Source: Candidatus Thorarchaeota archaeon
GTDB taxonomy: Archaea; Asgardarchaeota; Thorarchaeia; Thorarchaeales; Thorarchaeaceae
Reading direction: 5' to 3'
Assembly (NCBI GenBank): GCA_029855935.1
Contig: JAGSHN010000018.1
Coordinates: forward strand, 1-64,000
Length of the DNA: 64,000 nucleotides
Shown: piece by piece, positions 1 to 64,000 of the stretch
Layout of the letters: the number at the start of each line of letters is the position of its first letter
Numbering within the stretch: position 1 is the first letter of the stretch
Position numbers and translations under genes: made by a program
Notes under the pieces: model-generated
Database searches by the model: none
Told to the model about the DNA's origin: nothing
Seen by the model: the letters and a program-made list of their open reading frames with translations, nothing else

Positions 1-1143
1 CACGAGAAGGGGATTGAGTACGGGCATATCATAGCTGACTACAAGAGATGGCCTCTCCTCGTCGACTCAGCAGGCCGGACACTGAGCCTCCCACCGATAA
101 TAAACAGCAACGATCTGGGGCGTGTGACAGAGGACACGCACGACATATTTGTGGAAGTGACAGGGACGCACCTCCTGACAGTGGAGCAGACACTGAACAT
201 CATGGTCACATCGCTCGCGGAACGCGGGGGGCGTATCGGGTCAGTGACAATCACGTACCCGAACGGCACCGTGCAGGAGACTCCCAACCTGCGCCCCCAG
301 ACAATGGATCTGCCTCTCGATGACATCCGTTCCCTGACAGGGCTGGACCTCACAGGCGAGAAGATTGTCGAGGCCCTTCAGAAGATATGCTACGGAGCCC
401 GTCTGATTGGCAAGAAGAGGGTGAGGGTCTCTATCCCGGCGTTCAGGGTGGACATCCTGCACCCCGTCGATGTGATAGAGGATGTAGCCATCGGCTACGG
501 CTTTGACCGCATCGAGGCCACGATGCCCTCAACAATGACCGCCGGAAGACTCAGACCTATCACACGGCTGAAGAACAAGTGCAGGGACCTGATGGTGGGT
601 GCAGGATATCAGGAGATCCTCAGTTACGTGATGACATCACCAGAGGTGCTGAACACCAAGATGCTGCGTGACAGGCCTATTGTCAGGGTGGGCAATCCAA
701 AGAGTGCGGAGTTCTCGGCCCTGAGGAACTCCCTTCTGCCAATCCTGATTGACTTTGCTGCAGCAAATCAACATGCCGACTACCCGCAGAAGGTGTTTGA
801 GGTGGGTGATGTTGTCATCCCAGACGAGACCAAGGAGACACGCGTGCACCACGAGTCTGTCGTGTGCGGCCTGGTTGCCGACACAAGGATCAATCTGACG
901 GACCTGATGAAGGACATCGGCTTTCTACTCAGAGGGATGGATCTCGATGGCAGATTTCGGTTCAAGACGCGACAGGATCCGAGCTTCATCGCAGGACGAT
1001 GTGGAACCATAGTTGTAGACGGTGCCGAGGTCGGCTACTTTGGAGAGGTCTCACCAGAGGTACTCACCAACTTTGAGATGGGCAGACCCGTCATGGCCTT
1101 TGAGTTGGTGCTGCCGGAGGAGGGGACCTGGGACAAGACCTAG
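1..1143 (+). CDS. pheT: Phenylalanine--tRNA ligase beta subunit (5'-truncated by window edge)
   Basis: The frame is open from base 1 (HEKGIEYGHII...SLPPIINS). It contains the RVDILHPVDVIEDVAIGYG B5 motif, LRNSLLP, FEVGDV and the C-terminal G.FGEVSPEVL..F typical of archaeal/eukaryotic PheT. Confidence 0.95.
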   Translation, partial: HEKGIEYGHIIADYKRWPLLVDSAGRTLSLPPIINSNDLGRVTEDTHDIFVEVTGTHLLTVEQTLNIMVTSLAERGGRIGSVTITYPNGTVQETPNLRPQTMDLPLDDIRSLTGLDLTGEKIVEALQKICYGARLIGKKRVRVSIPAFRVDILHPVDVIEDVAIGYGFDRIEATMPSTMTAGRLRPITRLKNKCRDLMVGAGYQEILSYVMTSPEVLNTKMLRDRPIVRVGNPKSAEFSALRNSLLPILIDFAAANQHADYPQKVFEVGDVVIPDETKETRVHHESVVCGLVADTRINLTDLMKDIGFLLRGMDLDGRFRFKTRQDPSFIAGRCGTIVVDGAEVGYFGEVSPEVLTNFEMGRPVMAFELVLPEEGTWDKT

Positions 1144-1228
1144 GGACGGCTTGAATGACTGCAAAGAAAACATATAAGCCACTGACCAGAGTGAACTTCG
1201 GCGGTTCCCGCATGGAGGCACCGAATCT

Positions 1229-1822
1229 ATGAGTGCGAGGCCTTCGCCCTCCGATGATGACGAGGACGACACTGGGAGTTTCAAGTTCCGAGTGGTCCTC
1301 TTGGGGGAGGAGGGAGTAGGAAAGACCTCCCTTCTCAGGAGGTTCACAGAGAACTCTTTCGACCCCGAGTACAAGCAGACCATAGGTACGACCTTTGCGT
1401 CGAAGTCGGTCTCCGTGAGATGCAAGGATGGATACACGCGTACCGTGAACCTTGTAATATGGGATATGGGAGGGCAGGACACATACAAGGAGCTGAGGCG
1501 TCGCTTTATGAGGGGTGCGGCTGGCGCTGTCATCGTCTACGATGTGACACGCCCAGAGACATTCATGGCGATGAACAACTGGTTTGAGGCCTTTAGGAGC
1601 ACATGTCCTGGGGCCGATGTAATCATCTGTGCCAACAAGATAGACCTTGAGGACCAGCGAATGGTGCCGATAGAGCCGGGACTGATGCTCAGAGACTGGT
1701 TCCAAGCAGAGTACTACGAGACCTCTGCGAAGACGGGTCATCTGGTCGCTGATGTCTTTGCAAGACTGGCAGAGATAATGTTGGAGAAGAAGCTGAGTAA
1801 GTATGCAGAGCCAAGAATGTAG
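1229..1822 (+). CDS. Rab-like small GTPase (Ras superfamily)
   Basis: G1 GEEGVGKTS, G2 TIG, G3 WDMGGQ, G4 NKID and G5 TSAK are all present. There is a GGAGG SD upstream and no C-terminal prenylation cysteines. Confidence 0.93.
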   Translation: MSARPSPSDDDEDDTGSFKFRVVLLGEEGVGKTSLLRRFTENSFDPEYKQTIGTTFASKSVSVRCKDGYTRTVNLVIWDMGGQDTYKELRRRFMRGAAGAVIVYDVTRPETFMAMNNWFEAFRSTCPGADVIICANKIDLEDQRMVPIEPGLMLRDWFQAEYYETSAKTGHLVADVFARLAEIMLEKKLSKYAEPRM

Positions 1823-1852
1823 ATACCGAGTCTGTCACGTGGTGGAGCCCCA

Positions 1853-2257
1853 ATGGTGACTGTCAGGGAATTCATGACCAACATCCTTGTGACTGCCGAT
1901 GCGGACACGCCCGTGGTGGAGGCCGCCCGACTGATGGCCGCAGAAGACATCGGCAGTCTCATAGTCACCAGCGGTGACGAGATGGTGGGGATTGTCACTC
2001 AACGTGATATCATCGAGGCACAGCTCCTCTCTCCCGAGACCTACAAGGACCTGACAGTCAGGGACATAATGGCAACTCAGGTCGTGAGCATAAGCCCTGA
2101 TGCGGATCTGTGGCACGCAATCTCGCTGATGGACCAGACTGGAAAGAAACACATTCCCGTGGTGGACAACCACGAGACCATCGGCGTCATATCTGCTACT
2201 GACATAATCAGGGTGCTGGCCACTATGAAGCTCATCGCCGACGGTGGCAAGGACTAG
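1853..2257 (+). CDS. CBS domain pair protein
   Basis: Two CBS repeats (VREFM...IGSLIV...VGIVTQRDI; VRDIM...HIPVVD...IGVISATDI). Confidence 0.92.
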   Translation: MVTVREFMTNILVTADADTPVVEAARLMAAEDIGSLIVTSGDEMVGIVTQRDIIEAQLLSPETYKDLTVRDIMATQVVSISPDADLWHAISLMDQTGKKHIPVVDNHETIGVISATDIIRVLATMKLIADGGKD

Positions 2258-2266
2258 TACAGACAG

Positions 2267-3115
2267 TCACGCTGGTTTGTACTTGGGAATCTCTGCGCGA
2301 ATCTCCTTCTTCAGCTTTAGGATGTCCCGTGCCTGAAGCTGGTGCCGCTTCTGATAGGAGGAGACGACACTGGCCCAACGGTCTATCTTGACCATTATCG
2401 GATCGCTCGGAGTCACCTTCATGATCTCGGCCTTGGCATCGTTCATCGTTGCAAGAACATCGCCAGCTATGCACCCCATTTTCATCGAGGCGATAATCCG
2501 CTCAAGCTGCTCTACGATCTTAAGCCCTTGCTCAAGCGAAACACGTGACGGCGCTGTGGCAGGAGCGGCCGCAGGGGGCGGTGCCTCCTGTGCCGCAGGA
2601 GCTGCCGCAGCTGGGGCTGCTACGGACGGCTGAGCAGGTGCCGTAGCGGCCTGTGCAGCAGCTACGGGTGCCGCTGCTGCGGGTGCTGGTGCCGGAACCT
2701 CGATGCTCTTCACCGTCTCCAAGAGCTCCTGCTTGAAGGCCTCGAGCTGCTCACCAAGGAACTTCCCGAGGAACCCAATCTCGGTCTTTATCATCTCAGC
2801 CAGTCGCTCAGTGTCTGCAGAGGCAGTGCCCTCGCCAGCGGGGGCTTTCGCACTCGTCATCGCAGGTGCTGAGAGTATCTCGTCCTTCGCTGCGCGCACC
2901 TCAGTCACAACGAGCTGAGCCAGCTCTGCAGAGAGGCTCTCCTCAGGACTGGACATGGTCTTCAGCTGCTCCAATATCTCCTCTTTTGCAATGCGCACTT
3001 CTGATTTGATCTCAGTGATGGCGCCGAGGATTGTTATCATGCGCTTGAGTGTCTCACCGAGCGCCTGGACCTTGGTCTCAATCTCGTTCAGTTTGTTGAG
3101 AAACTGCTCAGCCAT
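2267..3115 (-). CDS. Hypothetical coiled-coil protein with Ala/Pro-rich linker and C-terminal helical bundle
   Basis: 282-aa ORF with N-terminal heptad pattern, an APAPAAAAP linker and a ~90-aa helical C-terminal domain. A GGTG SD-like sequence lies upstream. Confidence 0.8.
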   Translation of the reverse strand: MAEQFLNKLNEIETKVQALGETLKRMITILGAITEIKSEVRIAKEEILEQLKTMSSPEESLSAELAQLVVTEVRAAKDEILSAPAMTSAKAPAGEGTASADTERLAEMIKTEIGFLGKFLGEQLEAFKQELLETVKSIEVPAPAPAAAAPVAAAQAATAPAQPSVAAPAAAAPAAQEAPPPAAAPATAPSRVSLEQGLKIVEQLERIIASMKMGCIAGDVLATMNDAKAEIMKVTPSDPIMVKIDRWASVVSSYQKRHQLQARDILKLKKEIRAEIPKYKPA

Positions 3116-3257
3116 GGTAGTCGCACCGTCCGTGTGTTGTCGAAAGGATACAAACTCACAAAAAAAGGATTTGCCACGCCGAGACTGGCCACAAAGATTC
3201 GATTGAGACTGTCAGAAGAACCATTAAATGCGGTCCCACATCCTGAGGTAGTGTTCA

Positions 3258-3866
3258 GTGGACGGTGGAACGAGTTTGGCCTCCGATAGCATCACGCACA
3301 TGTTCAAGCTCGTCGCCCTCGGTGACGGTGCGGTCGGGAAGACCAGCTGTATCAGAAGATACACCGAGGGCAGCTTCAGCGAGCAGTACATAATGACTAT
3401 CGGGACCACCTTTGCACTCAAGACACTGACAGTCGACGTGCCCGGTCGCGGCAAGGTCAATTGCCGAATTGTTCTCTGGGACCTCGCAGGACAGCCGACG
3501 TACAACGAACTTCGTAGGCGGTATATGGCCGGGTCCTCTATGGCAATCATTGTCTACGACGTGACGAGACCACAGACATTTCTGAATGTAGGAGAGTGGT
3601 ACACCCGATTCACCACAGTGTGCCCCAATGCAGTCGTTGCCGTCGTCGCGAACAAGATTGACAGGCCAGACAGGCTGGTACCGCCAGAGGCGGGCGAGAT
3701 GATCGAGAAGTGGCTGGGCGTGCTGCATTTTGAGACCTCAGCCAAGACGGGCGACAACATTGACATAATGTTTGACGAGCTCGTAAAGAGAACGCTGCTC
3801 AAGCAGGAGGAGCTCGGAATATCGACGGGCGTTCAGCTGACCGGCCGGCCCACAAAGCTAATCTGA
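3258..3866 (+). CDS. Rab-like small GTPase (Ras superfamily); start may be TTG 3276
   Basis: G1 GDGAVGKTS, G2 TIG, G3 WDLAGQ, G4 NKID and G5 TSAKTG are all present. Confidence 0.93.
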   Translation: MDGGTSLASDSITHMFKLVALGDGAVGKTSCIRRYTEGSFSEQYIMTIGTTFALKTLTVDVPGRGKVNCRIVLWDLAGQPTYNELRRRYMAGSSMAIIVYDVTRPQTFLNVGEWYTRFTTVCPNAVVAVVANKIDRPDRLVPPEAGEMIEKWLGVLHFETSAKTGDNIDIMFDELVKRTLLKQEELGISTGVQLTGRPTKLI

Positions 3867-3891
3867 GGTTCTAGTACGCCGTGACAACACA

Positions 3892-4428
3892 ATGACAAGC
3901 CGAAGAAAAATCGTCAGGGGTGCATTGGGTCACATTGCTCTATTCTTCATCAACTTCTGCGTTCTTGTAGGCGTTGTGGAGTCGTTTCAGCTTTTCAACG
4001 TTGGACTGCCCCTCCTCAACGTCATCATCCTCGGCTACATACTGATCCACACAGCTATCATGCTGTCCATACAGCTGGGCGTCCAGATTCTGGAGCTCAT
4101 CCGTATCCGAATGCCAACCCTGCTCGTGAGCTACTATTTTCAGTTCGACGACAACGAAACGATTCCAATCCCGCTACTCGACCCTACGAAGAGCCGTCTT
4201 GCGTTGATAGTGCTCTTACTGGTCCTGAGTGGAGGTCCTGTGTTCTATCCAATCTTCGCCATCTACGGATTCCTGCTCGTATATGCTCATCTTGTGAAGA
4301 TAGTGCTCGACCCCTCCACAATCCTATACTACTTCGAACTGTTCCTGAACTGGATGCCTCCGGTCTTTCTTGCCATCGTCTGCATCGTGGTAGTGTCGAT
4401 AATTGTCATAGAGCGGAGGCATCTGTGA
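3892..4428 (+). CDS. Hypothetical integral membrane protein
   Basis: 178 aa with about 4-5 hydrophobic segments. It lies 25 bp downstream of the GTPase on the same strand. Confidence 0.75.
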   Translation: MTSRRKIVRGALGHIALFFINFCVLVGVVESFQLFNVGLPLLNVIILGYILIHTAIMLSIQLGVQILELIRIRMPTLLVSYYFQFDDNETIPIPLLDPTKSRLALIVLLLVLSGGPVFYPIFAIYGFLLVYAHLVKIVLDPSTILYYFELFLNWMPPVFLAIVCIVVVSIIVIERRHL

Positions 4429-5722
4429 GGGAGGACAGTACACCTTCCACGACGACTGTGTCGCGTCGTGCCGGACCTGTCGACACAAGCGCAATCCTCG
4501 ACCTCGTGTGATGGGCCATCAGAGCGAGATACTCGCGCAGGCCCCCGGGGAGGTCGTCGTACGCCTTTGAAGAGGAGCGCCAGTCTTCGATCTCCTCAGG
4601 AGTCCAGCCTTCAACGTCCTCAAGTACTGGCTCGACGCGGGCCAGCACTCTGCTGTCGGCTGGAAACCTCGTCGTCTCCTCGCCGTTGATTCGATATGCG
4701 ACACAGACCCTCAGTGGCCGAATCCCGGCGAGAACGTCGACTTTCGTGACCGCAAGAGCTGTCACACCGTTGACACGACTTGCATAGCGGAGAGCGACCA
4801 GATCAAGCCATCCGCATCTTCTCGCTCGACCCGTCACTGTACCTCTCTCACCACCACGTTCCCGCAGCTCCTCACCCATCTCGTCACTGAGTTCGGTGGG
4901 GAATGGACCAGCCCCGACGCGGGTGGTGTATGCCTTGCACACACCGAGAACATCGTGTAGAAAGGAGGGCGGCACACCAGTCCCAACTGACGCAGCAGCT
5001 GCGACGCAGTTTGAACTCGTGACAAAGGGGTACGTACCGTGATCGATGTCGAGAAGTGTGCCCTGAGCGCCCTCGAAGAGCACCTTCTTGCCACTGTCCG
5101 TTGCATTGACAAGAAACTCGCCTGTGTCGGCCACACTGTCGCGTAGTGTCATGGCCATCTGTCTCAGCCGCAGCCAAGTGCGATGCGGATGGCACTCCAC
5201 AGAGGAGCCAAACAGGCGCTCCACGCGCCCGCGCTGGTACTCGAAGAAGGCATTCCATCGGTCCTCATCACCGTTCAGTAGGTCGATCATTCGAACGCCA
5301 GAACGGAGTATCTTGTCACCGTACGTGGGGCCGATGCCACGACGAGTGGTACCGACTCTGTTCTTGCCGCGGGCCTCATCAATCAGACCATCAACCTGAA
5401 TCTGCAGCGGGGTGATGATATGTGCCCTCTCGCTCAGAACGAGGTCAACAGGTATCCCAGAACGGGCCAGCTGCTCAATCTCGTGGATGAGGACATCGAG
5501 GTCCACAACAACACCGTTTCCAATCACCGCTGTCTTACCCTGCACAACACCGCTGGGCATGATGCGGAACTTGTACGTCGTGTCGCCCACTACAACGGTG
5601 TGGCCAGCATTGCTCCCACCTTGGAACCGGGCGACGATGTCGAACCCGCCTGCGAGACAGTCGACTACTTTTCCCTTTCCCTCGTCGCCCCACTGGAGGC
5701 CCACTGTCACCAGGTTTGTCAC
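4406..5722 (-). CDS. purA: Adenylosuccinate synthetase
   Basis: GLQWGDEGKGK, RFQGGSNAGHT, GTTRRGIGPTY.DK, FEGAQG..LDIDHGTYPFVTSS, KAYTTRVGAGPFPTE and RRCGWLD are present. The start is trimmed to GTG at 5722 because the ORF-track extension overlaps the divergent gene. Confidence 0.95.
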   Translation of the reverse strand: MTNLVTVGLQWGDEGKGKVVDCLAGGFDIVARFQGGSNAGHTVVVGDTTYKFRIMPSGVVQGKTAVIGNGVVVDLDVLIHEIEQLARSGIPVDLVLSERAHIITPLQIQVDGLIDEARGKNRVGTTRRGIGPTYGDKILRSGVRMIDLLNGDEDRWNAFFEYQRGRVERLFGSSVECHPHRTWLRLRQMAMTLRDSVADTGEFLVNATDSGKKVLFEGAQGTLLDIDHGTYPFVTSSNCVAAAASVGTGVPPSFLHDVLGVCKAYTTRVGAGPFPTELSDEMGEELRERGGERGTVTGRARRCGWLDLVALRYASRVNGVTALAVTKVDVLAGIRPLRVCVAYRINGEETTRFPADSRVLARVEPVLEDVEGWTPEEIEDWRSSSKAYDDLPGGLREYLALMAHHTRSRIALVSTGPARRDTVVVEGVLSSLTDASAL

Positions 5723-5837
5723 CGCTGACGCCCGTGACGACCGATGGGACAGCCCAGATAACGCTTTTGGCAGGAGAGAATGCGCATTCTCACCTACGAG
5801 TTTATATCTTGGACTTGCTTCGGCTCCTCGAACGACG

Positions 5838-7196
5838 TTGAGAAGGGTAGATGTCGTAGTTGTCGGAGCCGGGACCGCCGGTTGCGTCACCGCAAGACGA
5901 TGCGCAGAGATGGGCCTGAAGACCCTCATCCTAGAGAAGAAGAAGAGGGAGGATATTGGGAAAAAGGTCTGCGGTGACGAGATAAGCAAGTCACACTTCG
6001 ACGCAACTGGAATTGACTATCCGTCTGGGGACGAGGTTTCCAGTGTGGTTTCCGGCGCAGATGTCTACCCTCCAAACCTGCAGAACGAACTCATTGTGCG
6101 TGGGTGGTCCGACTTCGATGGATGGACCGTCAACCGGTGGCGTTTCGGACAGAGATTGCTGGAAGAGGCACTCAGGGCTGGCGCGACTCTCGTGGACCAA
6201 GCAAGAGCCGGAAACCCTGAGGTCCGCGCCGATAGAGTCGTTGGCGTACGATACAGGGATGTGCAATCGGGGCAGGAAGATGTCATCAGGGCCAAGCTCG
6301 TGGTGGATGCGAGCGGCTTTGCTGCAGTCATGAGAAACAACATTGACAGCCCGCTAGTCGAGAAGAGAGTTGCCAAGGAGGACGTTGCGCTCTGTTATCG
6401 AGAGATTGTCAAGCTCCGGGTCCCCATGGCCGAACCAGAGGTAGCACGAGTCTTCCTTGGTGGAAGGTTCGCCCCTAGGGGGTATGCGTGGATCTTCCCG
6501 AAGGGGCCACAGACCGTGAACACGGGTGTCGGAATTGGAGGCGGGAGCGGAGCGAGACCGCCACGTGCCCTGTATGAGCTCTTCAAGGAAGAGTACCCGC
6601 TTCTCTATGACTGCCAAGTAATTGAGGGGGGCGGTGGAGCTGTCCCGGTGAGAAGGCCCCTGAAGAGCCTTGTTGGAAATGGTGTCGCCTTTGTGGGAGA
6701 CGCCGCTCTGCAAGTCAACCCGATCCACGGTGGAGGGCTCGGGCCGGGGATGCGTGCAGGAATCATCCTAGGAGAGGTGGCCAAGGAGGCAATCGCCAGA
6801 CGCGACACCACTGCAAGAGGTCTATGGGACTACAACATACGGTACCTGACTGGCTATGGGAGAAGACTCGCCTCGCTTGAGGTGTTCCGTCGTCTGCTAC
6901 AGCAAGTGTCGGACGATGACATCAACTTCGGTTTTGAGAAGAGGCTACTTGAGGCGGGCGATCTGATGGCAGCAAACCGTGGCGAGGGTATCCCCATGGG
7001 GCTGCTGGAGAAAGTGAGACGGCTCAAGAGGGGAATCGGCAGACTCTCGCTTCTGAGAGACCTACAGCGTGCAGCTCGCCTGATGAAAAAGATGGACAGG
7101 CTGTACCGTCGCTATCCCCACGAGCCTGACCGGCTTGAGGCTTGGAACCAGTCCGTGCTTCAGGTCATCGAGGCGGCGGTGTTCGGCCGACGATAG
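5838..7196 (+). CDS. Geranylgeranyl reductase family flavoprotein (digeranylgeranylglycerophospholipid reductase-like)
   Basis: GAGTAG Rossmann motif, K.CG, APRGYAWIFPKG (PxxYxWxFP GGR motif) and VGDAALQVNPIHGGG. The start is trimmed to TTG 5838. Confidence 0.9.
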   Translation: MRRVDVVVVGAGTAGCVTARRCAEMGLKTLILEKKKREDIGKKVCGDEISKSHFDATGIDYPSGDEVSSVVSGADVYPPNLQNELIVRGWSDFDGWTVNRWRFGQRLLEEALRAGATLVDQARAGNPEVRADRVVGVRYRDVQSGQEDVIRAKLVVDASGFAAVMRNNIDSPLVEKRVAKEDVALCYREIVKLRVPMAEPEVARVFLGGRFAPRGYAWIFPKGPQTVNTGVGIGGGSGARPPRALYELFKEEYPLLYDCQVIEGGGGAVPVRRPLKSLVGNGVAFVGDAALQVNPIHGGGLGPGMRAGIILGEVAKEAIARRDTTARGLWDYNIRYLTGYGRRLASLEVFRRLLQQVSDDDINFGFEKRLLEAGDLMAANRGEGIPMGLLEKVRRLKRGIGRLSLLRDLQRAARLMKKMDRLYRRYPHEPDRLEAWNQSVLQVIEAAVFGRR

Positions 7197-7333
7197 AGGG
7201 GATAACCTAGGACCAGCCCTTGCGAGGCGGGAAACGAGGGACCAGCGATATCGTGTCTTCAGGTGCGTGCAACAAGACAAAAAGAGAGAGGGTGGGGCAA
7301 GTGTGGTCCGCCACAGACCACACTCAACGGAGA

Positions 7334-8359
7334 TCACACGTCACGAATTCCGTCCTTCGTGACGATGAATACTGCCTCGCCCTCAGGCAGATTGGGCGAG
7401 TCGACAAGTCGGCAGATTCTGCGTTCGCCTTTCGACTTGCGGAGATAGCACCGTGTCTGCGGTACGTGCGCGAGAACGTGACCACCAACCGGCGCTGTCG
7501 GGTCCCCAAAGAAGGCATCCGGACGCGCCATCACTTGATTTGTGATGAACACGGCCATGTTGTTGACTTCTGCGCCACGCCCCAGATGATGGAGATGCTT
7601 GTTCAGCTTCTGCTGACGCGCAGCCAGAGTCCCCCTGCCAGTATACTCTGCGCGGAAGTGACTCGTCACGGAGTCGACTACTAGGAGCCTTGCGTTCTTC
7701 TCGGGGGCCATCTCCATCGCCTGGTCACAGAGAAGAATCTGATGGTCGGAGTTGTAGGCGCGTGCCCATATCACATTCTTCAGAACCTTTGCGGGATCAA
7801 GGCCAAGTGCCTGTGCCATATCGACAAGACGCTCCGGTCTGAACGTCCCCTCAGTGTCGATGTAGATTGCCGTCGCGTCCAGACCACCCCTCTCAGGAGG
7901 CAACTGTACGTTGACTGCCAATTGGTGTGCCAACTGGGTCTTCCCCGACCTGAACGAGCCATACACCTCGGTAATGCTCTGTGTCTCTATTCCACCGCCG
8001 AGAATCTCGTCAAGCGCCTTCGAGCCTGTGGTGATCCGCCCTGCGCTCCTCCGCCGCTCAAGCAATAGGTCAGCAGTCTCGAATCCTATGTCCAGCATCT
8101 CACGGGCAGCCTTGATTATCTTCGTGGCCGTGGTCTCGCCAATGGAGCCGGCAGCGGCCAGCTCGGACGGTGAGGCCACAGCGATTGCCTCCACACTCTT
8201 GAAGCCGGCCTCGCTCAGCCTCTTCGCGATTGCGGGACCGACACCAGGCAGGTCCGTCACATCAAGGCCCGTGACGCTCTCGGCCTCCGCATCAACAATC
8301 CCATCTGCCGCTTCGAACTCTTCATAGTCCGATTCATCAAACTCTTCGTCGGGTGATAT
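7334..8359 (-). CDS. radA: DNA repair and recombination protein RadA (proposed ATA start at 8359; first canonical start GTG 8260)
   Basis: N-terminal HhH ([13 protein letters not shown]), Walker [23 protein letters not shown], Walker B LLVVDS and [13 protein letters not shown]. Confidence 0.96.
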
Positions 8360-8434
8360 CGTAAAGACCTCCCTACTTGGCCTGTGCTCTCTTCACTGAG
8401 ATCTACGTTGGCCGAGCTCCATACTCTCTGGAGG

Positions 8435-8443
8435 TTATAAAAA
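8435..8443 (-). promoter_or_regulatory. Putative TATA box of radA (TTTTTATAA on minus strand)
   Basis: AT-rich box in a GC-rich background, about 75 nt upstream of the proposed start and upstream of the GGGAGGT SD at 8367-8373. Confidence 0.55.
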
Positions 8444-8562
8444 GAGCACGAACTGGAACGCCGAGTGACATTAGGTCGACCGCAACGTACGCCATCGTGG
8501 TTGATCGGGCAAGCAATCGGCGGATCAGCGACAGCCGAAACAAGACGGCAGCAGTTCGATTC

Positions 8563-8874
8563 TCAGTCTGTGTGCGTCATCGTGACAAGGATGAACTCCT
8601 CTTGGGGAGCTATCTTGATGCCGCCCTGCGTCGTCTGGATCTGAATGAACCGCATCTCGGCGCCCTCATTGACCTGAGAGATCACCTCTTTCGTCTTTCC
8701 AATCAGAGCACTAAGCAGCGCCGAGATCTCCTCAGCCCGCTCCATCGTGACTCCCCAGCTATTGATTGGAAATCCCTCCGGGCTGATGAAGAGCGCAGCA
8801 TAGACATCAGGAAACTTGCTGGTTATGTTTTGAATGATTCGCTCGAAGATCTCGCGTTTCGGCATCGCTGGCAT
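8563..8874 (-). CDS. Roadblock/LC7 (MglB-like) domain protein
   Basis: About 100 aa with the alpha-beta-beta-alpha-beta-beta-beta pattern: VYAALFISPEGFPI, EEISALLSAL, IQIQTTQGGIKI, FILVTM. Confidence 0.85.
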   Translation of the reverse strand: MPAMPKREIFERIIQNITSKFPDVYAALFISPEGFPINSWGVTMERAEEISALLSALIGKTKEVISQVNEGAEMRFIQIQTTQGGIKIAPQEEFILVTMTHTD

Positions 8875-8981
8875 GTTGAGTTCACATCCGCGGGCTTAGC
8901 GTCCACGGAGGGAGTGTTGAGTACGCGAAGAAAAGCTTTGTGCTTACATATTTTGCCAAAACCTATAGGTAGGATGAGATA

Positions 8982-9668
8982 GTGACGTTGCTGGCCGAGA
9001 GTCCTATCACGAAGACGGTCCCACAGGGGCGTGCCAAGGAGGACAGGTTCGTGAGATTCGGAGATGACCATCTCACCATCGAGGACAAGAGCGTACGAAT
9101 CGCACGAGCTGTGTCCCGTGCTGCTGCAGCTCCTCTCTTCAATCTCTACACCGTCATTGTTATCGTGATCTTGTCGCCAGACCAGCTCGGGCCTCTCCTG
9201 GATTCCCTCAGTGCTGTGATGATCTGCGTCGTCCTGATGGTCACGATGCCTGTAGCTCCCATCCTGCTCAGTGCACATCGTGGTTATACTGACCTTGATG
9301 TATCGGAGCAGTCCAAGCGCGGCAAGTTCTTTCTCTTCTCGGTCGGATGTTATGCCCTAGCCTGGTGGGCCTACACCACTCTTCAGTGTCACATTCTCGC
9401 GGTTCTCGCAGCAGGGTACGTGGGTGTCAGCAGCAGCCTCCTCCTACTAAATCTCAGGACGAAGGTCTCGGTCCATGCGGCTGGTGTCTCTGGGCCGGGT
9501 ACGGCACTGATATACATGTACGGCCCGCTGGCATCCGTCGTCACCATCATCTGGATTCTGGTAGTCTGGTCCAGGGTAGTCCTTGTCCAGCACACACTCA
9601 GACAGGGCGCGCTAGGAATCGCTACTGGTGCAATTGTGACATTCGCTGTCTACGTATTGATGTACTGA
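8982..9668 (+). CDS. Membrane protein, PAP2 phosphatase superfamily-like
   Basis: Multiple TM segments plus D..E...R, K(V/I)S.H and WSRV.L.QHT..Q motifs, as seen in PAP2-like membrane phosphoesterases. Confidence 0.7.
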   Translation: MTLLAESPITKTVPQGRAKEDRFVRFGDDHLTIEDKSVRIARAVSRAAAAPLFNLYTVIVIVILSPDQLGPLLDSLSAVMICVVLMVTMPVAPILLSAHRGYTDLDVSEQSKRGKFFLFSVGCYALAWWAYTTLQCHILAVLAAGYVGVSSSLLLLNLRTKVSVHAAGVSGPGTALIYMYGPLASVVTIIWILVVWSRVVLVQHTLRQGALGIATGAIVTFAVYVLMY

Positions 9669-9818
9669 CCGCCGCGGGAGCTTCATAGTGACATCACAAA
9701 AAGCCTTATGAAAACACAGCTAGGAGGGACTAGTAGAAGAGACTCTAACTCAGAGGGCCTGTCGACCTGATTCCTGTTTATGCCTCGCCAAGACAGCAGG
9801 ACCGAAGGTGGTGAAGTA

Positions 9819-11078
9819 TTGGCGGAGATAATCATCTGCCCAAAGTGTGGAAACCGTGTGGTAAGAGGATCAACCCACTGCCTGCACTGTGGTGCACGGC
9901 TGACGGATGGCATTGGCGCAGCCCAGCAGACGGCTGTCTCAGGGACCAAGCTGGAGACTTCGGAGGACTCACTTCACCTTGCTGAGTCCACCATGACAGA
10001 TATGCTGGCCACAGAGCAGACATCGCCGACTGGTGAGCAGACAGCCGAAACGGAAGAGGATGTTCTTCCCCCGATAGATGAGGGGCTGCTACCCGAGCCG
10101 GAGGCCGAGGGCGAGACAACAGACACAGGCGCATCTTCGCCCGGACTGCTGGAGGCAGAGACAGAGACAGCAGACAATATGACGTGGGATGTCGAGGACA
10201 TCTCTGCAGATGCAGGAGAGGGGATGAGAGTAGTCGAGAAGGAGGCGACAGTCGCCCGGGAGATAGAGGCCGACGAGGTTCGGGAGGGAGACCCGTTCAG
10301 AGAGGTGGCGCCCCCCGTCGTTGTGGACCAAGATGATGACAGTGTTGTGACCGATGATGTTGTGATGCAGGTCCTTAGGGACACAACTGAGGACGAAGAG
10401 GCCGTCCAGGCCGTCGCCCATCTCTTCCCCAAGGGGAAGGGGACCACTTCGCGCGAGTTTGTCGAGGTAGTGGTCGGAAAGCCGAAGAGAATACAGCCGA
10501 AGGAACCTATGCGAGAGCTGCAGACCCCCTCTTGCCCGAGCTGCGGGGCTATCCTGACGGGGGACGACTTCGAGTATCCCGGGTACGTATTCGAGGCCAT
10601 GGGTCGTGCTCGGATGGAGCACGGGGACGCCCTGCTTGACAATGGTGACCATGAGAAGGCCATCGAGGAGTTTGAGAGGGCCAAGAAGCTCTTCGAACGC
10701 GCGGGAAACGAAAAGCTTGTCGAGGAGGCAATGAAACGAGTGGACTATAGCTATGAGGCTATGGCAGAGTCGCACTTCAGCGAGGGCGAGAGTCACCTGC
10801 GAGCGGACGAGTTCGAGTGGGCCATTGTCCAGTTCAAGAAGGCTCGAGAGATCTATATGTTCACGACGCGGGCCAAGATGCGGGCCAAGTGTAGCGAGCG
10901 GATAAGAAAGAGCTATGAGGAATGGGGTAAGCATCTAGAGGAGGAGGCCGAAAGGATGGCCAAGCTCGGCGACTCGAGGAGGGCCCTAATGCTATATCAG
11001 GAGGCCGCCGAGAAATACCGCGAGGCCAACGCCGAGAAGAGACTACGTGGCCTCGAGAAGAAGATTGCGCGTGTCTGA
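9819..11078 (+). CDS. Zinc-ribbon / acidic linker / TPR-like alpha-solenoid protein
   Basis: CPKCG..HCLHCG N-terminal ribbon, long D/E-rich region, CPSCG, then helical repeats (GDHEKAIEEFERAKKLF; DEFEWAIVQFKKAREIY; ALMLYQEAAEKY). TTG start follows a GGTGGTGA SD. Confidence 0.8.
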   Translation: MAEIIICPKCGNRVVRGSTHCLHCGARLTDGIGAAQQTAVSGTKLETSEDSLHLAESTMTDMLATEQTSPTGEQTAETEEDVLPPIDEGLLPEPEAEGETTDTGASSPGLLEAETETADNMTWDVEDISADAGEGMRVVEKEATVAREIEADEVREGDPFREVAPPVVVDQDDDSVVTDDVVMQVLRDTTEDEEAVQAVAHLFPKGKGTTSREFVEVVVGKPKRIQPKEPMRELQTPSCPSCGAILTGDDFEYPGYVFEAMGRARMEHGDALLDNGDHEKAIEEFERAKKLFERAGNEKLVEEAMKRVDYSYEAMAESHFSEGESHLRADEFEWAIVQFKKAREIYMFTTRAKMRAKCSERIRKSYEEWGKHLEEEAERMAKLGDSRRALMLYQEAAEKYREANAEKRLRGLEKKIARV

Positions 11079-11086
11079 TGGATGCG

Positions 11087-11845
11087 TCACCTGAATAGGT
11101 CTTCTCTCGCGGGTCTTGGAATGGACACCGCAGCCGCTGTTTCATCAACCTCGTATCTGTAACCTCTGATCAGCACAACAGGCACCCCTTCATCCGCCTG
11201 CCCCATAAGGGTCTCTGCAGCCGCAGCCAGCTCGTCCGCTTGGCAGACGGTACTCCTCCGTAACACCCGCCCCCGTAGATCGACTCGTCCCCTATTGTAC
11301 TTGAACGGGCCTATCCCAGCCACTCCGACGGCCACATTCACTCCACCCCTACGCCAGGGCCGCCCCTGTGTGTCCGCGACTATCACCGCAACTCGATGAC
11401 CAGTGAGGTCTTGCACCCCCTGCCTAATGTGGCGTGCACTGGCGTCAGCGTCGAGCGGGAGCAGAACGAAGCAGTCTGGCGGAGCGTTCGACTTGTCTAC
11501 GCCGCCGAAGTTGCACACAAGACCATCAGGCCTCTCGGTGATGAGGGCGCGCCTTGATCTCAGAACAGCCTTACTCTCCCTGAGTGCCAGCTCCACGTGG
11601 ACCGGGTCCCATCCATTGTCACCAGCGATGCGGATGGCATCCTTGGAGGGTCTCACAGTAGACCTGTGAACCACTCGTCCCTCGGCCTTGGAAACTATGG
11701 TGTGCGAGACTACGAGTATGTCGCCGTCACAGAGCGGTTGCGAGCTGCGAGATAGCACGTCAACTATCAGTCGGGCAAGGTCGTCACCCTCTGACACTAG
11801 GCCGATGCCCTCGACACCAATGAATCGTACTCTGGCTGTCTGCAC
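11087..11845 (-). CDS. cofE: Coenzyme F420-0:L-glutamate ligase
   Basis: GDILVVSHTIVSKAEG, GGVDKSN, LLP.D.D.SA, DTQGRPWRRG, ADELAAAA..LMGQADEG.PVVLIRG. The start is uncertain (GTG 11845 or ORF start 11878). Confidence 0.92.
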   Translation of the reverse strand: MQTARVRFIGVEGIGLVSEGDDLARLIVDVLSRSSQPLCDGDILVVSHTIVSKAEGRVVHRSTVRPSKDAIRIAGDNGWDPVHVELALRESKAVLRSRRALITERPDGLVCNFGGVDKSNAPPDCFVLLPLDADASARHIRQGVQDLTGHRVAVIVADTQGRPWRRGGVNVAVGVAGIGPFKYNRGRVDLRGRVLRRSTVCQADELAAAAETLMGQADEGVPVVLIRGYRYEVDETAAAVSIPRPAREDLFR

Positions 11846-12104
11846 AGCCCAAGAGACTACAGCAACATTATTCAACAATTCGGCATGTTGTGGACCGAAG
11901 AAAACGTCCCTCCACTCTACCGGAACTGATTCGCAGGAGAAACGCTACAGAGCAGGCGTTTTCAGGCCCTACGGGAAAACAATAAATGCGAACGGAGTAG
12001 AGCCTCAATTCGGCTCATTGTGAGTGTCAGGGGATCGTTACGACATCGTCATCCAAGAAACTCCAATTGGGGCGTCAATAGCTCGAGCAGAAAAGGTGAC
12101 AGAG

Positions 12105-14141
12105 TTGGCTTCATCACGAAAGAAGAGAAAGGCCAAGAGTAGCAGGAGGCAGAGAGCAGCTGCGGCAACAGCAGAGCTCCCCGCCGACACTGGCGACATC
12201 AAGCAGGGCACCATTGCGAAATTCATGCGCAAGAGGACGCAGCTGGTCGGCTTCGAAACCGGGCTCAATAAGCACACACAGTACGTCATAGAGTTTCTCG
12301 ACAACGCAGTCGACGCCCTTGAGAGCTGGTGGTGGAAGACCAAGAAACACCCGCGGCTGCAGGAGCATCTCGACCCTGCTATTGTTGAGGAGGTACGCGC
12401 GAAGCTCGAGCCCTCTCTATACGACTCTATCGCCCTGAGCAAGAAGCTGGAGAAAGAGATTCGTGAGGGGAAGGACGTAGAGTTCCCGACCCGACCAAAG
12501 GAAACCCTGGAGGAGAAGGTGAAGGCCTTTCGTAAGTTCCTAGTTCCCTTCAGGGCGCTGATCAAGAAGAATGAGCCATTCGCTGTCATTCAGCTCACTG
12601 AGGTGATGATGCCAGACCTTGTGCCGCTCGACAACGACGAGGGCCTCCGTGTCTACGAGTTCACATGCTTCGACAATGGTGTCGGAATGGTGGCCAGTGA
12701 CTTCGAGAAATACGGCATCTATCTGGCGTCAAGCAAGTCGGAGAAACTGCGTCAGACAAGAGGCAGCCAGGGCTTCGGAGCACCATCAGCCTTCAGCGAT
12801 GCGCAGAACACGACGGGAAAGCCCATATTCGCAATCACGAAACGATTCACGGCGTCACGCGCCATTGTAGCAGACTTCTTCACAACGACCGCCAACACCA
12901 AGCAGTACGAGGCGGGTCCGGTGGAGATGGATCTCCCCTTCGAGCACGGGACGTACATCCGACTATACTACCTCAACATCCAGTACCGTCGCGGATACGC
13001 CGACACGTATGCTCAGATGGCATCTCTACTCAACTCTCACGTCACAATCATCTTCATCGACCCCTACGGTGAGATTCACATCTACCCGAGGAGAGTCAAC
13101 CAATTCCCAAAGGAGCCCAAGTATGCCCAGCCGCATCCGGCCTCAATTCGAATAGGTGAGTTTCAGGATCTTCTCAGAGAGTCGCAAGAGAAGACCCTGG
13201 GAAGCTTTCTGACCAAGGCATTCTGCCGGATAAGCACAAACAAGGCGAGACAGATAATCGAAGCGGCAAACAAGGAACTCGGTCGAAAGAAACTGCCCAA
13301 GCTCAGTCTTCGGACCCCAATAGACTCTCTCTCCAAGATCGAGGTCGAGCTGCTGTACAAGGCCTTCTCGAGCCAGGACTACCTGGCACCTCCAACGGAC
13401 ACGGTGGTCCCTGTGGGCGAAGAGGTCTTCGAACAGACGATAAGAATGGCCTACGAGCCGGACTTTGTGACAGCAGTCACCAGGAAGCCAACATCCGGGA
13501 AGGGATTGTCCTTTGCTGTTGAGGTGTGTATAGCATACGGCGGCAAGATTCCTCCTGCGACATCAGCGACCCAGGTACTATGGAGATTCGTCAACAGAGT
13601 ACCCAAGCTCAGAGACAACAGTGACTGTGCCACGTGGAAGGCGTGCGCCTCGGTCAACTGGCGGAACTACAAGGTTCAGACCTTTGACAACGGCATTCCT
13701 CGCGGACCACTGATGGTCTTCATCCATGTCTGCGGTGCCTATGTCCACGTGATGTTCAAGGGTCAGAGTAAGCAGGCCTTGGCCGAGGACGAGGTTCTGC
13801 TGCGGGAGATCAAGCTCGCTCTTGAGGATGCTGGAAGGAGGTTCAGGAGATTCATCACACGGCGTGAGACAGCCCGTCGCAAGGCCAAACGCGCCGGGAT
13901 TCTCGCGATGTATGCTGATCAGTTCGCACAGAGCCTAGTGAATATCGTGAACACAGCAAAGGGGAAGCAGCTCTTTGACCCGGAGACGGTGGCTGGTAGA
14001 CTCAGGGACGCCATCACGGGATACGAGACTCGCCACGATGTTGTGGAGACCGAGGCCGAGGTGGCCGGTTCCGACCTTGTGGCAGACATTCCACTCGGAG
14101 AGCCTGAGGCCGTGGAAGCGGACATCAGGGAAGGTGAATAG
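12105..14141 (+). CDS. top6B: DNA topoisomerase VI subunit B
   Basis: GHKL motifs EFLDNAVDA, DNGVG, SK...QTRGSQGFG and HGT; H2TH region; transducer RFVNRVP and F.GQSKQAL. TTG start at 12105 follows an AAGGTGA SD. Confidence 0.92.
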   Translation: MASSRKKRKAKSSRRQRAAAATAELPADTGDIKQGTIAKFMRKRTQLVGFETGLNKHTQYVIEFLDNAVDALESWWWKTKKHPRLQEHLDPAIVEEVRAKLEPSLYDSIALSKKLEKEIREGKDVEFPTRPKETLEEKVKAFRKFLVPFRALIKKNEPFAVIQLTEVMMPDLVPLDNDEGLRVYEFTCFDNGVGMVASDFEKYGIYLASSKSEKLRQTRGSQGFGAPSAFSDAQNTTGKPIFAITKRFTASRAIVADFFTTTANTKQYEAGPVEMDLPFEHGTYIRLYYLNIQYRRGYADTYAQMASLLNSHVTIIFIDPYGEIHIYPRRVNQFPKEPKYAQPHPASIRIGEFQDLLRESQEKTLGSFLTKAFCRISTNKARQIIEAANKELGRKKLPKLSLRTPIDSLSKIEVELLYKAFSSQDYLAPPTDTVVPVGEEVFEQTIRMAYEPDFVTAVTRKPTSGKGLSFAVEVCIAYGGKIPPATSATQVLWRFVNRVPKLRDNSDCATWKACASVNWRNYKVQTFDNGIPRGPLMVFIHVCGAYVHVMFKGQSKQALAEDEVLLREIKLALEDAGRRFRRFITRRETARRKAKRAGILAMYADQFAQSLVNIVNTAKGKQLFDPETVAGRLRDAITGYETRHDVVETEAEVAGSDLVADIPLGEPEAVEADIREGE

Positions 14142-16118
14142 ATGAGCCCTCGCAAGAAGGCGGGAGATGAAGAGGCAGTCCAAGTCACGCTGGAAGAGAT
14201 TGTCATGAGCAGTGAGAAGAGATCCAGACGAAGAGCGACGCGCGAGGTCGCGGAAACCACGCCTGTGGAGACTGATCTGGAAGGTATCAAGACCGTTGGC
14301 AAGAAAGTACTTGAGAAACTTGTGGATGCGGGTTATGGCACAGTGGACAAGCTTGCTCGATCCAAGGCCAGCATCCTCGCCGAGAAGGTAAAGGGACTGT
14401 CGAAGGAGCGCGCTCAGAAGCTGATCGATGAGGCAAAGGCGCTCAGGAAGGCGAGGCAGAGGGCAAGCAAGAAGCCAGAGGGGCCATCCAAAAAGACTAC
14501 CACGAAGACAAAGGGAGAAAAGAGCATCACGGAGTCCGAGACGACTGTGACACCGCTGACCGCTATACGTGGCATAGGTCCGAAGCTGGCCACGAAACTC
14601 ATCGAGGGAGGTTACGACTCGGTCGAGAGACTCGCCAGATCCAAGCCTCAGACAGTAGCCGGCATCGTCGACGGTCTGGGAATCACAAAGGCGCGGCAGA
14701 TAGTCTCAGCAGCGAGGGAGTATGTCAAGCAGAAGCAGATTGAGTCGCTTGTCGGACCAAAGGAATCGACGACAACTTCAAAGAGGGAGGCAAAACCATC
14801 TAAGAAGAAGACCACACCCAAGAAGACAACAAAGAAGACAGAGAAGGCCAAGGAGAAGAAGCCCAAAGTGACGCCAAGACGCAAGGCAAAGCCCCACGTC
14901 GCACCGCACAAGAGACCCGTTCGCAAGCAGTCAGGCCTGCCAGTCCCTGCGGCAGTGACTAAGCTCGCCGAGGAGCTCCGAAGGCAGTGGAGGGAGGCTG
15001 AGAAACGGGCGGCGTCGAAGACTGGTGACGAAACTCAGGCGACCGTGGAGGTCGTGGCACTCACCCGAGAGGAGACTATGGAGCGCCTAGTCGACGAGGC
15101 GATGGAGATTCTTAACGAGACAATGACCACAGGTAGGCCTGCCTTCGAGATACCCAGCAGGTCGTCCGACAACATAGTCTGGGATGAGGTCCGTGACCTC
15201 CTACTGCTTGGGATGAAGACAATATCGAGGCCGTACCACTCTCTCGCCTCAGTCGTCGATGCGACCCGGACTGCAAGGGTGATGGAGATAGTCTTCCAGC
15301 TCCTGCGTTCCAACCTGCACGCCACGAAACGAGAGATCTACTACTCTGATGTCAACCTGTTCAGGGACCAGAAATACAGTGACAAGATAATCGAAGATGT
15401 CGCGTCAATGCTGCAGACGACACGAGACAGCATCCACGTTGTGGCATCGGCCCGTGGTTCAGCCATGGGACGCGTGATAATCAGAGACGGCGGGGACCTG
15501 ATCGACCTGACTAAGATGGGAACAGGTGGCTGGGCCATAACGCCATTCCTCGATCAGGTCGAGATAGTGGAGAGCGATGCCGAGTTCATCATCCTGTCCG
15601 AGAAGGACGCTGCGGTCATGCGACTCGCTGAGTCCAAGTACTGGAACCGACAGCCGTGCATCGTCCTGACCGGAAAGGGCTCCGGAGATATGGCCACACG
15701 AGCCTTCCTCAAGAGGCTCGTCAAGGAGTTGGAGATACCAGCTTTTGCCCTTGTGGACTCTGACCCATATGGGCACTACATCTACTCCGTCTTTCTTCGC
15801 GGGTCGAAGAGACTGAGCTACGAGTCGCCATTCATCGCGACGCCAGAGCTCAAGCTGCTGGGCGTGTTGAGCAGAGACCTTGACGCATACAACATTCCGA
15901 GGTCGGTCCGCATACCGATGGAGCCTGCAGACATCAAGCGCGTGAAGGACATGCTGAAGGAGCCGTTCGTCAGAAAGAACAGAGAGTGGGTGGAGGACCT
16001 TCAGCTGATGCTCAAGATAAAGGAGAAGGCCGAGATTCAGGCATTTGCCAGCCACAGCTTTCAGTTCCTGACAGACGAGTATCTCCCAACCAAACTAGAG
16101 ACTGGCGACTGGATATAG
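14142..16118 (+). CDS. top6A: DNA topoisomerase VI subunit A (Spo11 family) with ~300-aa N-terminal HhH/Lys-rich extension
   Basis: Catalytic Tyr in TKREIYY, TOPRIM EKDA and DSDPYG, and K.KAEIQA. It starts immediately after the top6B stop. Confidence 0.94.
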   Translation: MSPRKKAGDEEAVQVTLEEIVMSSEKRSRRRATREVAETTPVETDLEGIKTVGKKVLEKLVDAGYGTVDKLARSKASILAEKVKGLSKERAQKLIDEAKALRKARQRASKKPEGPSKKTTTKTKGEKSITESETTVTPLTAIRGIGPKLATKLIEGGYDSVERLARSKPQTVAGIVDGLGITKARQIVSAAREYVKQKQIESLVGPKESTTTSKREAKPSKKKTTPKKTTKKTEKAKEKKPKVTPRRKAKPHVAPHKRPVRKQSGLPVPAAVTKLAEELRRQWREAEKRAASKTGDETQATVEVVALTREETMERLVDEAMEILNETMTTGRPAFEIPSRSSDNIVWDEVRDLLLLGMKTISRPYHSLASVVDATRTARVMEIVFQLLRSNLHATKREIYYSDVNLFRDQKYSDKIIEDVASMLQTTRDSIHVVASARGSAMGRVIIRDGGDLIDLTKMGTGGWAITPFLDQVEIVESDAEFIILSEKDAAVMRLAESKYWNRQPCIVLTGKGSGDMATRAFLKRLVKELEIPAFALVDSDPYGHYIYSVFLRGSKRLSYESPFIATPELKLLGVLSRDLDAYNIPRSVRIPMEPADIKRVKDMLKEPFVRKNREWVEDLQLMLKIKEKAEIQAFASHSFQFLTDEYLPTKLETGDWI

Positions 16119-16181
16119 AACTGTGCCGGCATTGATGCAGAGAAGTGATGAAAAGAAAATGAGGGGAGATGACAGTCCCCT

Positions 16182-17051
16182 CTACGCTAGCTTGTGACCA
16201 CAGTTGTTGCAGAACTTCGACCCAGCAGGGACAGGATTTCCACAGTTCGGACAGTATCCACCGCGGGACTCGACTGTGACTGTGTACTCGGCACCCTCGC
16301 CCTCACGAATGGTGGCGTGTATCTTTGTGGGACCCTCACCTGTGCCCTCGTGGATGGTGGCGTGCACCCGTGTTGCACCAGACCCCCCGCCCATAGCAGG
16401 AGCAGTTCCCGCTCCGACGGCTCCGGTTCCACCGATAGGAGCACCGCAATTAGTGCAATTGGGACCAGGGCCGACAGGCGCTCCGCAGTATGGACACTTT
16501 CCCTCGTCCTGTGCAGCCTTTAGGTTGGCAACAACGGAGGGTATGACTTTCTTCTGCTTGAACTCGAACTCCAGCGTTCCGCCCGACTTCAACTCCACAA
16601 TGAGCCGATTTCCACTCTGCGCAGCATTGCTGATGGCCACAAGCGGAACAGCTAGGCTCTCTGTCTCTCCAGACTCGCTCCTGTTGTAAAACGCGTCTGC
16701 GGTCCAAGAACTTATAGCGGCCCCAACCGCCGCATAGCCTATTCCCCGACCGATACCGCGAATTGCCGCACCACCAATGCCACCGACCTCTCGACCGACC
16801 CCCTCTAGAATCGCAGCACCCGCAATGGCACCCGCCAATGCGCCCACCTTCTTGAGGCTGCCAAAGAGGCCGCCTCTCTTCTTCTTTTCGGGCGCCTTAT
16901 ACCAGACGAGCCGAACGTCGGTGAGCTCTAGCGTGCCATCCTCTCCATCGAACTTCACGTCCTTCTCTCGCACCATCTTCCTCTCGTAGTCTAGTGTCGA
17001 GAGACCGGACTCGGAATATGTGACAGTCAGGAATGCAGGTCTTCCAGACAT
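16182..17051 (-). CDS. PH/GRAM-like domain protein with Gly-rich hydrophobic insert and C-terminal zinc ribbons (start may be ATG 16976)
   Basis: GTLELTDVRLVW...LAVPLVAI PH-like pattern. Cys pairs CPYC-CTNC and CPNC-CNNC form zinc ribbons. Confidence 0.75.
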   Translation of the reverse strand: MSGRPAFLTVTYSESGLSTLDYERKMVREKDVKFDGEDGTLELTDVRLVWYKAPEKKKRGGLFGSLKKVGALAGAIAGAAILEGVGREVGGIGGAAIRGIGRGIGYAAVGAAISSWTADAFYNRSESGETESLAVPLVAISNAAQSGNRLIVELKSGGTLEFEFKQKKVIPSVVANLKAAQDEGKCPYCGAPVGPGPNCTNCGAPIGGTGAVGAGTAPAMGGGSGATRVHATIHEGTGEGPTKIHATIREGEGAEYTVTVESRGGYCPNCGNPVPAGSKFCNNCGHKLA

Positions 17052-17241
17052 TTCAGATGCACCGGGTAGCAGAATAGAACGAATGCTCTTAACTCTGCCG
17101 TAGCACGAACGCTGCAGATTAGACTCATCTCGTTACACAGCACACGAAACGGGCCTAGAAGCGCCATGGCTAGAAATATTACGCGGGTCGCACGGACTAC
17201 AGACCGGCCAACCCAAGAATCCGATAGGGAGGATACAGACA

Positions 17242-18123
17242 GTGGAAATCAAGAGAATTGCAGTTCTCGGAGCAGGCCAGATGGGCAACGGCATAGCGCA
17301 TGTCTGCGCTCAGGCTGGCTTCGAGGTCAAGATGAGAGACATCGAGCAGAGGTTCCTCGACAGGGGCTTCGAGACGATCAAGAAGAACCTCGGTCGTGGA
17401 GTCAAGAAAGGCAGGATGACCCAGGAAGAGGCCGATGCGATAGTCGCACGGATAGAGGGCGTCTTGGACCTCAAGAGAGCTGTAGAGGATGCAGACCTCG
17501 TCATAGAGGCGATACCAGAGATCGTGCAGCTCAAGCTCGACACGTGGAAAGAGGTCGATGGTCTGGCGCCGGAACACGCGATTCTGGCATCGAACACATC
17601 CAGCATCAGTATCACTCAGATGGCGGCGATGACAAAGCGACCTGAGAAGTTCATTGGAATGCACTTCTTCAACCCTGTGCCAGTGATGAAGCTAGTGGAG
17701 ATCATCAGAGGCGCAGCAACAAGCGATGAAACGGTTCGTGTGATTGAGGACGTTTCTCACAGGCTTGGTAAGGAGACCGTCATCGTCAACGAGGCGCCCG
17801 GTTTCGCCGTCAACAGACTGCTGGTACCAGCGATAAACGAGGCGATCTTTGCAGTGCAGGAACATGTTGCAACCATTGAGGATATGGACAAGGCAATCAA
17901 GCTCGGCCTCAACTGGCCGATGGGACCACTCACCCTTGCAGACTTTGTGGGACTGGATACGCTGCTCTACATCTCCGACTACCTCTTCGACGAGTTCAAG
18001 GACCCCAAGTACAGAGCTCCCTCGTTGCTCAGAAAGATGGTCAGGGCGGGCTGGCTCGGACGAAAGGCTGGCCGCGGCTTCTACGACTACTCCGGCGAGC
18101 AGCCAACACCCATCAAGCTGTAG
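17242..18123 (+). CDS. hbd: 3-hydroxybutyryl-CoA / 3-hydroxyacyl-CoA dehydrogenase
   Basis: GAGQMGNGIA, VIEAIPE, LASNTSSIS, GMHFFNPVPVMKLVE, PGF.VNRL, PMGPL.LADFVGLD, GWLGRK.GRGFY. Confidence 0.95.
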   Translation: MEIKRIAVLGAGQMGNGIAHVCAQAGFEVKMRDIEQRFLDRGFETIKKNLGRGVKKGRMTQEEADAIVARIEGVLDLKRAVEDADLVIEAIPEIVQLKLDTWKEVDGLAPEHAILASNTSSISITQMAAMTKRPEKFIGMHFFNPVPVMKLVEIIRGAATSDETVRVIEDVSHRLGKETVIVNEAPGFAVNRLLVPAINEAIFAVQEHVATIEDMDKAIKLGLNWPMGPLTLADFVGLDTLLYISDYLFDEFKDPKYRAPSLLRKMVRAGWLGRKAGRGFYDYSGEQPTPIKL

Positions 18124-18224
18124 TTTGGTGAGGTCTTCGACGAGAGGCCATGATGCCTCTCCGTCTTTCCTCTATCTATCTCGCCCGGCGTTGACCACTA
18201 TGTCTCCGCCGGAGCAACGGGCTG

Positions 18225-19076
18225 GTGAGCAACTTGAGGCTTGAAGAGACGAACTACATTGGCTATGACGGCACGAGAATGTATATGGCCTGCTGGCTTC
18301 CGGACGACGACCGGCCCCGAGCCCTTGTCATTACCATCCACGGCTTTGGCTCACATGGTCAGACGCTCAAGGAGATTGGAGAGTATCTCGCAGAGAGGGG
18401 GATAGCCGTCTTTGCGCCAGACATGAGAGGCTTCGGACACTACTCTGGGACCAAGGGTCACGTGATGAACTTCGACGAGTACATTGAGGATGTCCAGAAC
18501 CTTGTGATGCAGGTCAAGGACAGGTACATCAACAGACTGACATACTTGCTCGGACATTCGCTTGGTGGTCAGCACATCATCAGGTACGCGGCTCTCTATC
18601 CCAAGGAGGTCGACGGTCTCATTCTCTGGTGCCCGGCAGTCGCGCACAGCCTGAAGATCTCGCCCCTCAAGCGCCTTGTGGGGGAGATCCTCTCACTGCT
18701 GAATGTGAAGAAGTACTTCAGTGACGACACCCCTACAGAGTACGCAACACACAATCCGGAGGCGCTCAGGCAGATGGAGAACGATCCGTTGACGTGGGAC
18801 CTCGCCACCCCAAGATTCGCAATCTCGGGGCTGAGGGCGATGAAGCAAGCGATGAATGCCGCGCCTCTAATCACACTGCCCGTACTCGTGCAACAAGCAG
18901 GCGACGATATGGTCGTCCCACCGGAGAAGGTCCGCGAGTTCTACGAACGCCTGTCTTCAAAGGACAAGACGTGGATTCTCTACGAGGGCTTCTATCACGC
19001 ACTTCACTTCGAGCCGGAGAGGGAGAGGGTGTTCGAGGACACATATGCCTGGCTTGAGAGGAGGCTCCCTAGGTAG
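18225..19076 (+). CDS. Alpha/beta hydrolase, lysophospholipase/monoglyceride lipase family
   Basis: HGFGSH, D.RGFG.S.G.KG, nucleophile elbow GHSLGG, Asp in GDDMVV, and His in FYHALH.E. Confidence 0.9.
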   Translation: MSNLRLEETNYIGYDGTRMYMACWLPDDDRPRALVITIHGFGSHGQTLKEIGEYLAERGIAVFAPDMRGFGHYSGTKGHVMNFDEYIEDVQNLVMQVKDRYINRLTYLLGHSLGGQHIIRYAALYPKEVDGLILWCPAVAHSLKISPLKRLVGEILSLLNVKKYFSDDTPTEYATHNPEALRQMENDPLTWDLATPRFAISGLRAMKQAMNAAPLITLPVLVQQAGDDMVVPPEKVREFYERLSSKDKTWILYEGFYHALHFEPERERVFEDTYAWLERRLPR

Positions 19077-21876
19077 ACTCCAGTCTCGCGCGCTCCGCCC
19101 TATGGCCGAATACGATGTGGGGTGGAATCAGTAATGCAGGTATGCATGTGACAACTATGAGGAACCAGTCGAACGGGTTAATGGGCTCTGTCTGGAACAG
19201 CGGCTGCATGAGCGGTACATAGATGGTCATCAGAGTGAGAATGACCGACACCGCCACCGCAGCAAGAAGTGCACGCGACTGGCGAATATGTGTTTCCCAG
19301 ACCCAACGATACTCATCACGACAGTTCCACACAAAGACCAGCTCGAAGGTCACAACACTGGCGAACACCGTCGTCCGTGCGTGATGGAGGACCCTGTGCC
19401 AAAACGGCGATGACCAGTCAACGGCAGGACCCGTGACGCCCGGAATCCAGCCTCCGTACACTGTGAGAGAGTAGAGAAAGATGAATGATGAGGCAAGGAA
19501 GGCCAAGAACCCGGCGACCAGAACGAAGGATGCCAGGCCACGGTTCATCATCTTGGAACCCGGCTTTCTCGGCGGCCGGTTCATCACACCAGGCTCTGGT
19601 GGATCAACACCAAGGGCTAGCGCAGGGAAGCCGTCGGTGGCAAGGTTGAGCCACAGAATCTGAATCGGGGTGATTGGTAGCGGCAGTCCCAGCATGATGA
19701 TGGTGAATATCAGAAATATCTCGTCGAAGTTGGCTGCTAGCAGAAACCTGACGAACTTCCTGATGTTGGAGTATATCTCTCGCCCCTTCTGGACTGCCGT
19801 GACAATGGTCGCAAAGTTGTCATCCGTCAGTATGACATCAGAGGCCTCCTTCGTCACATCCGCGCCGCGCATTCCCATGGCCACACCAACATCCGCGGCC
19901 TTGACAGCAGGTGCATCGTTCACTCCGTCACCTGTCATGGCCACGACCTGTCCCTGCGCCTTCAGCGCCTCTACGATCCTGAGCTTATGCTCTGGAGCCA
20001 CACGCGCGTAGACATCACACCGGGCCACCGCCTCAAGGAACTCCTCATCGTTCATCCGGTCAATCTTCGAACCGGTGATCACCTCTCCGTTCTCGGGAAT
20101 CAGGCCGACTTGTCTGGCCACCGCCCGAGCTGTCAGCTCGTGGTCGCCGGTGATCATAATCGGGCGAATACCCGCGTTCTTGCACACGTCGATTGCCTCA
20201 GGGACCTCCTCACGTGGCGGGTCCATCATCCCCATCAGTCCGACAAAGACCATCTCCCTCTCGACGTGTTCGGGCTCCCAACTCTGAACCTCCTCGGCAA
20301 GAGGCCTGTAGGTGAATGCAAGTACGCGGAGCGCCTCTCCAGCGAACTCTTCGTTGACTTGAAGAATGGCCTCACGATCGGCATCGGTCATTCGACGCAC
20401 TTGATGGTTCTCGTAGATGTGGGTGCATAGTGGGAGTATGACATCCGGAGCGCCCTTCATATAGGCAAGGAGAGAGCCCTTCTCGTCCTCCACAATCGAT
20501 GTCATTCGCTTCCGCGCGGAGTCAAACGATATCTCAGACACCTCACGAAAACGGGACATCGTCTTCTCGTGCGGGATGCCGGCCTTTTCCGCGACCACCA
20601 GAATTGCTCCCTCTGTGGGATCGCCCACCACATCCCAGTCGGCGTGGCCCTTGGGGTCGGGCTGAAGGGTGGAGTTGGAGCAGACCTGTCCTATCTCGAA
20701 TATCCGTACGATATGGGGATCAGAGAGGACCTCGTACTCCTCGCCGTCTACTATGAACTTGCCCGCCGCATTATAGCCCGTGCCGGTGACCTCAATCACT
20801 CGCCTGTTGACGTAGAGCTTCCGGACGGTCATCTCGTTCTTTGTTATTGTGCCAGTCTTGTCGGAGCATATCACCGTGGTCGCACCCAGGGTCTCCACCG
20901 ACGGGAGACGCCTCACTATCGCATTGTGCTGCACCATCCGCTGGACGCCGATGGCCAGTGTGATTGTGACGACAGCTGGGAGCCCCTCGGGGATGGCAGA
21001 GACCGCCAAGGCGATGGCCGCGAGAAGCTCCTCAACGAGACTATCTGAGATGTCCTTCAGAACCTCGGCTCCAAAGACTATACCACACAACAGTATGACA
21101 ACGATTCCAAGCTTCTTGCCGAGATCTGCAAGGTCTACTTGGAGAGGCGTCATGTCCTTCTCGCTCTCTTGGACCATCTCGGCAATCTTCCCAAAGTATG
21201 TCGTCATGCCTGTGGCCGTGACCACGGCCTGGCCCTTGCCCGAGACGATTGTTGTTCCCTGGAAGACCATGTTGCGCATATCGCCGACAACGGGTGACTG
21301 AAGATGAATCGGGTCCTCAATCTTGCGGACAGCAACCGACTCGCCAGTCAGGGCAGACTCGTCAGCAGAGAGCCCCACAGCGTAGATCACACGCGCATCG
21401 GCAGGGACCTTGTTTCCCGCTTCAAGCGCGATGATGTCGCCAGGGACGACCAGTTTTGCATCAATATCGACCCAGAGACCATCACGTCTGACACGTGCAC
21501 GTGGTGCTGCCATCTCCTTCAGTGCCTCAAGGGCCTGCTCCGAACGGTACTCCTGAACGAAGCCGAATATCGCATTGAATATGACAATGGCCGAGATCAC
21601 CGCTGCATCAATGAGCCCGCCCTCCTCGTGAGACTCAGGAAGCATCGACGTGAACACCGAGATTGCAATCGCGACAAGCAATATCAGTACCATCGGGTCG
21701 GTGAATTGCTCCAGAAACATTCGCAGGGGACCCTTCTTCTCCGCCTCGACTATCTCGTTGTACCCGTATTCTGTGAGGCGAGCCTCCGCCTCTTGCGCCG
21801 TCAGTCCCTCACGACTGGCCCTCAGTTCGGCCAGAACAGACTCTACATCATTGCTGTACCATTGCGCCTTGCTCAT
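19069..21876 (-). CDS. P-type ATPase, type IIA (Ca2+-transporting)
   Basis: LTGES, IPEGLP, CSDKTGT, KGAP, MITGD, MTGDGVNDAP and QILWLNLATDG are present. The start is trimmed to ATG 21876. Confidence 0.95.
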   Translation of the reverse strand: MSKAQWYSNDVESVLAELRASREGLTAQEAEARLTEYGYNEIVEAEKKGPLRMFLEQFTDPMVLILLVAIAISVFTSMLPESHEEGGLIDAAVISAIVIFNAIFGFVQEYRSEQALEALKEMAAPRARVRRDGLWVDIDAKLVVPGDIIALEAGNKVPADARVIYAVGLSADESALTGESVAVRKIEDPIHLQSPVVGDMRNMVFQGTTIVSGKGQAVVTATGMTTYFGKIAEMVQESEKDMTPLQVDLADLGKKLGIVVILLCGIVFGAEVLKDISDSLVEELLAAIALAVSAIPEGLPAVVTITLAIGVQRMVQHNAIVRRLPSVETLGATTVICSDKTGTITKNEMTVRKLYVNRRVIEVTGTGYNAAGKFIVDGEEYEVLSDPHIVRIFEIGQVCSNSTLQPDPKGHADWDVVGDPTEGAILVVAEKAGIPHEKTMSRFREVSEISFDSARKRMTSIVEDEKGSLLAYMKGAPDVILPLCTHIYENHQVRRMTDADREAILQVNEEFAGEALRVLAFTYRPLAEEVQSWEPEHVEREMVFVGLMGMMDPPREEVPEAIDVCKNAGIRPIMITGDHELTARAVARQVGLIPENGEVITGSKIDRMNDEEFLEAVARCDVYARVAPEHKLRIVEALKAQGQVVAMTGDGVNDAPAVKAADVGVAMGMRGADVTKEASDVILTDDNFATIVTAVQKGREIYSNIRKFVRFLLAANFDEIFLIFTIIMLGLPLPITPIQILWLNLATDGFPALALGVDPPEPGVMNRPPRKPGSKMMNRGLASFVLVAGFLAFLASSFIFLYSLTVYGGWIPGVTGPAVDWSSPFWHRVLHHARTTVFASVVTFELVFVWNCRDEYRWVWETHIRQSRALLAAVAVSVILTLMTIYVPLMQPLFQTEPINPFDWFLIVVTCIPALLIPPHIVFGHRAERARLEST

Positions 21877-22056
21877 TTTGTGGACTCCGGGTGGAGATGA
21901 GCGCAATCACCTGGCTCATACGTGACGTCCTGCGCGCGGCAAAGAGAGTTATACCTTTCGGAACGTTGCGACGAATCACTAGTCGTCCTCGCACTTTCGA
22001 AATCATTAAGTCTTCTATACGATTCACCAATTGCACAGGGAGCGAGGTGGAACGGC

Positions 22057-22740
22057 ATGCCAGGAAAGCAGAAGTACTCGTTCAGGTGTCTTGAGCAGAA
22101 CTGTGACAACCGCGTATGCTGCACCCGGCCTCACGTGAACGTGACCCTCGGTGACCTCTCCCGCTGGGCGGCACAGGGCTATATCGAACACATCTTCCCC
22201 GGCCTGATCATCAATGTACCGAAGGCGAAAGAGGAGGCCTTCACCATCGAGACCCAGCGCAGAACTTTCAAGAGGACCCTAGATGGCAACGAGGAGGAGG
22301 TAGACGCCTGCATCTTCTTCAGAGAGGATGCAAACGCGTGCTCGATCAGGTACAGTCGACCAATCTCCTGTCGGACATTTCCTCTGCTATATGATGGTAG
22401 CAAGTTCATCGTCTCGGACAAGGCCTGTCCCGGAATTGGAAAAGGGGAGGTCACCAAGGAGAGTCTCAGAGAGGCGCGGGAGCTGGCGGAACAGGAGTTC
22501 CGTGAGCGCTTGGAGACGGAGGCTGCCCTCCCGTCTGTCTACGGGCTGATAATGGGCTATATGCTTCGACAGTCCGCCGAGATAGTCAGCAAGATGTCAA
22601 AGGAGGACAGAGAGAGGCTTGAGGAGATAATGTCGAAGACCCCGAAGACAGGAGAAGAAACGGGGGCGCCAGTGGGCCACGAGCACGAGAGGGGAGGGGA
22701 GAAGACGGAGAGCCAGAGCGGCAAGGGGGAGAATGAGTGA
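22057..22740 (+). CDS. YkgJ-family cysteine cluster (CxxCxxCC, putative Fe-S/Zn) protein
   Basis: FRC....C....CC, CIFF, CSI...RP.SCRTFP and CPG. ATG 22057 follows a GAGGTG SD. Confidence 0.85.
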   Translation: MPGKQKYSFRCLEQNCDNRVCCTRPHVNVTLGDLSRWAAQGYIEHIFPGLIINVPKAKEEAFTIETQRRTFKRTLDGNEEEVDACIFFREDANACSIRYSRPISCRTFPLLYDGSKFIVSDKACPGIGKGEVTKESLREARELAEQEFRERLETEAALPSVYGLIMGYMLRQSAEIVSKMSKEDRERLEEIMSKTPKTGEETGAPVGHEHERGGEKTESQSGKGENE

Positions 22741-23850
22741 CTACCGCTCCTCCACGATCCTGAGTTCCTTGGGGCTGAAGGTCAGAGGCTCGCAGCCGTC
22801 GTTCGTGATGACAACAAGGTCCTCTATCCTGACGCCGAACTTTCCCTCTAGATACACCCCCGGCTCGACGCTGTGAGTCATCCCCACATCAAGCGCCATC
22901 GCATTTCCTCTGACCAGATACGGCGGCTCGTGTACCTCAAGTCCAATCCCGTGACCGAGTCTGTGAGTGAAGAACTCCCCAAGGCCCTCCTCCTCGATCA
23001 CCCGTCGCGCAATGCCGTCTGCGCTGCCGCAGGCCAGGCCAGGTGCCAGCCTCTCAAGAGCAGCCTCTTGGGCTCTGAGGACGATCCTGTACACACGTTC
23101 CTGTTCCTCGGAGGGCGGTCCAAGTATGCCCACGCGTGTCATGTCGGTGTTGTAGCCGTCAAGGCTACAGCCACAGTCGAGTAGAACTATGTCGCCGCGC
23201 ACGAGTTCTCTCGGCCCGGCCTCTGCATGCGGAAGAGCACTGTCGGGACCAAACTGAACTGCAGCAAAGGTTGGAGTCGCCCCCTGACGGACTATCTCGT
23301 CCTCGATGACCCTCTTGAGCTCGACCTCCGTGATTCCGGGATGGGCGTGTCTGAAGGCAGCCTCCTCCGCGTCAGCAATGATGTGACCGGCCCGCCGCAT
23401 CAGCTCCAGTTCAGGAGCAGTCTTCCGAATCCGCATCTCACCCAATAGTTGCGTGATTGATACATCCCGCCGCAGATCCTGGAGATGCCGACGAAGCTGG
23501 CGAAACACACCGAGCGGTAGCGCGTCGTCGAGGGCAACTGTCTCAGCGTTCTCCTGATTCACGACGCTGATGACGAGGTCATAGGGATCCTCGTCCTCCT
23601 GCCAAGAACGAACATCCTGAATCCATGTCTTCCTTGAGAGGTTTGATTCCTCAAACGCGGGAACGACGAGAGATGGCGGTCCTTCAGAGGGGATGACAAC
23701 GGCAATGAGCCTCTCGCGCATCGAGTAGTGAATGCCTGTCAGATACGCGAAGTTGGGAGAGGGAGTCAGTAGCGCGAAGGATGCACCACTCGACCGGAGA
23801 AACTGCTGCACCCGGTCTACCCGAGACTCGTACGTCCGTGCATCTAGCAT
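22741..23850 (-). CDS. Xaa-Pro aminopeptidase / prolidase (M24B)
   Basis: Creatinase-like N domain, PH, D.G....GY.TDMTR, H.LGHGIGLEVHE.P, SVEPGVY and GVRIED. Confidence 0.93.
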   Translation of the reverse strand: MLDARTYESRVDRVQQFLRSSGASFALLTPSPNFAYLTGIHYSMRERLIAVVIPSEGPPSLVVPAFEESNLSRKTWIQDVRSWQEDEDPYDLVISVVNQENAETVALDDALPLGVFRQLRRHLQDLRRDVSITQLLGEMRIRKTAPELELMRRAGHIIADAEEAAFRHAHPGITEVELKRVIEDEIVRQGATPTFAAVQFGPDSALPHAEAGPRELVRGDIVLLDCGCSLDGYNTDMTRVGILGPPSEEQERVYRIVLRAQEAALERLAPGLACGSADGIARRVIEEEGLGEFFTHRLGHGIGLEVHEPPYLVRGNAMALDVGMTHSVEPGVYLEGKFGVRIEDLVVITNDGCEPLTFSPKELRIVEER

Positions 23851-23985
23851 CTTATGACACTCGCTCGGCTACAGTCTCCTATGTTCTTGTTCTTAACACA
23901 TTCGGTGACTGCGAAGCCATTACCAATAGAACTAGAGTTAAATTGCAGCACTGGCGGGGGCGAGGTCCCGGGAGTTGATTGGCAC

Positions 23986-25326
23986 TTGTCAGCGGAGTCG
24001 GAGAGTGGCGGCAGACTACCTGCCAGAGTCTTCCTCGTGGGATCGTTGACAAGATTTGCCCAGGGCCTGTATCAGCCCTTTCTCGGAGCATACCTGATAG
24101 ATATGGGTGCCACTTACTCCGAGCTCAGCACGTTCCGTAGCGTGGGCAACATTGCCCCCACAATCCTTCAGCCACTATGGGGTGCAGGGTCCGACCGCGT
24201 TGGCCGCGCAAAGGCGTTCGTCGTCTTCGGCACGCTCACTGGTCTCTTCACGGTGCTCCTCTTTCTCTGGGCCGCAACGCCTATTGACATGATAATACTC
24301 TATGGCATTCAGTCTCTCCTGCTGAGCATCCAGATACCCACGTGGCTGTCTCTGATTGGTGGACTGATTGACGAGGAACACAGAGGGACAGAGCTCGGAA
24401 ACCTCGGTATTGTCACCAATGTCGCCTCCCTTCTTGCAACACTGCTGTCGGGCTTTATCGCAGGATTCCCAGCCGTCATCCCATACCTGCGTCAGGCTCT
24501 CGGTGATATTGGATTCATTCTTTTCCCCACTGTGGAGGCCTGGAGAGAGGCCTACTACGTGCCGTTCTATCTGACGGCCGTTGTGGGTATAACGTCCTCC
24601 ATAGTGGCGCTCACCATAAGAGAGAAACCACCTGACAAGACACAGAAGAGAACATTCCCGCCAATCCACAGGATTCTGTCACGGCCCGGGGACTTCCGCA
24701 GACTCTGTGCAGTGGCCACAATGTTCTCGTTTTCTATGTCTATGGCGTGGCCGTTCTTCTCTGTGGTCCAGAGGGTCTGGCTGCAGAACACGCTCCTCGA
24801 GATTGCCATAGCCTCAGCAATAATGACGGGTGTGACCGTCGTCTTCACAGGACCGCTCGGGCGTCTCAGTGACCGCGTGGGACGCAAGCCATTGATCATA
24901 ATGGGACGAGGGACACTGTTCACGGTCCCAATCATCTATGCCTTTGCGACAAGCACCATCCATATCTACATAGCAAACGCAATTGCGGGCTTTGCCATCG
25001 CCGGGGCATTCAACGCTCTGACCGCCTACATATACGACGTTGCACCGGAGAACGAACGCGGAGCCTATCTTGCGGTCTACAACACCTTTACCGGCACAGT
25101 ATTCCTTGCGGGGTCTCTCTTTGCAGGAATCATCGCGGACCTCATAGTCCCAATTGTGGGTAGCCGCGGGGCCGTCTTTGTGATGCTCCTTGTCAGCGGA
25201 ATTATGCGACTCGTGTCGACAGGCTTCTACACCTTGCTGCGAGAGCCAAGGGAGTACAGCTCGACGCTGAGAGCCGAAGTGCTGGCATTGCTCGGCCGAC
25301 GGACGGGTGGTAGTGACCGTGTGTAG
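23986..25326 (+). CDS. MFS transporter
   Basis: About 12 TM segments with MFS motif A twice (GAGSDRVGR; GRLSDRVGRK). The start is trimmed to TTG 23986 (uncertain). Confidence 0.88.
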   Translation: MSAESESGGRLPARVFLVGSLTRFAQGLYQPFLGAYLIDMGATYSELSTFRSVGNIAPTILQPLWGAGSDRVGRAKAFVVFGTLTGLFTVLLFLWAATPIDMIILYGIQSLLLSIQIPTWLSLIGGLIDEEHRGTELGNLGIVTNVASLLATLLSGFIAGFPAVIPYLRQALGDIGFILFPTVEAWREAYYVPFYLTAVVGITSSIVALTIREKPPDKTQKRTFPPIHRILSRPGDFRRLCAVATMFSFSMSMAWPFFSVVQRVWLQNTLLEIAIASAIMTGVTVVFTGPLGRLSDRVGRKPLIIMGRGTLFTVPIIYAFATSTIHIYIANAIAGFAIAGAFNALTAYIYDVAPENERGAYLAVYNTFTGTVFLAGSLFAGIIADLIVPIVGSRGAVFVMLLVSGIMRLVSTGFYTLLREPREYSSTLRAEVLALLGRRTGGSDRV

Positions 25327-25373
25327 AAGACTTAAGTCAGAACTTCGCAACACCTCATCCGTCGCTGACGGAG

Positions 25374-25739
25374 TTGACTGCACAGTTGAAAAAGGGGCTG
25401 TCCTTTGAAGAGAGCTGGAAGGTCGAGATCAGGAGAGGCCTCCTTCAATATGCAGTCCTTGCCATCGTGCGCTCGCACAGCGACGGTATTCACGGCTATG
25501 GCATAGCGCGCGAACTCGATGAGAAGACTGATGGTCTGCTCGAGGTGAAGGAGGGTACGCTCTACCCCATACTTCACAGGCTGCGAAACGAGAGACTGCT
25601 CAATGTGAGAATCGAGCGGTCGGAGTCGGGGCCAGCAAGGAAGGTCTACGTCCTGACGGGGGAGGGTGACAGGGTATACCGCGAGCTGACCGTCACGCTT
25701 CGGAACGTGTTCGAGAGACTGAAGGAGATGATGATATGA
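25374..25739 (+). CDS. PadR family transcriptional regulator
   Basis: RRGLLQYAVL, HGYGI, EGTLYPILHRL, GPARKVY.LT.EG. Confidence 0.93.
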   Translation: MTAQLKKGLSFEESWKVEIRRGLLQYAVLAIVRSHSDGIHGYGIARELDEKTDGLLEVKEGTLYPILHRLRNERLLNVRIERSESGPARKVYVLTGEGDRVYRELTVTLRNVFERLKEMMI

Positions 25740-26179
25740 GCACTGCAGAGAGCCGAGACAGGATTGACAGATTCCTGTCAGAGGTCAGAAAGAAGCTGCC
25801 AGACACCTTTGAAGCGGAGGACATCCTTGAGGATCTCCGCACTCATATCGACGAGGCGCTTCGCGAGAGGGTTGCGGCCCATCCCGATACGCCTGAGAGA
25901 GAGCTTCTCGAGAAGGTGCTGGACGAGATTGGCGATCCTGATACAATAGCCAAGGAGTACGAAGCTGCACGGCTCGACGAGGAGGGAGAGGAGAGCGGGA
26001 GGCACCGAATGCAGATGGCCCTCAGATGTATCGTGGCCGTGGTGGTCTCTGTGCCGGCTGCGTGGGTCTTTGTTGACCTGACTCACGGGATGCTTGACTT
26101 TCCAACGGCCCTGACCGTGCTACTCATCTTTGCCCTGCTTGAGGGTATTGTCAGGTCGTGGCAGACCGAGAGCAGTTGA
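25736..26179 (+). CDS. HAAS (DUF1700-like) domain membrane protein
   Basis: FL.EV...LP....EDILEDLRTHI.E...VLDEIGDP..IAKEY followed by two TM helices. It overlaps padR by ATGA. Confidence 0.82.
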   Translation: MSTAESRDRIDRFLSEVRKKLPDTFEAEDILEDLRTHIDEALRERVAAHPDTPERELLEKVLDEIGDPDTIAKEYEAARLDEEGEESGRHRMQMALRCIVAVVVSVPAAWVFVDLTHGMLDFPTALTVLLIFALLEGIVRSWQTESS

Positions 26180-26197
26180 ATGGAGGAGGTCTGAAAC

Positions 26198-26767
26198 GTG
26201 GGAGTGAAGACGCACTACTTCGAGGAGGCGTCCCCTGAGCACACAAGAGAGGTGCTCGACATAGTCGAGGAGTTTCTCAAGGAAAACAGCGACATCGAGC
26301 ACATCGTCGTGGCAACAACAGAGGGTAATACCGGAGTGCAGACGACAGAACGATTCAGGGACCGAAGGGTGATCGTCGTGACTCACTCGACCGGATTCGT
26401 GGCACCGAACTTCAACGAACTCGCCGAGGAGGCCAGACAGAGGATAGAGGCCAATGGTGGAACGATCCTTACTACAACCCACGCCTTTGCAGGTGTCGCA
26501 CGAAGTTTCCGCAAGGTCCTAGGAACGTGGACACCCACCGAGATGATGGCGGTCGCCTTCAGAACATTCGGCCAGGGAACAAAGGTCTGTGCAGAGATAG
26601 CGATGATGGCGGCCGATGCCGGACTTGTGCCAGTGGACAGAGATGTCGTCACAATCGCCGGTACGGGACGAGGCGCAGACACAGCGTGGGTGGTCAGACC
26701 GGCATATACAAGCGAGTTCCCATCGCTCAAGATGCGGGCCTGCCTGTGCAAGCCGCTGGAGTTCTAG
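26198..26767 (+). CDS. Pyruvate-kinase C-terminal-like alpha/beta domain protein (COG1751-type)
   Basis: YFE..., [50 protein letters not shown]. Confidence 0.85.
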
Positions 26768-27801
26768 CCAAAGACCTCTCTGAAGCGTTCGAGATACTCA
26801 CGCTGGACCCGCGTCAACTTCTCCGGTATCTCTATGTGAACACGCACGAGTTGGTCGCCCTTCCGGCCATCATTCGTGTGCACGCCCTTGCCCTTCATTC
26901 TAAATAGCGTGCCATCTCGTGTACCGCGAGGAATCTTGATCTCGCTGGAACCCCACATCGTCGGGACTTGGACAGTACCGCCAAGAACTGCAATGTCAAA
27001 TGGGATGTCAATCTCGATGTACGTGTGCAGACCGCGCCGAACGAACTTCTCGTGAGACTGAACGCTGAACACTATGATGAGATCGCCCGGAGGCCCGCCA
27101 CGCGGGCCAGCATCACCCGCCCCAGAGATGCGCTGATACATCTCATCCTCTACTCCAGGCGGGATGGGAATCTCGACCTCCACGCGCTGGCTCTCCAGTC
27201 CCGTGCCTCTGCACGTGGGACAGGGTGTTGTGACAACCTCCCCCAGACCCTGACAGGTGGGACAGGTCTGCGATACCGTCAGAAAGCCGCCCATTGATTG
27301 AATGACCTGACCACGTCCTCCGCAGGTCGGACAACGCGAGGGCGACGTGCCCGGTGCCGCGCCAGTGCCCCTGCAGGTCTTGCAGGGGACACGCCGCTTG
27401 AAGGCGACCTTCTTCTTGGTACCGAAGAACGCCTCTTCAAAGGTGAGGCGGATATTCAGTCGGAGATCACGGCCACGCATTGGTCCTCTTCTTGCGCGCG
27501 GGCCGAAATCAAAGCCGCCGAAGCCTCTGAAGAACTCTCTGAAGAGTTCGGAGAAGCCGTCCATGTCTATTCTCTGGAAGTCTGCGGTGCCATATCGGTC
27601 GTAGTTGGCGCGCTTCTCCGGATCGCTTAGCACCGAGTAGGCCTCGTTTATCTTCTTGAGCTTCTCCTCGGCCTCTTTGTCGCCCGGATTCCTGTCAGGG
27701 TGGTACTCCTTGGCGAGGCGCCTGTACGCGCGCTTGATCTCCTCCTGTGTCGCATTTCGGCTGACGCCGAGAATCTCATAGTAGTCGTCATCGGAAGCCA
27801 A
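26764..27801 (-). CDS. dnaJ: Chaperone DnaJ
   Basis: J domain with HPD, G/F region, four CxxCxGxG repeats and the C-terminal domain. Confidence 0.97.
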
Positions 27802-27831
27802 GGAGTCTCACCCCGTCAAGATGACATCTGC

Positions 27832-29736
27832 CTACTCGTCGAGGTCCTCAAACTCGACATCGACAACATTCTCATCGTCGTCGCTGGTGGACGAGGATCC
27901 TGAACCACTGCCTGCGCCTGCCGCTGCGCCGGCCTTGCCCGGCTGACCTGTGGCCGCACCGAATCCTCCCACCTTGGAGGCATCGAAGCCAGTGGCACCC
28001 GCACCGACACTGCCATAGAGCTTCTCCGAGATTCTGAAGATGACCTGCTGGAGGTCATCGCTACCTGACTTGATCTTCTCGAAGTCGTCCTTCTCTATGG
28101 CCTCACGAAGGCTCTTGGCCTTCTCTTCAAACTCCTTTCGCAGATCCTCTGGAATCTTGTCCTTGTGGTCCCTCAGCAGCTTCTCGCCCTGGTAGATGAG
28201 ATTGTCGGCATTGTTCTTGGCCTCAATCTGGGCCTTTCTCTTGGCATCCTCCTCAGCGTACTTCTCTGCCTCCTTGACCATCCGCTGAATCTCGTCCTCT
28301 GAGAGATTCGTCGTTGCCGTGATGGTGATGGACTGTTCGTTGCCAGTCGCGAGGTCCTTTGCCGACACCTTGACAATGCCGTTCGCGTCTATGTCGAAGG
28401 TCACCTCAATCTGAGGGACTCCTCGCGGAGCAGGAGGTATGCCAACGAGCTTGAACCTACCGAGGGTCATATTGTCCTTTGCCAGCGGACGCTCTCCCTG
28501 CACGACATGGATCTCGACCTCTGTCTGATTGTCAGCAGCGGTCGTGAATATTTTCGACTTTCTTGTGGGGATGGTCGTGTTCCTTGGGATCAGTGGAGTG
28601 GCCACCCCGCCAAGGGTCTCCACGCTGAGAGTCAGCGGAGTGACGTCCAGTAGCAGGATGTCCTTCACCTCGCCTGCAAGCACACCGGCCTGCACTGCAG
28701 CGCCCAGAGCGACGCACTCATCAGGATTGATGCTCTTCTCGCCCTCCTTGCCGAACAGGTCGCGGATTAGCTTCTGAATCATCGGCATCCGCGTCGCACC
28801 GCCAACGAGCAGAATCTTGTCAATCTGCTCAGCCTCCAGCTTCGCGTCCTGGAGCGCCTGACGAATTGGTCCAACCGTCGCCTGAGCCAAGTCCTCAGTC
28901 ATCTGCTCGAATTTAGCACGCGTAAGCTCAAGGTTGATGTGCTTTGGACCGGACTCGTCGGCCGTGATGTAGGGCAGACTAATGATTGTGCGCTGCACCG
29001 TCGAGAGCTCAATCTTGGCCTGCTCTGCGGCATCCCGGATGCGCTGCATTGCAGCCAGGTCCTTCGTAATGTCAATGCCAGTATCCTTCTTGAACTCCTC
29101 GACCACCCAGTCGATTATGCGCTGGTCCCAGTCATCGCCACCAAGATGCGTGTTGCCACTCGTGGCGAGGACCTCATAGACATCCTCACCGATGTCAAGT
29201 ATAGAGACGTCGAAGGTGCCACCACCGAGGTCGTAGACCAGGACCTTCAGCTCATCCCCCTTGTCAAGGCCGTAGGCAAGAGCAGAGGCGGTGGGCTCAT
29301 TTATGATTCTCACAACATCAAGACCTGCGATTCTCCCAGCGTCCTTGGTCGCCTGACGCTGACTGTCATTGAAATACGCAGGTACTGTGATGACCGCCTT
29401 CTCAATCTTCTCCCCAAGAAACGCCTCGGCATCCTCCTTCAGCTTACGGAGAATCATCGCCGAGATCTCCTGGGGCGTATACTCCTTGTCGCCAATCTTC
29501 ACCCTGTAATTCTGGCCCATCTTCCTCTTTATCGAGCGAACTGTCCTGTCAGGCATGGACACTGCTTGTCTCTTCGCCAGCTCGCCGACGATGATCTCGC
29601 CGTGGGCAGTTATCCCCACCACTGAGGGGGTGAGATACTTGCCCTCAGCATTCGGTATCATAGTGGGCTTGCCGCCCTCCATATACGCAATTCCGCTGTT
29701 AGTCGTACCCAGGTCAATACCAACTATTCGTGCCAT
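27832..29736 (-). CDS. dnaK: Chaperone DnaK (Hsp70)
   Basis: [71 protein letters not shown]. Confidence 0.98.
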
Positions 29737-29738
29737 CT

Positions 29739-30341
29739 TTACTCACCATCCCCTTCTGAGACTGTGTTCGCTTCGGAGCTGGGACTCGCACTCCCGTCAG
29801 ACTCGTGACGGTTCACACATACAAGTGCAGGTCGTAGGACCTTCTCTCGGAGCATATACCCGTGCTGATACACCTCAACGACTATGCCATCCGGCTGGTC
29901 AGGGTCATTGACCTTGTTGACCGAGTGCTGATAGTATGGATCAAATGGCTTTCCAAGAGGTTCCATCCGGCGCACGCCCTCCTGCGCGAGAAGCGTCTCC
30001 ATCTGCTGTTTTATGGCGGCCACCCCTTCTCGCGCGCCCACAGGATTGCGCTCAAAGTCGACATCAAGGGCTCGTTCGAGGTTGTCGTAGATGTCTAGTA
30101 GCTTGAGGAGTATGCCCTCGCTGGCATAGCGGCGGGACTCCTCGAACCGGGCATCCATACGCTTGCGATAGTTGTCAAAGTCGGCCTGCAGCCGCTGGAG
30201 GCGTTCAAACAGTTCGTCGGCACGTCTCCGGTGAACCTCCGCCTCACTCTCTGGCACCAGTTCAAATGCCTCCTCATTGTCCTCGTCCCCGTTGGCCGGA
30301 GTGGGCTCCAGTTTGCGGTCCTCGTCGTTCTCCTGTGACAT
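29739..30341 (-). CDS. grpE: Nucleotide exchange factor GrpE
   Basis: [39 protein letters not shown]. The start is trimmed to ATG 30341. Confidence 0.94.
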
Positions 30342-30557
30342 CCTTGGCACACTCTGCCTACCTGTCTGTCCGTCTGTCAGTGATGAAACAAGCACAGAAG
30401 CCATCCAGACCGTGAAGTTGTCCACAACAGCCTATAGAGCGGCTGGCTCCCTCGGTGACTCAGAGCCGAGAATCTGAAAAACGAAGAAAAAGCTTTCGAC
30501 ACTACCAAAGCGTCACGACCGAAAACAACAAGTTGGCTCAATGAGGCCCACTATCTT

Positions 30558-31304
30558 ATGACCTTCGAAGAGGACTTCCTTCGGGCAAAGGAGATGATCG
30601 AGAGGGCGGAGAAAATCTGTGCCCTGACTGGTGCGGGCATCAGTGTAGACTCGGGTATACCAGACTTCAGGTCAGAGGGTGGTCTGTGGAGGCGCTACGA
30701 CCCTCTGGAATACGCCACATACGAGAGCTTCCTCGAAGATCCTAGCAAGTTCTGGACAATGGGCAGAGAGCTTGCAAGAGTCATCCTTGATGCAAAGCCG
30801 AATGACGCGCACCTTGCCCTTGCCGAGCTTGAGAGACGTGGCAAGCTGATAGGAATCATCACACAGAACATCGACAATCTGCATCAAGCGGCGGGCAGCA
30901 AGAAGGTCATAGAGCTTCACGGGAACTATCTGAGGGCGTACTGTATGAAGTGTGGGAAGGTCTACGTGGGGGAGGAGGTCCACAGAAGAGTTGTGAATGG
31001 TGAGATCCCACCACACTGCGATGCCTGCGGCGGCGTTCTCAAGTCCGAATCGATTCTCTTCGGTGAGCCGCTTCCTGAGAAGGCGATGTCCGAGGCTATA
31101 GAGCTGTGCAGGAAGACCGACCTGATGCTCGTTGTCGGGACCAGCCTGACAGTCTATCCGGCCGCGTATCTTCCACAGCTGGCGAAGGACCACGGTGCCA
31201 AGGTGATCATCATCAATCTCCACGGTGGCAACCGTGATGGCGTTGCTGACATCGTCTTAGAGGGGAGAGCCTCGGTCATCTTGCCACAGCTTGTCGACAG
31301 CTAA
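30558..31304 (+). CDS. cobB: NAD-dependent protein deacylase (sirtuin)
   Basis: TGAGISVDSGIPDFR, TQNIDNLH, ELHG, zinc ligands CMKC/CDAC, FGE.LP and GTSL.VYPA. Confidence 0.94.
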   Translation: MTFEEDFLRAKEMIERAEKICALTGAGISVDSGIPDFRSEGGLWRRYDPLEYATYESFLEDPSKFWTMGRELARVILDAKPNDAHLALAELERRGKLIGIITQNIDNLHQAAGSKKVIELHGNYLRAYCMKCGKVYVGEEVHRRVVNGEIPPHCDACGGVLKSESILFGEPLPEKAMSEAIELCRKTDLMLVVGTSLTVYPAAYLPQLAKDHGAKVIIINLHGGNRDGVADIVLEGRASVILPQLVDS

Positions 31305-31362
31305 GATACGCGCGGATTTCAAGGGTACATAGACGCGCTGCACGCCGACTGGACAGGCATCC

Positions 31363-31698
31363 CTATGCTGCCGGGAAAAAGACCCATGAGTACACTGCCA
31401 GAATACCAGGCATCAGGAGCACGCCGAAGAAGATTGTGACCAGGCCTAGATAGTGCTGGTTGTGGTCAATGAGCCAGAGACCCAGATACGAGTAACCGTA
31501 CGATATGACACAGGCCGTGAATCCGAGGACAATCACAGGCAGGAGCGGAAAGGCAACGGCAAGGAAGCCCCCGGCATGGGTCCATAGTAGACCGATGTTC
31601 AAAATCACGAAAAAACCTCTCACGACGAGATAGTCCAGAATCGAGATAATGAGTCCGACTTGCGAGAATGTCAGACGTGCCGATAGGCTCATGGTCAC
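31363..31698 (-). CDS. Hypothetical small membrane protein
   Basis: 111 aa with about 3 hydrophobic segments. A GAGGTG SD precedes the start, and the ORF fills an intergenic gap. Confidence 0.65.
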   Translation of the reverse strand: MTMSLSARLTFSQVGLIISILDYLVVRGFFVILNIGLLWTHAGGFLAVAFPLLPVIVLGFTACVISYGYSYLGLWLIDHNQHYLGLVTIFFGVLLMPGILAVYSWVFFPAA

Positions 31699-31818
31699 AC
31701 CTCAGCGCACTGGAACTCTGCAGTGCGGGTATTTATCCTCTCCGAGGCCTTGTCGGCCGGAACTGGGGACGGGAGTAAGTGAAAACAACTATAGGCACTC
31801 GGGAGTTGGCGTTAGGAG

Positions 31819-32781
31819 ATGATGGACATCACGTGGACGGTATCCTCAATGGCGCAGCTGGCAGTGCTACTTGAGGTCAGTGCGCCGAAGCCCGGAAACG
31901 TTAACAGGGGAGCAGATTTCTCTGACACCGGATACAGACACTTTCTGGCCAGCGCGGCTCTAATGGGTGAGGGTATCTACACAGCGGCACAGAGAGGAGT
32001 AGCAGTTTCGCGCGGAGAGCTCTCTGCGTCTGATGTCCGGGCGGGACAGACTATCCTCGACATAACGAAAGCGGTCTGCGGCGGGATTGTCTCCAAGAAC
32101 ACCGTGTTCGGGACGGTTCTGCTGTACGTTCCTCTTGCAGTCGCAATGGCCGCCACTATCGAACGCAACTGCGGTGTGGATCCTGAGGCGGTGTCAACGA
32201 CTGTGGACACCATACTGTCTGCGACGACCGTGCAGGACACTCTGGACCTCTTTGTGGCCCTTCGCCTCGTTGCCCCCAGAGGCGAGATGAACAAACAGGT
32301 GCCAGATTGGAGCGATCACCACGACAGGTATGACATCTACAACCCGGAAGTATTCGAGAACATAACTACGGACAGGCTGACGCTGGACCGCCTGTTGAGA
32401 GAGTCCTCATCAGTGGACAGGATCTGTCGCGAACTCTCAACCAGATACCGTACCGTCCTGTTCGAAATTGTGCCAAGGCTCAGGGAGCGCATGTCCGGCG
32501 TTGACAACGCAGAGGAGGCAATCGTGGACGTATTCCTCTGGCAGCTGGCCCGGGAACCGGACTGGCATATCGTCCGACGAGCGGGACTTGAGCAGGCACA
32601 GGAGGTAACACGGAGAGCAGCTCAGATAGTTGAGGGAGAAGGGACTGCGCTCGACAGTCTGAGAAGACTTGATGCCCTTCTCAGAAGCAATGGGAACCTC
32701 CTCAATCCGGGCACCACGGCCGACTTGGTGTCGGCTGGTGTCTTCTACAGGCTCGTAGAACTCGCTCTCAACAACCAGTAG
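31819..32781 (+). CDS. citG: Triphosphoribosyl-dephospho-CoA synthase (archaeal CitG-like)
   Basis: LEVSAPKPGNV, NT..G..LL..PL, D.HIVRR.G, NPGTTADL. Confidence 0.88.
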   Translation: MMDITWTVSSMAQLAVLLEVSAPKPGNVNRGADFSDTGYRHFLASAALMGEGIYTAAQRGVAVSRGELSASDVRAGQTILDITKAVCGGIVSKNTVFGTVLLYVPLAVAMAATIERNCGVDPEAVSTTVDTILSATTVQDTLDLFVALRLVAPRGEMNKQVPDWSDHHDRYDIYNPEVFENITTDRLTLDRLLRESSSVDRICRELSTRYRTVLFEIVPRLRERMSGVDNAEEAIVDVFLWQLAREPDWHIVRRAGLEQAQEVTRRAAQIVEGEGTALDSLRRLDALLRSNGNLLNPGTTADLVSAGVFYRLVELALNNQ

Positions 32782-32790
32782 ACCGCACAA

Positions 32791-32976
32791 TCAGCCGAGA
32801 AGACCCGAAAAGATTATGGCGGCCATGGCGAAGAGTAGCAGACCAGTGGGTATCAGCATTATCTTCCCCTCCATACGTCTTGCCTGTCGGACCTCATTCC
32901 GGGGACCAAAGTAGTAGGCGAGGAGGAGAACAGCACCCAGTACCGCAATCGTTACAGCAAGCGCTTCGTGAGCCAC
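32791..32976 (-). CDS. Hypothetical small two-TM protein
   Basis: Two hydrophobic helices separated by a basic loop. GTG 32976 follows a GAGGAG SD. Confidence 0.65.
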   Translation of the reverse strand: MAHEALAVTIAVLGAVLLLAYYFGPRNEVRQARRMEGKIMLIPTGLLLFAMAAIIFSGLLG

Positions 32977-33063
32977 GTGATACACTCCTCTTGGTTGGGT
33001 CGATGTCTCCTCACGCTTGCCCGGGGAGAAAAGAGTTACGAAAGAAGAGATGACACAGGGGCC

Positions 33064-33339
33064 TCACATCAAGACCTGTCTGAAGACGTGCTCGTACTTC
33101 ATCCTGAGCTCTCTGGCTCGCTCCGCGTCGACGTAGTAGAGCGGCTGCCTCATGTCCTGCAGATTGGGTACCTTGTGGCACAGCTTATGACGGACCAGTT
33201 TGCGGAGCGCAAAAGAGACCGTCCTAGGAGCCAAGTCTACCTTCTCAGAGATGTCCTTGGGAGTCATCGGACCATCTATTTGAAGCCTGTGAAGAACGAT
33301 TATCGCACTTCGAGGAAGCTCCAATGACACCGTTACCAC
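33064..33339 (-). CDS. Winged-helix transcriptional regulator (MarR/ArsR-like)
   Basis: LP.SA..V...L...GPMT.K.I.....LAPRTV.FAL..L...L......P...DMRQ.LYY, an archaeal wHTH pattern. Confidence 0.85.
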   Translation of the reverse strand: MVTVSLELPRSAIIVLHRLQIDGPMTPKDISEKVDLAPRTVSFALRKLVRHKLCHKVPNLQDMRQPLYYVDAERARELRMKYEHVFRQVLM

Positions 33340-33482
33340 CCGTTGTTCTGGGTACCCAGCCCAAGAACTATTCCTCCTACGCGTTATTTAAGCGCTGCCG
33401 TTGACGCACACGGCGGCGATGGGTTGAAATCGCTCAACCTGCTGACCAGACAAGGGCGGAGCAGCAAACAGGAGGCCACGAA

Positions 33483-34472
33483 ATGGCGTCAAGAGTGTTT
33501 GTCACACGAGAGATTCCCGGGACAGGACTGCAGATGATAGGCCAGCATTTCGATGTCTCAGTCTGGCCACACGAGAGACCTCCTACAAGCGAGGAGATCG
33601 TCTCAGCGGCCCAAGGATGCGAGGGCCTCGTCACCCTCCTGTCAGACAACATCGACAGCGGAGTCATCGATGCTCTCCCCAGGCTGAGGGCCATCTCCCA
33701 GTATGCCGTCGGATACGACAACATCGATGTGGAGTATGCGACCAAGAGAGGCATAATCGTAACGAACACTCCGGGGGTGCTGACGGAGACCACAGCAGAC
33801 TTGGCGTGGGCGCTTCTGCTGGCGGCGTCACGCAGAGTCGTGGAGGCTGACAGATACGTCAGAGCCGGAGAGTGGCGAGTGGCGTGGGGGCCCACTCTCC
33901 TTCTGGGGCGGGACGTCTATGGAGCCACCCTAGGCATCGTGGGTATGGGCCGCATCGGGTTTGCCGTGGGAAGGCGCGCAACGGGGTTCAACATGAGAGT
34001 CCTCTACACGTCCCGTTCGGACACCAAGATCACACGCCGTGCGGAGAATGAACTTGGGGCGAAACGTGTGGATCTCGACACGCTGCTGCGCGAGTCTGAC
34101 TTTGTGTCACTGCACGTCCCCCTCACCCCCCGGACAAGACACCTGATAGGTAAGAGGGAGCTCGGCCTGATGAAGCCAACGGCAGTCTTGGTAAACACAT
34201 CTAGGGGGGCCGTCGTCGACGAGAGAGAACTCGCCCGCGCACTCTCTGAGAGAAGAATTCGTGCAGCAGGACTAGATGTCTTTGAGAGAGAGCCGATCCC
34301 GTTGGACAGCCCCCTCCTTGGACTGGACAACGTTGTTATCGTGCCCCACATCGGGAGCGCGAGCGTCGAGACCAGGTCGAAGATGGCACAGATCTGCGCT
34401 GAGAATCTCATCGCGGCGCTCTCGGGTCAGAGACCCAAGTACGCTGTCAATCCTGAGGTCTTCGAGAGATAA
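33483..34472 (+). CDS. gyaR: Glyoxylate reductase / D-glycerate dehydrogenase (D-2-hydroxyacid dehydrogenase)
   Basis: [54 protein letters not shown]. Confidence 0.93.
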
Positions 34473-34628
34473 CTGGTTCCGGTAATTGTACGCGACCGCA
34501 CCATTCTGAGACTGCTCGACCATAGTATGAGGCAGCCGTCTCACCAAGTCTCCGTTGCGCAGCCGGGGAATTGCTATGGTCTACGGATGAGGTGAACTGG
34601 AGCCCACTCCCGACTGCTCAGGAGAGGT

Positions 34629-34665
34629 GAGAGAAAAAGAAAGGGTGTGGGGGACTTTCGTCCCC
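34629..34665 (-). terminator. Putative intrinsic terminator of the large subtilase gene
   Basis: On the minus strand, GGGGAC-GAAA-GTCCCC forms a hairpin 15 nt after the stop and is followed by CTTTCTTTTTCTCTC. Confidence 0.6.
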
Positions 34666-34680
34666 GCTATGCTACCACGC

Positions 34681-37600
34681 CTATCGCTTCTTGATCAGGA
34701 ACAGGATCAAGATGACGACGACACCGACGCCGATACCGCCGAGCAGTCCAATGATCAGCGGATCGATACCCGGTGCGGGTGGCGGTGTAGTCGTGGTGGT
34801 TGTAGTCGTGGTGGTTGTGGTCGTGGTTGTCGGAATCGTGGTGGTTGTCGGCGTGTATCCACCAGCAGTGAAGCTGCTGGAGTACGCCACGTCGGACAGA
34901 CCCATCCAGTAGTCGCCCTGACCCGCAGTCGGGTTGACGGCCGGATCGTTGTCATAGACCCTGACCCTGACCACGTACGTGCTGAGGTGCTCGAACGGGG
35001 TGCTGTCCCAGACGTAGAACGTCTGAGTCAGATTGACGGCCAGCAGCTGGTACGTCTCACCACCGTCCTTCGAGACAGACACCTCGAAGTACAGGTCGTC
35101 ACCTGTGTTCCTGTCGTAGGCGTCCCAGGTGATGTTGACAAGGTTGCCAGTGATATGGGTCTGGACGTTCGACACGTCGGGTGCGAAGAAGTTCGCAAAG
35201 GTCAGTGACGCGTAGTTGATGTCGAACGCGATGTTGGTCTGAGTGAGAGCGCTGATCTGGACGGAGAACGTACCGTTCTTGAGGAACTGGTAGGTGTCGT
35301 AGGTGACACTCCGCCCAGTCTTGACTATGTCAGTACCAACACGAGTGTCGACAGTCAGCTTGTACTGACCAGTTGACAGGTCGTAGTCGAAGATACCGAC
35401 CATTATCGCACCGTCGTGGTCTGCAACGAACGAGCCGTGCTCGGGCTTGTTGCCAGTAGCCATCTGGCTACCGAGCAGGTTGTTCGCGTATGACCACGTG
35501 CTGTTGTCGGAGTCAGCCCACCAGGCCATGATGTCACAGTCACCATTGGTGAAGTCAACGGTCACTCTCACGGTGTCGCCAGCCTTGATGCCCTCGACCC
35601 TCTCCCAGGCAAACTGATCCAGCTGGATTGTGCCCGAGAATGGGTTATAGTTCGAGTCGGGGACGACAAGGTCGCCGATGTGTTGGTAGTAAACACCTGA
35701 CAGGAACGACACGGTGGTCTGTACCACCTCGTACTCAGGCATGTTTGGCAGATTGAACTGTGGGAATGTGGCGTTGACCACAGCGTGGTCACCAACAATG
35801 GTGTCGCCATCCGTTATTGGCACTGGGCTGGTCACGTCGTTGGCCGTGTAGGTGAAGATCAGATCACCCGCGCCACCAGTCAGCTGCTCGTAGACCATGA
35901 CCTCCAGCGTGTAGTTGACCGGCAGCATCACCGTGCCGTTCAGCCGGTTGGGATGCACGAAGATGTAGTAGTAGCCCACCGGACTGGTCATGTCGCTGAG
36001 GTCAGCGATCAGAGCTGTGCTGGTCGGTGTCAAGGCGTCGCTCGTCGCAATGGCCGCGCCCGTGGTGCTAAGGACCTCGACATGCATGTCGTTGCCAGTG
36101 TCAGCCCACTCAACGCGGACACCGAGGTATCCGGCCGTGTCGTACGGGTTGTAGACGACAAAGCTGCGGAAGTCCCAGTCGTCCGGATCGCTGTCCATGC
36201 ATCCGTAGACAGGGCTGTCGTATGGTGTCAGCTCAGCACCGAATCCGTTGACAACAGTGTTGACGTCGGTCACATTGGCGCTGAGGTTGGCCACGACCAT
36301 GTAGCTGTAGGGCAGCCTGAGAGAGTAGCCACCCTTGGCCAAGTTGATGTAGCCCTGGTGGATGCCAGCCTCGGCATCGTTAGGCACTGTCAGCGTGAAG
36401 TTCAGGCTGTTGTCAGTGCCTGGTGCCTGAATGGAGATCTCGGACGATGATACCTCCTCCCAGAAGATCACCGTCACGGTGAAGTTGTGGCCGGTTGCAT
36501 TCAGGTCCTCATCGAACACTGGGTCGTGAATGACCAGTGTCATGTTTCCGCTGAGTGCCGCAGCCAAGCTGGACCCGCTGACTGCAAATGGCATCATGTT
36601 GGTCGCGCTTGGGTCACTTGCGCTGGTGAGCCTGTGCAGCTCATTGCCGTCGGTGCCGTTCCAGAGGTTCGGATATCCGTCCGTGACGTTGTTGTCCTCC
36701 CAGTCATAGAGGAACATCCACGGCTCGGCTCCAGCGACCTCTGCGCTGTCAAATGCCACGCCAATTGTGACATAGCTGTAGGTTCCCATGTCTGTGTCGT
36801 AGACAGATGGCGTCAGCTGGTCACGCAGGTTGTAGAAGCCATAGGCCATGTCACCACTGACGTTTGCGTCAGTGTACCAGAAGGTTGTGTTCTCGAAGGT
36901 GTAGCGCTTTGCCATCTTGTAGTGCGTGGCACTGCTCACCCAGCCAGTACCATCGTCCAGCGTGCTGAAGAAGTCGCCGTAGATCTTCTGATGCACGGTG
37001 ACAGTTGCTCCAGGCCATACCTGGCCGAAGAAGACAGAGCCTTCCCACAGGTTGGTCGGATATGCGACTTCGGAGTTGTTCACAAACACGCCGAGGTAAG
37101 AACTAGGCAACACACCCCAGTAGTCCCACGCGTCCTGCATGAGAGCAGCGTGGTTCGCGAACGAGTCAGTGGAGTATGACACCCAGCCGTTGTTGTTTAC
37201 GGCGAAGTCGATCGCCTTTGCGGCGTTTATCCTTCCGAAGCCCTGTGTTGCAGGATCATAGCCGAGGTCGTCCGCAGTCTGCTGCAGTATCATCTTGGCC
37301 TGTGGTCCGGTGATTCCAGATGCCGCCTCGTAGAGGAGTGCAGCAACACCAGCTGCCACGGGAGCAGCCTGGCTGGTACCCGCGAAGAGGGTGTACTGCA
37401 TGTCATAGCCAGCCGTCTTGTCCCACCACTGACCAGCAGACCAGAACTGCGCGCAGTACGGAGCGTACCACGGGACTGCCGCGTAGCCGGCAAGGCCTGG
37501 TGCAAGCACGTCAGGCTTCACGTAGCCAGACACCAGCGGACCCTTGCTTGTGAAGCTGGCAATACCCTCGTAGGGCTGCGTTGGACCGTAGAGGTACTCC

Positions 37601-39504
37601 AGCCAGTGGCTCGACGTGGACGCACCAATAGTCAGCACTGCAGGTGATGAGCCAGGTGGCCCAATAGTCATGAAGCCGGCACCCTCGTTTCCTGCAGAGA
37701 ACACGTGCAGGATACCAGGATAGCTGCTATCGAGGATTCCTGGCGTGGAGAGTATGGTCCAGGTCATTGACAGATAGTCAAACTCGCTGTACGGCTCCGT
37801 GATCCAACCCCAAGAGTTGGTCACGAGGTCAGACTGGTGATTGCCAGTGTAGTAGAACTCACCGCTTGTCGCGTTGTAGTCGAAACCACAGACCCACAGG
37901 TAGGCACCGTAGTCGTCGCCTCTTGTGAGGGCTCTGGCGGAGATTATGTCCGCATCAGGAGCAATACCTGGCAGAGTGAAGTTCTGACCAGTGTCCTCAT
38001 TCTGGTAGGTCAGCACACCAGCTGACGCCACGTGAGAGGCGGTCGCCGTACCGTGGGTACCGGCATCGAAGTACAGTGAGAGGGCGGTACCGTTCTCGAA
38101 GTGGTAGAACCCGTCAATGTAGGCGGGATAGCCGAAGTCCTGTAGCCAGCCCGGCACGAAGCCAGAGGCAATGGCACCCAAGCTGAAGTCGTCGATACCG
38201 TCACCGTCGAAGTCGTGTGCGACAATCGGGTGGCTCTCGTCATAGATCTCACCGGCCGCGATCTCGTCTGTGAAGTCCCAGTCGAAGGTCGCGATGATGT
38301 GGTATGCATCAATGATGTTGGTGAGATCGTACGACTCGTAGTAGAAACCACCAGTCCAGAACTTGTTCCAGCCGTTGGCGTCGTCCCAGTTGATGACAAC
38401 CGCCCAGTCGTTCGTGCTCGTGTAGTTGAACACGATTGCTGGAGCGAAGAGCTTTGCATATGGGTGGAACCGCTGCTGCATGACCCAGTTGATGTAGTAG
38501 TCACCATTGACTATCGATGGGTCAGGCATCTTCCAGTCGTTCCAGAGATAGTTCTGGATCAGGTTGTCTGCACCCTCGATACCCCAGTAGTAGGCGTAGA
38601 GATAGACGAAACCAACCCTGTGGACGTACGGGGTGTTCGCATCACCATCGCCTATCAGGTACCTCGGGCCAGCCTCACCGCTGTAACCGTAGTTCAGCAG
38701 CGGGTCCCAACCAGTCACATTCAGATAGAGGGCGCTATCCGAACCAGTGTAGGTGAGTAGGTGGTACGGATCTGCCAGCCACTCCGTCGCATTGACAACA
38801 GTACCGTTAGCGATGTAGAATGCCGGTACAACACCGTAGCCTGATGGGTCAAAAGCACCACCAAAGGCATGCTGAAGCTCGGGGTTGCCGAAGTCAGCAC
38901 CAGTGTCGATGTGACCAACCTTGACGCCAGTACCGTCGTAGTTGGTTGCAGGAGCAGTTGTCGCACCGACAACCTCCTTGATCTTGTACATGTCCACACC
39001 GACGCCTGGCTGTGAGGTGTCGCCGGTCATCCTTGCAAGGTCGTCAGCCACATTCAGCTTGAACAGGTCAGCCTCGATTGAGCTGACGCCGTTCACCCTG
39101 GCCAGTGCGTCGAGGGCATCAGTGTTGGGGATGTACACGTTCCAGACCTTGAAGAATCCAAGGTCCGCCTTCCAGTGCACCTCGACAATATCCGCCACTG
39201 CGTCGACATCGGCCCACGGGGTCATGACGACGAGCGCGCGGACGCGGCCATCAGGGCTTGTGACGACCCTGTCGCTTAGCACTCCCGAGTCAATCCAGCT
39301 GGCCAAGGCATTGTCAATCTTGGCCGTATAGCCCGGCTGCGCAACGTTGTCATACCATTGCTGCAGCGTGTCTCGGGCCTCTGGACTGAGCTGAGGAGCG
39401 CTGGCCGGTTCTGCTGTCGTTATGGGAGCAGCTGGAGCCAGCAGCATAGTCAGGCTCAGCGCTGCCATAAGAAACAGAACTGCCGCTGTTCTTATCTTGT
39501 TCAT
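34681..39504 (-). CDS. Large secreted, C-terminally anchored S8 serine protease (pyrolysin-like)
   Basis: Signal peptide; triad HIDTG / HGTATA / GTSQAAP; oxyanion SAGNEG; ~280-aa insert between Asp and His; beta-rich C-terminal domains; poly-Thr linker; TM helix + KKR. Confidence 0.92.
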   Translation of the reverse strand: MNKIRTAAVLFLMAALSLTMLLAPAAPITTAEPASAPQLSPEARDTLQQWYDNVAQPGYTAKIDNALASWIDSGVLSDRVVTSPDGRVRALVVMTPWADVDAVADIVEVHWKADLGFFKVWNVYIPNTDALDALARVNGVSSIEADLFKLNVADDLARMTGDTSQPGVGVDMYKIKEVVGATTAPATNYDGTGVKVGHIDTGADFGNPELQHAFGGAFDPSGYGVVPAFYIANGTVVNATEWLADPYHLLTYTGSDSALYLNVTGWDPLLNYGYSGEAGPRYLIGDGDANTPYVHRVGFVYLYAYYWGIEGADNLIQNYLWNDWKMPDPSIVNGDYYINWVMQQRFHPYAKLFAPAIVFNYTSTNDWAVVINWDDANGWNKFWTGGFYYESYDLTNIIDAYHIIATFDWDFTDEIAAGEIYDESHPIVAHDFDGDGIDDFSLGAIASGFVPGWLQDFGYPAYIDGFYHFENGTALSLYFDAGTHGTATASHVASAGVLTYQNEDTGQNFTLPGIAPDADIISARALTRGDDYGAYLWVCGFDYNATSGEFYYTGNHQSDLVTNSWGWITEPYSEFDYLSMTWTILSTPGILDSSYPGILHVFSAGNEGAGFMTIGPPGSSPAVLTIGASTSSHWLEYLYGPTQPYEGIASFTSKGPLVSGYVKPDVLAPGLAGYAAVPWYAPYCAQFWSAGQWWDKTAGYDMQYTLFAGTSQAAPVAAGVAALLYEAASGITGPQAKMILQQTADDLGYDPATQGFGRINAAKAIDFAVNNNGWVSYSTDSFANHAALMQDAWDYWGVLPSSYLGVFVNNSEVAYPTNLWEGSVFFGQVWPGATVTVHQKIYGDFFSTLDDGTGWVSSATHYKMAKRYTFENTTFWYTDANVSGDMAYGFYNLRDQLTPSVYDTDMGTYSYVTIGVAFDSAEVAGAEPWMFLYDWEDNNVTDGYPNLWNGTDGNELHRLTSASDPSATNMMPFAVSGSSLAAALSGNMTLVIHDPVFDEDLNATGHNFTVTVIFWEEVSSSEISIQAPGTDNSLNFTLTVPNDAEAGIHQGYINLAKGGYSLRLPYSYMVVANLSANVTDVNTVVNGFGAELTPYDSPVYGCMDSDPDDWDFRSFVVYNPYDTAGYLGVRVEWADTGNDMHVEVLSTTGAAIATSDALTPTSTALIADLSDMTSPVGYYYIFVHPNRLNGTVMLPVNYTLEVMVYEQLTGGAGDLIFTYTANDVTSPVPITDGDTIVGDHAVVNATFPQFNLPNMPEYEVVQTTVSFLSGVYYQHIGDLVVPDSNYNPFSGTIQLDQFAWERVEGIKAGDTVRVTVDFTNGDCDIMAWWADSDNSTWSYANNLLGSQMATGNKPEHGSFVADHDGAIMVGIFDYDLSTGQYKLTVDTRVGTDIVKTGRSVTYDTYQFLKNGTFSVQISALTQTNIAFDINYASLTFANFFAPDVSNVQTHITGNLVNITWDAYDRNTGDDLYFEVSVSKDGGETYQLLAVNLTQTFYVWDSTPFEHLSTYVVRVRVYDNDPAVNPTAGQGDYWMGLSDVAYSSSFTAGGYTPTTTTIPTTTTTTTTTTTTTTTPPPAPGIDPLIIGLLGGIGVGVVVILILFLIKKR
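34786..34852 (-). repeat. ACN-codon low-complexity tract encoding a poly-Thr linker
   Basis: PTTTTIPTTTTTTTTTTTTTTT immediately before the membrane anchor. Confidence 0.85.
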
Positions 39505-39979
39505 TTTTCCTCAGTCTCCTCACATGTTGACACCGAGAACTGCAAGTGCACTATATGGTGCACTCTCTTGCGATAATGAACCTCCAATCCTCCGAGGCGG
39601 TTGCTCCGCCTCAAGAGCCAATCTCCTCGTTCGCGTTCTCCGGTATCGGGTGTGATTGTTGGTGTTCAGGAACTCGGTCATTATTAAGGATTGCGACTCA
39701 TAGAGAGGCCACTCCAACTCAATATCCATCAGATTCCGTAGTCGGCGTGCGATTGCTGATATCTAGCTGTGCACAGTCGGATATCATAAATACTCATTTA
39801 ACGAATATATTAAAGATGGGGGGAGGGGTGTCGAGACGAGAACGCAACACCCGTAGTGGCATAAACAAGAGGCGACAATCGAAACGGGGGAAACGTGTGG
39901 TAGTGATTCAGGGAGGAGCGGGAGGTTGACATAGTGAAGAGAGGCGGTCGCCCAGACGGACGACCTGAGGGAGAAACAC

Positions 39980-41077
39980 CTACTCGCTGCCAGAGCGGGC
40001 CATCCGCTTTATGCTGTCGACAACCTCGTGCACCATCATGACTGCACCGATGAGTTCCACGCGAGGCTCTTCGGTCTTTGCCTCGGGCCTCGATATCCGG
40101 CCAACCGACCGGCCCATGTTCTCAATGATCGTGGCCAGCGTCTTCTTTGCACTGTCGTCGAGAGAGCTGCCCTCGACCTGAGTGATCAGCTCAGCCAGTT
40201 CGGATATCATGCTCTCGGTGACCTCGGCCGCAGTCTCTGCTCGCCGCGTAAAGCTCTCAATCCGGGCTTGGCACTCGTCCAGCTGTGCCTGAATCTTCTT
40301 CATCCGCTCGGCATCGGCACCGGGCGCGGCGCTCTGGAGCTTTGCCCTCAGTTCCTCGACCTCGGCCTGGAGTCTAGTTATCGTCTGGTCCTTCTTCGCA
40401 ATCGTCTCGAGTAGCTCGGACTCCATATCGGACCCTCCGCCCTCAGAGGGTGGTTGCGCAAGGAGGTCAGCCCGCTCCCTCTCAAGGTCGGAAACCTTCT
40501 GCTTGAGAGCAGTGAGCTCACCCTCGATGGCCGCAAGCTTCTCCTCCTTCTCATTGAGGAGATCCGCAAGCTGCTTTTTCTCACCCTCTAGTCTCTGGAC
40601 CTCACTCTCAAGCACCTTGGCGTTCTCGGAGGCCTCCTTCAGCTGCTGTCTCAGTTTGACAAAGTCGGGATCAGGAGGCGAGATGACGGAGTGGGCCAGA
40701 ACCAGAAATATCACGGCGACACCGGCGAGATAGGCGATACTTGAGAACACGCTTCCAAAGACGACGTTGGTCAGGCCTTGGACCACTGCGACAAAGGCGT
40801 ACCAAGATCCGAAGGTGAGCGTGTCAGGGCCCCACCAGACAGCTCCAAAACCAGCGTACAGTAGGACCAGACATGAGCCTATGACGAGCACAAGACCACT
40901 CAGGACCATCGCGTTACGCACTCGTGACTCTGGGTCGAGATGTCTCTGATAGAGCAAGAGAGTGATGCCGATGAAGATCATCGGTATTACGTAGGGCGCC
41001 ACAGCGATGATATCACTCATAGGAAACTCGAAATCAATCAATGCTTCCAGACCAGGACCGGGATTCAGACCGAGCAC
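39980..41077 (-). CDS. Membrane-anchored coiled-coil protein
   Basis: About 4 N-terminal TM helices followed by a long heptad-repeat region. GTG start follows a GGAGGAG SD. Confidence 0.8.
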   Translation of the reverse strand: MLGLNPGPGLEALIDFEFPMSDIIAVAPYVIPMIFIGITLLLYQRHLDPESRVRNAMVLSGLVLVIGSCLVLLYAGFGAVWWGPDTLTFGSWYAFVAVVQGLTNVVFGSVFSSIAYLAGVAVIFLVLAHSVISPPDPDFVKLRQQLKEASENAKVLESEVQRLEGEKKQLADLLNEKEEKLAAIEGELTALKQKVSDLERERADLLAQPPSEGGGSDMESELLETIAKKDQTITRLQAEVEELRAKLQSAAPGADAERMKKIQAQLDECQARIESFTRRAETAAEVTESMISELAELITQVEGSSLDDSAKKTLATIIENMGRSVGRISRPEAKTEEPRVELIGAVMMVHEVVDSIKRMARSGSE

Positions 41078-41203
41078 GGATACTCCTCCTGCGTGTAGAG
41101 TGACTATGGAGAAGTGACGGATAAATCCTACGACCGCCTGCGGCTGGTCAGGCGGCCACGCATCACAACACTGGTCTGTGATTCTTGGTATGTCGAGTAT
41201 GTT

Positions 41204-41494
41204 CTATTCTCGCCACAGACGGGCGGCCTCAAGCTCGTGGTCCTCCACTATGAGCTCGAGCGCCTTGATTAGGCGAGCAGTTTCTGAGATGGACAGGAGA
41301 AAGGCACCCTTGATGTCTCTGTCCTCACCCAGTGTGAGGCGGACCTTTCCCTCGTTTACCCATCCCTCTTCGCTCTTCTCGGGCGGCTGAAACTGGATCT
41401 CAAGCCACGTGCGACGGGTCTGCCCCGTGCTACGGTCTTCGAAGAAGTGCTTGATCTGTAGCCTACGTTCATAGTTAGAAGGTCTTGTTCCCAT
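41204..41494 (-). CDS. Small hypothetical protein (beta-strands + C-terminal helix; possibly PC4/PUR/Whirly-like)
   Basis: 96 aa from ATG 41494 (MGTRPSNYERRLQIKHFFED...LSISETARLIKALE) with coding-like composition. Confidence 0.7.
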   Translation of the reverse strand: MGTRPSNYERRLQIKHFFEDRSTGQTRRTWLEIQFQPPEKSEEGWVNEGKVRLTLGEDRDIKGAFLLSISETARLIKALELIVEDHELEAARLWRE

Positions 41495-41698
41495 CTTTTC
41501 ATCAATCCTGTCTTGCTCTTGTTCCCCTGACTCAGGGGAGTCAGTCGCTCTTGTCCAAGAACATGCGTACAGACGGATAAGACTGAATCTCTCGGTGGGG
41601 GCGAGTCTGAAGTGACATATGTGGACATCGTACAGAAGACGTAGGCAAGACAAGGCTTAATTGCAGACGCGATGACCGGGGCTATCAAAGGGCGGTAG

Positions 41699-44605
41699 AT
41701 GATACCAATGACGAGGCCGATCAAGATACAGGCTCTACTTGTGCTTCTGATGATGATCTCACCACTCTTCGCCCCCCTCATTCAGCAGGGGACAGCCCGA
41801 GTCACGCCCTCGACAAGACTCGGTGTTCTCTCGCCCACGTTGGCGGACCGGATAGCGGAGGAACGTGATGACACCCCCATACCAATCATTGTGAGATTCC
41901 CTGACGGGACAGATCCCACCACAATGCTGAGCATCATTGAGACCTATGGCAGAGGTCTCACGGTGAGACATGTCTTTCATCTCGTACCATATGTCTCAGC
42001 CTATGCTCCCGCAAGAGCTATCCACGCACTCGCGTCTTCAGGGCTGGTGACACAGGTCGGCCTCGACAAGAGAGTATCGGCCCTAGAGACTGCGCCAGAG
42101 CCAGTCTTCGAGGCAGAGAGTAACGTCACGTATCTCCACCCGACTGAGGCACTGGACGTGCGCCCGCTCTGGGAGCAAGGGTACAACGGTTCGGGTATCA
42201 CGGTGGCTGTGCTAGATAGCGGCGCCTGGGGAGGCCACCCGGATCTTCAGGGTCGAATCATAGGCTTCAAGGACCTCGTAAATGGCTTGGACGATATGAA
42301 TCCAAGTGATGGTATTGACGCGTACGATGACAATGGCCACGGCACAGCGACTGCTTGGCTCGTTGGAGGCACGGACAACGGTACGGGTATCTACAGCGGA
42401 ATCGCCCCGGGTGCTGACCTTCTCATCATCAAGATACTCGACGAGGATGGTACGACCGATCTATCGACAATGGCACAGGGTATAGAAACCGCTGTCGATC
42501 TCGGTGCTGACATCATCAGTCTCAGTGTCGGAGGCCAGTGGGAGGACACTGGCGAGGATGTGGCAGTCGAGAGCTGTGAGTCTGCGGTGGATGCTGGCGT
42601 CACTGTAGTGGTGGCCGCGGGCAACTCAGGACCTGCGGCCGAGACCATAGCCACACCGGGTGTTGCCACACGGGTCATCACTGTTGGGGCATCAATAGGA
42701 GACGGTGGCGTGATAGCCTTCAGCTCCAGGGGACCGGTCGTACGGACTCAGTCAGCCCCGCTCGGTAGAATCGTCAAGCCAGACATTGTTGCTCCGGGCT
42801 ACGAGGTGTTCTCAGGGAGATGGCCGAATGCCAGCGTTGCAGAGTATCCAGCGTACAACTCCACACAGTATGGCGGGCTCTACACAAGATGGTCAGGAAC
42901 GTCGGCAGCGACGCCGCAGATTGCGGGCGTTGCAGCTCTGCTCAAACAGAAATTCCTCACGTTGAACCCGCTCACCACAAAGGCCGCTATTATGGCGGGG
43001 GCCAACGACTTGCGTCAAGACCCAATGGCGCAGGGTGCTGGGCTTGCCAACGCAACGAGAGCAGCAGAGGTGATTCAAGAGACCTCAAGGATGATCACCA
43101 TCCTAGCCCCGAGGAGATACCCGACACTGCCCGAGGGACGGAATGCGTTCATCGTGGGCGAAGAGCGGGCACCTCTGAACGCAACGGTGATATCGACCGT
43201 GCGATACGAGAACACCGAAGTAGTGGTCAACGGCAACGTGAGCCAGTTCATCACGGTATCGCCGAGCACTTTTCTCACCAGGGTGGGCTACACATTCTTC
43301 ACCATCGGCCTCACAATACCGGACAATCTTCCCCTGTCCGCAGCCGGAAGGTACCTCGGCAATCTCACGCTGGTCACCGACTCGAACGTCATCGCAACAA
43401 TGGAGCTTGATCTTGCCATCACAACCTTTGGAGGGCGTGTGCTCATAGACATGTCGCATCACAGTCTGGACGATCCAGATGACCCATCGTACTACAGCTA
43501 CTTCAAGGACTATCTACGGGCCCGGGGAATTGTCAGTTCTTGGCTTGGCGACCCTCAGAATCCAGTGCTGGCCACTGACAGCACTCTCGGGGACGCGGAC
43601 GCCTTCCTCGTAATGGACACGGAGGTGCCCTACGCCCCTGAGGAGATCGATGCCATCCATCAATTCGTCGAGGATGGAGGGGTCCTCATAGTGCTCTCGG
43701 AATACTATGACAGTGAAACGGGTCAGGCCTCATTTGCAATCGACTCTTACAACGAACTGCTACAGCCGTACGGCATACAGTGCGAACGTTATACAACAGG
43801 CTACGTGCCATTCTCAGACTCAGGAATAGCATACGGCGTCGGCTATGGCGGCGTGGTGGACAACTCGTCGCCGCTGATGGACGACGTTGAGAGACTATAC
43901 ATCCTGATGGGAAGCGCGTTGACTGTTGATGAGAACAACTCAAATGCGCGGGGGCTCTTTTGGACAGACTCTACGAAGAGGCACGCACTCGTCGCGACCG
44001 CCACTGAAGGCAAGGGACAGGTGCTTGTGATAGCGGACGGCTCCACACTCTATGATACAACCATCTATGATGCCATCAGGTCTGGTGCCGATAATCTCAA
44101 GTTCCTTGAGAATGTCGCGTCATGGATTAATCCTGTCAGACCCCGAGTCTATGATGTCATACTTGAGGCAGGAGAGATAGGCGAGACGGCGAACCTGACC
44201 GCGTATATCTTTGATGACGACCTTGAGGACGTGAGGATCACGGTCACGACCCCGCTGGGCGAGCTCGTCAACACCACGATGACTGAAACTCTCGGCTACA
44301 GGTACCACGTGAACTTCACAATGGCAAGCGCAGGATTCTATGATGTGACTATTGTGGCCCGCGACAGCGCTGGCAACGTACGCACGTTCACAAAGACAAT
44401 ACTGGTGCCAGTCGAACCCGTTGATGAGTCGTTCGCTAGAAATGTCATGATTGCTCTTCTTGCCGTTGCAGGACTCGCTCTATGCTATGTCGCGGTGATC
44501 AAGTTCGGAGTGCGAAGACCAAGAGTCAGACGGCGAAGTGAGGACGAGGAGTGGGAGATACCGATAGCTCCCCCCGGGCAGGGGGCTCCACCAGAGATAG
44601 AGTGA
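41699..44605 (+). CDS. Type I membrane S8 serine protease with Site-1-protease (MBTPS1)-like architecture
   Basis: Signal peptide, I9-like propeptide, triad VLDSG / HGTATA / GTSAATP, AAGNSG, a beta domain, a GldG/GIFT-like alpha/beta domain, an Ig-like domain, a TM helix and a basic-then-acidic tail. Confidence 0.9.
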   Translation: [968 protein letters not shown]

Positions 44606-44625
44606 CGATTCCAAGCCCCGCTGGC

Positions 44626-45924
44626 TCATTCAATGGGTCCAAGTACGTGCTCCAGATACGAACGCAGCGCAGCGTGCCTGAAGGGCGGGAGTGGGTGCTC
44701 GGACAATGTCGACCCGATCTTCACGCGGTTCAGCAACTGAATTCCCACTCGCGAGGCCATTCGGCTCGAGATCACCTGCCCGCCCACTAGTCGGCCTCCC
44801 GGCGTCGTCAGAAGAGCCACATCAGTGAACTCCGCGCTGTCCCTCAGGAAATGAGCCGAAACTTCGACTCCGAGCGACTTGGCAACGGCTGTGGACTCCC
44901 CGACCGTGACGATCTCGGTTCCGAAGATCCGGTCATACTGGAATCTCAGGAGTACATCATCATAGAGCCTGTCCTTGCCAAGCGCTGCCGAGGCAGCCTG
45001 ACGACCTGCCCGTGCTGCAGTGCTGCCGACAGGCATCAAGAGAGGTCGGCCGGTCAGAAAGTCCCGCATCTCGACACAGTCACCAGCAGCATAGACGTCT
45101 CTGCTCGACGTTCTCATGTACTCGTCGACAACAATACCTCCAAGCGCACCAACCTCAAGACCAAGCGCGCGTGCCAGAGTCGTGCTAGGGCGCACGCCCG
45201 TGGCGAGGACGACGAGGTCGCAATCAATCGTCTCGTTCCCAAGATCTACTGCACGTACCCGACTGTCACCGACCAGTCTCTTCAGCGGACTGTCTTCGTG
45301 TACGGCCACGTCTCCGGGAAGACGTGCCAATAGACGGTCGGTCATCTCCGGCTCCAGTAGCCGACCGAGAACACGAAACGCCTCTACTATGTGAACCTCA
45401 AGTCCCAGGTTTCGGAGCCGTTCCGCTGTCTCAAGTCCGCTGAAACCTGCGCCCACCACTGTGGCGGTTGAGGCCCCCTCGGCGGCCTCCGAGATGCGCA
45501 TTGCGTCTGCAAGGCCCCTCAGAGTGAAGACGCCATTGAGATCAACGCCCGGAACTGGAGGTACTAGAGGCTCACCACCAGTGGCGAGAATCAGCCGGTC
45601 GTAGCTGATAGTCTCCTGCGGGCTGTCTCCGCCATCAACATCGGTAGCGACGAGCGAGTGCGACTGTGTGTCACCACCGATCACGCGCAGTCCCTGGCGC
45701 AGAACTATTCCCCTGTCAGTCAAGGAATCGGGTGACCAATAGTCTATCTCTAGTCCGTGATCGTCACGATGACGGAATGCTCTCGTCACTCCGGGCTTGC
45801 GATATGCAGGGAGCCGATCTGCTGAGACTATTTCAACATCGATGTCTGGTGACAGAGTCTTTGCGGTCACAGCGGCCGATGCTCCGGCGGGGCCGTACCC
45901 AACGATCACAATCTTCATCGTCAT
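44626..45924 (-). CDS. FAD-dependent pyridine nucleotide-disulfide oxidoreductase family protein
   Basis: GYGPAG, YDRLILATG, GAGFSGLE, ATGVRP, TS..DVYAAGDC. Its ATG overlaps the stop of the upstream subtilase (ATGA). Confidence 0.9.
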   Translation of the reverse strand: MTMKIVIVGYGPAGASAAVTAKTLSPDIDVEIVSADRLPAYRKPGVTRAFRHRDDHGLEIDYWSPDSLTDRGIVLRQGLRVIGGDTQSHSLVATDVDGGDSPQETISYDRLILATGGEPLVPPVPGVDLNGVFTLRGLADAMRISEAAEGASTATVVGAGFSGLETAERLRNLGLEVHIVEAFRVLGRLLEPEMTDRLLARLPGDVAVHEDSPLKRLVGDSRVRAVDLGNETIDCDLVVLATGVRPSTTLARALGLEVGALGGIVVDEYMRTSSRDVYAAGDCVEMRDFLTGRPLLMPVGSTAARAGRQAASAALGKDRLYDDVLLRFQYDRIFGTEIVTVGESTAVAKSLGVEVSAHFLRDSAEFTDVALLTTPGGRLVGGQVISSRMASRVGIQLLNRVKIGSTLSEHPLPPFRHAALRSYLEHVLGPIE

Positions 45925-48900
45925 ACCTCTCTGCGCGCAGCTCTCTTGGTCCGCCACAGGACGATTGTAACTGTGACTGCAAACACTGCCCCCGCTGGGA
46001 CTATCACTCTCGAGTAGTCGGACACCAAGTGAAGGACTCCCATAGGCTCTTCGATTGTATCACCGAAGATTGTCACAACGACGGCGTAGGTCTCGTAGTC
46101 GCCGACAGGCATCGAGCCCGTAGACAGTGTCAGTCCGTACACACCGTCTTCTACGGTACGAGAGGCGGAGATATTCCAGACCGCCTCAGATGACAGCCTG
46201 AAAGACACGTACACGTGGTCCACGTAGGCCCAGCCCTCCACAGTGATTGAGGCCGTTATCATCTCATCTATGAGCGGACCGACTGCAACCGTATCTGCGC
46301 CCAGGACCGCAGAAACAATGGCGATATGCGGAGATGTTGCCTGCGACAAGAGCAGCGGCGGCAACGTGAACTGGCTGTGACCGTCAGTGACATCTATCAC
46401 AATCACAGGGTCGAAGCTGTGATTGACTGTAGTGAGGTCAATATCTATCGCCACATTCGCATCACCTGTGCTCCCACCTGAGAGGAGAGGAGTTCCATCC
46501 TCTGTGGATCCAGAGTAGACATGGTACGAGTACGCCATGCCTGTAGACGGAGTGTCAAGGTCCACCGCTGTGAATTGTGTGTGCCAGACCCCGTCATCAC
46601 CCAAGTTGGAGGAGAGTGAACACACCAGCGGCCGCCAAATGTCAGAGATCACGAGCGAGCCCGACGAGTCCGACTCGGGACCGGTTGTGCTCTCCACCGA
46701 TACCTCGAAGGTGAAGGAAGGTGCAAGACTGGTCAGCAGACGTACAAACAACGTGTTGGAACTGTTCCGGACAAAGGCGTTCAATGAGGACGCGACAAAG
46801 CTGCTCCCATCCCATTCGTACACGGACGCACTCCCTCCAGTGACATTGATGAGAAGATCCACGCCATTGTCGCCTGTACTGCTGGAGCTGTCACGGTCCA
46901 CTGCCAACGTTGTGATGGTACCACCCGTGATGTCAGGTGCACCCCTCATAGTGATGGCGAAGTGGGCCTCTTGGAGAGAGGAGAAGACGCGGACGTTGAC
47001 AATGTCGATATCCTCGGGAAGACCGTTGTTCTCGGCTGGACCGTACACAGGGTTGACACCAAGCCAGTCGCTAATGTCAACGTCTGGACCCCACGGGACT
47101 GGCATCACGTGTCGAACTGAGGCAATAGCACTGACAGCACCATAGCCCATATCAGGCCGTGGAGGTTCATCGTAATGACTGCCATCGAGACCACCAGCCC
47201 CCTCGACAATAGCGGAATAGGCCTCCCAGGAGTCGGCTGAGGAGGAGGCCTGAAGAACAAGTGCAAGCAGGCCAGCAACGTGTGGACTTGCCATACTCGT
47301 CCCGCTCTTGATTGTCCAGAGGGAGGTCAGGCTGTTCCTGGCCGCAGTGATGGCAACACCAGGGGCCACAACGATGGGGCGGACCGCTCCATCCACACGA
47401 GGCCCCCGCCCTGAGCTTGATGACACACTGTTGAGCGAGTCGTCCACGGACCCCACCGCGATCCCGAGGTCAGCAGTCCCAGGAGAACTGACAGTGCGCG
47501 AGTTGTCAATGTGATCGAGGAAACGGAGGTTTGTGAGCCCCCAGTTTCCAGGCCAGACATAGCAGTCCATCACAACGTCATCTCCGGACGGGTTCGAGAC
47601 CACGAGCGACCAGTCGCCATTCTGCCACTCTGGCTGCTGGGATGGCAGCTGGACGATGAGGCGATTGGTGCCCCTCACACTCCTGTCGGCAAAGACATAG
47701 GCGTGTATCTCGTCCTCGTCGAGTTCGGAACTCATCCCTACAATCTCGCTGAACGTACCAATCTCAATCTGGCGGCCTGAAGGCGTCCGGAGATAGATCT
47801 GCTCATCACTGTCATCGCTGTACCACAGCGCGTTGAAGAATGAGTACTCGTCGGGGTTGTTGACTGCGAACGAAACACTCGCCGTTTCGCCAGCGTTGAC
47901 AGCCAGCCGCGCATGTTTCTGCGTGCCTGCGAGATTCCCAGTGGCCACAGTTGTGAGTACGCCATACTTTCGCAGCGCCTCGCTCACAGCCGCATCCTCT
48001 ATGTCGGTGCCATCAAGAAAACCTAGGAAACTCGAGAAAGACATGTTGATGACGTCAGCGCCATTCTCAATGGCGAAGTATACGGCCTCGATTATGTCCG
48101 CACTCATCAGAGGACTGCGAATCACCATGAGATCGGCGCCCGGTGCGACACCAATCATCGAAGTGTACCCAGGCTGACCTGCAGCGACAATGGATGCCAC
48201 GTGAGTGCCATGCCCATTGCTGTCCCCGACAAAGAGGGCATCGGTTGTCAGATTGACCCCTCTGACGTACACGTTGTCAGCGAACTGATCGAAGAGTATG
48301 GACACCTTCGGCTCGCCAAGAAGCATCACATCCTCGTCAGGTAGGGAGATTACACCATTGTGGTCATGGTCAACGCCGACAAGCCAGCGATCACCCTCAG
48401 CATAGTCGAACCGGCTGTTGCCCCGTGTGTCGATGTACAGGTACTCGTTCTCGGTCTCGATGACCCCGTTATGTGCGACCTCGACGACCTGTATCGGCCC
48501 CTCGTCGTCATCGGCGATGGAGTCGTTGTCGAGGTCAGCATAGAACTCAGAACCCTGTTGAAGAACGTTGATGGGTCCCTGGGTAACCCTCCAGAACGAG
48601 GGATGCAGCCACTGCACACCAGTGTCGAGTACGGCGACCGTGACCCCGGAGCCATCAACGGACTCGCCATCCACCGAGAGAGAGTTGTGAACGTCAATTG
48701 CACCAATTGCCGGGACAGACGACTCCAATGAGGGGACGAACCGGCGATCCCCAGAGTAGGCCCCAGTCAGGCCCATCTGGCCAAGACCGGTGAGAGAGGA
48801 CTTGCTCGTGACGCGCACCACGTATATTGACCCAACGTGAACTACATTGCCGTTCCTCATCTCGGGTCTGATGCCAAGACTCCGCATTGCAGAGAGCTCA

Positions 48901-49163
48901 GATGCTGATAGCTCGTGCGAGAATCTCAACAGTGCACGTACACCCTGATCCCCGGTGGTTGCGGGCGAGCTCTGTAGCCTGTTGAGTTCCGCTGCCAGAG
49001 TGGAATCGACAATTGGCGAAACAGAGAGGGCAGGAGCAACGGACATCGGCGACCTGGGCACCTGTGTTGAGATCGCCCCTGCAGAGAATGGTGAGAGGGT
49101 ACAGAGTAGGACTGAGAATACCAGAAGAACCCTTGCAGACGACACGCGTAGCTTCACCGCCAT
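45921..49163 (-). CDS. Secreted, C-terminally anchored S8 serine protease with internal insertions
   Basis: Signal peptide; triad VLDTG / HGTHVAS / GTSMASPHVAG; DxDxD-type acidic loops between Asp and His; C-terminal TM + basic tail. Confidence 0.92.
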   Translation of the reverse strand: MAVKLRVSSARVLLVFSVLLCTLSPFSAGAISTQVPRSPMSVAPALSVSPIVDSTLAAELNRLQSSPATTGDQGVRALLRFSHELSASELSAMRSLGIRPEMRNGNVVHVGSIYVVRVTSKSSLTGLGQMGLTGAYSGDRRFVPSLESSVPAIGAIDVHNSLSVDGESVDGSGVTVAVLDTGVQWLHPSFWRVTQGPINVLQQGSEFYADLDNDSIADDDEGPIQVVEVAHNGVIETENEYLYIDTRGNSRFDYAEGDRWLVGVDHDHNGVISLPDEDVMLLGEPKVSILFDQFADNVYVRGVNLTTDALFVGDSNGHGTHVASIVAAGQPGYTSMIGVAPGADLMVIRSPLMSADIIEAVYFAIENGADVINMSFSSFLGFLDGTDIEDAAVSEALRKYGVLTTVATGNLAGTQKHARLAVNAGETASVSFAVNNPDEYSFFNALWYSDDSDEQIYLRTPSGRQIEIGTFSEIVGMSSELDEDEIHAYVFADRSVRGTNRLIVQLPSQQPEWQNGDWSLVVSNPSGDDVVMDCYVWPGNWGLTNLRFLDHIDNSRTVSSPGTADLGIAVGSVDDSLNSVSSSSGRGPRVDGAVRPIVVAPGVAITAARNSLTSLWTIKSGTSMASPHVAGLLALVLQASSSADSWEAYSAIVEGAGGLDGSHYDEPPRPDMGYGAVSAIASVRHVMPVPWGPDVDISDWLGVNPVYGPAENNGLPEDIDIVNVRVFSSLQEAHFAITMRGAPDITGGTITTLAVDRDSSSSTGDNGVDLLINVTGGSASVYEWDGSSFVASSLNAFVRNSSNTLFVRLLTSLAPSFTFEVSVESTTGPESDSSGSLVISDIWRPLVCSLSSNLGDDGVWHTQFTAVDLDTPSTGMAYSYHVYSGSTEDGTPLLSGGSTGDANVAIDIDLTTVNHSFDPVIVIDVTDGHSQFTLPPLLLSQATSPHIAIVSAVLGADTVAVGPLIDEMITASITVEGWAYVDHVYVSFRLSSEAVWNISASRTVEDGVYGLTLSTGSMPVGDYETYAVVVTIFGDTIEEPMGVLHLVSDYSRVIVPAGAVFAVTVTIVLWRTKRAARREV

Positions 49164-49295
49164 CCTCTCTCACTGTTCCCAAGGGGCTGATATGCTTTGC
49201 CGAACGCGGTGACGGGACGCGCGTCAATCTCCGAACAGGACCGAAGGCGAGTGATCTGCCGAGCACCCTACAGGGGCCCAACCAGACAGGCAACC

Positions 49296-49311
49296 CGGGG
49301 TGCGCACCCCG
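49296..49311. promoter_or_regulatory. Perfect 16-bp palindrome between divergent surface-protein genes
   Basis: CGGGGTGCGCACCCCG is its own reverse complement. Its function is unknown. Confidence 0.35.
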
Positions 49312-49459
49312 CCGCTGAAGACTAGAGAATGCAATGAAACCGAAAAAGAACTAGTAGATTTCTCCGCAATACTTTTACGAAGAGCATCCGAGAGCCTGAC
49401 GAAACCCACCTATCAAGAATGGAGAGGAGAATACTCGGATTCCATTTGAGGTAACAGAG

Positions 49460-52400
49460 ATGAGAGCGAGCCGCATACTTCTCATCATGAGCCTGCTTCT
49501 GATGTCATCGCTGTTCGTTGTCAGTTTCTCGATGATGACGAGCACAACCAGCATCAGAGCAGAAGATGACAATTCTGATTCAGGTCTTGAAACTATATCG
49601 TTTCTTGAGCCAGTCAACAAGTTCGGGACGGCCACCTCGGTCTGGGACTACGTTGATGAACACTACAAGTCCAACTTGGGAAAAGTCACCGACTTCATCT
49701 ATATGACGCAGAATAACGACGACGCCGCAACGCTATCCGAGGCGGCATCGAGCTACGCCCTCTTGGAGTACCGCAGAACATGGAGTCCGTGGCTACCTGG
49801 CGGGTGGAGCTCGACCGGGGACTTCAAGCTCGTGAACACAGGGGGAGTCGACGGTGACGACTATGCAGGGTGTGGATTCGAGGAGCAGCATACAGCACAT
49901 GGAACACTCACCAGCCCCACCTACAACATGGCCGGAGTGGAGTCCTTCAAGTTCTCCGTATATCTGAAGGACTATAGACACGCCGGATCCTCCGCTGACC
50001 TGAAGGTCTACTTCAAGGACAGCTCGGGGAACTGGGACTACAAGTTCGACTTGGAGAACTGCGGCGAAGCGGATGCCAATGGATGGAGATACAAGGCAAT
50101 GACAGTCACTGACTCTCAGTACCTCCATGGCTCATTTCAAGTGAAATACGAGGCAACTCAGGTTGGCCAGTTCGAGATGGTAGGTGTGGACAACCACCGC
50201 ATCGAGAAGGGAGCCAATCACGGTCTGGACCAAGAGTTCCGCTTCACGAACGTTGACTACAACAGGTTTGCGGACGAGCGCCTGACAATCTATTCTTCCC
50301 CTCTAGGGGGCGAGAACATGATAGCCCAGTGCTGGACGGGATCATCGTGGCATACTCTCGGATCTATCAGCTCGAGCCCTCAGACCTTCAATGTTCACGA
50401 CTACCTCAACTCCGACACGTTCCGTGTGCGACTGATTGATGAAACGAGAGGCGGTGACTGGACAAGGAACAAATGGTACATCTCAAGGATGTACCTCTAT
50501 CTCTCAAATGCCATACCCACGCATCCGTACACACCAACGTCCGACTCACTGTATGACGGAGGGGTGTTCTATGCCCGACAGTCACCGCACAGCTCGAACT
50601 ATGCATATATCACTACCAAGCACGTCGATGATGACGGATACGGCGACATTGACTACTGCTACATCATCGGGCGCGTCAGCGGAACAGTGAGATGGAAAGC
50701 ACGGTACACCCCGGCTGGGAACCAGTGGACGATAATCAGCGGTTCCTCGTATATTGATCTCGGCCCCGGGAGTGTGATCAAGAGTGGCACAACCATCACC
50801 ATAACGTGGCACATCAGGTTCGACTGGAACCATCCGGACACCAATGACCTAGACATAGGACTAGAGACCGATGACGGCGTGTCCGATGTCACAACATACT
50901 TCCCAACAAACTGGGACGTAGAAACCGGCTTGGAGCTGATATATCACGGTGTGACAGATTCACGCGTCGACGTGGGAGGCTCTCTCTCTGTCACAGGCGA
51001 TATCAGATACTATGGATCGGCCTCTAACATAGCACCCGACCCATCAGAGGTAGAGGTCTATGTGACAAGAAGCCTGACCTCGTCAGCCAGCTGGACTGGA
51101 ACTCCGAACGGCGATGGAACCTTCTCAGTGCCAGTGTCTGTCGATACCTACGTCAGCAACAACAGATTCTCATACCAAGTGAGAGACACGGTGCATCACG
51201 TGAACCGGCTGACTGACCCATACAGCGATGATGTGATAGGAGATAGAGTCAAGGTAACTGACATGCACTGCGATGATCCGCAGAATAGGACCGACGTGGG
51301 TGCCTCTGTGACCATCTATGCCACTCTCGTCTACGAATACGATGACACACCCGTGACGACAGGCACTGTGACGATAAACGGCATCACTGCAACCCACGAG
51401 GGGAGTGGTACGTGGTCCATCACACATTCTGAGAGCTCGGTGACATCGATCACGTTTGACACCGTGGCAATATCGGGAGACACGTACGGCCTCTCTGTTG
51501 TGAACCAGAACTCTCAGAGCGTCGAGGTGATATGGGACCAGATCATCGTGGGCGGATATTCTGTCGAGGACTCGTGGGTGAACATCGGCGCGACAGTTGA
51601 TGTCCACGTCACACTCACCTACGCCTACGATGGGGCCAACGTCACCGACGGTACCGTGACCCTCAACGGCTATTCTGCATCACACGTCAGCGGCAGCGCT
51701 TGGGTGGCCCCGGTCTCTCAGTCCGACGTGACAAGAATCATCTTCAACGACGTAGCGTGCAGTGGAAACCAGTACGGAATAACAGTGGTGGACCAGAATG
51801 GCCAACAACAGCCGGTGACCTGGGACAAGGTGACTGTACGCTCCTATTCGGTGACCGACGCGCGAGTCAACATAGGAGACTCCGTGACTATTCAGGTCGA
51901 GATAGAATACGAGTACGATGACACGGACGTTGTGGATGGCAGTGTCACAATCAACGGGATCTCGGCCACATACACTGGCAGCAATGGCGTATGGGAGATC
52001 ACTGTGACCCAGAGCACGGTACAGCAGGTGACCTACGACACTGTGGCGTGCGTGGGTAACGCCCACGGAATATCAGCCGTCGATCAGAACGGCCAATCGA
52101 CATCTGTCATCTGGGATGCGCTGGTGATCCACATAACAGACCCCACAGATCAGCGGATTGACATCGGGGCGAATGCCAGCGGCATCGCGGTGTCAGCAAC
52201 GTACGCTTACGACGGCGGTGCATATGACGGTTCACTGACGCTCAATGACACAACCTTCCAATTTGCGACGGTGGGAAGACGCGGGTACACTGTGTCCAGT
52301 GCAGCAGGCGACGACACCTATGGAATCTCTGTGATTCTCACCAATGACGAGACCTACTGCATCTGGGATGCACTTATCGTCCACTTGTCAGGCCCATCCG

Positions 52401-54556
52401 ACCAGAGGATCAACATAGGTGACGCGGCCTCGGGAATCTCGGCATCAGCTGTCTACGCTTATGATGGCGCCTCCTATGACGGCACGCTGGCTCTCAACGA
52501 TACCACGTTCGTCTACGCCACTGTGGGCAAGAGAGGATACACTGTCGCAAGTGCGGCAGGCGACGACACCTATGGAATCTCGGCAATACTCTCCAACGAT
52601 GAGACCTACTGCGTCTGGGATGCCCTGATTGCAAGCGTCACCGACCCGGTTGACCAGCGAATCAACGTGGGTGACACTGTGACCGGAGTGACCGCATCGG
52701 CGGTCTACGCCTACGACAATGCGGTCTATGACGGCACGCTGATCCTCAATGATACGAATCTGGCCTACGGTACTGTTGGCAAGAGAGGATATTCTGTGGC
52801 CTCTGGTGCTGGCGATGATTCCTACGGCATAACGGTCGTCCTTTCCAGCGGGGAAACATACTGCATCTGGGACGAGATTGAGGTGCAGGGCTACACGGTC
52901 GCGGATAGTCGCGTCAATATCGGGACAACGGTCACCGTCCAGGTCTTGCTCCGGTACGCGTACGACAGTGCGTATGTCAACACCGCGACAGTGATCATCA
53001 ACGGCCTCGTGGCATCACACGCCGGAGATGGTACGTGGGAGGTCACGGTGAGCAGGAATGTCGTGTCAAGCAGGACTCTCAACAATGTGACCGTTGAGAA
53101 TGACGCATTGTACGGCATTGACGTCTTGAACCAGAATGGTCAGTCAGTGACCATAATCTGGGATGCGATAGAGGTCTACGAGATTGGCTCACCTGAGTGG
53201 GTGCTCTCGGGCGAGTCGTTCACCGTCTGGGCCAGGCTAAGACTTGCCTTCGACGGCCACGAGCTCGGTGCGGAGGACAATGTGATCATCGGCAACATAG
53301 CGGCCACCTGGAACGGCTCCTGCTTCGTCATCTCTGACTCGTACTCTGGAACCGGTGCTAGAACCTACCACGTGAACGCCACAGTGGAGGCCACCTATGG
53401 TATCTCTACTATCGAGGCAGTGGAGACGACAACAACGAAGGTCACGGACACGCCAGGAATCACTGACCTCAGCAGCGACTTTGAGCCTGCGAACAACCTC
53501 TACGTTGGCGTTCTCTCAACCGACCCGCTCTGGATACAGTGGGACCCTGTCAATGACCCGCAGCCGCCAGAGTTCTCGTTCACAGTCACAGGAGCCTACA
53601 TTGACGAATGGACTGTGACCTCCTCGTGGAGCAACTCCACAGTGGCCACCGGAACAACTGCCGGGCAAAAGACTGTTGCAATCGAGAGCGGACTGCCCTA
53701 CAGTGCCAAGAACTACACGTACAGAATCGAGGTCAGAAACGAGGCGGGATACTCAACATATGTCGATATCTATGTCCTCGTGACGGACTTCACGGCACCA
53801 ACAATTGTCGGTCCGGACGACGTATCGCTTGAGGCTGGTGACAGCATAGTTCTGAACTGGACCCTCGATGACGCGCACCCGGGTGAGCTCAGGGTCATCA
53901 TCGACGGCACGCCCGGTGCGTACGAGGAGTGGGAAACGGGCGAGTTCCGGCTGACTGTTGAGGGCAACTCCCTTGGTGAGCACAACTACACGATTGAGGT
54001 CAATGACGACTTTGGCAACGTGAGGACAGACACCGTGATCGTCACAGTTGTCGATACAACGCCTCCAGAGATCAGTCACCCCGATGACGTGGTCATGTCC
54101 GAGTCCGACACAAACGTCACCATAGAATGGACGGGATCTGACCTCTTCCCCGGGACCTACGCCATATTTCGAAACGACACCGTCATCGAGTCGGGACGCT
54201 GGAACTCCAGCAGCGAGACGATCAGCGTCAGACTTGATGGTCTGGCACTAGGATACTACGTCTTCAGACTTGTGCTCAACGACACTTCGGGCAACTCCGC
54301 GAGCGATGAGGTTGCCGTCCAGGTCACAGCAGAGACCACAACAACGACCACCACCACGACTACAACGACGACCACTACTACAACAACGACCACAAGTACA
54401 ACGTCGGAGACCACCGGGGTCACGACAATCACGACCACAATCACAGGACCAGGTTTCACACTCGTGGTGATGATAATAATTGGCGCCGCGGGCGGAATGA
54501 TTGTCATTGTGATCGTGATTCTCAACAGGAAGGGCGTCATAGGCTCCGGACCGTAG
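49460..54556 (+). CDS. Large cell-surface (glyco)protein with tandem Ig-like repeats, poly-Thr linker and C-terminal TM anchor
   Basis: 1698 aa; signal peptide; T/S/D/V/G-rich beta composition; internal repeats ending in WD; NxT/S sequons; DFTAP/DTTPP Ig-like junctions; TM + RK. Confidence 0.9.
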   Translation: MRASRILLIMSLLLMSSLFVVSFSMMTSTTSIRAEDDNSDSGLETISFLEPVNKFGTATSVWDYVDEHYKSNLGKVTDFIYMTQNNDDAATLSEAASSYALLEYRRTWSPWLPGGWSSTGDFKLVNTGGVDGDDYAGCGFEEQHTAHGTLTSPTYNMAGVESFKFSVYLKDYRHAGSSADLKVYFKDSSGNWDYKFDLENCGEADANGWRYKAMTVTDSQYLHGSFQVKYEATQVGQFEMVGVDNHRIEKGANHGLDQEFRFTNVDYNRFADERLTIYSSPLGGENMIAQCWTGSSWHTLGSISSSPQTFNVHDYLNSDTFRVRLIDETRGGDWTRNKWYISRMYLYLSNAIPTHPYTPTSDSLYDGGVFYARQSPHSSNYAYITTKHVDDDGYGDIDYCYIIGRVSGTVRWKARYTPAGNQWTIISGSSYIDLGPGSVIKSGTTITITWHIRFDWNHPDTNDLDIGLETDDGVSDVTTYFPTNWDVETGLELIYHGVTDSRVDVGGSLSVTGDIRYYGSASNIAPDPSEVEVYVTRSLTSSASWTGTPNGDGTFSVPVSVDTYVSNNRFSYQVRDTVHHVNRLTDPYSDDVIGDRVKVTDMHCDDPQNRTDVGASVTIYATLVYEYDDTPVTTGTVTINGITATHEGSGTWSITHSESSVTSITFDTVAISGDTYGLSVVNQNSQSVEVIWDQIIVGGYSVEDSWVNIGATVDVHVTLTYAYDGANVTDGTVTLNGYSASHVSGSAWVAPVSQSDVTRIIFNDVACSGNQYGITVVDQNGQQQPVTWDKVTVRSYSVTDARVNIGDSVTIQVEIEYEYDDTDVVDGSVTINGISATYTGSNGVWEITVTQSTVQQVTYDTVACVGNAHGISAVDQNGQSTSVIWDALVIHITDPTDQRIDIGANASGIAVSATYAYDGGAYDGSLTLNDTTFQFATVGRRGYTVSSAAGDDTYGISVILTNDETYCIWDALIVHLSGPSDQRINIGDAASGISASAVYAYDGASYDGTLALNDTTFVYATVGKRGYTVASAAGDDTYGISAILSNDETYCVWDALIASVTDPVDQRINVGDTVTGVTASAVYAYDNAVYDGTLILNDTNLAYGTVGKRGYSVASGAGDDSYGITVVLSSGETYCIWDEIEVQGYTVADSRVNIGTTVTVQVLLRYAYDSAYVNTATVIINGLVASHAGDGTWEVTVSRNVVSSRTLNNVTVENDALYGIDVLNQNGQSVTIIWDAIEVYEIGSPEWVLSGESFTVWARLRLAFDGHELGAEDNVIIGNIAATWNGSCFVISDSYSGTGARTYHVNATVEATYGISTIEAVETTTTKVTDTPGITDLSSDFEPANNLYVGVLSTDPLWIQWDPVNDPQPPEFSFTVTGAYIDEWTVTSSWSNSTVATGTTAGQKTVAIESGLPYSAKNYTYRIEVRNEAGYSTYVDIYVLVTDFTAPTIVGPDDVSLEAGDSIVLNWTLDDAHPGELRVIIDGTPGAYEEWETGEFRLTVEGNSLGEHNYTIEVNDDFGNVRTDTVIVTVVDTTPPEISHPDDVVMSESDTNVTIEWTGSDLFPGTYAIFRNDTVIESGRWNSSSETISVRLDGLALGYYVFRLVLNDTSGNSASDEVAVQVTAETTTTTTTTTTTTTTTTTTTTSTTSETTGVTTITTTITGPGFTLVVMIIIGAAGGMIVIVIVILNRKGVIGSGP
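51245..53164 (+). repeat. Intragenic repeat array A-A-A-B-B-B-A (A 96-98 aa; B 84 aa / 252 bp)
   Basis: B units start at 52118, 52370 and 52622 with a 252-bp period and are similar at DNA level. A units span 51245-51538, 51539-51826, 51827-52117 and 52874-53164. Confidence 0.88.
54335..54443 (+). repeat. ACN-codon low-complexity tract encoding a poly-Thr linker
   Basis: TTTTTTTTTTTTTTTTTTTTSTTSETTGVTTITTTIT before the TM anchor. Confidence 0.85.
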
Positions 54557-54585
54557 CCACACATACGGATGGAGAGTGGCAGATA

Positions 54586-54630
54586 GCCGGGCCAACCCGG
54601 CCTCCACTCCCGCCATTTTCTCTTTTTCCT
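54586..54630 (+). terminator. Putative terminator of the surface-protein gene
   Basis: GCCGGG-CCAA-CCCGGC hairpin followed by ATTTTCTCTTTTTCCT. Confidence 0.5.
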
Positions 54631-55119
54631 CTCATCGAGCGAGGAGCAGGTGGGCAACGGCCCGCGTCGGATTGCCATTTGCACCCCACGTCGCGCCCAA
54701 AGGGAGCACAGTGGTCCTAGCGTATCCGGGGTGGCAACAGGAAACTCTGACGACAACGGGGATGAAGACAGGTGATTGTCGTCATTGGAGGGTAATATCC
54801 TCGCGTTAGTCAATGATCAAACGGGTGAGCTCACAAACAAGGTGCTCTGGTTTCATAGACCCTCATTGGCCCGCATTGGTGCATACTCGTGCTGGTGAGC
54901 AATTCCGCCCTGTCGTCATCATCTCTCAGATTCGAGAATGGTGTGATCTTGACGAGATACAACTCGTTGTGATCTGGAAAGATGAATCTTGAACAGACTG
55001 ATGTACGTCTGGCGTAGACCACTCGCCATAGATTTTCAAAGTCTTGACAAGTCATAGTTTCCGGCATCAACCCAAGTTCACAACAACACAGAAACCGTCT
55101 GCTTGGTCAAGACTTGAGT

Positions 55120-55476
55120 CTACGCCAACGAAAGGATGTTATAAAGTGTGTAACGAATTTTGAGTAGATCTTTCTTTACAATTGGCTCAGGGGTCTTCTG
55201 TGAAATCCGCTGTATCGAAACGGTGCGAATCTGATGACACAACGCAAAGGACTTTGACCGTAGCCCCCTCACCATTTCAACAGGGACAACCGTCCACCAA
55301 TTTCGCCTTTTGGTTGTAAGTGGAACAATAATGGCAAGTCCAAGGTCCTTGCTAGTGTTCCTATGCCTCGTAGGAATTGCAACAATGACGCACGGTCTTG
55401 TCTTTGCCTCTTCGTGCCCGACCACGGGGTCAAGGTTGACGTGGACAATATCGCCTACGGAAAACGTGTCACCCAT
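55120..55476 (-). CDS. mazF: MazF/PemK family endoribonuclease toxin
   Basis: GDIV.V.LDP..GHE..K.RPC.IV, IVPLTT, S.ALC.QIRTVS..RI. Confidence 0.92.
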   Translation of the reverse strand: MGDTFSVGDIVHVNLDPVVGHEEAKTRPCVIVAIPTRHRNTSKDLGLAIIVPLTTKRRNWWTVVPVEMVRGLRSKSFALCHQIRTVSIQRISQKTPEPIVKKDLLKIRYTLYNILSLA

Positions 55477-55484
55477 CTACGCAG

Positions 55485-56279
55485 TCACTCCAGATCTGAA
55501 TCGATACGGCCAAAGTCTTCGGCTATTTCGATGTCTTCGGGACTTGGAACGATACCCTCAACCCGAAGAGTCGAGCCAGCACATTGCTGGTCTGTTAGCA
55601 TTGAGAGCTGTGCAATTGTTTCTTGTGTCCAATCGCGGAGCAATACCTGAAGTTCTTGAATCTGTTTCTTGGTCAGGGTTGCTTGCATCTGGGCTAGTCC
55701 GATTACCACTATCACCAAAGTCGGGAACAGCGCAAGGTTGTACGTCATTATCCACCACGACAGGGACAAACTGTCAATTTGCCCTTCGTCACTCTCTACT
55801 GCTGTTGCATCTGGCATCTCGGAAGTGTCATCAACAATGCGTCGAAGCTCTTTCATAAGCCTTTGAAAGTCAGAGTATTCGAGATGGAGATTTCCGTCCG
55901 GTCCCGCTTCAACAGAGAACATAAGGACTGGCAGTAGAGTCCTGAGAGTATCGAGCGCAAATGTGAAGTTAGAGAGAACAACTGAGCCATAGAGTTCTCT
56001 AAGCGTTTCAAACAGTGCACTGTCCTCCGCTATTCTTTGGAAGAATGACTGAAGTGACTTATACGCGGAGATTGCTGTCTTCTTTGCCTTTTCTATGTCC
56101 TGAAACATCGCCAGAAACGAAGACTCGAACTCCTCTAGGACAAGCTTCTTGATGGCTGCACCAATTGATTCTCTTGAGAATTCCTCAATAAGCGCTTGCA
56201 GATGACTGTCGACATGCTTGGGTTCACCCATCAAATGCGCACTGATCATGCTGGAGCGATTGGGAACCATTTGCATCAT
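55485..56279 (-). CDS. Hypothetical helical protein directly upstream of mazF (candidate atypical antitoxin)
   Basis: 264-aa ORF with a GGAGG SD. It ends 8 bp before mazF and has an acidic C-terminal tail. Confidence 0.7.
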   Translation of the reverse strand: MMQMVPNRSSMISAHLMGEPKHVDSHLQALIEEFSRESIGAAIKKLVLEEFESSFLAMFQDIEKAKKTAISAYKSLQSFFQRIAEDSALFETLRELYGSVVLSNFTFALDTLRTLLPVLMFSVEAGPDGNLHLEYSDFQRLMKELRRIVDDTSEMPDATAVESDEGQIDSLSLSWWIMTYNLALFPTLVIVVIGLAQMQATLTKKQIQELQVLLRDWTQETIAQLSMLTDQQCAGSTLRVEGIVPSPEDIEIAEDFGRIDSDLE

Positions 56280-56356
56280 CGACTACCTGCCTCCGAATTG
56301 GCTGGTGACTCCCACAGCTTTTTTTTCCGACCACGTTTGTGTTCCCGCCTAGCTCT

Positions 56357-56391
56357 CTATGATAGAACTTTCGGTTTCGCTCTTATCATAG
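56357..56391. promoter_or_regulatory. Inverted repeat upstream of the mazF operon (candidate operator)
   Basis: CTATGATA-N19-TATCATAG, about 80 nt upstream of the 56279 start. Confidence 0.4.
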
Positions 56392-57543
56392 TTTTCTGCC
56401 TGAAACGCGTGACTTTATCCCGACGAAACATTCAGCCCATCGTCGCTGTGCACTCTTGGGAAACGAGGGGTCGCTACGAAACCCGGCCGTACCATTGCAG
56501 TTGTCGTGGAACACCTTGTAGTCAGACTCTAGATAGCTGAGGCGAGTGTTATGTATCTGCTCGACGGTCCTTGCAGGACTGCTGTGCCGATAGTCGTGAA
56601 TCTCCACACGTTCCCCGCAGTCGGTCTTGGTTCGCTTCTCCGTGCTAGTGGAGAGCCTTGTCTGCTGCAGGGGACACATCGGCAGTCACTCATCGTGATA
56701 GGTCACAGGAAGGCCGTTCCACGCCCATACATTGTTCTGGAGAGGACACTGTCAGCCTACTTGGACTGGCGCCCTCCCGGTAGTACCGCACCTGCATACA
56801 GACTGCGCTTCTTGTGTGTGTCCAGCCTCTCGCAACAAGCGAGACCCCAGTTTCTTGCTGGCATCATAGAGCGAAATTGCGGGCACACCCTTCCAAGCGG
56901 CCGATAGACTGTGATCCAATGACAGGTTTGCAGCATCGGAGCCACAATATTCAGTTAGGTCCTATGCGTGGATACATTCAGTCGGGACTCACTAGACAAG
57001 GTTCCAACTCCGAAGAGAACTACAATGCTCAAGTAGAAGCCTCTAAGAGAAACACCAGAACTATGTTTCCGGTGACCACTTGAGATCGCGGCGGTTTCGA
57101 CGTGGGTCACGTCACAAAGAGCCGAATCACCAAGTTCGGGAGCAGGGTCAGTTGAGGCGGGTTCGGCTCCCGGTTCTGGCCGCGTAGATAGAAGCTGCGA
57201 GCTGTCATACACCGACGTTGCCTCGTAGTACTAGTTCTGCGTGTAGTTGGTGACTAGCCTCTGCATCATCCGCATAATGGTGTTGGAGAAGAACTGGAAG
57301 GATTCAGAGCCGCTTGACAGATATAGGCCACGAGTAGCCAACAACTGAGCCTGACCGTAGTCTCTCGCTTGAAGAAGAGGAGGGCTTTGGCGAATTGTTC
57401 ATAGTCAGACTATGTGGCTCTGCGGAATCAGGTTATCCTAGGCGGGCCCAGCCCGTGTCGAGTCGCCATCTACGGCCAGCGTCATGCTCAAGTTCATCCA
57501 CCAAAAGACCAATTACGAAAGTGCTCAATCTCAGCGGGAGTGA

Positions 57544-59547
57544 GTGTGTTTCATATTGGAAATTCCGTCGGAGTTCGGTCATCTGAGGGAAGACTCAAGC
57601 ATCCCGTGGGAGAGGATAGTATCAGAGGCCAATTCTAGGCGTGAGAAGAACTACTTCATTGCCTTTACCGATGTCGCAATCGAGTTCGCAAGGAAGGAGA
57701 GTATGAAGAAGCGCCCACGGGAGGGAGTGGTCATCCTAGGCATCGAGGCTGCGCTGACACGTGGTCGACTGGCGGACGTTCTCTTCCTCTCTGATAGCAG
57801 TGATAGCATCGCCGTTCTCAGCCTGAGAGCAATTGCGCTCTTCGTTATCTCCGATACCGAGGGACTGAGGCACGTTCTCGAAACCGTGGAGGCGAAGGTG
57901 AGCGATGAGTCTCCAGTCACAGACAGGGTGAGAGTCTCGACGGTTCGAATCCTTCTTGCGGCCGTGGAGAGGGATACAAGCGTCATAATGTGCATAATGG
58001 AGTTTGATAATCTGCTTGACAACTATCCTGAGCAGGTCGAGCAGCCCCTGACAGAGACTATGTTCGCACTCTACGTGGTCGGTACTCTGCTCAAAGAAGT
58101 AGGGGAGGTGGGGAAGGCCTCGCGATTGGCCGACACGCTGGAGACAATGACAGAGTCGAAAGGCCACAGGATGCTCACCGCTCTCGTTGAGAACCTCAGG
58201 GGCAACATAGCCAACTACTTGGGAGAATACAGTAGAGCAGAGGAGCACTATCTCAGGTGCCGCGAGATCAGTCAGGAGTACGGTTTCTCTCTAGGCGTGG
58301 GAATGGCTCTAAACAACATGGGTTCACTGATGATAGCGGTCTTCAGGCTGGAGGAGGCGCTTGAGTATCTCCGAGAGGCGCTCAAGTATATGGACATAGA
58401 GACGCCAAGGCTCACCACACTCGTCAATCTGGGAGAGATTGCGACTCTCCTAGGCAAGACCGATGAGGCACGCGAGTACTTTGAGGAGGCTGTACGGATA
58501 GAGAAGAAGCTCCAGAAGGGAGTCGTAGAGACCTACACGCTGTACTGTTCCCTACTGTGTCGCCTTGGAGAAATGGACAAGGCAAGAAAGATGCTGTCCG
58601 AGGCCGCGAAGATAGCGGAGAAGTCGGAGAAACCAATCAAGCGATGTTCCTACCTACTCTCGCTCGCACTCTTCAACGCCAGCAACGGCGGGTATGCGGA
58701 GGCCAGAAAAGCGCTGGACGAGATGCTGACAATTGCCCGCGAACAGAAGGTCTTCGAGATGGTTGTCCGTGCCATCATCGAAACCGCGAGGGTCTATATG
58801 AGCGAGTTTGAGGCCACAGGCAACAGACAACTGATCTCTCAGGCGATGCAGTATCTAGACGACCTGACGCAGATTGCGAAGGAGCAGGACCTGCCATCGC
58901 TGCGAGCACGTGCGTTGATGCTCAAGGGAGAGTTGCATCGTCTCACTGGGGGCGTTCTCCAAGCGAAGGGCTATCTGGAACGTGCACTCAGTATTGCAAG
59001 ATTCAGGGATGACGCGATGTTGGAGGCACAGATAAGGGAGAGCCTAGAGACGTTGGGTGGCGCGGAGGAGGAAGATGTAGAAGAAAGTGTGATGAGCTCT
59101 ATGGACCGCATCTCAGTCTTCAGAACGCACGGCCGCTACAGAGAGGTTGCAACACCAACACTGCACGCCTTGATCACCATAATCAGAGAGTCTGGCCTGA
59201 CCGAGTTCGTTCACTATTTTGACAGCTCGCTTGAGATGGACAGCTCAATAATTGCAGGATTCATCACAGCCATTGCGGCATTTAGTTCAAAGTTGATGGA
59301 GTCTACGGGGAACCTGAGGACAATCTCGCACGAGGGATTCACCATCATGATGGAACATACTGAGAGACGGACGGTGGCTCTCATAGCGACTGAGGAGACC
59401 TATGAGATCAGATATAGACTGAGAAAGTTCGCGAAGGAATTCGATGAAAAGTTCCCACTGCCCGAGGGCGACGTCATCGAGACAAAGGTATACGAGGCGG
59501 CCACTGAGATGGTCAACCAGAGCTTCACAGACCTTATAGTGGCCTGA
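57544..59547 (+). CDS. TPR-repeat protein with C-terminal longin-like domain
   Basis: TPRs (GEYSRAEEHYLRC; ALNNMG...RLEEALEYLREAL; VNLGEI...GKTDEAREYFEEA). The C-terminus reads IIRESGL...MDSSIIAGFITAIAAFSSKL...LRTISHEGFTIMME...ALIA...LRKFAKEFDEKF. Confidence 0.85.
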   Translation: MCFILEIPSEFGHLREDSSIPWERIVSEANSRREKNYFIAFTDVAIEFARKESMKKRPREGVVILGIEAALTRGRLADVLFLSDSSDSIAVLSLRAIALFVISDTEGLRHVLETVEAKVSDESPVTDRVRVSTVRILLAAVERDTSVIMCIMEFDNLLDNYPEQVEQPLTETMFALYVVGTLLKEVGEVGKASRLADTLETMTESKGHRMLTALVENLRGNIANYLGEYSRAEEHYLRCREISQEYGFSLGVGMALNNMGSLMIAVFRLEEALEYLREALKYMDIETPRLTTLVNLGEIATLLGKTDEAREYFEEAVRIEKKLQKGVVETYTLYCSLLCRLGEMDKARKMLSEAAKIAEKSEKPIKRCSYLLSLALFNASNGGYAEARKALDEMLTIAREQKVFEMVVRAIIETARVYMSEFEATGNRQLISQAMQYLDDLTQIAKEQDLPSLRARALMLKGELHRLTGGVLQAKGYLERALSIARFRDDAMLEAQIRESLETLGGAEEEDVEESVMSSMDRISVFRTHGRYREVATPTLHALITIIRESGLTEFVHYFDSSLEMDSSIIAGFITAIAAFSSKLMESTGNLRTISHEGFTIMMEHTERRTVALIATEETYEIRYRLRKFAKEFDEKFPLPEGDVIETKVYEAATEMVNQSFTDLIVA

Positions 59548-59581
59548 TGATGTACAGTCTCAAGACCGGAGAACCTGTGAC

Positions 59582-61246
59582 ATGACCACTATAGATGACA
59601 TTCAGCGTATCGTCACAATCGGAGAGACCCGCAATACTGAGTTCAAGAGAACGCTGACAAGAGCGGACCTCAAGAAAGACCGAAGAGAGAGACTCGTCGC
59701 GCGCATCCGGTACATGACCTGCGAGAGCCCCTTCGAGGGGCGATTCCTGGTTGGCATTGAGGACATCAACGACAGAGAATGGAAGATATACGGCCTCGAT
59801 GAGAAGCGCCTAAGAGAGGCTCAAGAGGTCCTCCACATAATCTGCGAGGAGGCGGGAGTCGAGATAGTTGAGGAGGAACAGATAGAGACTGAGAGAGGCC
59901 TTGTCGGTATGTTTCTCCTCAAGCGAGTGGTCACGCCAGAGGTCAAGGAGACCTGTTCCGTCAATGTCGCAGGACGTGTCAACTCCGGCAAGTCCACGCT
60001 GATTGGAGTGCTCGTGACGGGAAATGCTGACAATGGGAGTGGTCGGGCCAGATCGTTCCTCCTGACCCATCCTCAGGAACTCACCCGCGGACAGACCGCT
60101 GACATTCACCTGGCATTCATGGGATTCACCGAAGACGGAGAGATCCTCCATCTCGATGACCCGTTGAACAAGGGCGAGGCCGCAAGAGTACTGGACAGAT
60201 CTTCGAAGATTGTCACATTCTTTGACGCACCGGGACACAAAGAATACTCCAAGACTATGATAAGGAGTATTCTGGGCGCTGACGCACAGTATGGAATGGT
60301 GCTAGTACCAGCACCAGAAGAGGCCGATCTGATACGGCAGGAGGAGCTCCGTACCGGCATCCGCCGGCTGGACGATATCACCCGGGAACATCTGATATTG
60401 ATGGCCAGCCAGAAGATGCCCTTTATGCTGCTCATCTCAAAGGTGGACAGAGCAGACGCCGATGACATCACGCTTGTGAGCGAGGTGACTAGGTCCACGC
60501 TGAAGGAGATTGGAAAGATTCCCGTCACGGTGAACAGCCACGATGAGATTCCGCCAGTAGTCAGAGAGATGCCGAATGGTACTGTGGTGCCTGTTCTGCT
60601 CGTGTCTGCAGTGGACTCGCGTTCGCTAGACCTAGTGACAGAGATACTCCGACAGCTGCCGTCAAAGTCAACTGAGGACTCGCTCGACAAGCCAGCGCTT
60701 GCCTACGTTGACAAGGTCTACAGAGGGATTCGCGGTACCAACGTGGTCGTCACAGGGACCGTGAGGCAGGGCGTCTTCAAGACGGGTCAGATCGTCGTCC
60801 TCGGACCGGATCACAATGGTAGTCTGCTCACAGGCCGCATCTTCAGCATCGAGGTGTTCAAGAAACGTGTCAGCGGGGTGAAGGCTGGCGACCTCTTTGG
60901 CTTTGACATAAAGGATGTCGACAAGCACTCAGTGCGACGCGGCCAAGCGATTGCCGACTCTGAGGAACTCATCACTCCGTGCAGAGTGTTTGAGGCCAAC
61001 ATAGTAGTCACCCGTCACCCGACGCGAATCTCAGTGGGCTACTCTCCCGTCTTGCAGTGTCACACGATTCAGCATACCGTCGTCCTGCGGAAGATCTACA
61101 ATGCCGAGTATCTCTGCGTAGGCGACTTTGCCAGAGTACGACTGGAGTTCTCGATGTATCCCGAGGCCATAGGCGTGGGCGACAAGATAGTGCTGAGAGA
61201 GGCGAACACTCGGGCCATCGGGACGGTCATTGAGATCATCAAGTAG
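59582..61246 (+). CDS. GTPBP1/GTPBP2-like translational GTPase with N-terminal AlbA_2-like domain
   Basis: NTEFK...LVGIED...IYGL N domain; G1 GRVNSGKST; DNG.GRAR...H..E..RGQT; DAPGH; SKVD; VSA; EF-Tu-like domains II and III. Confidence 0.88.
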   Translation: MTTIDDIQRIVTIGETRNTEFKRTLTRADLKKDRRERLVARIRYMTCESPFEGRFLVGIEDINDREWKIYGLDEKRLREAQEVLHIICEEAGVEIVEEEQIETERGLVGMFLLKRVVTPEVKETCSVNVAGRVNSGKSTLIGVLVTGNADNGSGRARSFLLTHPQELTRGQTADIHLAFMGFTEDGEILHLDDPLNKGEAARVLDRSSKIVTFFDAPGHKEYSKTMIRSILGADAQYGMVLVPAPEEADLIRQEELRTGIRRLDDITREHLILMASQKMPFMLLISKVDRADADDITLVSEVTRSTLKEIGKIPVTVNSHDEIPPVVREMPNGTVVPVLLVSAVDSRSLDLVTEILRQLPSKSTEDSLDKPALAYVDKVYRGIRGTNVVVTGTVRQGVFKTGQIVVLGPDHNGSLLTGRIFSIEVFKKRVSGVKAGDLFGFDIKDVDKHSVRRGQAIADSEELITPCRVFEANIVVTRHPTRISVGYSPVLQCHTIQHTVVLRKIYNAEYLCVGDFARVRLEFSMYPEAIGVGDKIVLREANTRAIGTVIEIIK

Positions 61247-62942
61247 CCTGTGACTCGAAGCGCGGCAATGACGTCGGGAGAAGGGGCTCGTATCGGACCA
61301 GACCACGCGAGGAGACCACGCGCAGCAGGGGGTATACGGCGATGTCTGTGTCGGTGCATCTTCGGAGTAGCTCCACTCTCCAGTGAGGCGGACTTGACAC
61401 GATGGCCACGGCCCCGTCCTCCGTCAGCAGCAGTGTTCTCTCGATTGCCGCACCCTCTGTGGCCTGTCTAACACTCTCCTCCGATCCTGTGATAAGCAGA
61501 TTGGGCTGAAGACCGAGATGATTGAACTCCGGCAGGAGTAGAAGATTCCCGGTGCGTATCAGGGACTCCATCCTCTCGGGCGAACCGATAAAAGTGTCTC
61601 GAAGGACCTGAGGATCTCCCGAGTACAGCCGTTCTAGGACGGCCCTCTCCGCAGCAGGGAGCTCCGCCTGGCGAAAGTCTATTCTTGCCTCAACGGTTGG
61701 AGAAACCTCACGGGACCGTCCCAGTCGTGACAGTGCCCAGGTCACTATTCTGTCCACCTGGGGCAGAATGCCTCCTGACTTTGGTACCACGTCGTCAAGC
61801 TCTAGGCGATACTCAAGGGCCAATAGGTCTGAGCCGCTCCCGCTATCGGACACTGTCGCGGCAGATACGTGAGAGCCTTGGATGTAGTCGAGACGCAAGA
61901 GTGCCTTATCATCATCAGACGGCCGCTGCCACGTGATGCGCTGGTCGAGAGCTAGAGGATTGACGACCGCTCGAACACCAAGATGTATCTCCGGTACTGG
62001 GGAGTCGGTCTGGGCAAGTCGACGAGGAGAAGGGAGCAGTCCACAGAACTCTCTGAGGGAATGATACCGCTCTGTCCCGAGATTTACCTCGTGAGAACTG
62101 TGCACAACGTCAAGCACCTGTTGGAACTGCTTCCATCCCTTGATGGGTGGTGACGCCTCTCTCAGAACATCGAGCAAAGACCGGAAGCCGCGAGAGTCGT
62201 AGCTCTCTGCGTGGTAGACCAAGTGCGTCACAACGGAGAGCCGACCACTCTTCTTGGAGGCCCTCAGCCACGCCCTCAGCCAGCCCGTACGGGAATCACC
62301 ACGCAGAAGAGAGTATGCGATAGCATTGCCAAGCGTGACCGACCATTGCGCCAAGCGCCTGTCAGGATCAAGGTGCAACAGCACGGCAGCCCTGAGCGCA
62401 AGCCCCTCCCTCCACGAGGCCCGCACCGATGCCTCTTCGATGACAAAGGCATCGCCATCAAGTGCAAGGCCAAAGTTCTGTCCCTCGCCAACGGGTGAAG
62501 AGCTGACAAAGAGTGGCGGGAAGTCGGGCTCGGTCAGGCCCATATGCCGCGACACTCGCCTGATGGCACGTGCGAGCAGCGAGCGCACCTCCTCTGTGGC
62601 CTCCATTCTCAGCTCCTCTGGCGTGGGCTCCCTCGGCTTCTCGTACCGGGCAATCAGGCGGGAGGCGCGCCGAATCTTCTTGTACACCTCAACACTGACA
62701 TTCTCGCCCAAGTGCAGCACGCCCGAGGCGTCGAAGAAATAGACCCTTATCCTGTCGAGACTAATCACTGCTACAAGGAAGACGATGCCGCGAAGCTGAG
62801 CGAAGTGCTTTCGCAAGGTGGAGGCCTTCACGCGGAGAATCTCCACGGCAAGTGCGCCCGTCTCCCGGTACTGTCGTTCTCCAAACTCTGCCACCGCGCG
62901 CGGGACTCTCCTGCTTCTCTGACTCAATACGCGTACCTCCAT
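61239..62942 (-). CDS. Hypothetical protein
   Basis: 567-aa uninterrupted ORF with no recognisable catalytic motif. Confidence 0.7.
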   Translation of the reverse strand: MEVRVLSQRSRRVPRAVAEFGERQYRETGALAVEILRVKASTLRKHFAQLRGIVFLVAVISLDRIRVYFFDASGVLHLGENVSVEVYKKIRRASRLIARYEKPREPTPEELRMEATEEVRSLLARAIRRVSRHMGLTEPDFPPLFVSSSPVGEGQNFGLALDGDAFVIEEASVRASWREGLALRAAVLLHLDPDRRLAQWSVTLGNAIAYSLLRGDSRTGWLRAWLRASKKSGRLSVVTHLVYHAESYDSRGFRSLLDVLREASPPIKGWKQFQQVLDVVHSSHEVNLGTERYHSLREFCGLLPSPRRLAQTDSPVPEIHLGVRAVVNPLALDQRITWQRPSDDDKALLRLDYIQGSHVSAATVSDSGSGSDLLALEYRLELDDVVPKSGGILPQVDRIVTWALSRLGRSREVSPTVEARIDFRQAELPAAERAVLERLYSGDPQVLRDTFIGSPERMESLIRTGNLLLLPEFNHLGLQPNLLITGSEESVRQATEGAAIERTLLLTEDGAVAIVSSPPHWRVELLRRCTDTDIAVYPLLRVVSSRGLVRYEPLLPTSLPRFESQAT

Positions 62943-63050
62943 CTCATAGGCTGGCGGAGTTGACTGCCTCAGCAGTCGCCATCAGGCCTGGCAGATAGCT
63001 GTGAGAGACATACTTAACTGTATTCGCCTCTACGTGTGGCTGAGAATGCA

Positions 63051-63209
63051 ATGCAGTTCTTCGATATGACCATGCTCATAATCTGGCTCGTGGTCCCCCT
63101 CATGGTCCTCATCGGACGTGCGCTCTTGGCGGCATATAGGACCAAGCAGATACGAGACAGACTCCGCGAGACGGAGAAAAAGTCCACCCCTCTGACAAGG
63201 CCGCTATGA
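63051..63209 (+). CDS. Small single-TM membrane protein (52 aa, below ORF-track cutoff)
   Basis: MQFFDMTMLIIWLVVPLMVLIGRALLAAYRTKQIRDRLRETEKKSTPLTRPL: one hydrophobic helix followed by a basic tail, filling the gap between two minus-strand genes. Confidence 0.6.
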   Translation: MQFFDMTMLIIWLVVPLMVLIGRALLAAYRTKQIRDRLRETEKKSTPLTRPL

Positions 63210-63232
63210 ATCTCAAATAGATACGCTGGCAC

Positions 63233-63733
63233 CTACGTGCCCTCTGTTGCCGCCCCTTCCTCTTCGGCCTGCGTCTTCTCCAGATCCTCGTACATGGGCA
63301 AGAGGAGATCTCTGGTGGGGGTTGTATTCATCACAACATCAAGGATCTCGTTGTTCCTCAGCAACATACAACCCAAGAACTCATAGAGATACTTGTCGAG
63401 TCGGATGTTCACACCTCGGCGCGGGACCTGTGTGAGGAATAGTACGATGCTGAAGTCTCCACGCGGCAGCTGATTCAAGATGCCTCGCTTCATGTCCGGC
63501 TTAAGGTCCTGCTCCAATTGCTTGGTGGCTGTGCCACGTTCAATGAAGCTATACCGGATCCGCTCAAAGTTTCCCGACGCGCTCTTCTTTGGCCGCAGAA
63601 ACGATATCGAGTACCCGAGCCTCTTCAGAGAGTTGTACCCAATGAACGTACGATACAGCGGAGGACAGAGTGGCTCCAGCTCTACCTTTCTGAGCTCGAC
63701 TATCTTGCCGTTTCTGCGAACCTTCAGATTCAT
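63233..63733 (-). CDS. Hypothetical protein
   Basis: 166-aa ORF with coding-like composition and an acidic C-terminal tail. Confidence 0.7.
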   Translation of the reverse strand: MNLKVRRNGKIVELRKVELEPLCPPLYRTFIGYNSLKRLGYSISFLRPKKSASGNFERIRYSFIERGTATKQLEQDLKPDMKRGILNQLPRGDFSIVLFLTQVPRRGVNIRLDKYLYEFLGCMLLRNNEILDVVMNTTPTRDLLLPMYEDLEKTQAEEEGAATEGT

Positions 63734-63801
63734 ACTTCAGGCCATCCCAGAGTGAGTGCCCTTACTGCTTGTTGGGCAGGTGTCGGACCATCTATTGAAT
63801 G

Positions 63802-64000
63802 TCACGGCCCGTCTGTGACATATAGAGATACCCCTTCTCTACTTAAGAGAGTCGCCTTTGCTCTCCGACCGAGAGCATAGCCTCCGATGCCGCCCGCCGA
63901 GACGACGCGGTGGCACGGGATGATTGGTGCAAAACGATTCGAGGCCATTACATTCCCCACGAATCTGGCGGCCCCCGGCAGCCCCGCCATCTTGGCCAGT
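63802..64000 (-). CDS. ogt: Methylated-DNA--protein-cysteine methyltransferase (C-terminal part; truncated by window edge)
   Basis: LAKMAG.PGAARFVGNVM..N...PIIPCHRVV...G.GGY..G...K..LL..EG. The frame is open to the window end. Confidence 0.92.
   Translation of the reverse strand, partial: LAKMAGLPGAARFVGNVMASNRFAPIIPCHRVVSAGGIGGYALGRRAKATLLSREGVSLYVTDGP

Follow-up and report, generated by a model that had tools for sequence, protein, structure and literature searches.

An intact open reading frame at positions 41699-44605 on the forward strand of the window (the whole stretch of 64,000 nucleotides of a Candidatus Thorarchaeota contig that was analysed) encodes a protein of 968 aa. A sequence-only reading of this DNA had listed a signal peptide, propeptide, S8 domain, beta domain, alpha/beta domain, Ig-like domain, one transmembrane (TM) helix and a tail, a list that Pfam, local HMMs and AlphaFold models bear out (Table 1); the alpha/beta domain, which it placed at 43433-44134, agrees in its coordinates with the GIFT domain. 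Domain borders were drawn from local HMMs together with two AlphaFold models. The post-catalytic model has a pLDDT of 93.9 and the whole-protein model one of 73 overall, with only moderate confidence in the S8 part.

Table 1. Parts of the protein encoded at 41699-44605, with positions in the window
Feature	Residues	Position	Strand	Basis
Predicted signal peptide	about 1-33	41699..41797	+	hydrophobic N-terminus; helix modelled at residues 6-28
Propeptide, Tk-SP N-pro type	34-150	41798..42148	+	phmmer alignment with the ProN-Tk-SP propeptide from residue 34 on
S8 catalytic domain (D173, H214, N309, S402)	151-461	42149..43081	+	Pfam Peptidase_S8
Beta-sandwich	465-576	43091..43426	+	placed like the P-like domain of S1P and the beta-jelly-roll of Tk-SP; model pLDDT >90
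GIFT (GATase-like) domain	577-812	43427..44134	+	VIA matches to IFT52, OST48 and S1P; sub-threshold Pfam matches
Ig-like (PKD/filamin-like) stalk	814-905	44138..44413	+	weak Pfam PKD and Filamin matches; all-beta in the model
Single TM helix	about 912-937	44432..44509	+	hydrophobic stretch; modelled helix 910-936
Cytoplasmic tail (basic cluster, EWE motif, C-terminal PPxIE) and stop codon		44510..44605	+	alignment of 22 Thorarchaeota homologues

The S8 fold, the Asp-His-Ser triad and the oxyanion Asn place the protein in peptidase family S8 (subtilases). Pfam Peptidase_S8 spans residues 164-441 (E 2e-53, 182 bits; cut-off 21.8), and the triad and oxyanion residues are invariant in all 22 homologues; to judge from its sequence, the protease is apparently active. 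The GATase-like alpha/beta fold and the GIFT motifs of the second large domain are those of the GIFT superfamily (GldG/IFT52/OST48/S1P), and the catalytic Cys-His-Glu triad is absent from it, as judged on conserved columns only. For the Ig-like stalk, the A3 profile matches filamin repeats. The position of the TM helix is kept across the 22 homologues, and the tail that follows it (RRPRVRRR...EWE...PPEIE) is conserved among them, with P965 and I967 invariant and E951, W952, E953 and P964 almost so. The protein contains 14 N-x-S/T sequons.

Likeness to Tk-SP, S1P and other GIFT proteins

Of the solved structures, that of Tk-SP from Thermococcus kodakarensis (PDB 3AFG, 9UES) comes nearest to the protein from its propeptide through its S8 domain and into the first stretch of its beta domain. 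Residues 34-457, comprising propeptide and S8 domain, align to Tk-SP 3afg in phmmer at E 7e-54, and VIA aligned model residues 41-529 to the same chain over 381 residues (Z 26.3) with 33% structural identity, against 22% for S1P. Tk-SP_N-pro is also the sole Pfam match on residues 1-165, a weak one (E 0.016), and the MBTP1_N prodomain of S1P has no Pfam match there. However, Tk-SP stops after its beta-jelly-roll and lacks the GIFT domain, Ig stalk, TM helix and tail.

The whole arrangement recalls that of eukaryotic site-1 protease (S1P, MBTPS1/SKI-1), which in eukaryotes controls lipid, ER-stress and lysosomal signalling. Signal peptide, propeptide, S8 domain, P-like beta-sandwich, GIFT domain, single TM helix and short basic tail follow one another in the same order in both, and motifs at the start and in the core of the GIFT domain are common to them. 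The S1P-like architecture that had been claimed from sequence thus proves collinear with S1P and homologous to it at the profile level, both in HMMER and in hhalign. A pan-archaeal profile of the family aligned to human S1P in HMMER as one continuous domain (profile 1-367 to S1P 345-771, 127 bits, E 7.6e-36) that runs through both domain junctions, and hhalign of post-catalytic profiles against S1P gave probabilities of 96.8% and 98.9%. The human S1P strings that the sequence-only reading had quoted, including RVLWDQYH, GRIVLYGDS and ALNELL, all occur in computed alignments to the solved S1P structures 8uw8 and 8uwc (PDB 8UW8, 8UWC, 9CSD; PMC11231238).

Structural comparison points the same way. 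Foldseek against the PDB, one of the checks proposed with that reading, ranked S1P first when queried with the whole model (2e-30, about 750 columns) and again when queried with the post-catalytic model alone (5.7e-14). In VIA, S1P was the sole chain aligned over S8, beta and GIFT domains together, with residues 160-813 matched to S1P 204-873 over 568 residues (Z 25.9, rmsd about 9 Å, structural identity 22%); the beta-sandwich aligns to S1P 478-616 in both VIA and HMMER, and to Tk-SP and Vpr as well. Beyond the protein's own cluster, its language-model neighbours were nine MBTPS1 clusters (0.93). The resemblance to S1P is far above chance.

The tie to S1P is nevertheless looser than the domain order would imply. 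MBTPS1_3rd (P-like, 27-bit cut-off) matched neither this protein nor any of 46 family members, and its sole match genome-wide was unrelated (E 0.59), against 119-201 bits for true S1Ps. MBTPS1_4th scored 15-20.6 bits on the GIFT domain, over model positions 75-116 only and under its 27-bit cut-off, where true S1Ps score 231-457 bits. Within this genome an S1P S8 profile preferred a canonical 605-aa subtilisin (121.7 bits) to the present gene (101.4 bits), an S1P post-catalytic profile reached the gene at E 0.0045 only, and a word-indexed homologue search with the post-catalytic region returned Thorarchaeota relatives of at least 46% identity only and did not reach S1P. The protein also differs from S1P in its Tk-SP-like propeptide in place of MBTP1_N, in its extra Ig-like stalk and in the size of its GIFT domain (about 235 aa, against residues 617-998 in S1P), and no sign of a SPRING partner, of RxxL specificity or of a role in signalling was seen here. 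The long FSSRG...KPDIV loop was considered as a link to S1P and rejected; when its region was searched against the PDB, S1P did not stand out, and the loop is a Thorarchaeota feature that is not family-wide. Likewise, the Heimdall homologue P0166, considered as a nearer relative, proved no closer to S1P than P0001.

The GIFT domain is closer to IFT52 than to S1P. By VIA its matches were IFT52 (Z 22.1), OST48 (Z 18.8), S1P (Z 18.3) and STM3548 (Z 16.1), the fold match to IFT52 having an rmsd of 2.7 Å over 204 residues and a profile E of 6.8e-14 (structures of IFT52 and OST48/Wbp1: PDB 5FMS, 5FMR, 6S7O). OST48 aligns over the GIFT domain and the beta domain next to it (model residues 118-445) and likewise finishes in a TM helix and short tail, but neither IFT52 nor OST48 has a protease domain, and IFT52 is cytoplasmic. 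The same domain ties the S8-GIFT proteases to two further hallmark eukaryotic proteins. Pfam GldG, DUF4350, IFT52_GIFT and MBTPS1_4th all match it below threshold, the commonest Pfam matches being to bacterial GldG/DUF4350/ABC_transp_aux proteins, which share the L-D-x-x-H and GG motifs but have no S8 fusion and often carry several GIFT copies.

Distribution and phylogeny

Asgard genomes typically encode the S8-beta-GIFT architecture, which is rare in Thermoproteota. Full-length matches occur in most Asgard families, in about two thirds of 151 genomes at E<=1e-50, as against 3 of 251 Thermoproteota genomes at the same threshold. Relatives were identified in Thor-, Odin-, Loki-, Hel-, Heimdall-, Hod-, Baldr- and Ranarchaeia, and in Bathyarchaeia as well, for which a scan of genome contigs with P0182 gave one locus. 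Two S8-GIFT paralogues lie in the same genome as the present gene (G000:C10:19506-21509 and C19:44634-46607). The gene represents one subfamily, the Thorarchaeota type of about 965 aa, of a large and mainly Asgard S8-beta-GIFT superfamily, to which eukaryotic S1P also appears to belong; it is therefore a cousin of S1P and not a demonstrated ancestor.

A search of a paper library returned no paper that mentions both "site-1 protease" and "Asgard", and nothing relevant on GIFT domains or Asgard subtilisins. We built trees of archaeal S8 and GIFT proteins together with genuine S1P genes recovered from metagenomes; the S8 sampling covers archaeal proteins and S1P only. With moderate support, S1P comes out among archaeal S8-GIFT proteins in both the S8 and the GIFT tree. 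In the S8 tree it falls on the side that holds S8-GIFT proteins only (SH-aLRT 96 in a quick LG+C20 search, UFBoot 75 and SH-aLRT 90 in a careful one), and in the GIFT tree it lies within a cluster supported at SH-aLRT 94, where 58 of the 63 non-S1P rows are S8-linked. The S1P branch is very long, and which group comes out as its sister depends on data set and model. Supports from the quick trees are rough, because the quick LG+G4 tree converged poorly and a constrained search beat it by 27 lnL units.

In these trees S1P does not adjoin the branch of the present gene. The sequence-only reading had proposed to test an S8 sisterhood with S1P; the trees favour a placement of S1P among archaeal S8-GIFT proteins but do not show this particular clade as its sister. 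The idea that S1P descends directly from, or is orthologous to, the gene's own Asgard subfamily, which would make the first cut in a two-step S1P/S2P-type proteolysis of membrane-tethered regulators, strikes us as very improbable. Its complete S1P topology, from signal peptide to basic tail, would suit such a descent, and an AU test on the S8 domain left S1P and this clade unrejected as sisters (lnL -14.0, p 0.237, in a sample of archaeal S8 proteins and S1P). However, the careful LG+C20 S8 tree of archaeal proteins and S1P groups the clade with ordinary, GIFT-less archaeal subtilisins (98/96), in the GIFT tree it is not part of the 71-row cluster that bears S1P, the full-length tree (S8, beta and GIFT, 644 columns) sets it in a cluster (98/92) that leaves S1P out, and its propeptide is Tk-SP-like. 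The S1P reading of this very gene is thus partly undone, because its S8 and GIFT clades stand apart from S1P, its propeptide is of another type, the MBTPS1 Pfam models are sub-threshold or absent and its GIFT domain is IFT52-like; against this stands the top Foldseek match to S1P. The proposal of an Asgard precursor of S1P has some support for the family, from profiles, structure and trees, and is not borne out for the gene itself.

The nearest archaeal relatives of S1P may instead belong to another S8-GIFT subfamily, "clade A", with the present gene a remoter paralogue, a reading that we regard as possible but rather doubtful. Clade A includes the two same-genome paralogues, a Heimdallarchaeum protein in L233 and an 826-aa TM-anchored form (L231:1603-4083). 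In the S8 tree the L230-232 trio comes out as the sister of S1P under LG+G4 (97), and S1P lies inside the 27-row clade A split under LG+C20 (96 in the quick search, 75/90 in the careful one); the serine motif of the C19 paralogue, GTSFASPRVAG, resembles GTSVASPVVAG of S1P, and the L231 protein has signal peptide, propeptide, S8, beta and GIFT domains, TM helix and short basic tail. In the full-length tree, however, the members of clade A form a monophyletic group that does not contain S1P (100/98), and S1P attaches near the middle of that tree, to the long branch P0182 of Bathyarchaeia. The model-dependence of the sister group, the likelihood of long-branch attraction and the poor convergence of the quick searches further weaken the case for clade A.

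It is also conceivable, though in our view unlikely, that archaea and the lineage of eukaryotic S1P each added a GIFT domain, independently, to an S8-beta protease of the pyrolysin/Tk-SP type. The succession of S8 and beta domain occurs widely (in Tk-SP, Vpr and C5a peptidase, for example), and GIFT is a common and mobile module, our search returning 1015 matches, many of them multi-copy and without a protease; the beta-plus-GIFT module also occurs in bacterial GH88/DUF4350 proteins. In hhalign, the match to the S1P GIFT domain is nearly as good for non-S8 GIFT domains (132) as for S8-linked ones (149), S8-linked GIFT domains do not form one clade, and the grouping of the present S8 domain with GIFT-less subtilisins would fit a separate gain. 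What speaks against convergence is that S1P falls among archaeal S8-GIFT proteins in two separate domain trees, that a continuous alignment spans both domain junctions, and that MBTPS1_4th matches are enriched in S8-linked GIFT domains (31 of 43, against 30 of 97 others; Fisher p 7e-6, which overstates the enrichment because the rows are mutually related).

We tentatively hypothesize that eukaryotic S1P descended from an Asgard membrane-anchored S8-beta-GIFT protease, and that the gene at 41699-44605 is one surviving branch of that stock. If so, the ectodomain plan of protease, P-like domain, GIFT domain and TM helix would be older than eukaryotes, and S1P would join the eukaryotic signature proteins of Asgard origin as a new member. 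An Asgard-wide family that has the S1P ectodomain plan and groups with S1P in first trees makes an archaeal origin of this secretory-pathway protease testable.

Proposed role and neighbourhood

We propose that the gene probably encodes a type-I membrane-anchored, extracellular and likely N-glycosylated subtilisin-family protease, a member of the Thorarchaeota-type S8-beta-GIFT subfamily and cousin of S1P that acts in surface proteolysis. Its export, autoprocessing, glycosylation, substrates and the role of its GIFT domain we infer from its parts. The protein would be exported through its signal peptide and fold with the aid of the Tk-SP-type propeptide, which would then be lost by autoprocessing. 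The S8 domain may be buttressed by the beta-sandwich and the non-catalytic GIFT domain; the latter is probably packed on the protease, as in S1P, and may serve stability or the gating of substrate access. The Ig-like stalk, the TM helix and the short conserved cytoplasmic tail would anchor the enzyme to the cell surface, where its likely job is nutritional protein degradation or the maturation or shedding of surface proteins. The gene most likely represents a protease that works at the surface of a protein-degrading archaeon.

Nothing points to a part in regulated intramembrane signalling. The sequence-only reading had raised a two-step S1P/S2P-type system and called for a genome search for M50 proteases, which are indeed present, as direct ancestry of S1P would have it. 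They are also present in all 14 of the control genomes, and their presence therefore says nothing on such signalling. The neighbourhood is unfavourable to that suggestion, since the genes next to this one encode other large proteases, as well as an oxidoreductase and a protein with a coiled coil, and no tethered transcription factors. One of these neighbours, a second large S8 protease, is in conserved Thorarchaeota synteny with the gene, and in both loci read TldD/PmbA peptidase genes lie beyond it.

Resemblance of the Thorarchaeota protease to site-1 protease

The protease gene is an intact open reading frame whose catalytic residues D173, H214, N309 and S402 show no variation across 22 homologues. 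Names attached to its close homologues mark the source organism as a Thorarchaeote. The protein's resemblance to the eukaryotic site-1 protease (S1P, MBTPS1/SKI-1) is real: every human S1P string that the sequence-only reading had quoted is present in computed alignments to PDB 8uw8/8uwc. Human S1P is laid out as S8 (187-478), P-like beta-sandwich (479-616) and GIFT, a GATase-like domain (617-998), with a TM helix and tail after them (PMC11231238). S1P is the top Foldseek match for the whole model of the archaeal protein (2e-30, about 750 columns), and in VIA-align only the S1P chain aligns across S8, beta and GIFT (568 residues, Z 25.9), in a superposition of rmsd 8.7 A and 22% identity. When residues 462-910 are modelled by themselves, with high confidence (pLDDT 93.9), Foldseek again places S1P first (5.7e-14), followed by OST48 (2.7e-13) and IFT52 (1e-10). 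A profile of 47 archaeal proteins, running from the second half of S8 to GIFT, matches human S1P as a single HMMER domain (profile 1-367 to S1P 345-771, 127 bits, E 7.6e-36). Post-catalytic profiles compared by hhalign with an alignment of true S1Ps reach a probability of 96.8% with Thorarchaeota only and 98.9% when pan-archaeal. A protein-language-model search places nine MBTPS1 clusters at 0.93, immediately below the protein's own cluster.

Taken singly, the domains are nearer to other proteins. The propeptide and S8 domain are like those of the Thermococcus protease Tk-SP (PDB 3afg, E 7e-54, residues 34-457), whose VIA-align Z (26.3, from 381 aligned residues with 33% identity) is level with that of S1P, and the beta domains of Tk-SP and Vpr align with the archaeal one too. 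The GIFT domain is nearest to that of IFT52 (Z 22.1; profile E 6.8e-14 versus 1e-8 for S1P). Pfam matches on GIFT are generic, with GldG, IFT52_GIFT and DUF4350 each found in more members than MBTPS1_4th, and no family member matched MBTPS1_3rd in the Pfam scan. Against S1P GIFT, non-protease GIFT domains come close to the hhalign score of protease-linked ones (132 versus 149). The beta-plus-GIFT module is present in bacterial GH88/DUF4350 proteins as well, and OST48/Wbp1, from the oligosaccharyltransferase of eukaryotes, shows the same succession of GIFT, beta domain, TM helix and short tail, a likeness covering residues 118-445 of the 462-910 model (window 43427-44413; VIA Z 18.8, 296 residues; Foldseek 2.7e-13).

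Features of the protease, its neighbourhood and its paralogues
Feature	Position	Strand	Remark
Protease gene (P0001)	window 41699-44605	+	968 codons
Signal	N-terminal		hydrophobic
Propeptide	after signal		aligns with Tk-SP N-propeptide (Thermococcus)
S8 domain	after propeptide		Pfam E 2e-53
Beta-sandwich	aa 465-576
GATase-like GIFT domain	aa 577-812
Ig-like domain	aa 814-905
TM helix	after Ig-like domain		single
Tail	C-terminal; window 44510-44602	+	30 residues
~1600-aa gene	window 34681-39504	-	1607 aa, S8-bearing in window
4-TM protein with long coiled coil	window 39980-41077	-
96-aa cytoplasmic protein (MGTRPSNYERRLQIKHFF...)	window 41204-41494	-	conserved
Flavoprotein oxidoreductase	after protease in cluster order
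Large S8 protease	window 45921-49163	-	1080 aa in window, 1055-1080 aa across loci
TldD/PmbA peptidases	cluster end		in the two relatives' loci only
S8-GIFT paralogue C19	G000:C19:44634-46607	-	P0311, 657 aa
S8-GIFT paralogue C10	G000:C10:19506-21509	+	~660 aa
S8-GIFT paralogue C28	G000:C28:48854-53323	+

The archaeal branch nearest S1P

S1P references were gathered by scanning metagenome contigs for DNA encoding TGGAN[IV]PALN, which gave 120 loci (L017-L136, JGI/ENA contigs), about 40 of them with long intron-free ORFs. Nine of the ORFs were run against Pfam, and each proved a true S1P, with S8, MBTPS1_3rd and MBTPS1_4th matches (the last with E down to 4e-137), joined by MBTP1_N in four. The recovered sequences are a narrow eukaryote sample, since all carry the search motif and their S8 domains are 58-83% identical. 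Full-length, intron-free examples usable as references lie at L077:177-3242 and L090:5039-8761. Searched against the protease's own genome, the S1P S8 profile ranks a canonical 605-aa subtilisin first (121.7 bits) and the protease second (101.4 bits); the post-catalytic profile finds the protease as its best match, yet with an E of just 0.0045.

We consider it most likely that S1P shares a superfamily with the archaeal S8-beta-GIFT proteases, and the gene studied here is not the best candidate for the archaeal branch nearest S1P. In all trees, the S8 proteins sampled were archaeal ones and S1P. In a quick, poorly converged LG+G4 search of 114 S8 rows, S1P falls within a clade (90) that holds 50 S8-GIFT proteins plus one other, with a trio of 826-aa Asgard proteins as its sister (97). 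One of the trio (L231:1603-4083, minus strand, genome G130) has a signal peptide, propeptide, S8, beta and GIFT domains, a TM helix and a short basic tail (SKRRFAS); it shares the S1P plan, without an Ig stalk. Under LG+C20 PMSF (68 rows), 19 S8-GIFT proteins (clade A, the C10 and C19 paralogues among them) separate together with S1P from all other rows (SH-aLRT 96 in the quick search; UFBoot 75 and SH-aLRT 90 in the careful one); the sisterhood of the trio loses resolution there and the position of S1P inside the group is not fixed. Clade B, to which the protease belongs, joins ordinary archaeal subtilisins in the careful search (98/96). The GIFT tree (174 rows, quick search) has S1P in a cluster of 71 rows (94); leaving S1P aside, 63 rows remain in that cluster, and 58 of these are S8-linked. 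The protease's GIFT clade falls outside it.

In a careful search of S8, beta and GIFT combined (644 columns), clades A (100/98) and B (100/100) both form monophyletic groups that exclude S1P, and a 98/92 cluster unites clade B with Asgard forms of 1250 aa. The stem leading to S1P measures 1.97, and S1P pairs near the tree centre with P0182, a long Bathyarchaeia branch (96/89), which looks like long-branch attraction. For S8 alone, the AU test does not reject a union of S1P with clade B (lnL difference -14.0, p 0.237).

Distribution and paralogues

Profile searching, done exhaustively, yielded 1015 GIFT relatives; among the 150 best representatives, about 45 have S8 upstream of GIFT. Those with a named source belong to Thor-, Odin-, Loki-, Hel-, Heimdall-, Hod-, Baldr- and Ran- lineages, 'Asgardarchaeia' and a few Bathyarchaeia. 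With the cut-off set at E<=1e-50, a match is present in about two thirds of 151 Asgard genomes (as counted from the table), most spanning S8 through GIFT, against 3 of 251 Thermoproteota genomes with the same profile; the comparison covered these two groups, and the mostly Asgard-built profile biases it toward Asgard.

Three further S8-GIFT paralogues are found in the protease's own genome. The one on C19 has a signal anchor and an intact triad, without propeptide or C-terminal TM helix; its subfamily is present in all 26 searched genomes of the same Thorarchaeota family, mostly in two copies, with more distant members in other Asgard families. Three genes away lies a 678-aa protein (L190:11750-13786, plus strand, about G000:C19:49749-51785) that matches Pfam E3_UFM1_ligase (E 6e-12) and may be a eukaryote-like UFM1-ligase homologue. 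The C10 paralogue shares its strand with an ABC-2 permease gene, which lies about 1.3 kb upstream of it.

Gene neighbourhood and role

The cluster around the protease is kept across Thorarchaeota, as read in the window and two homologous loci. Large S8 proteins of 1607 and 1080 aa, their S8 domains interrupted by long insertions, flank the protease. The counterpart of the former at L013 has 1596 aa and no Pfam match on record, and the gene is absent from L011; the latter adjoins the oxidoreductase in other Thorarchaeota too. The 96-aa gene, upstream of the protease and divergently transcribed, adjoins the 4-TM coiled-coil gene, and Thorarchaeota relatives have both proteins in the same place, with identities of about 50%; no known family was found for either.

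An S1P/S2P-type signalling system had been raised as a possibility for the protease. The cluster holds no pointer to tethered transcription factors; M50 proteases are present in the genome but universal. We favor surface proteolysis, for nutrition or surface-protein processing, as the most economical reading of the protease's role. The protein has 14 N-glycosylation sequons. Its tail combines a basic cluster, EWE and a C-terminal PPxIE, kept in 22 Thorarchaeota homologues at an overall identity of about 50%, and this conservation suggests a cytoplasmic binding partner. In Odin-type relatives, a zinc ribbon replaces this type of tail at the C-terminus.
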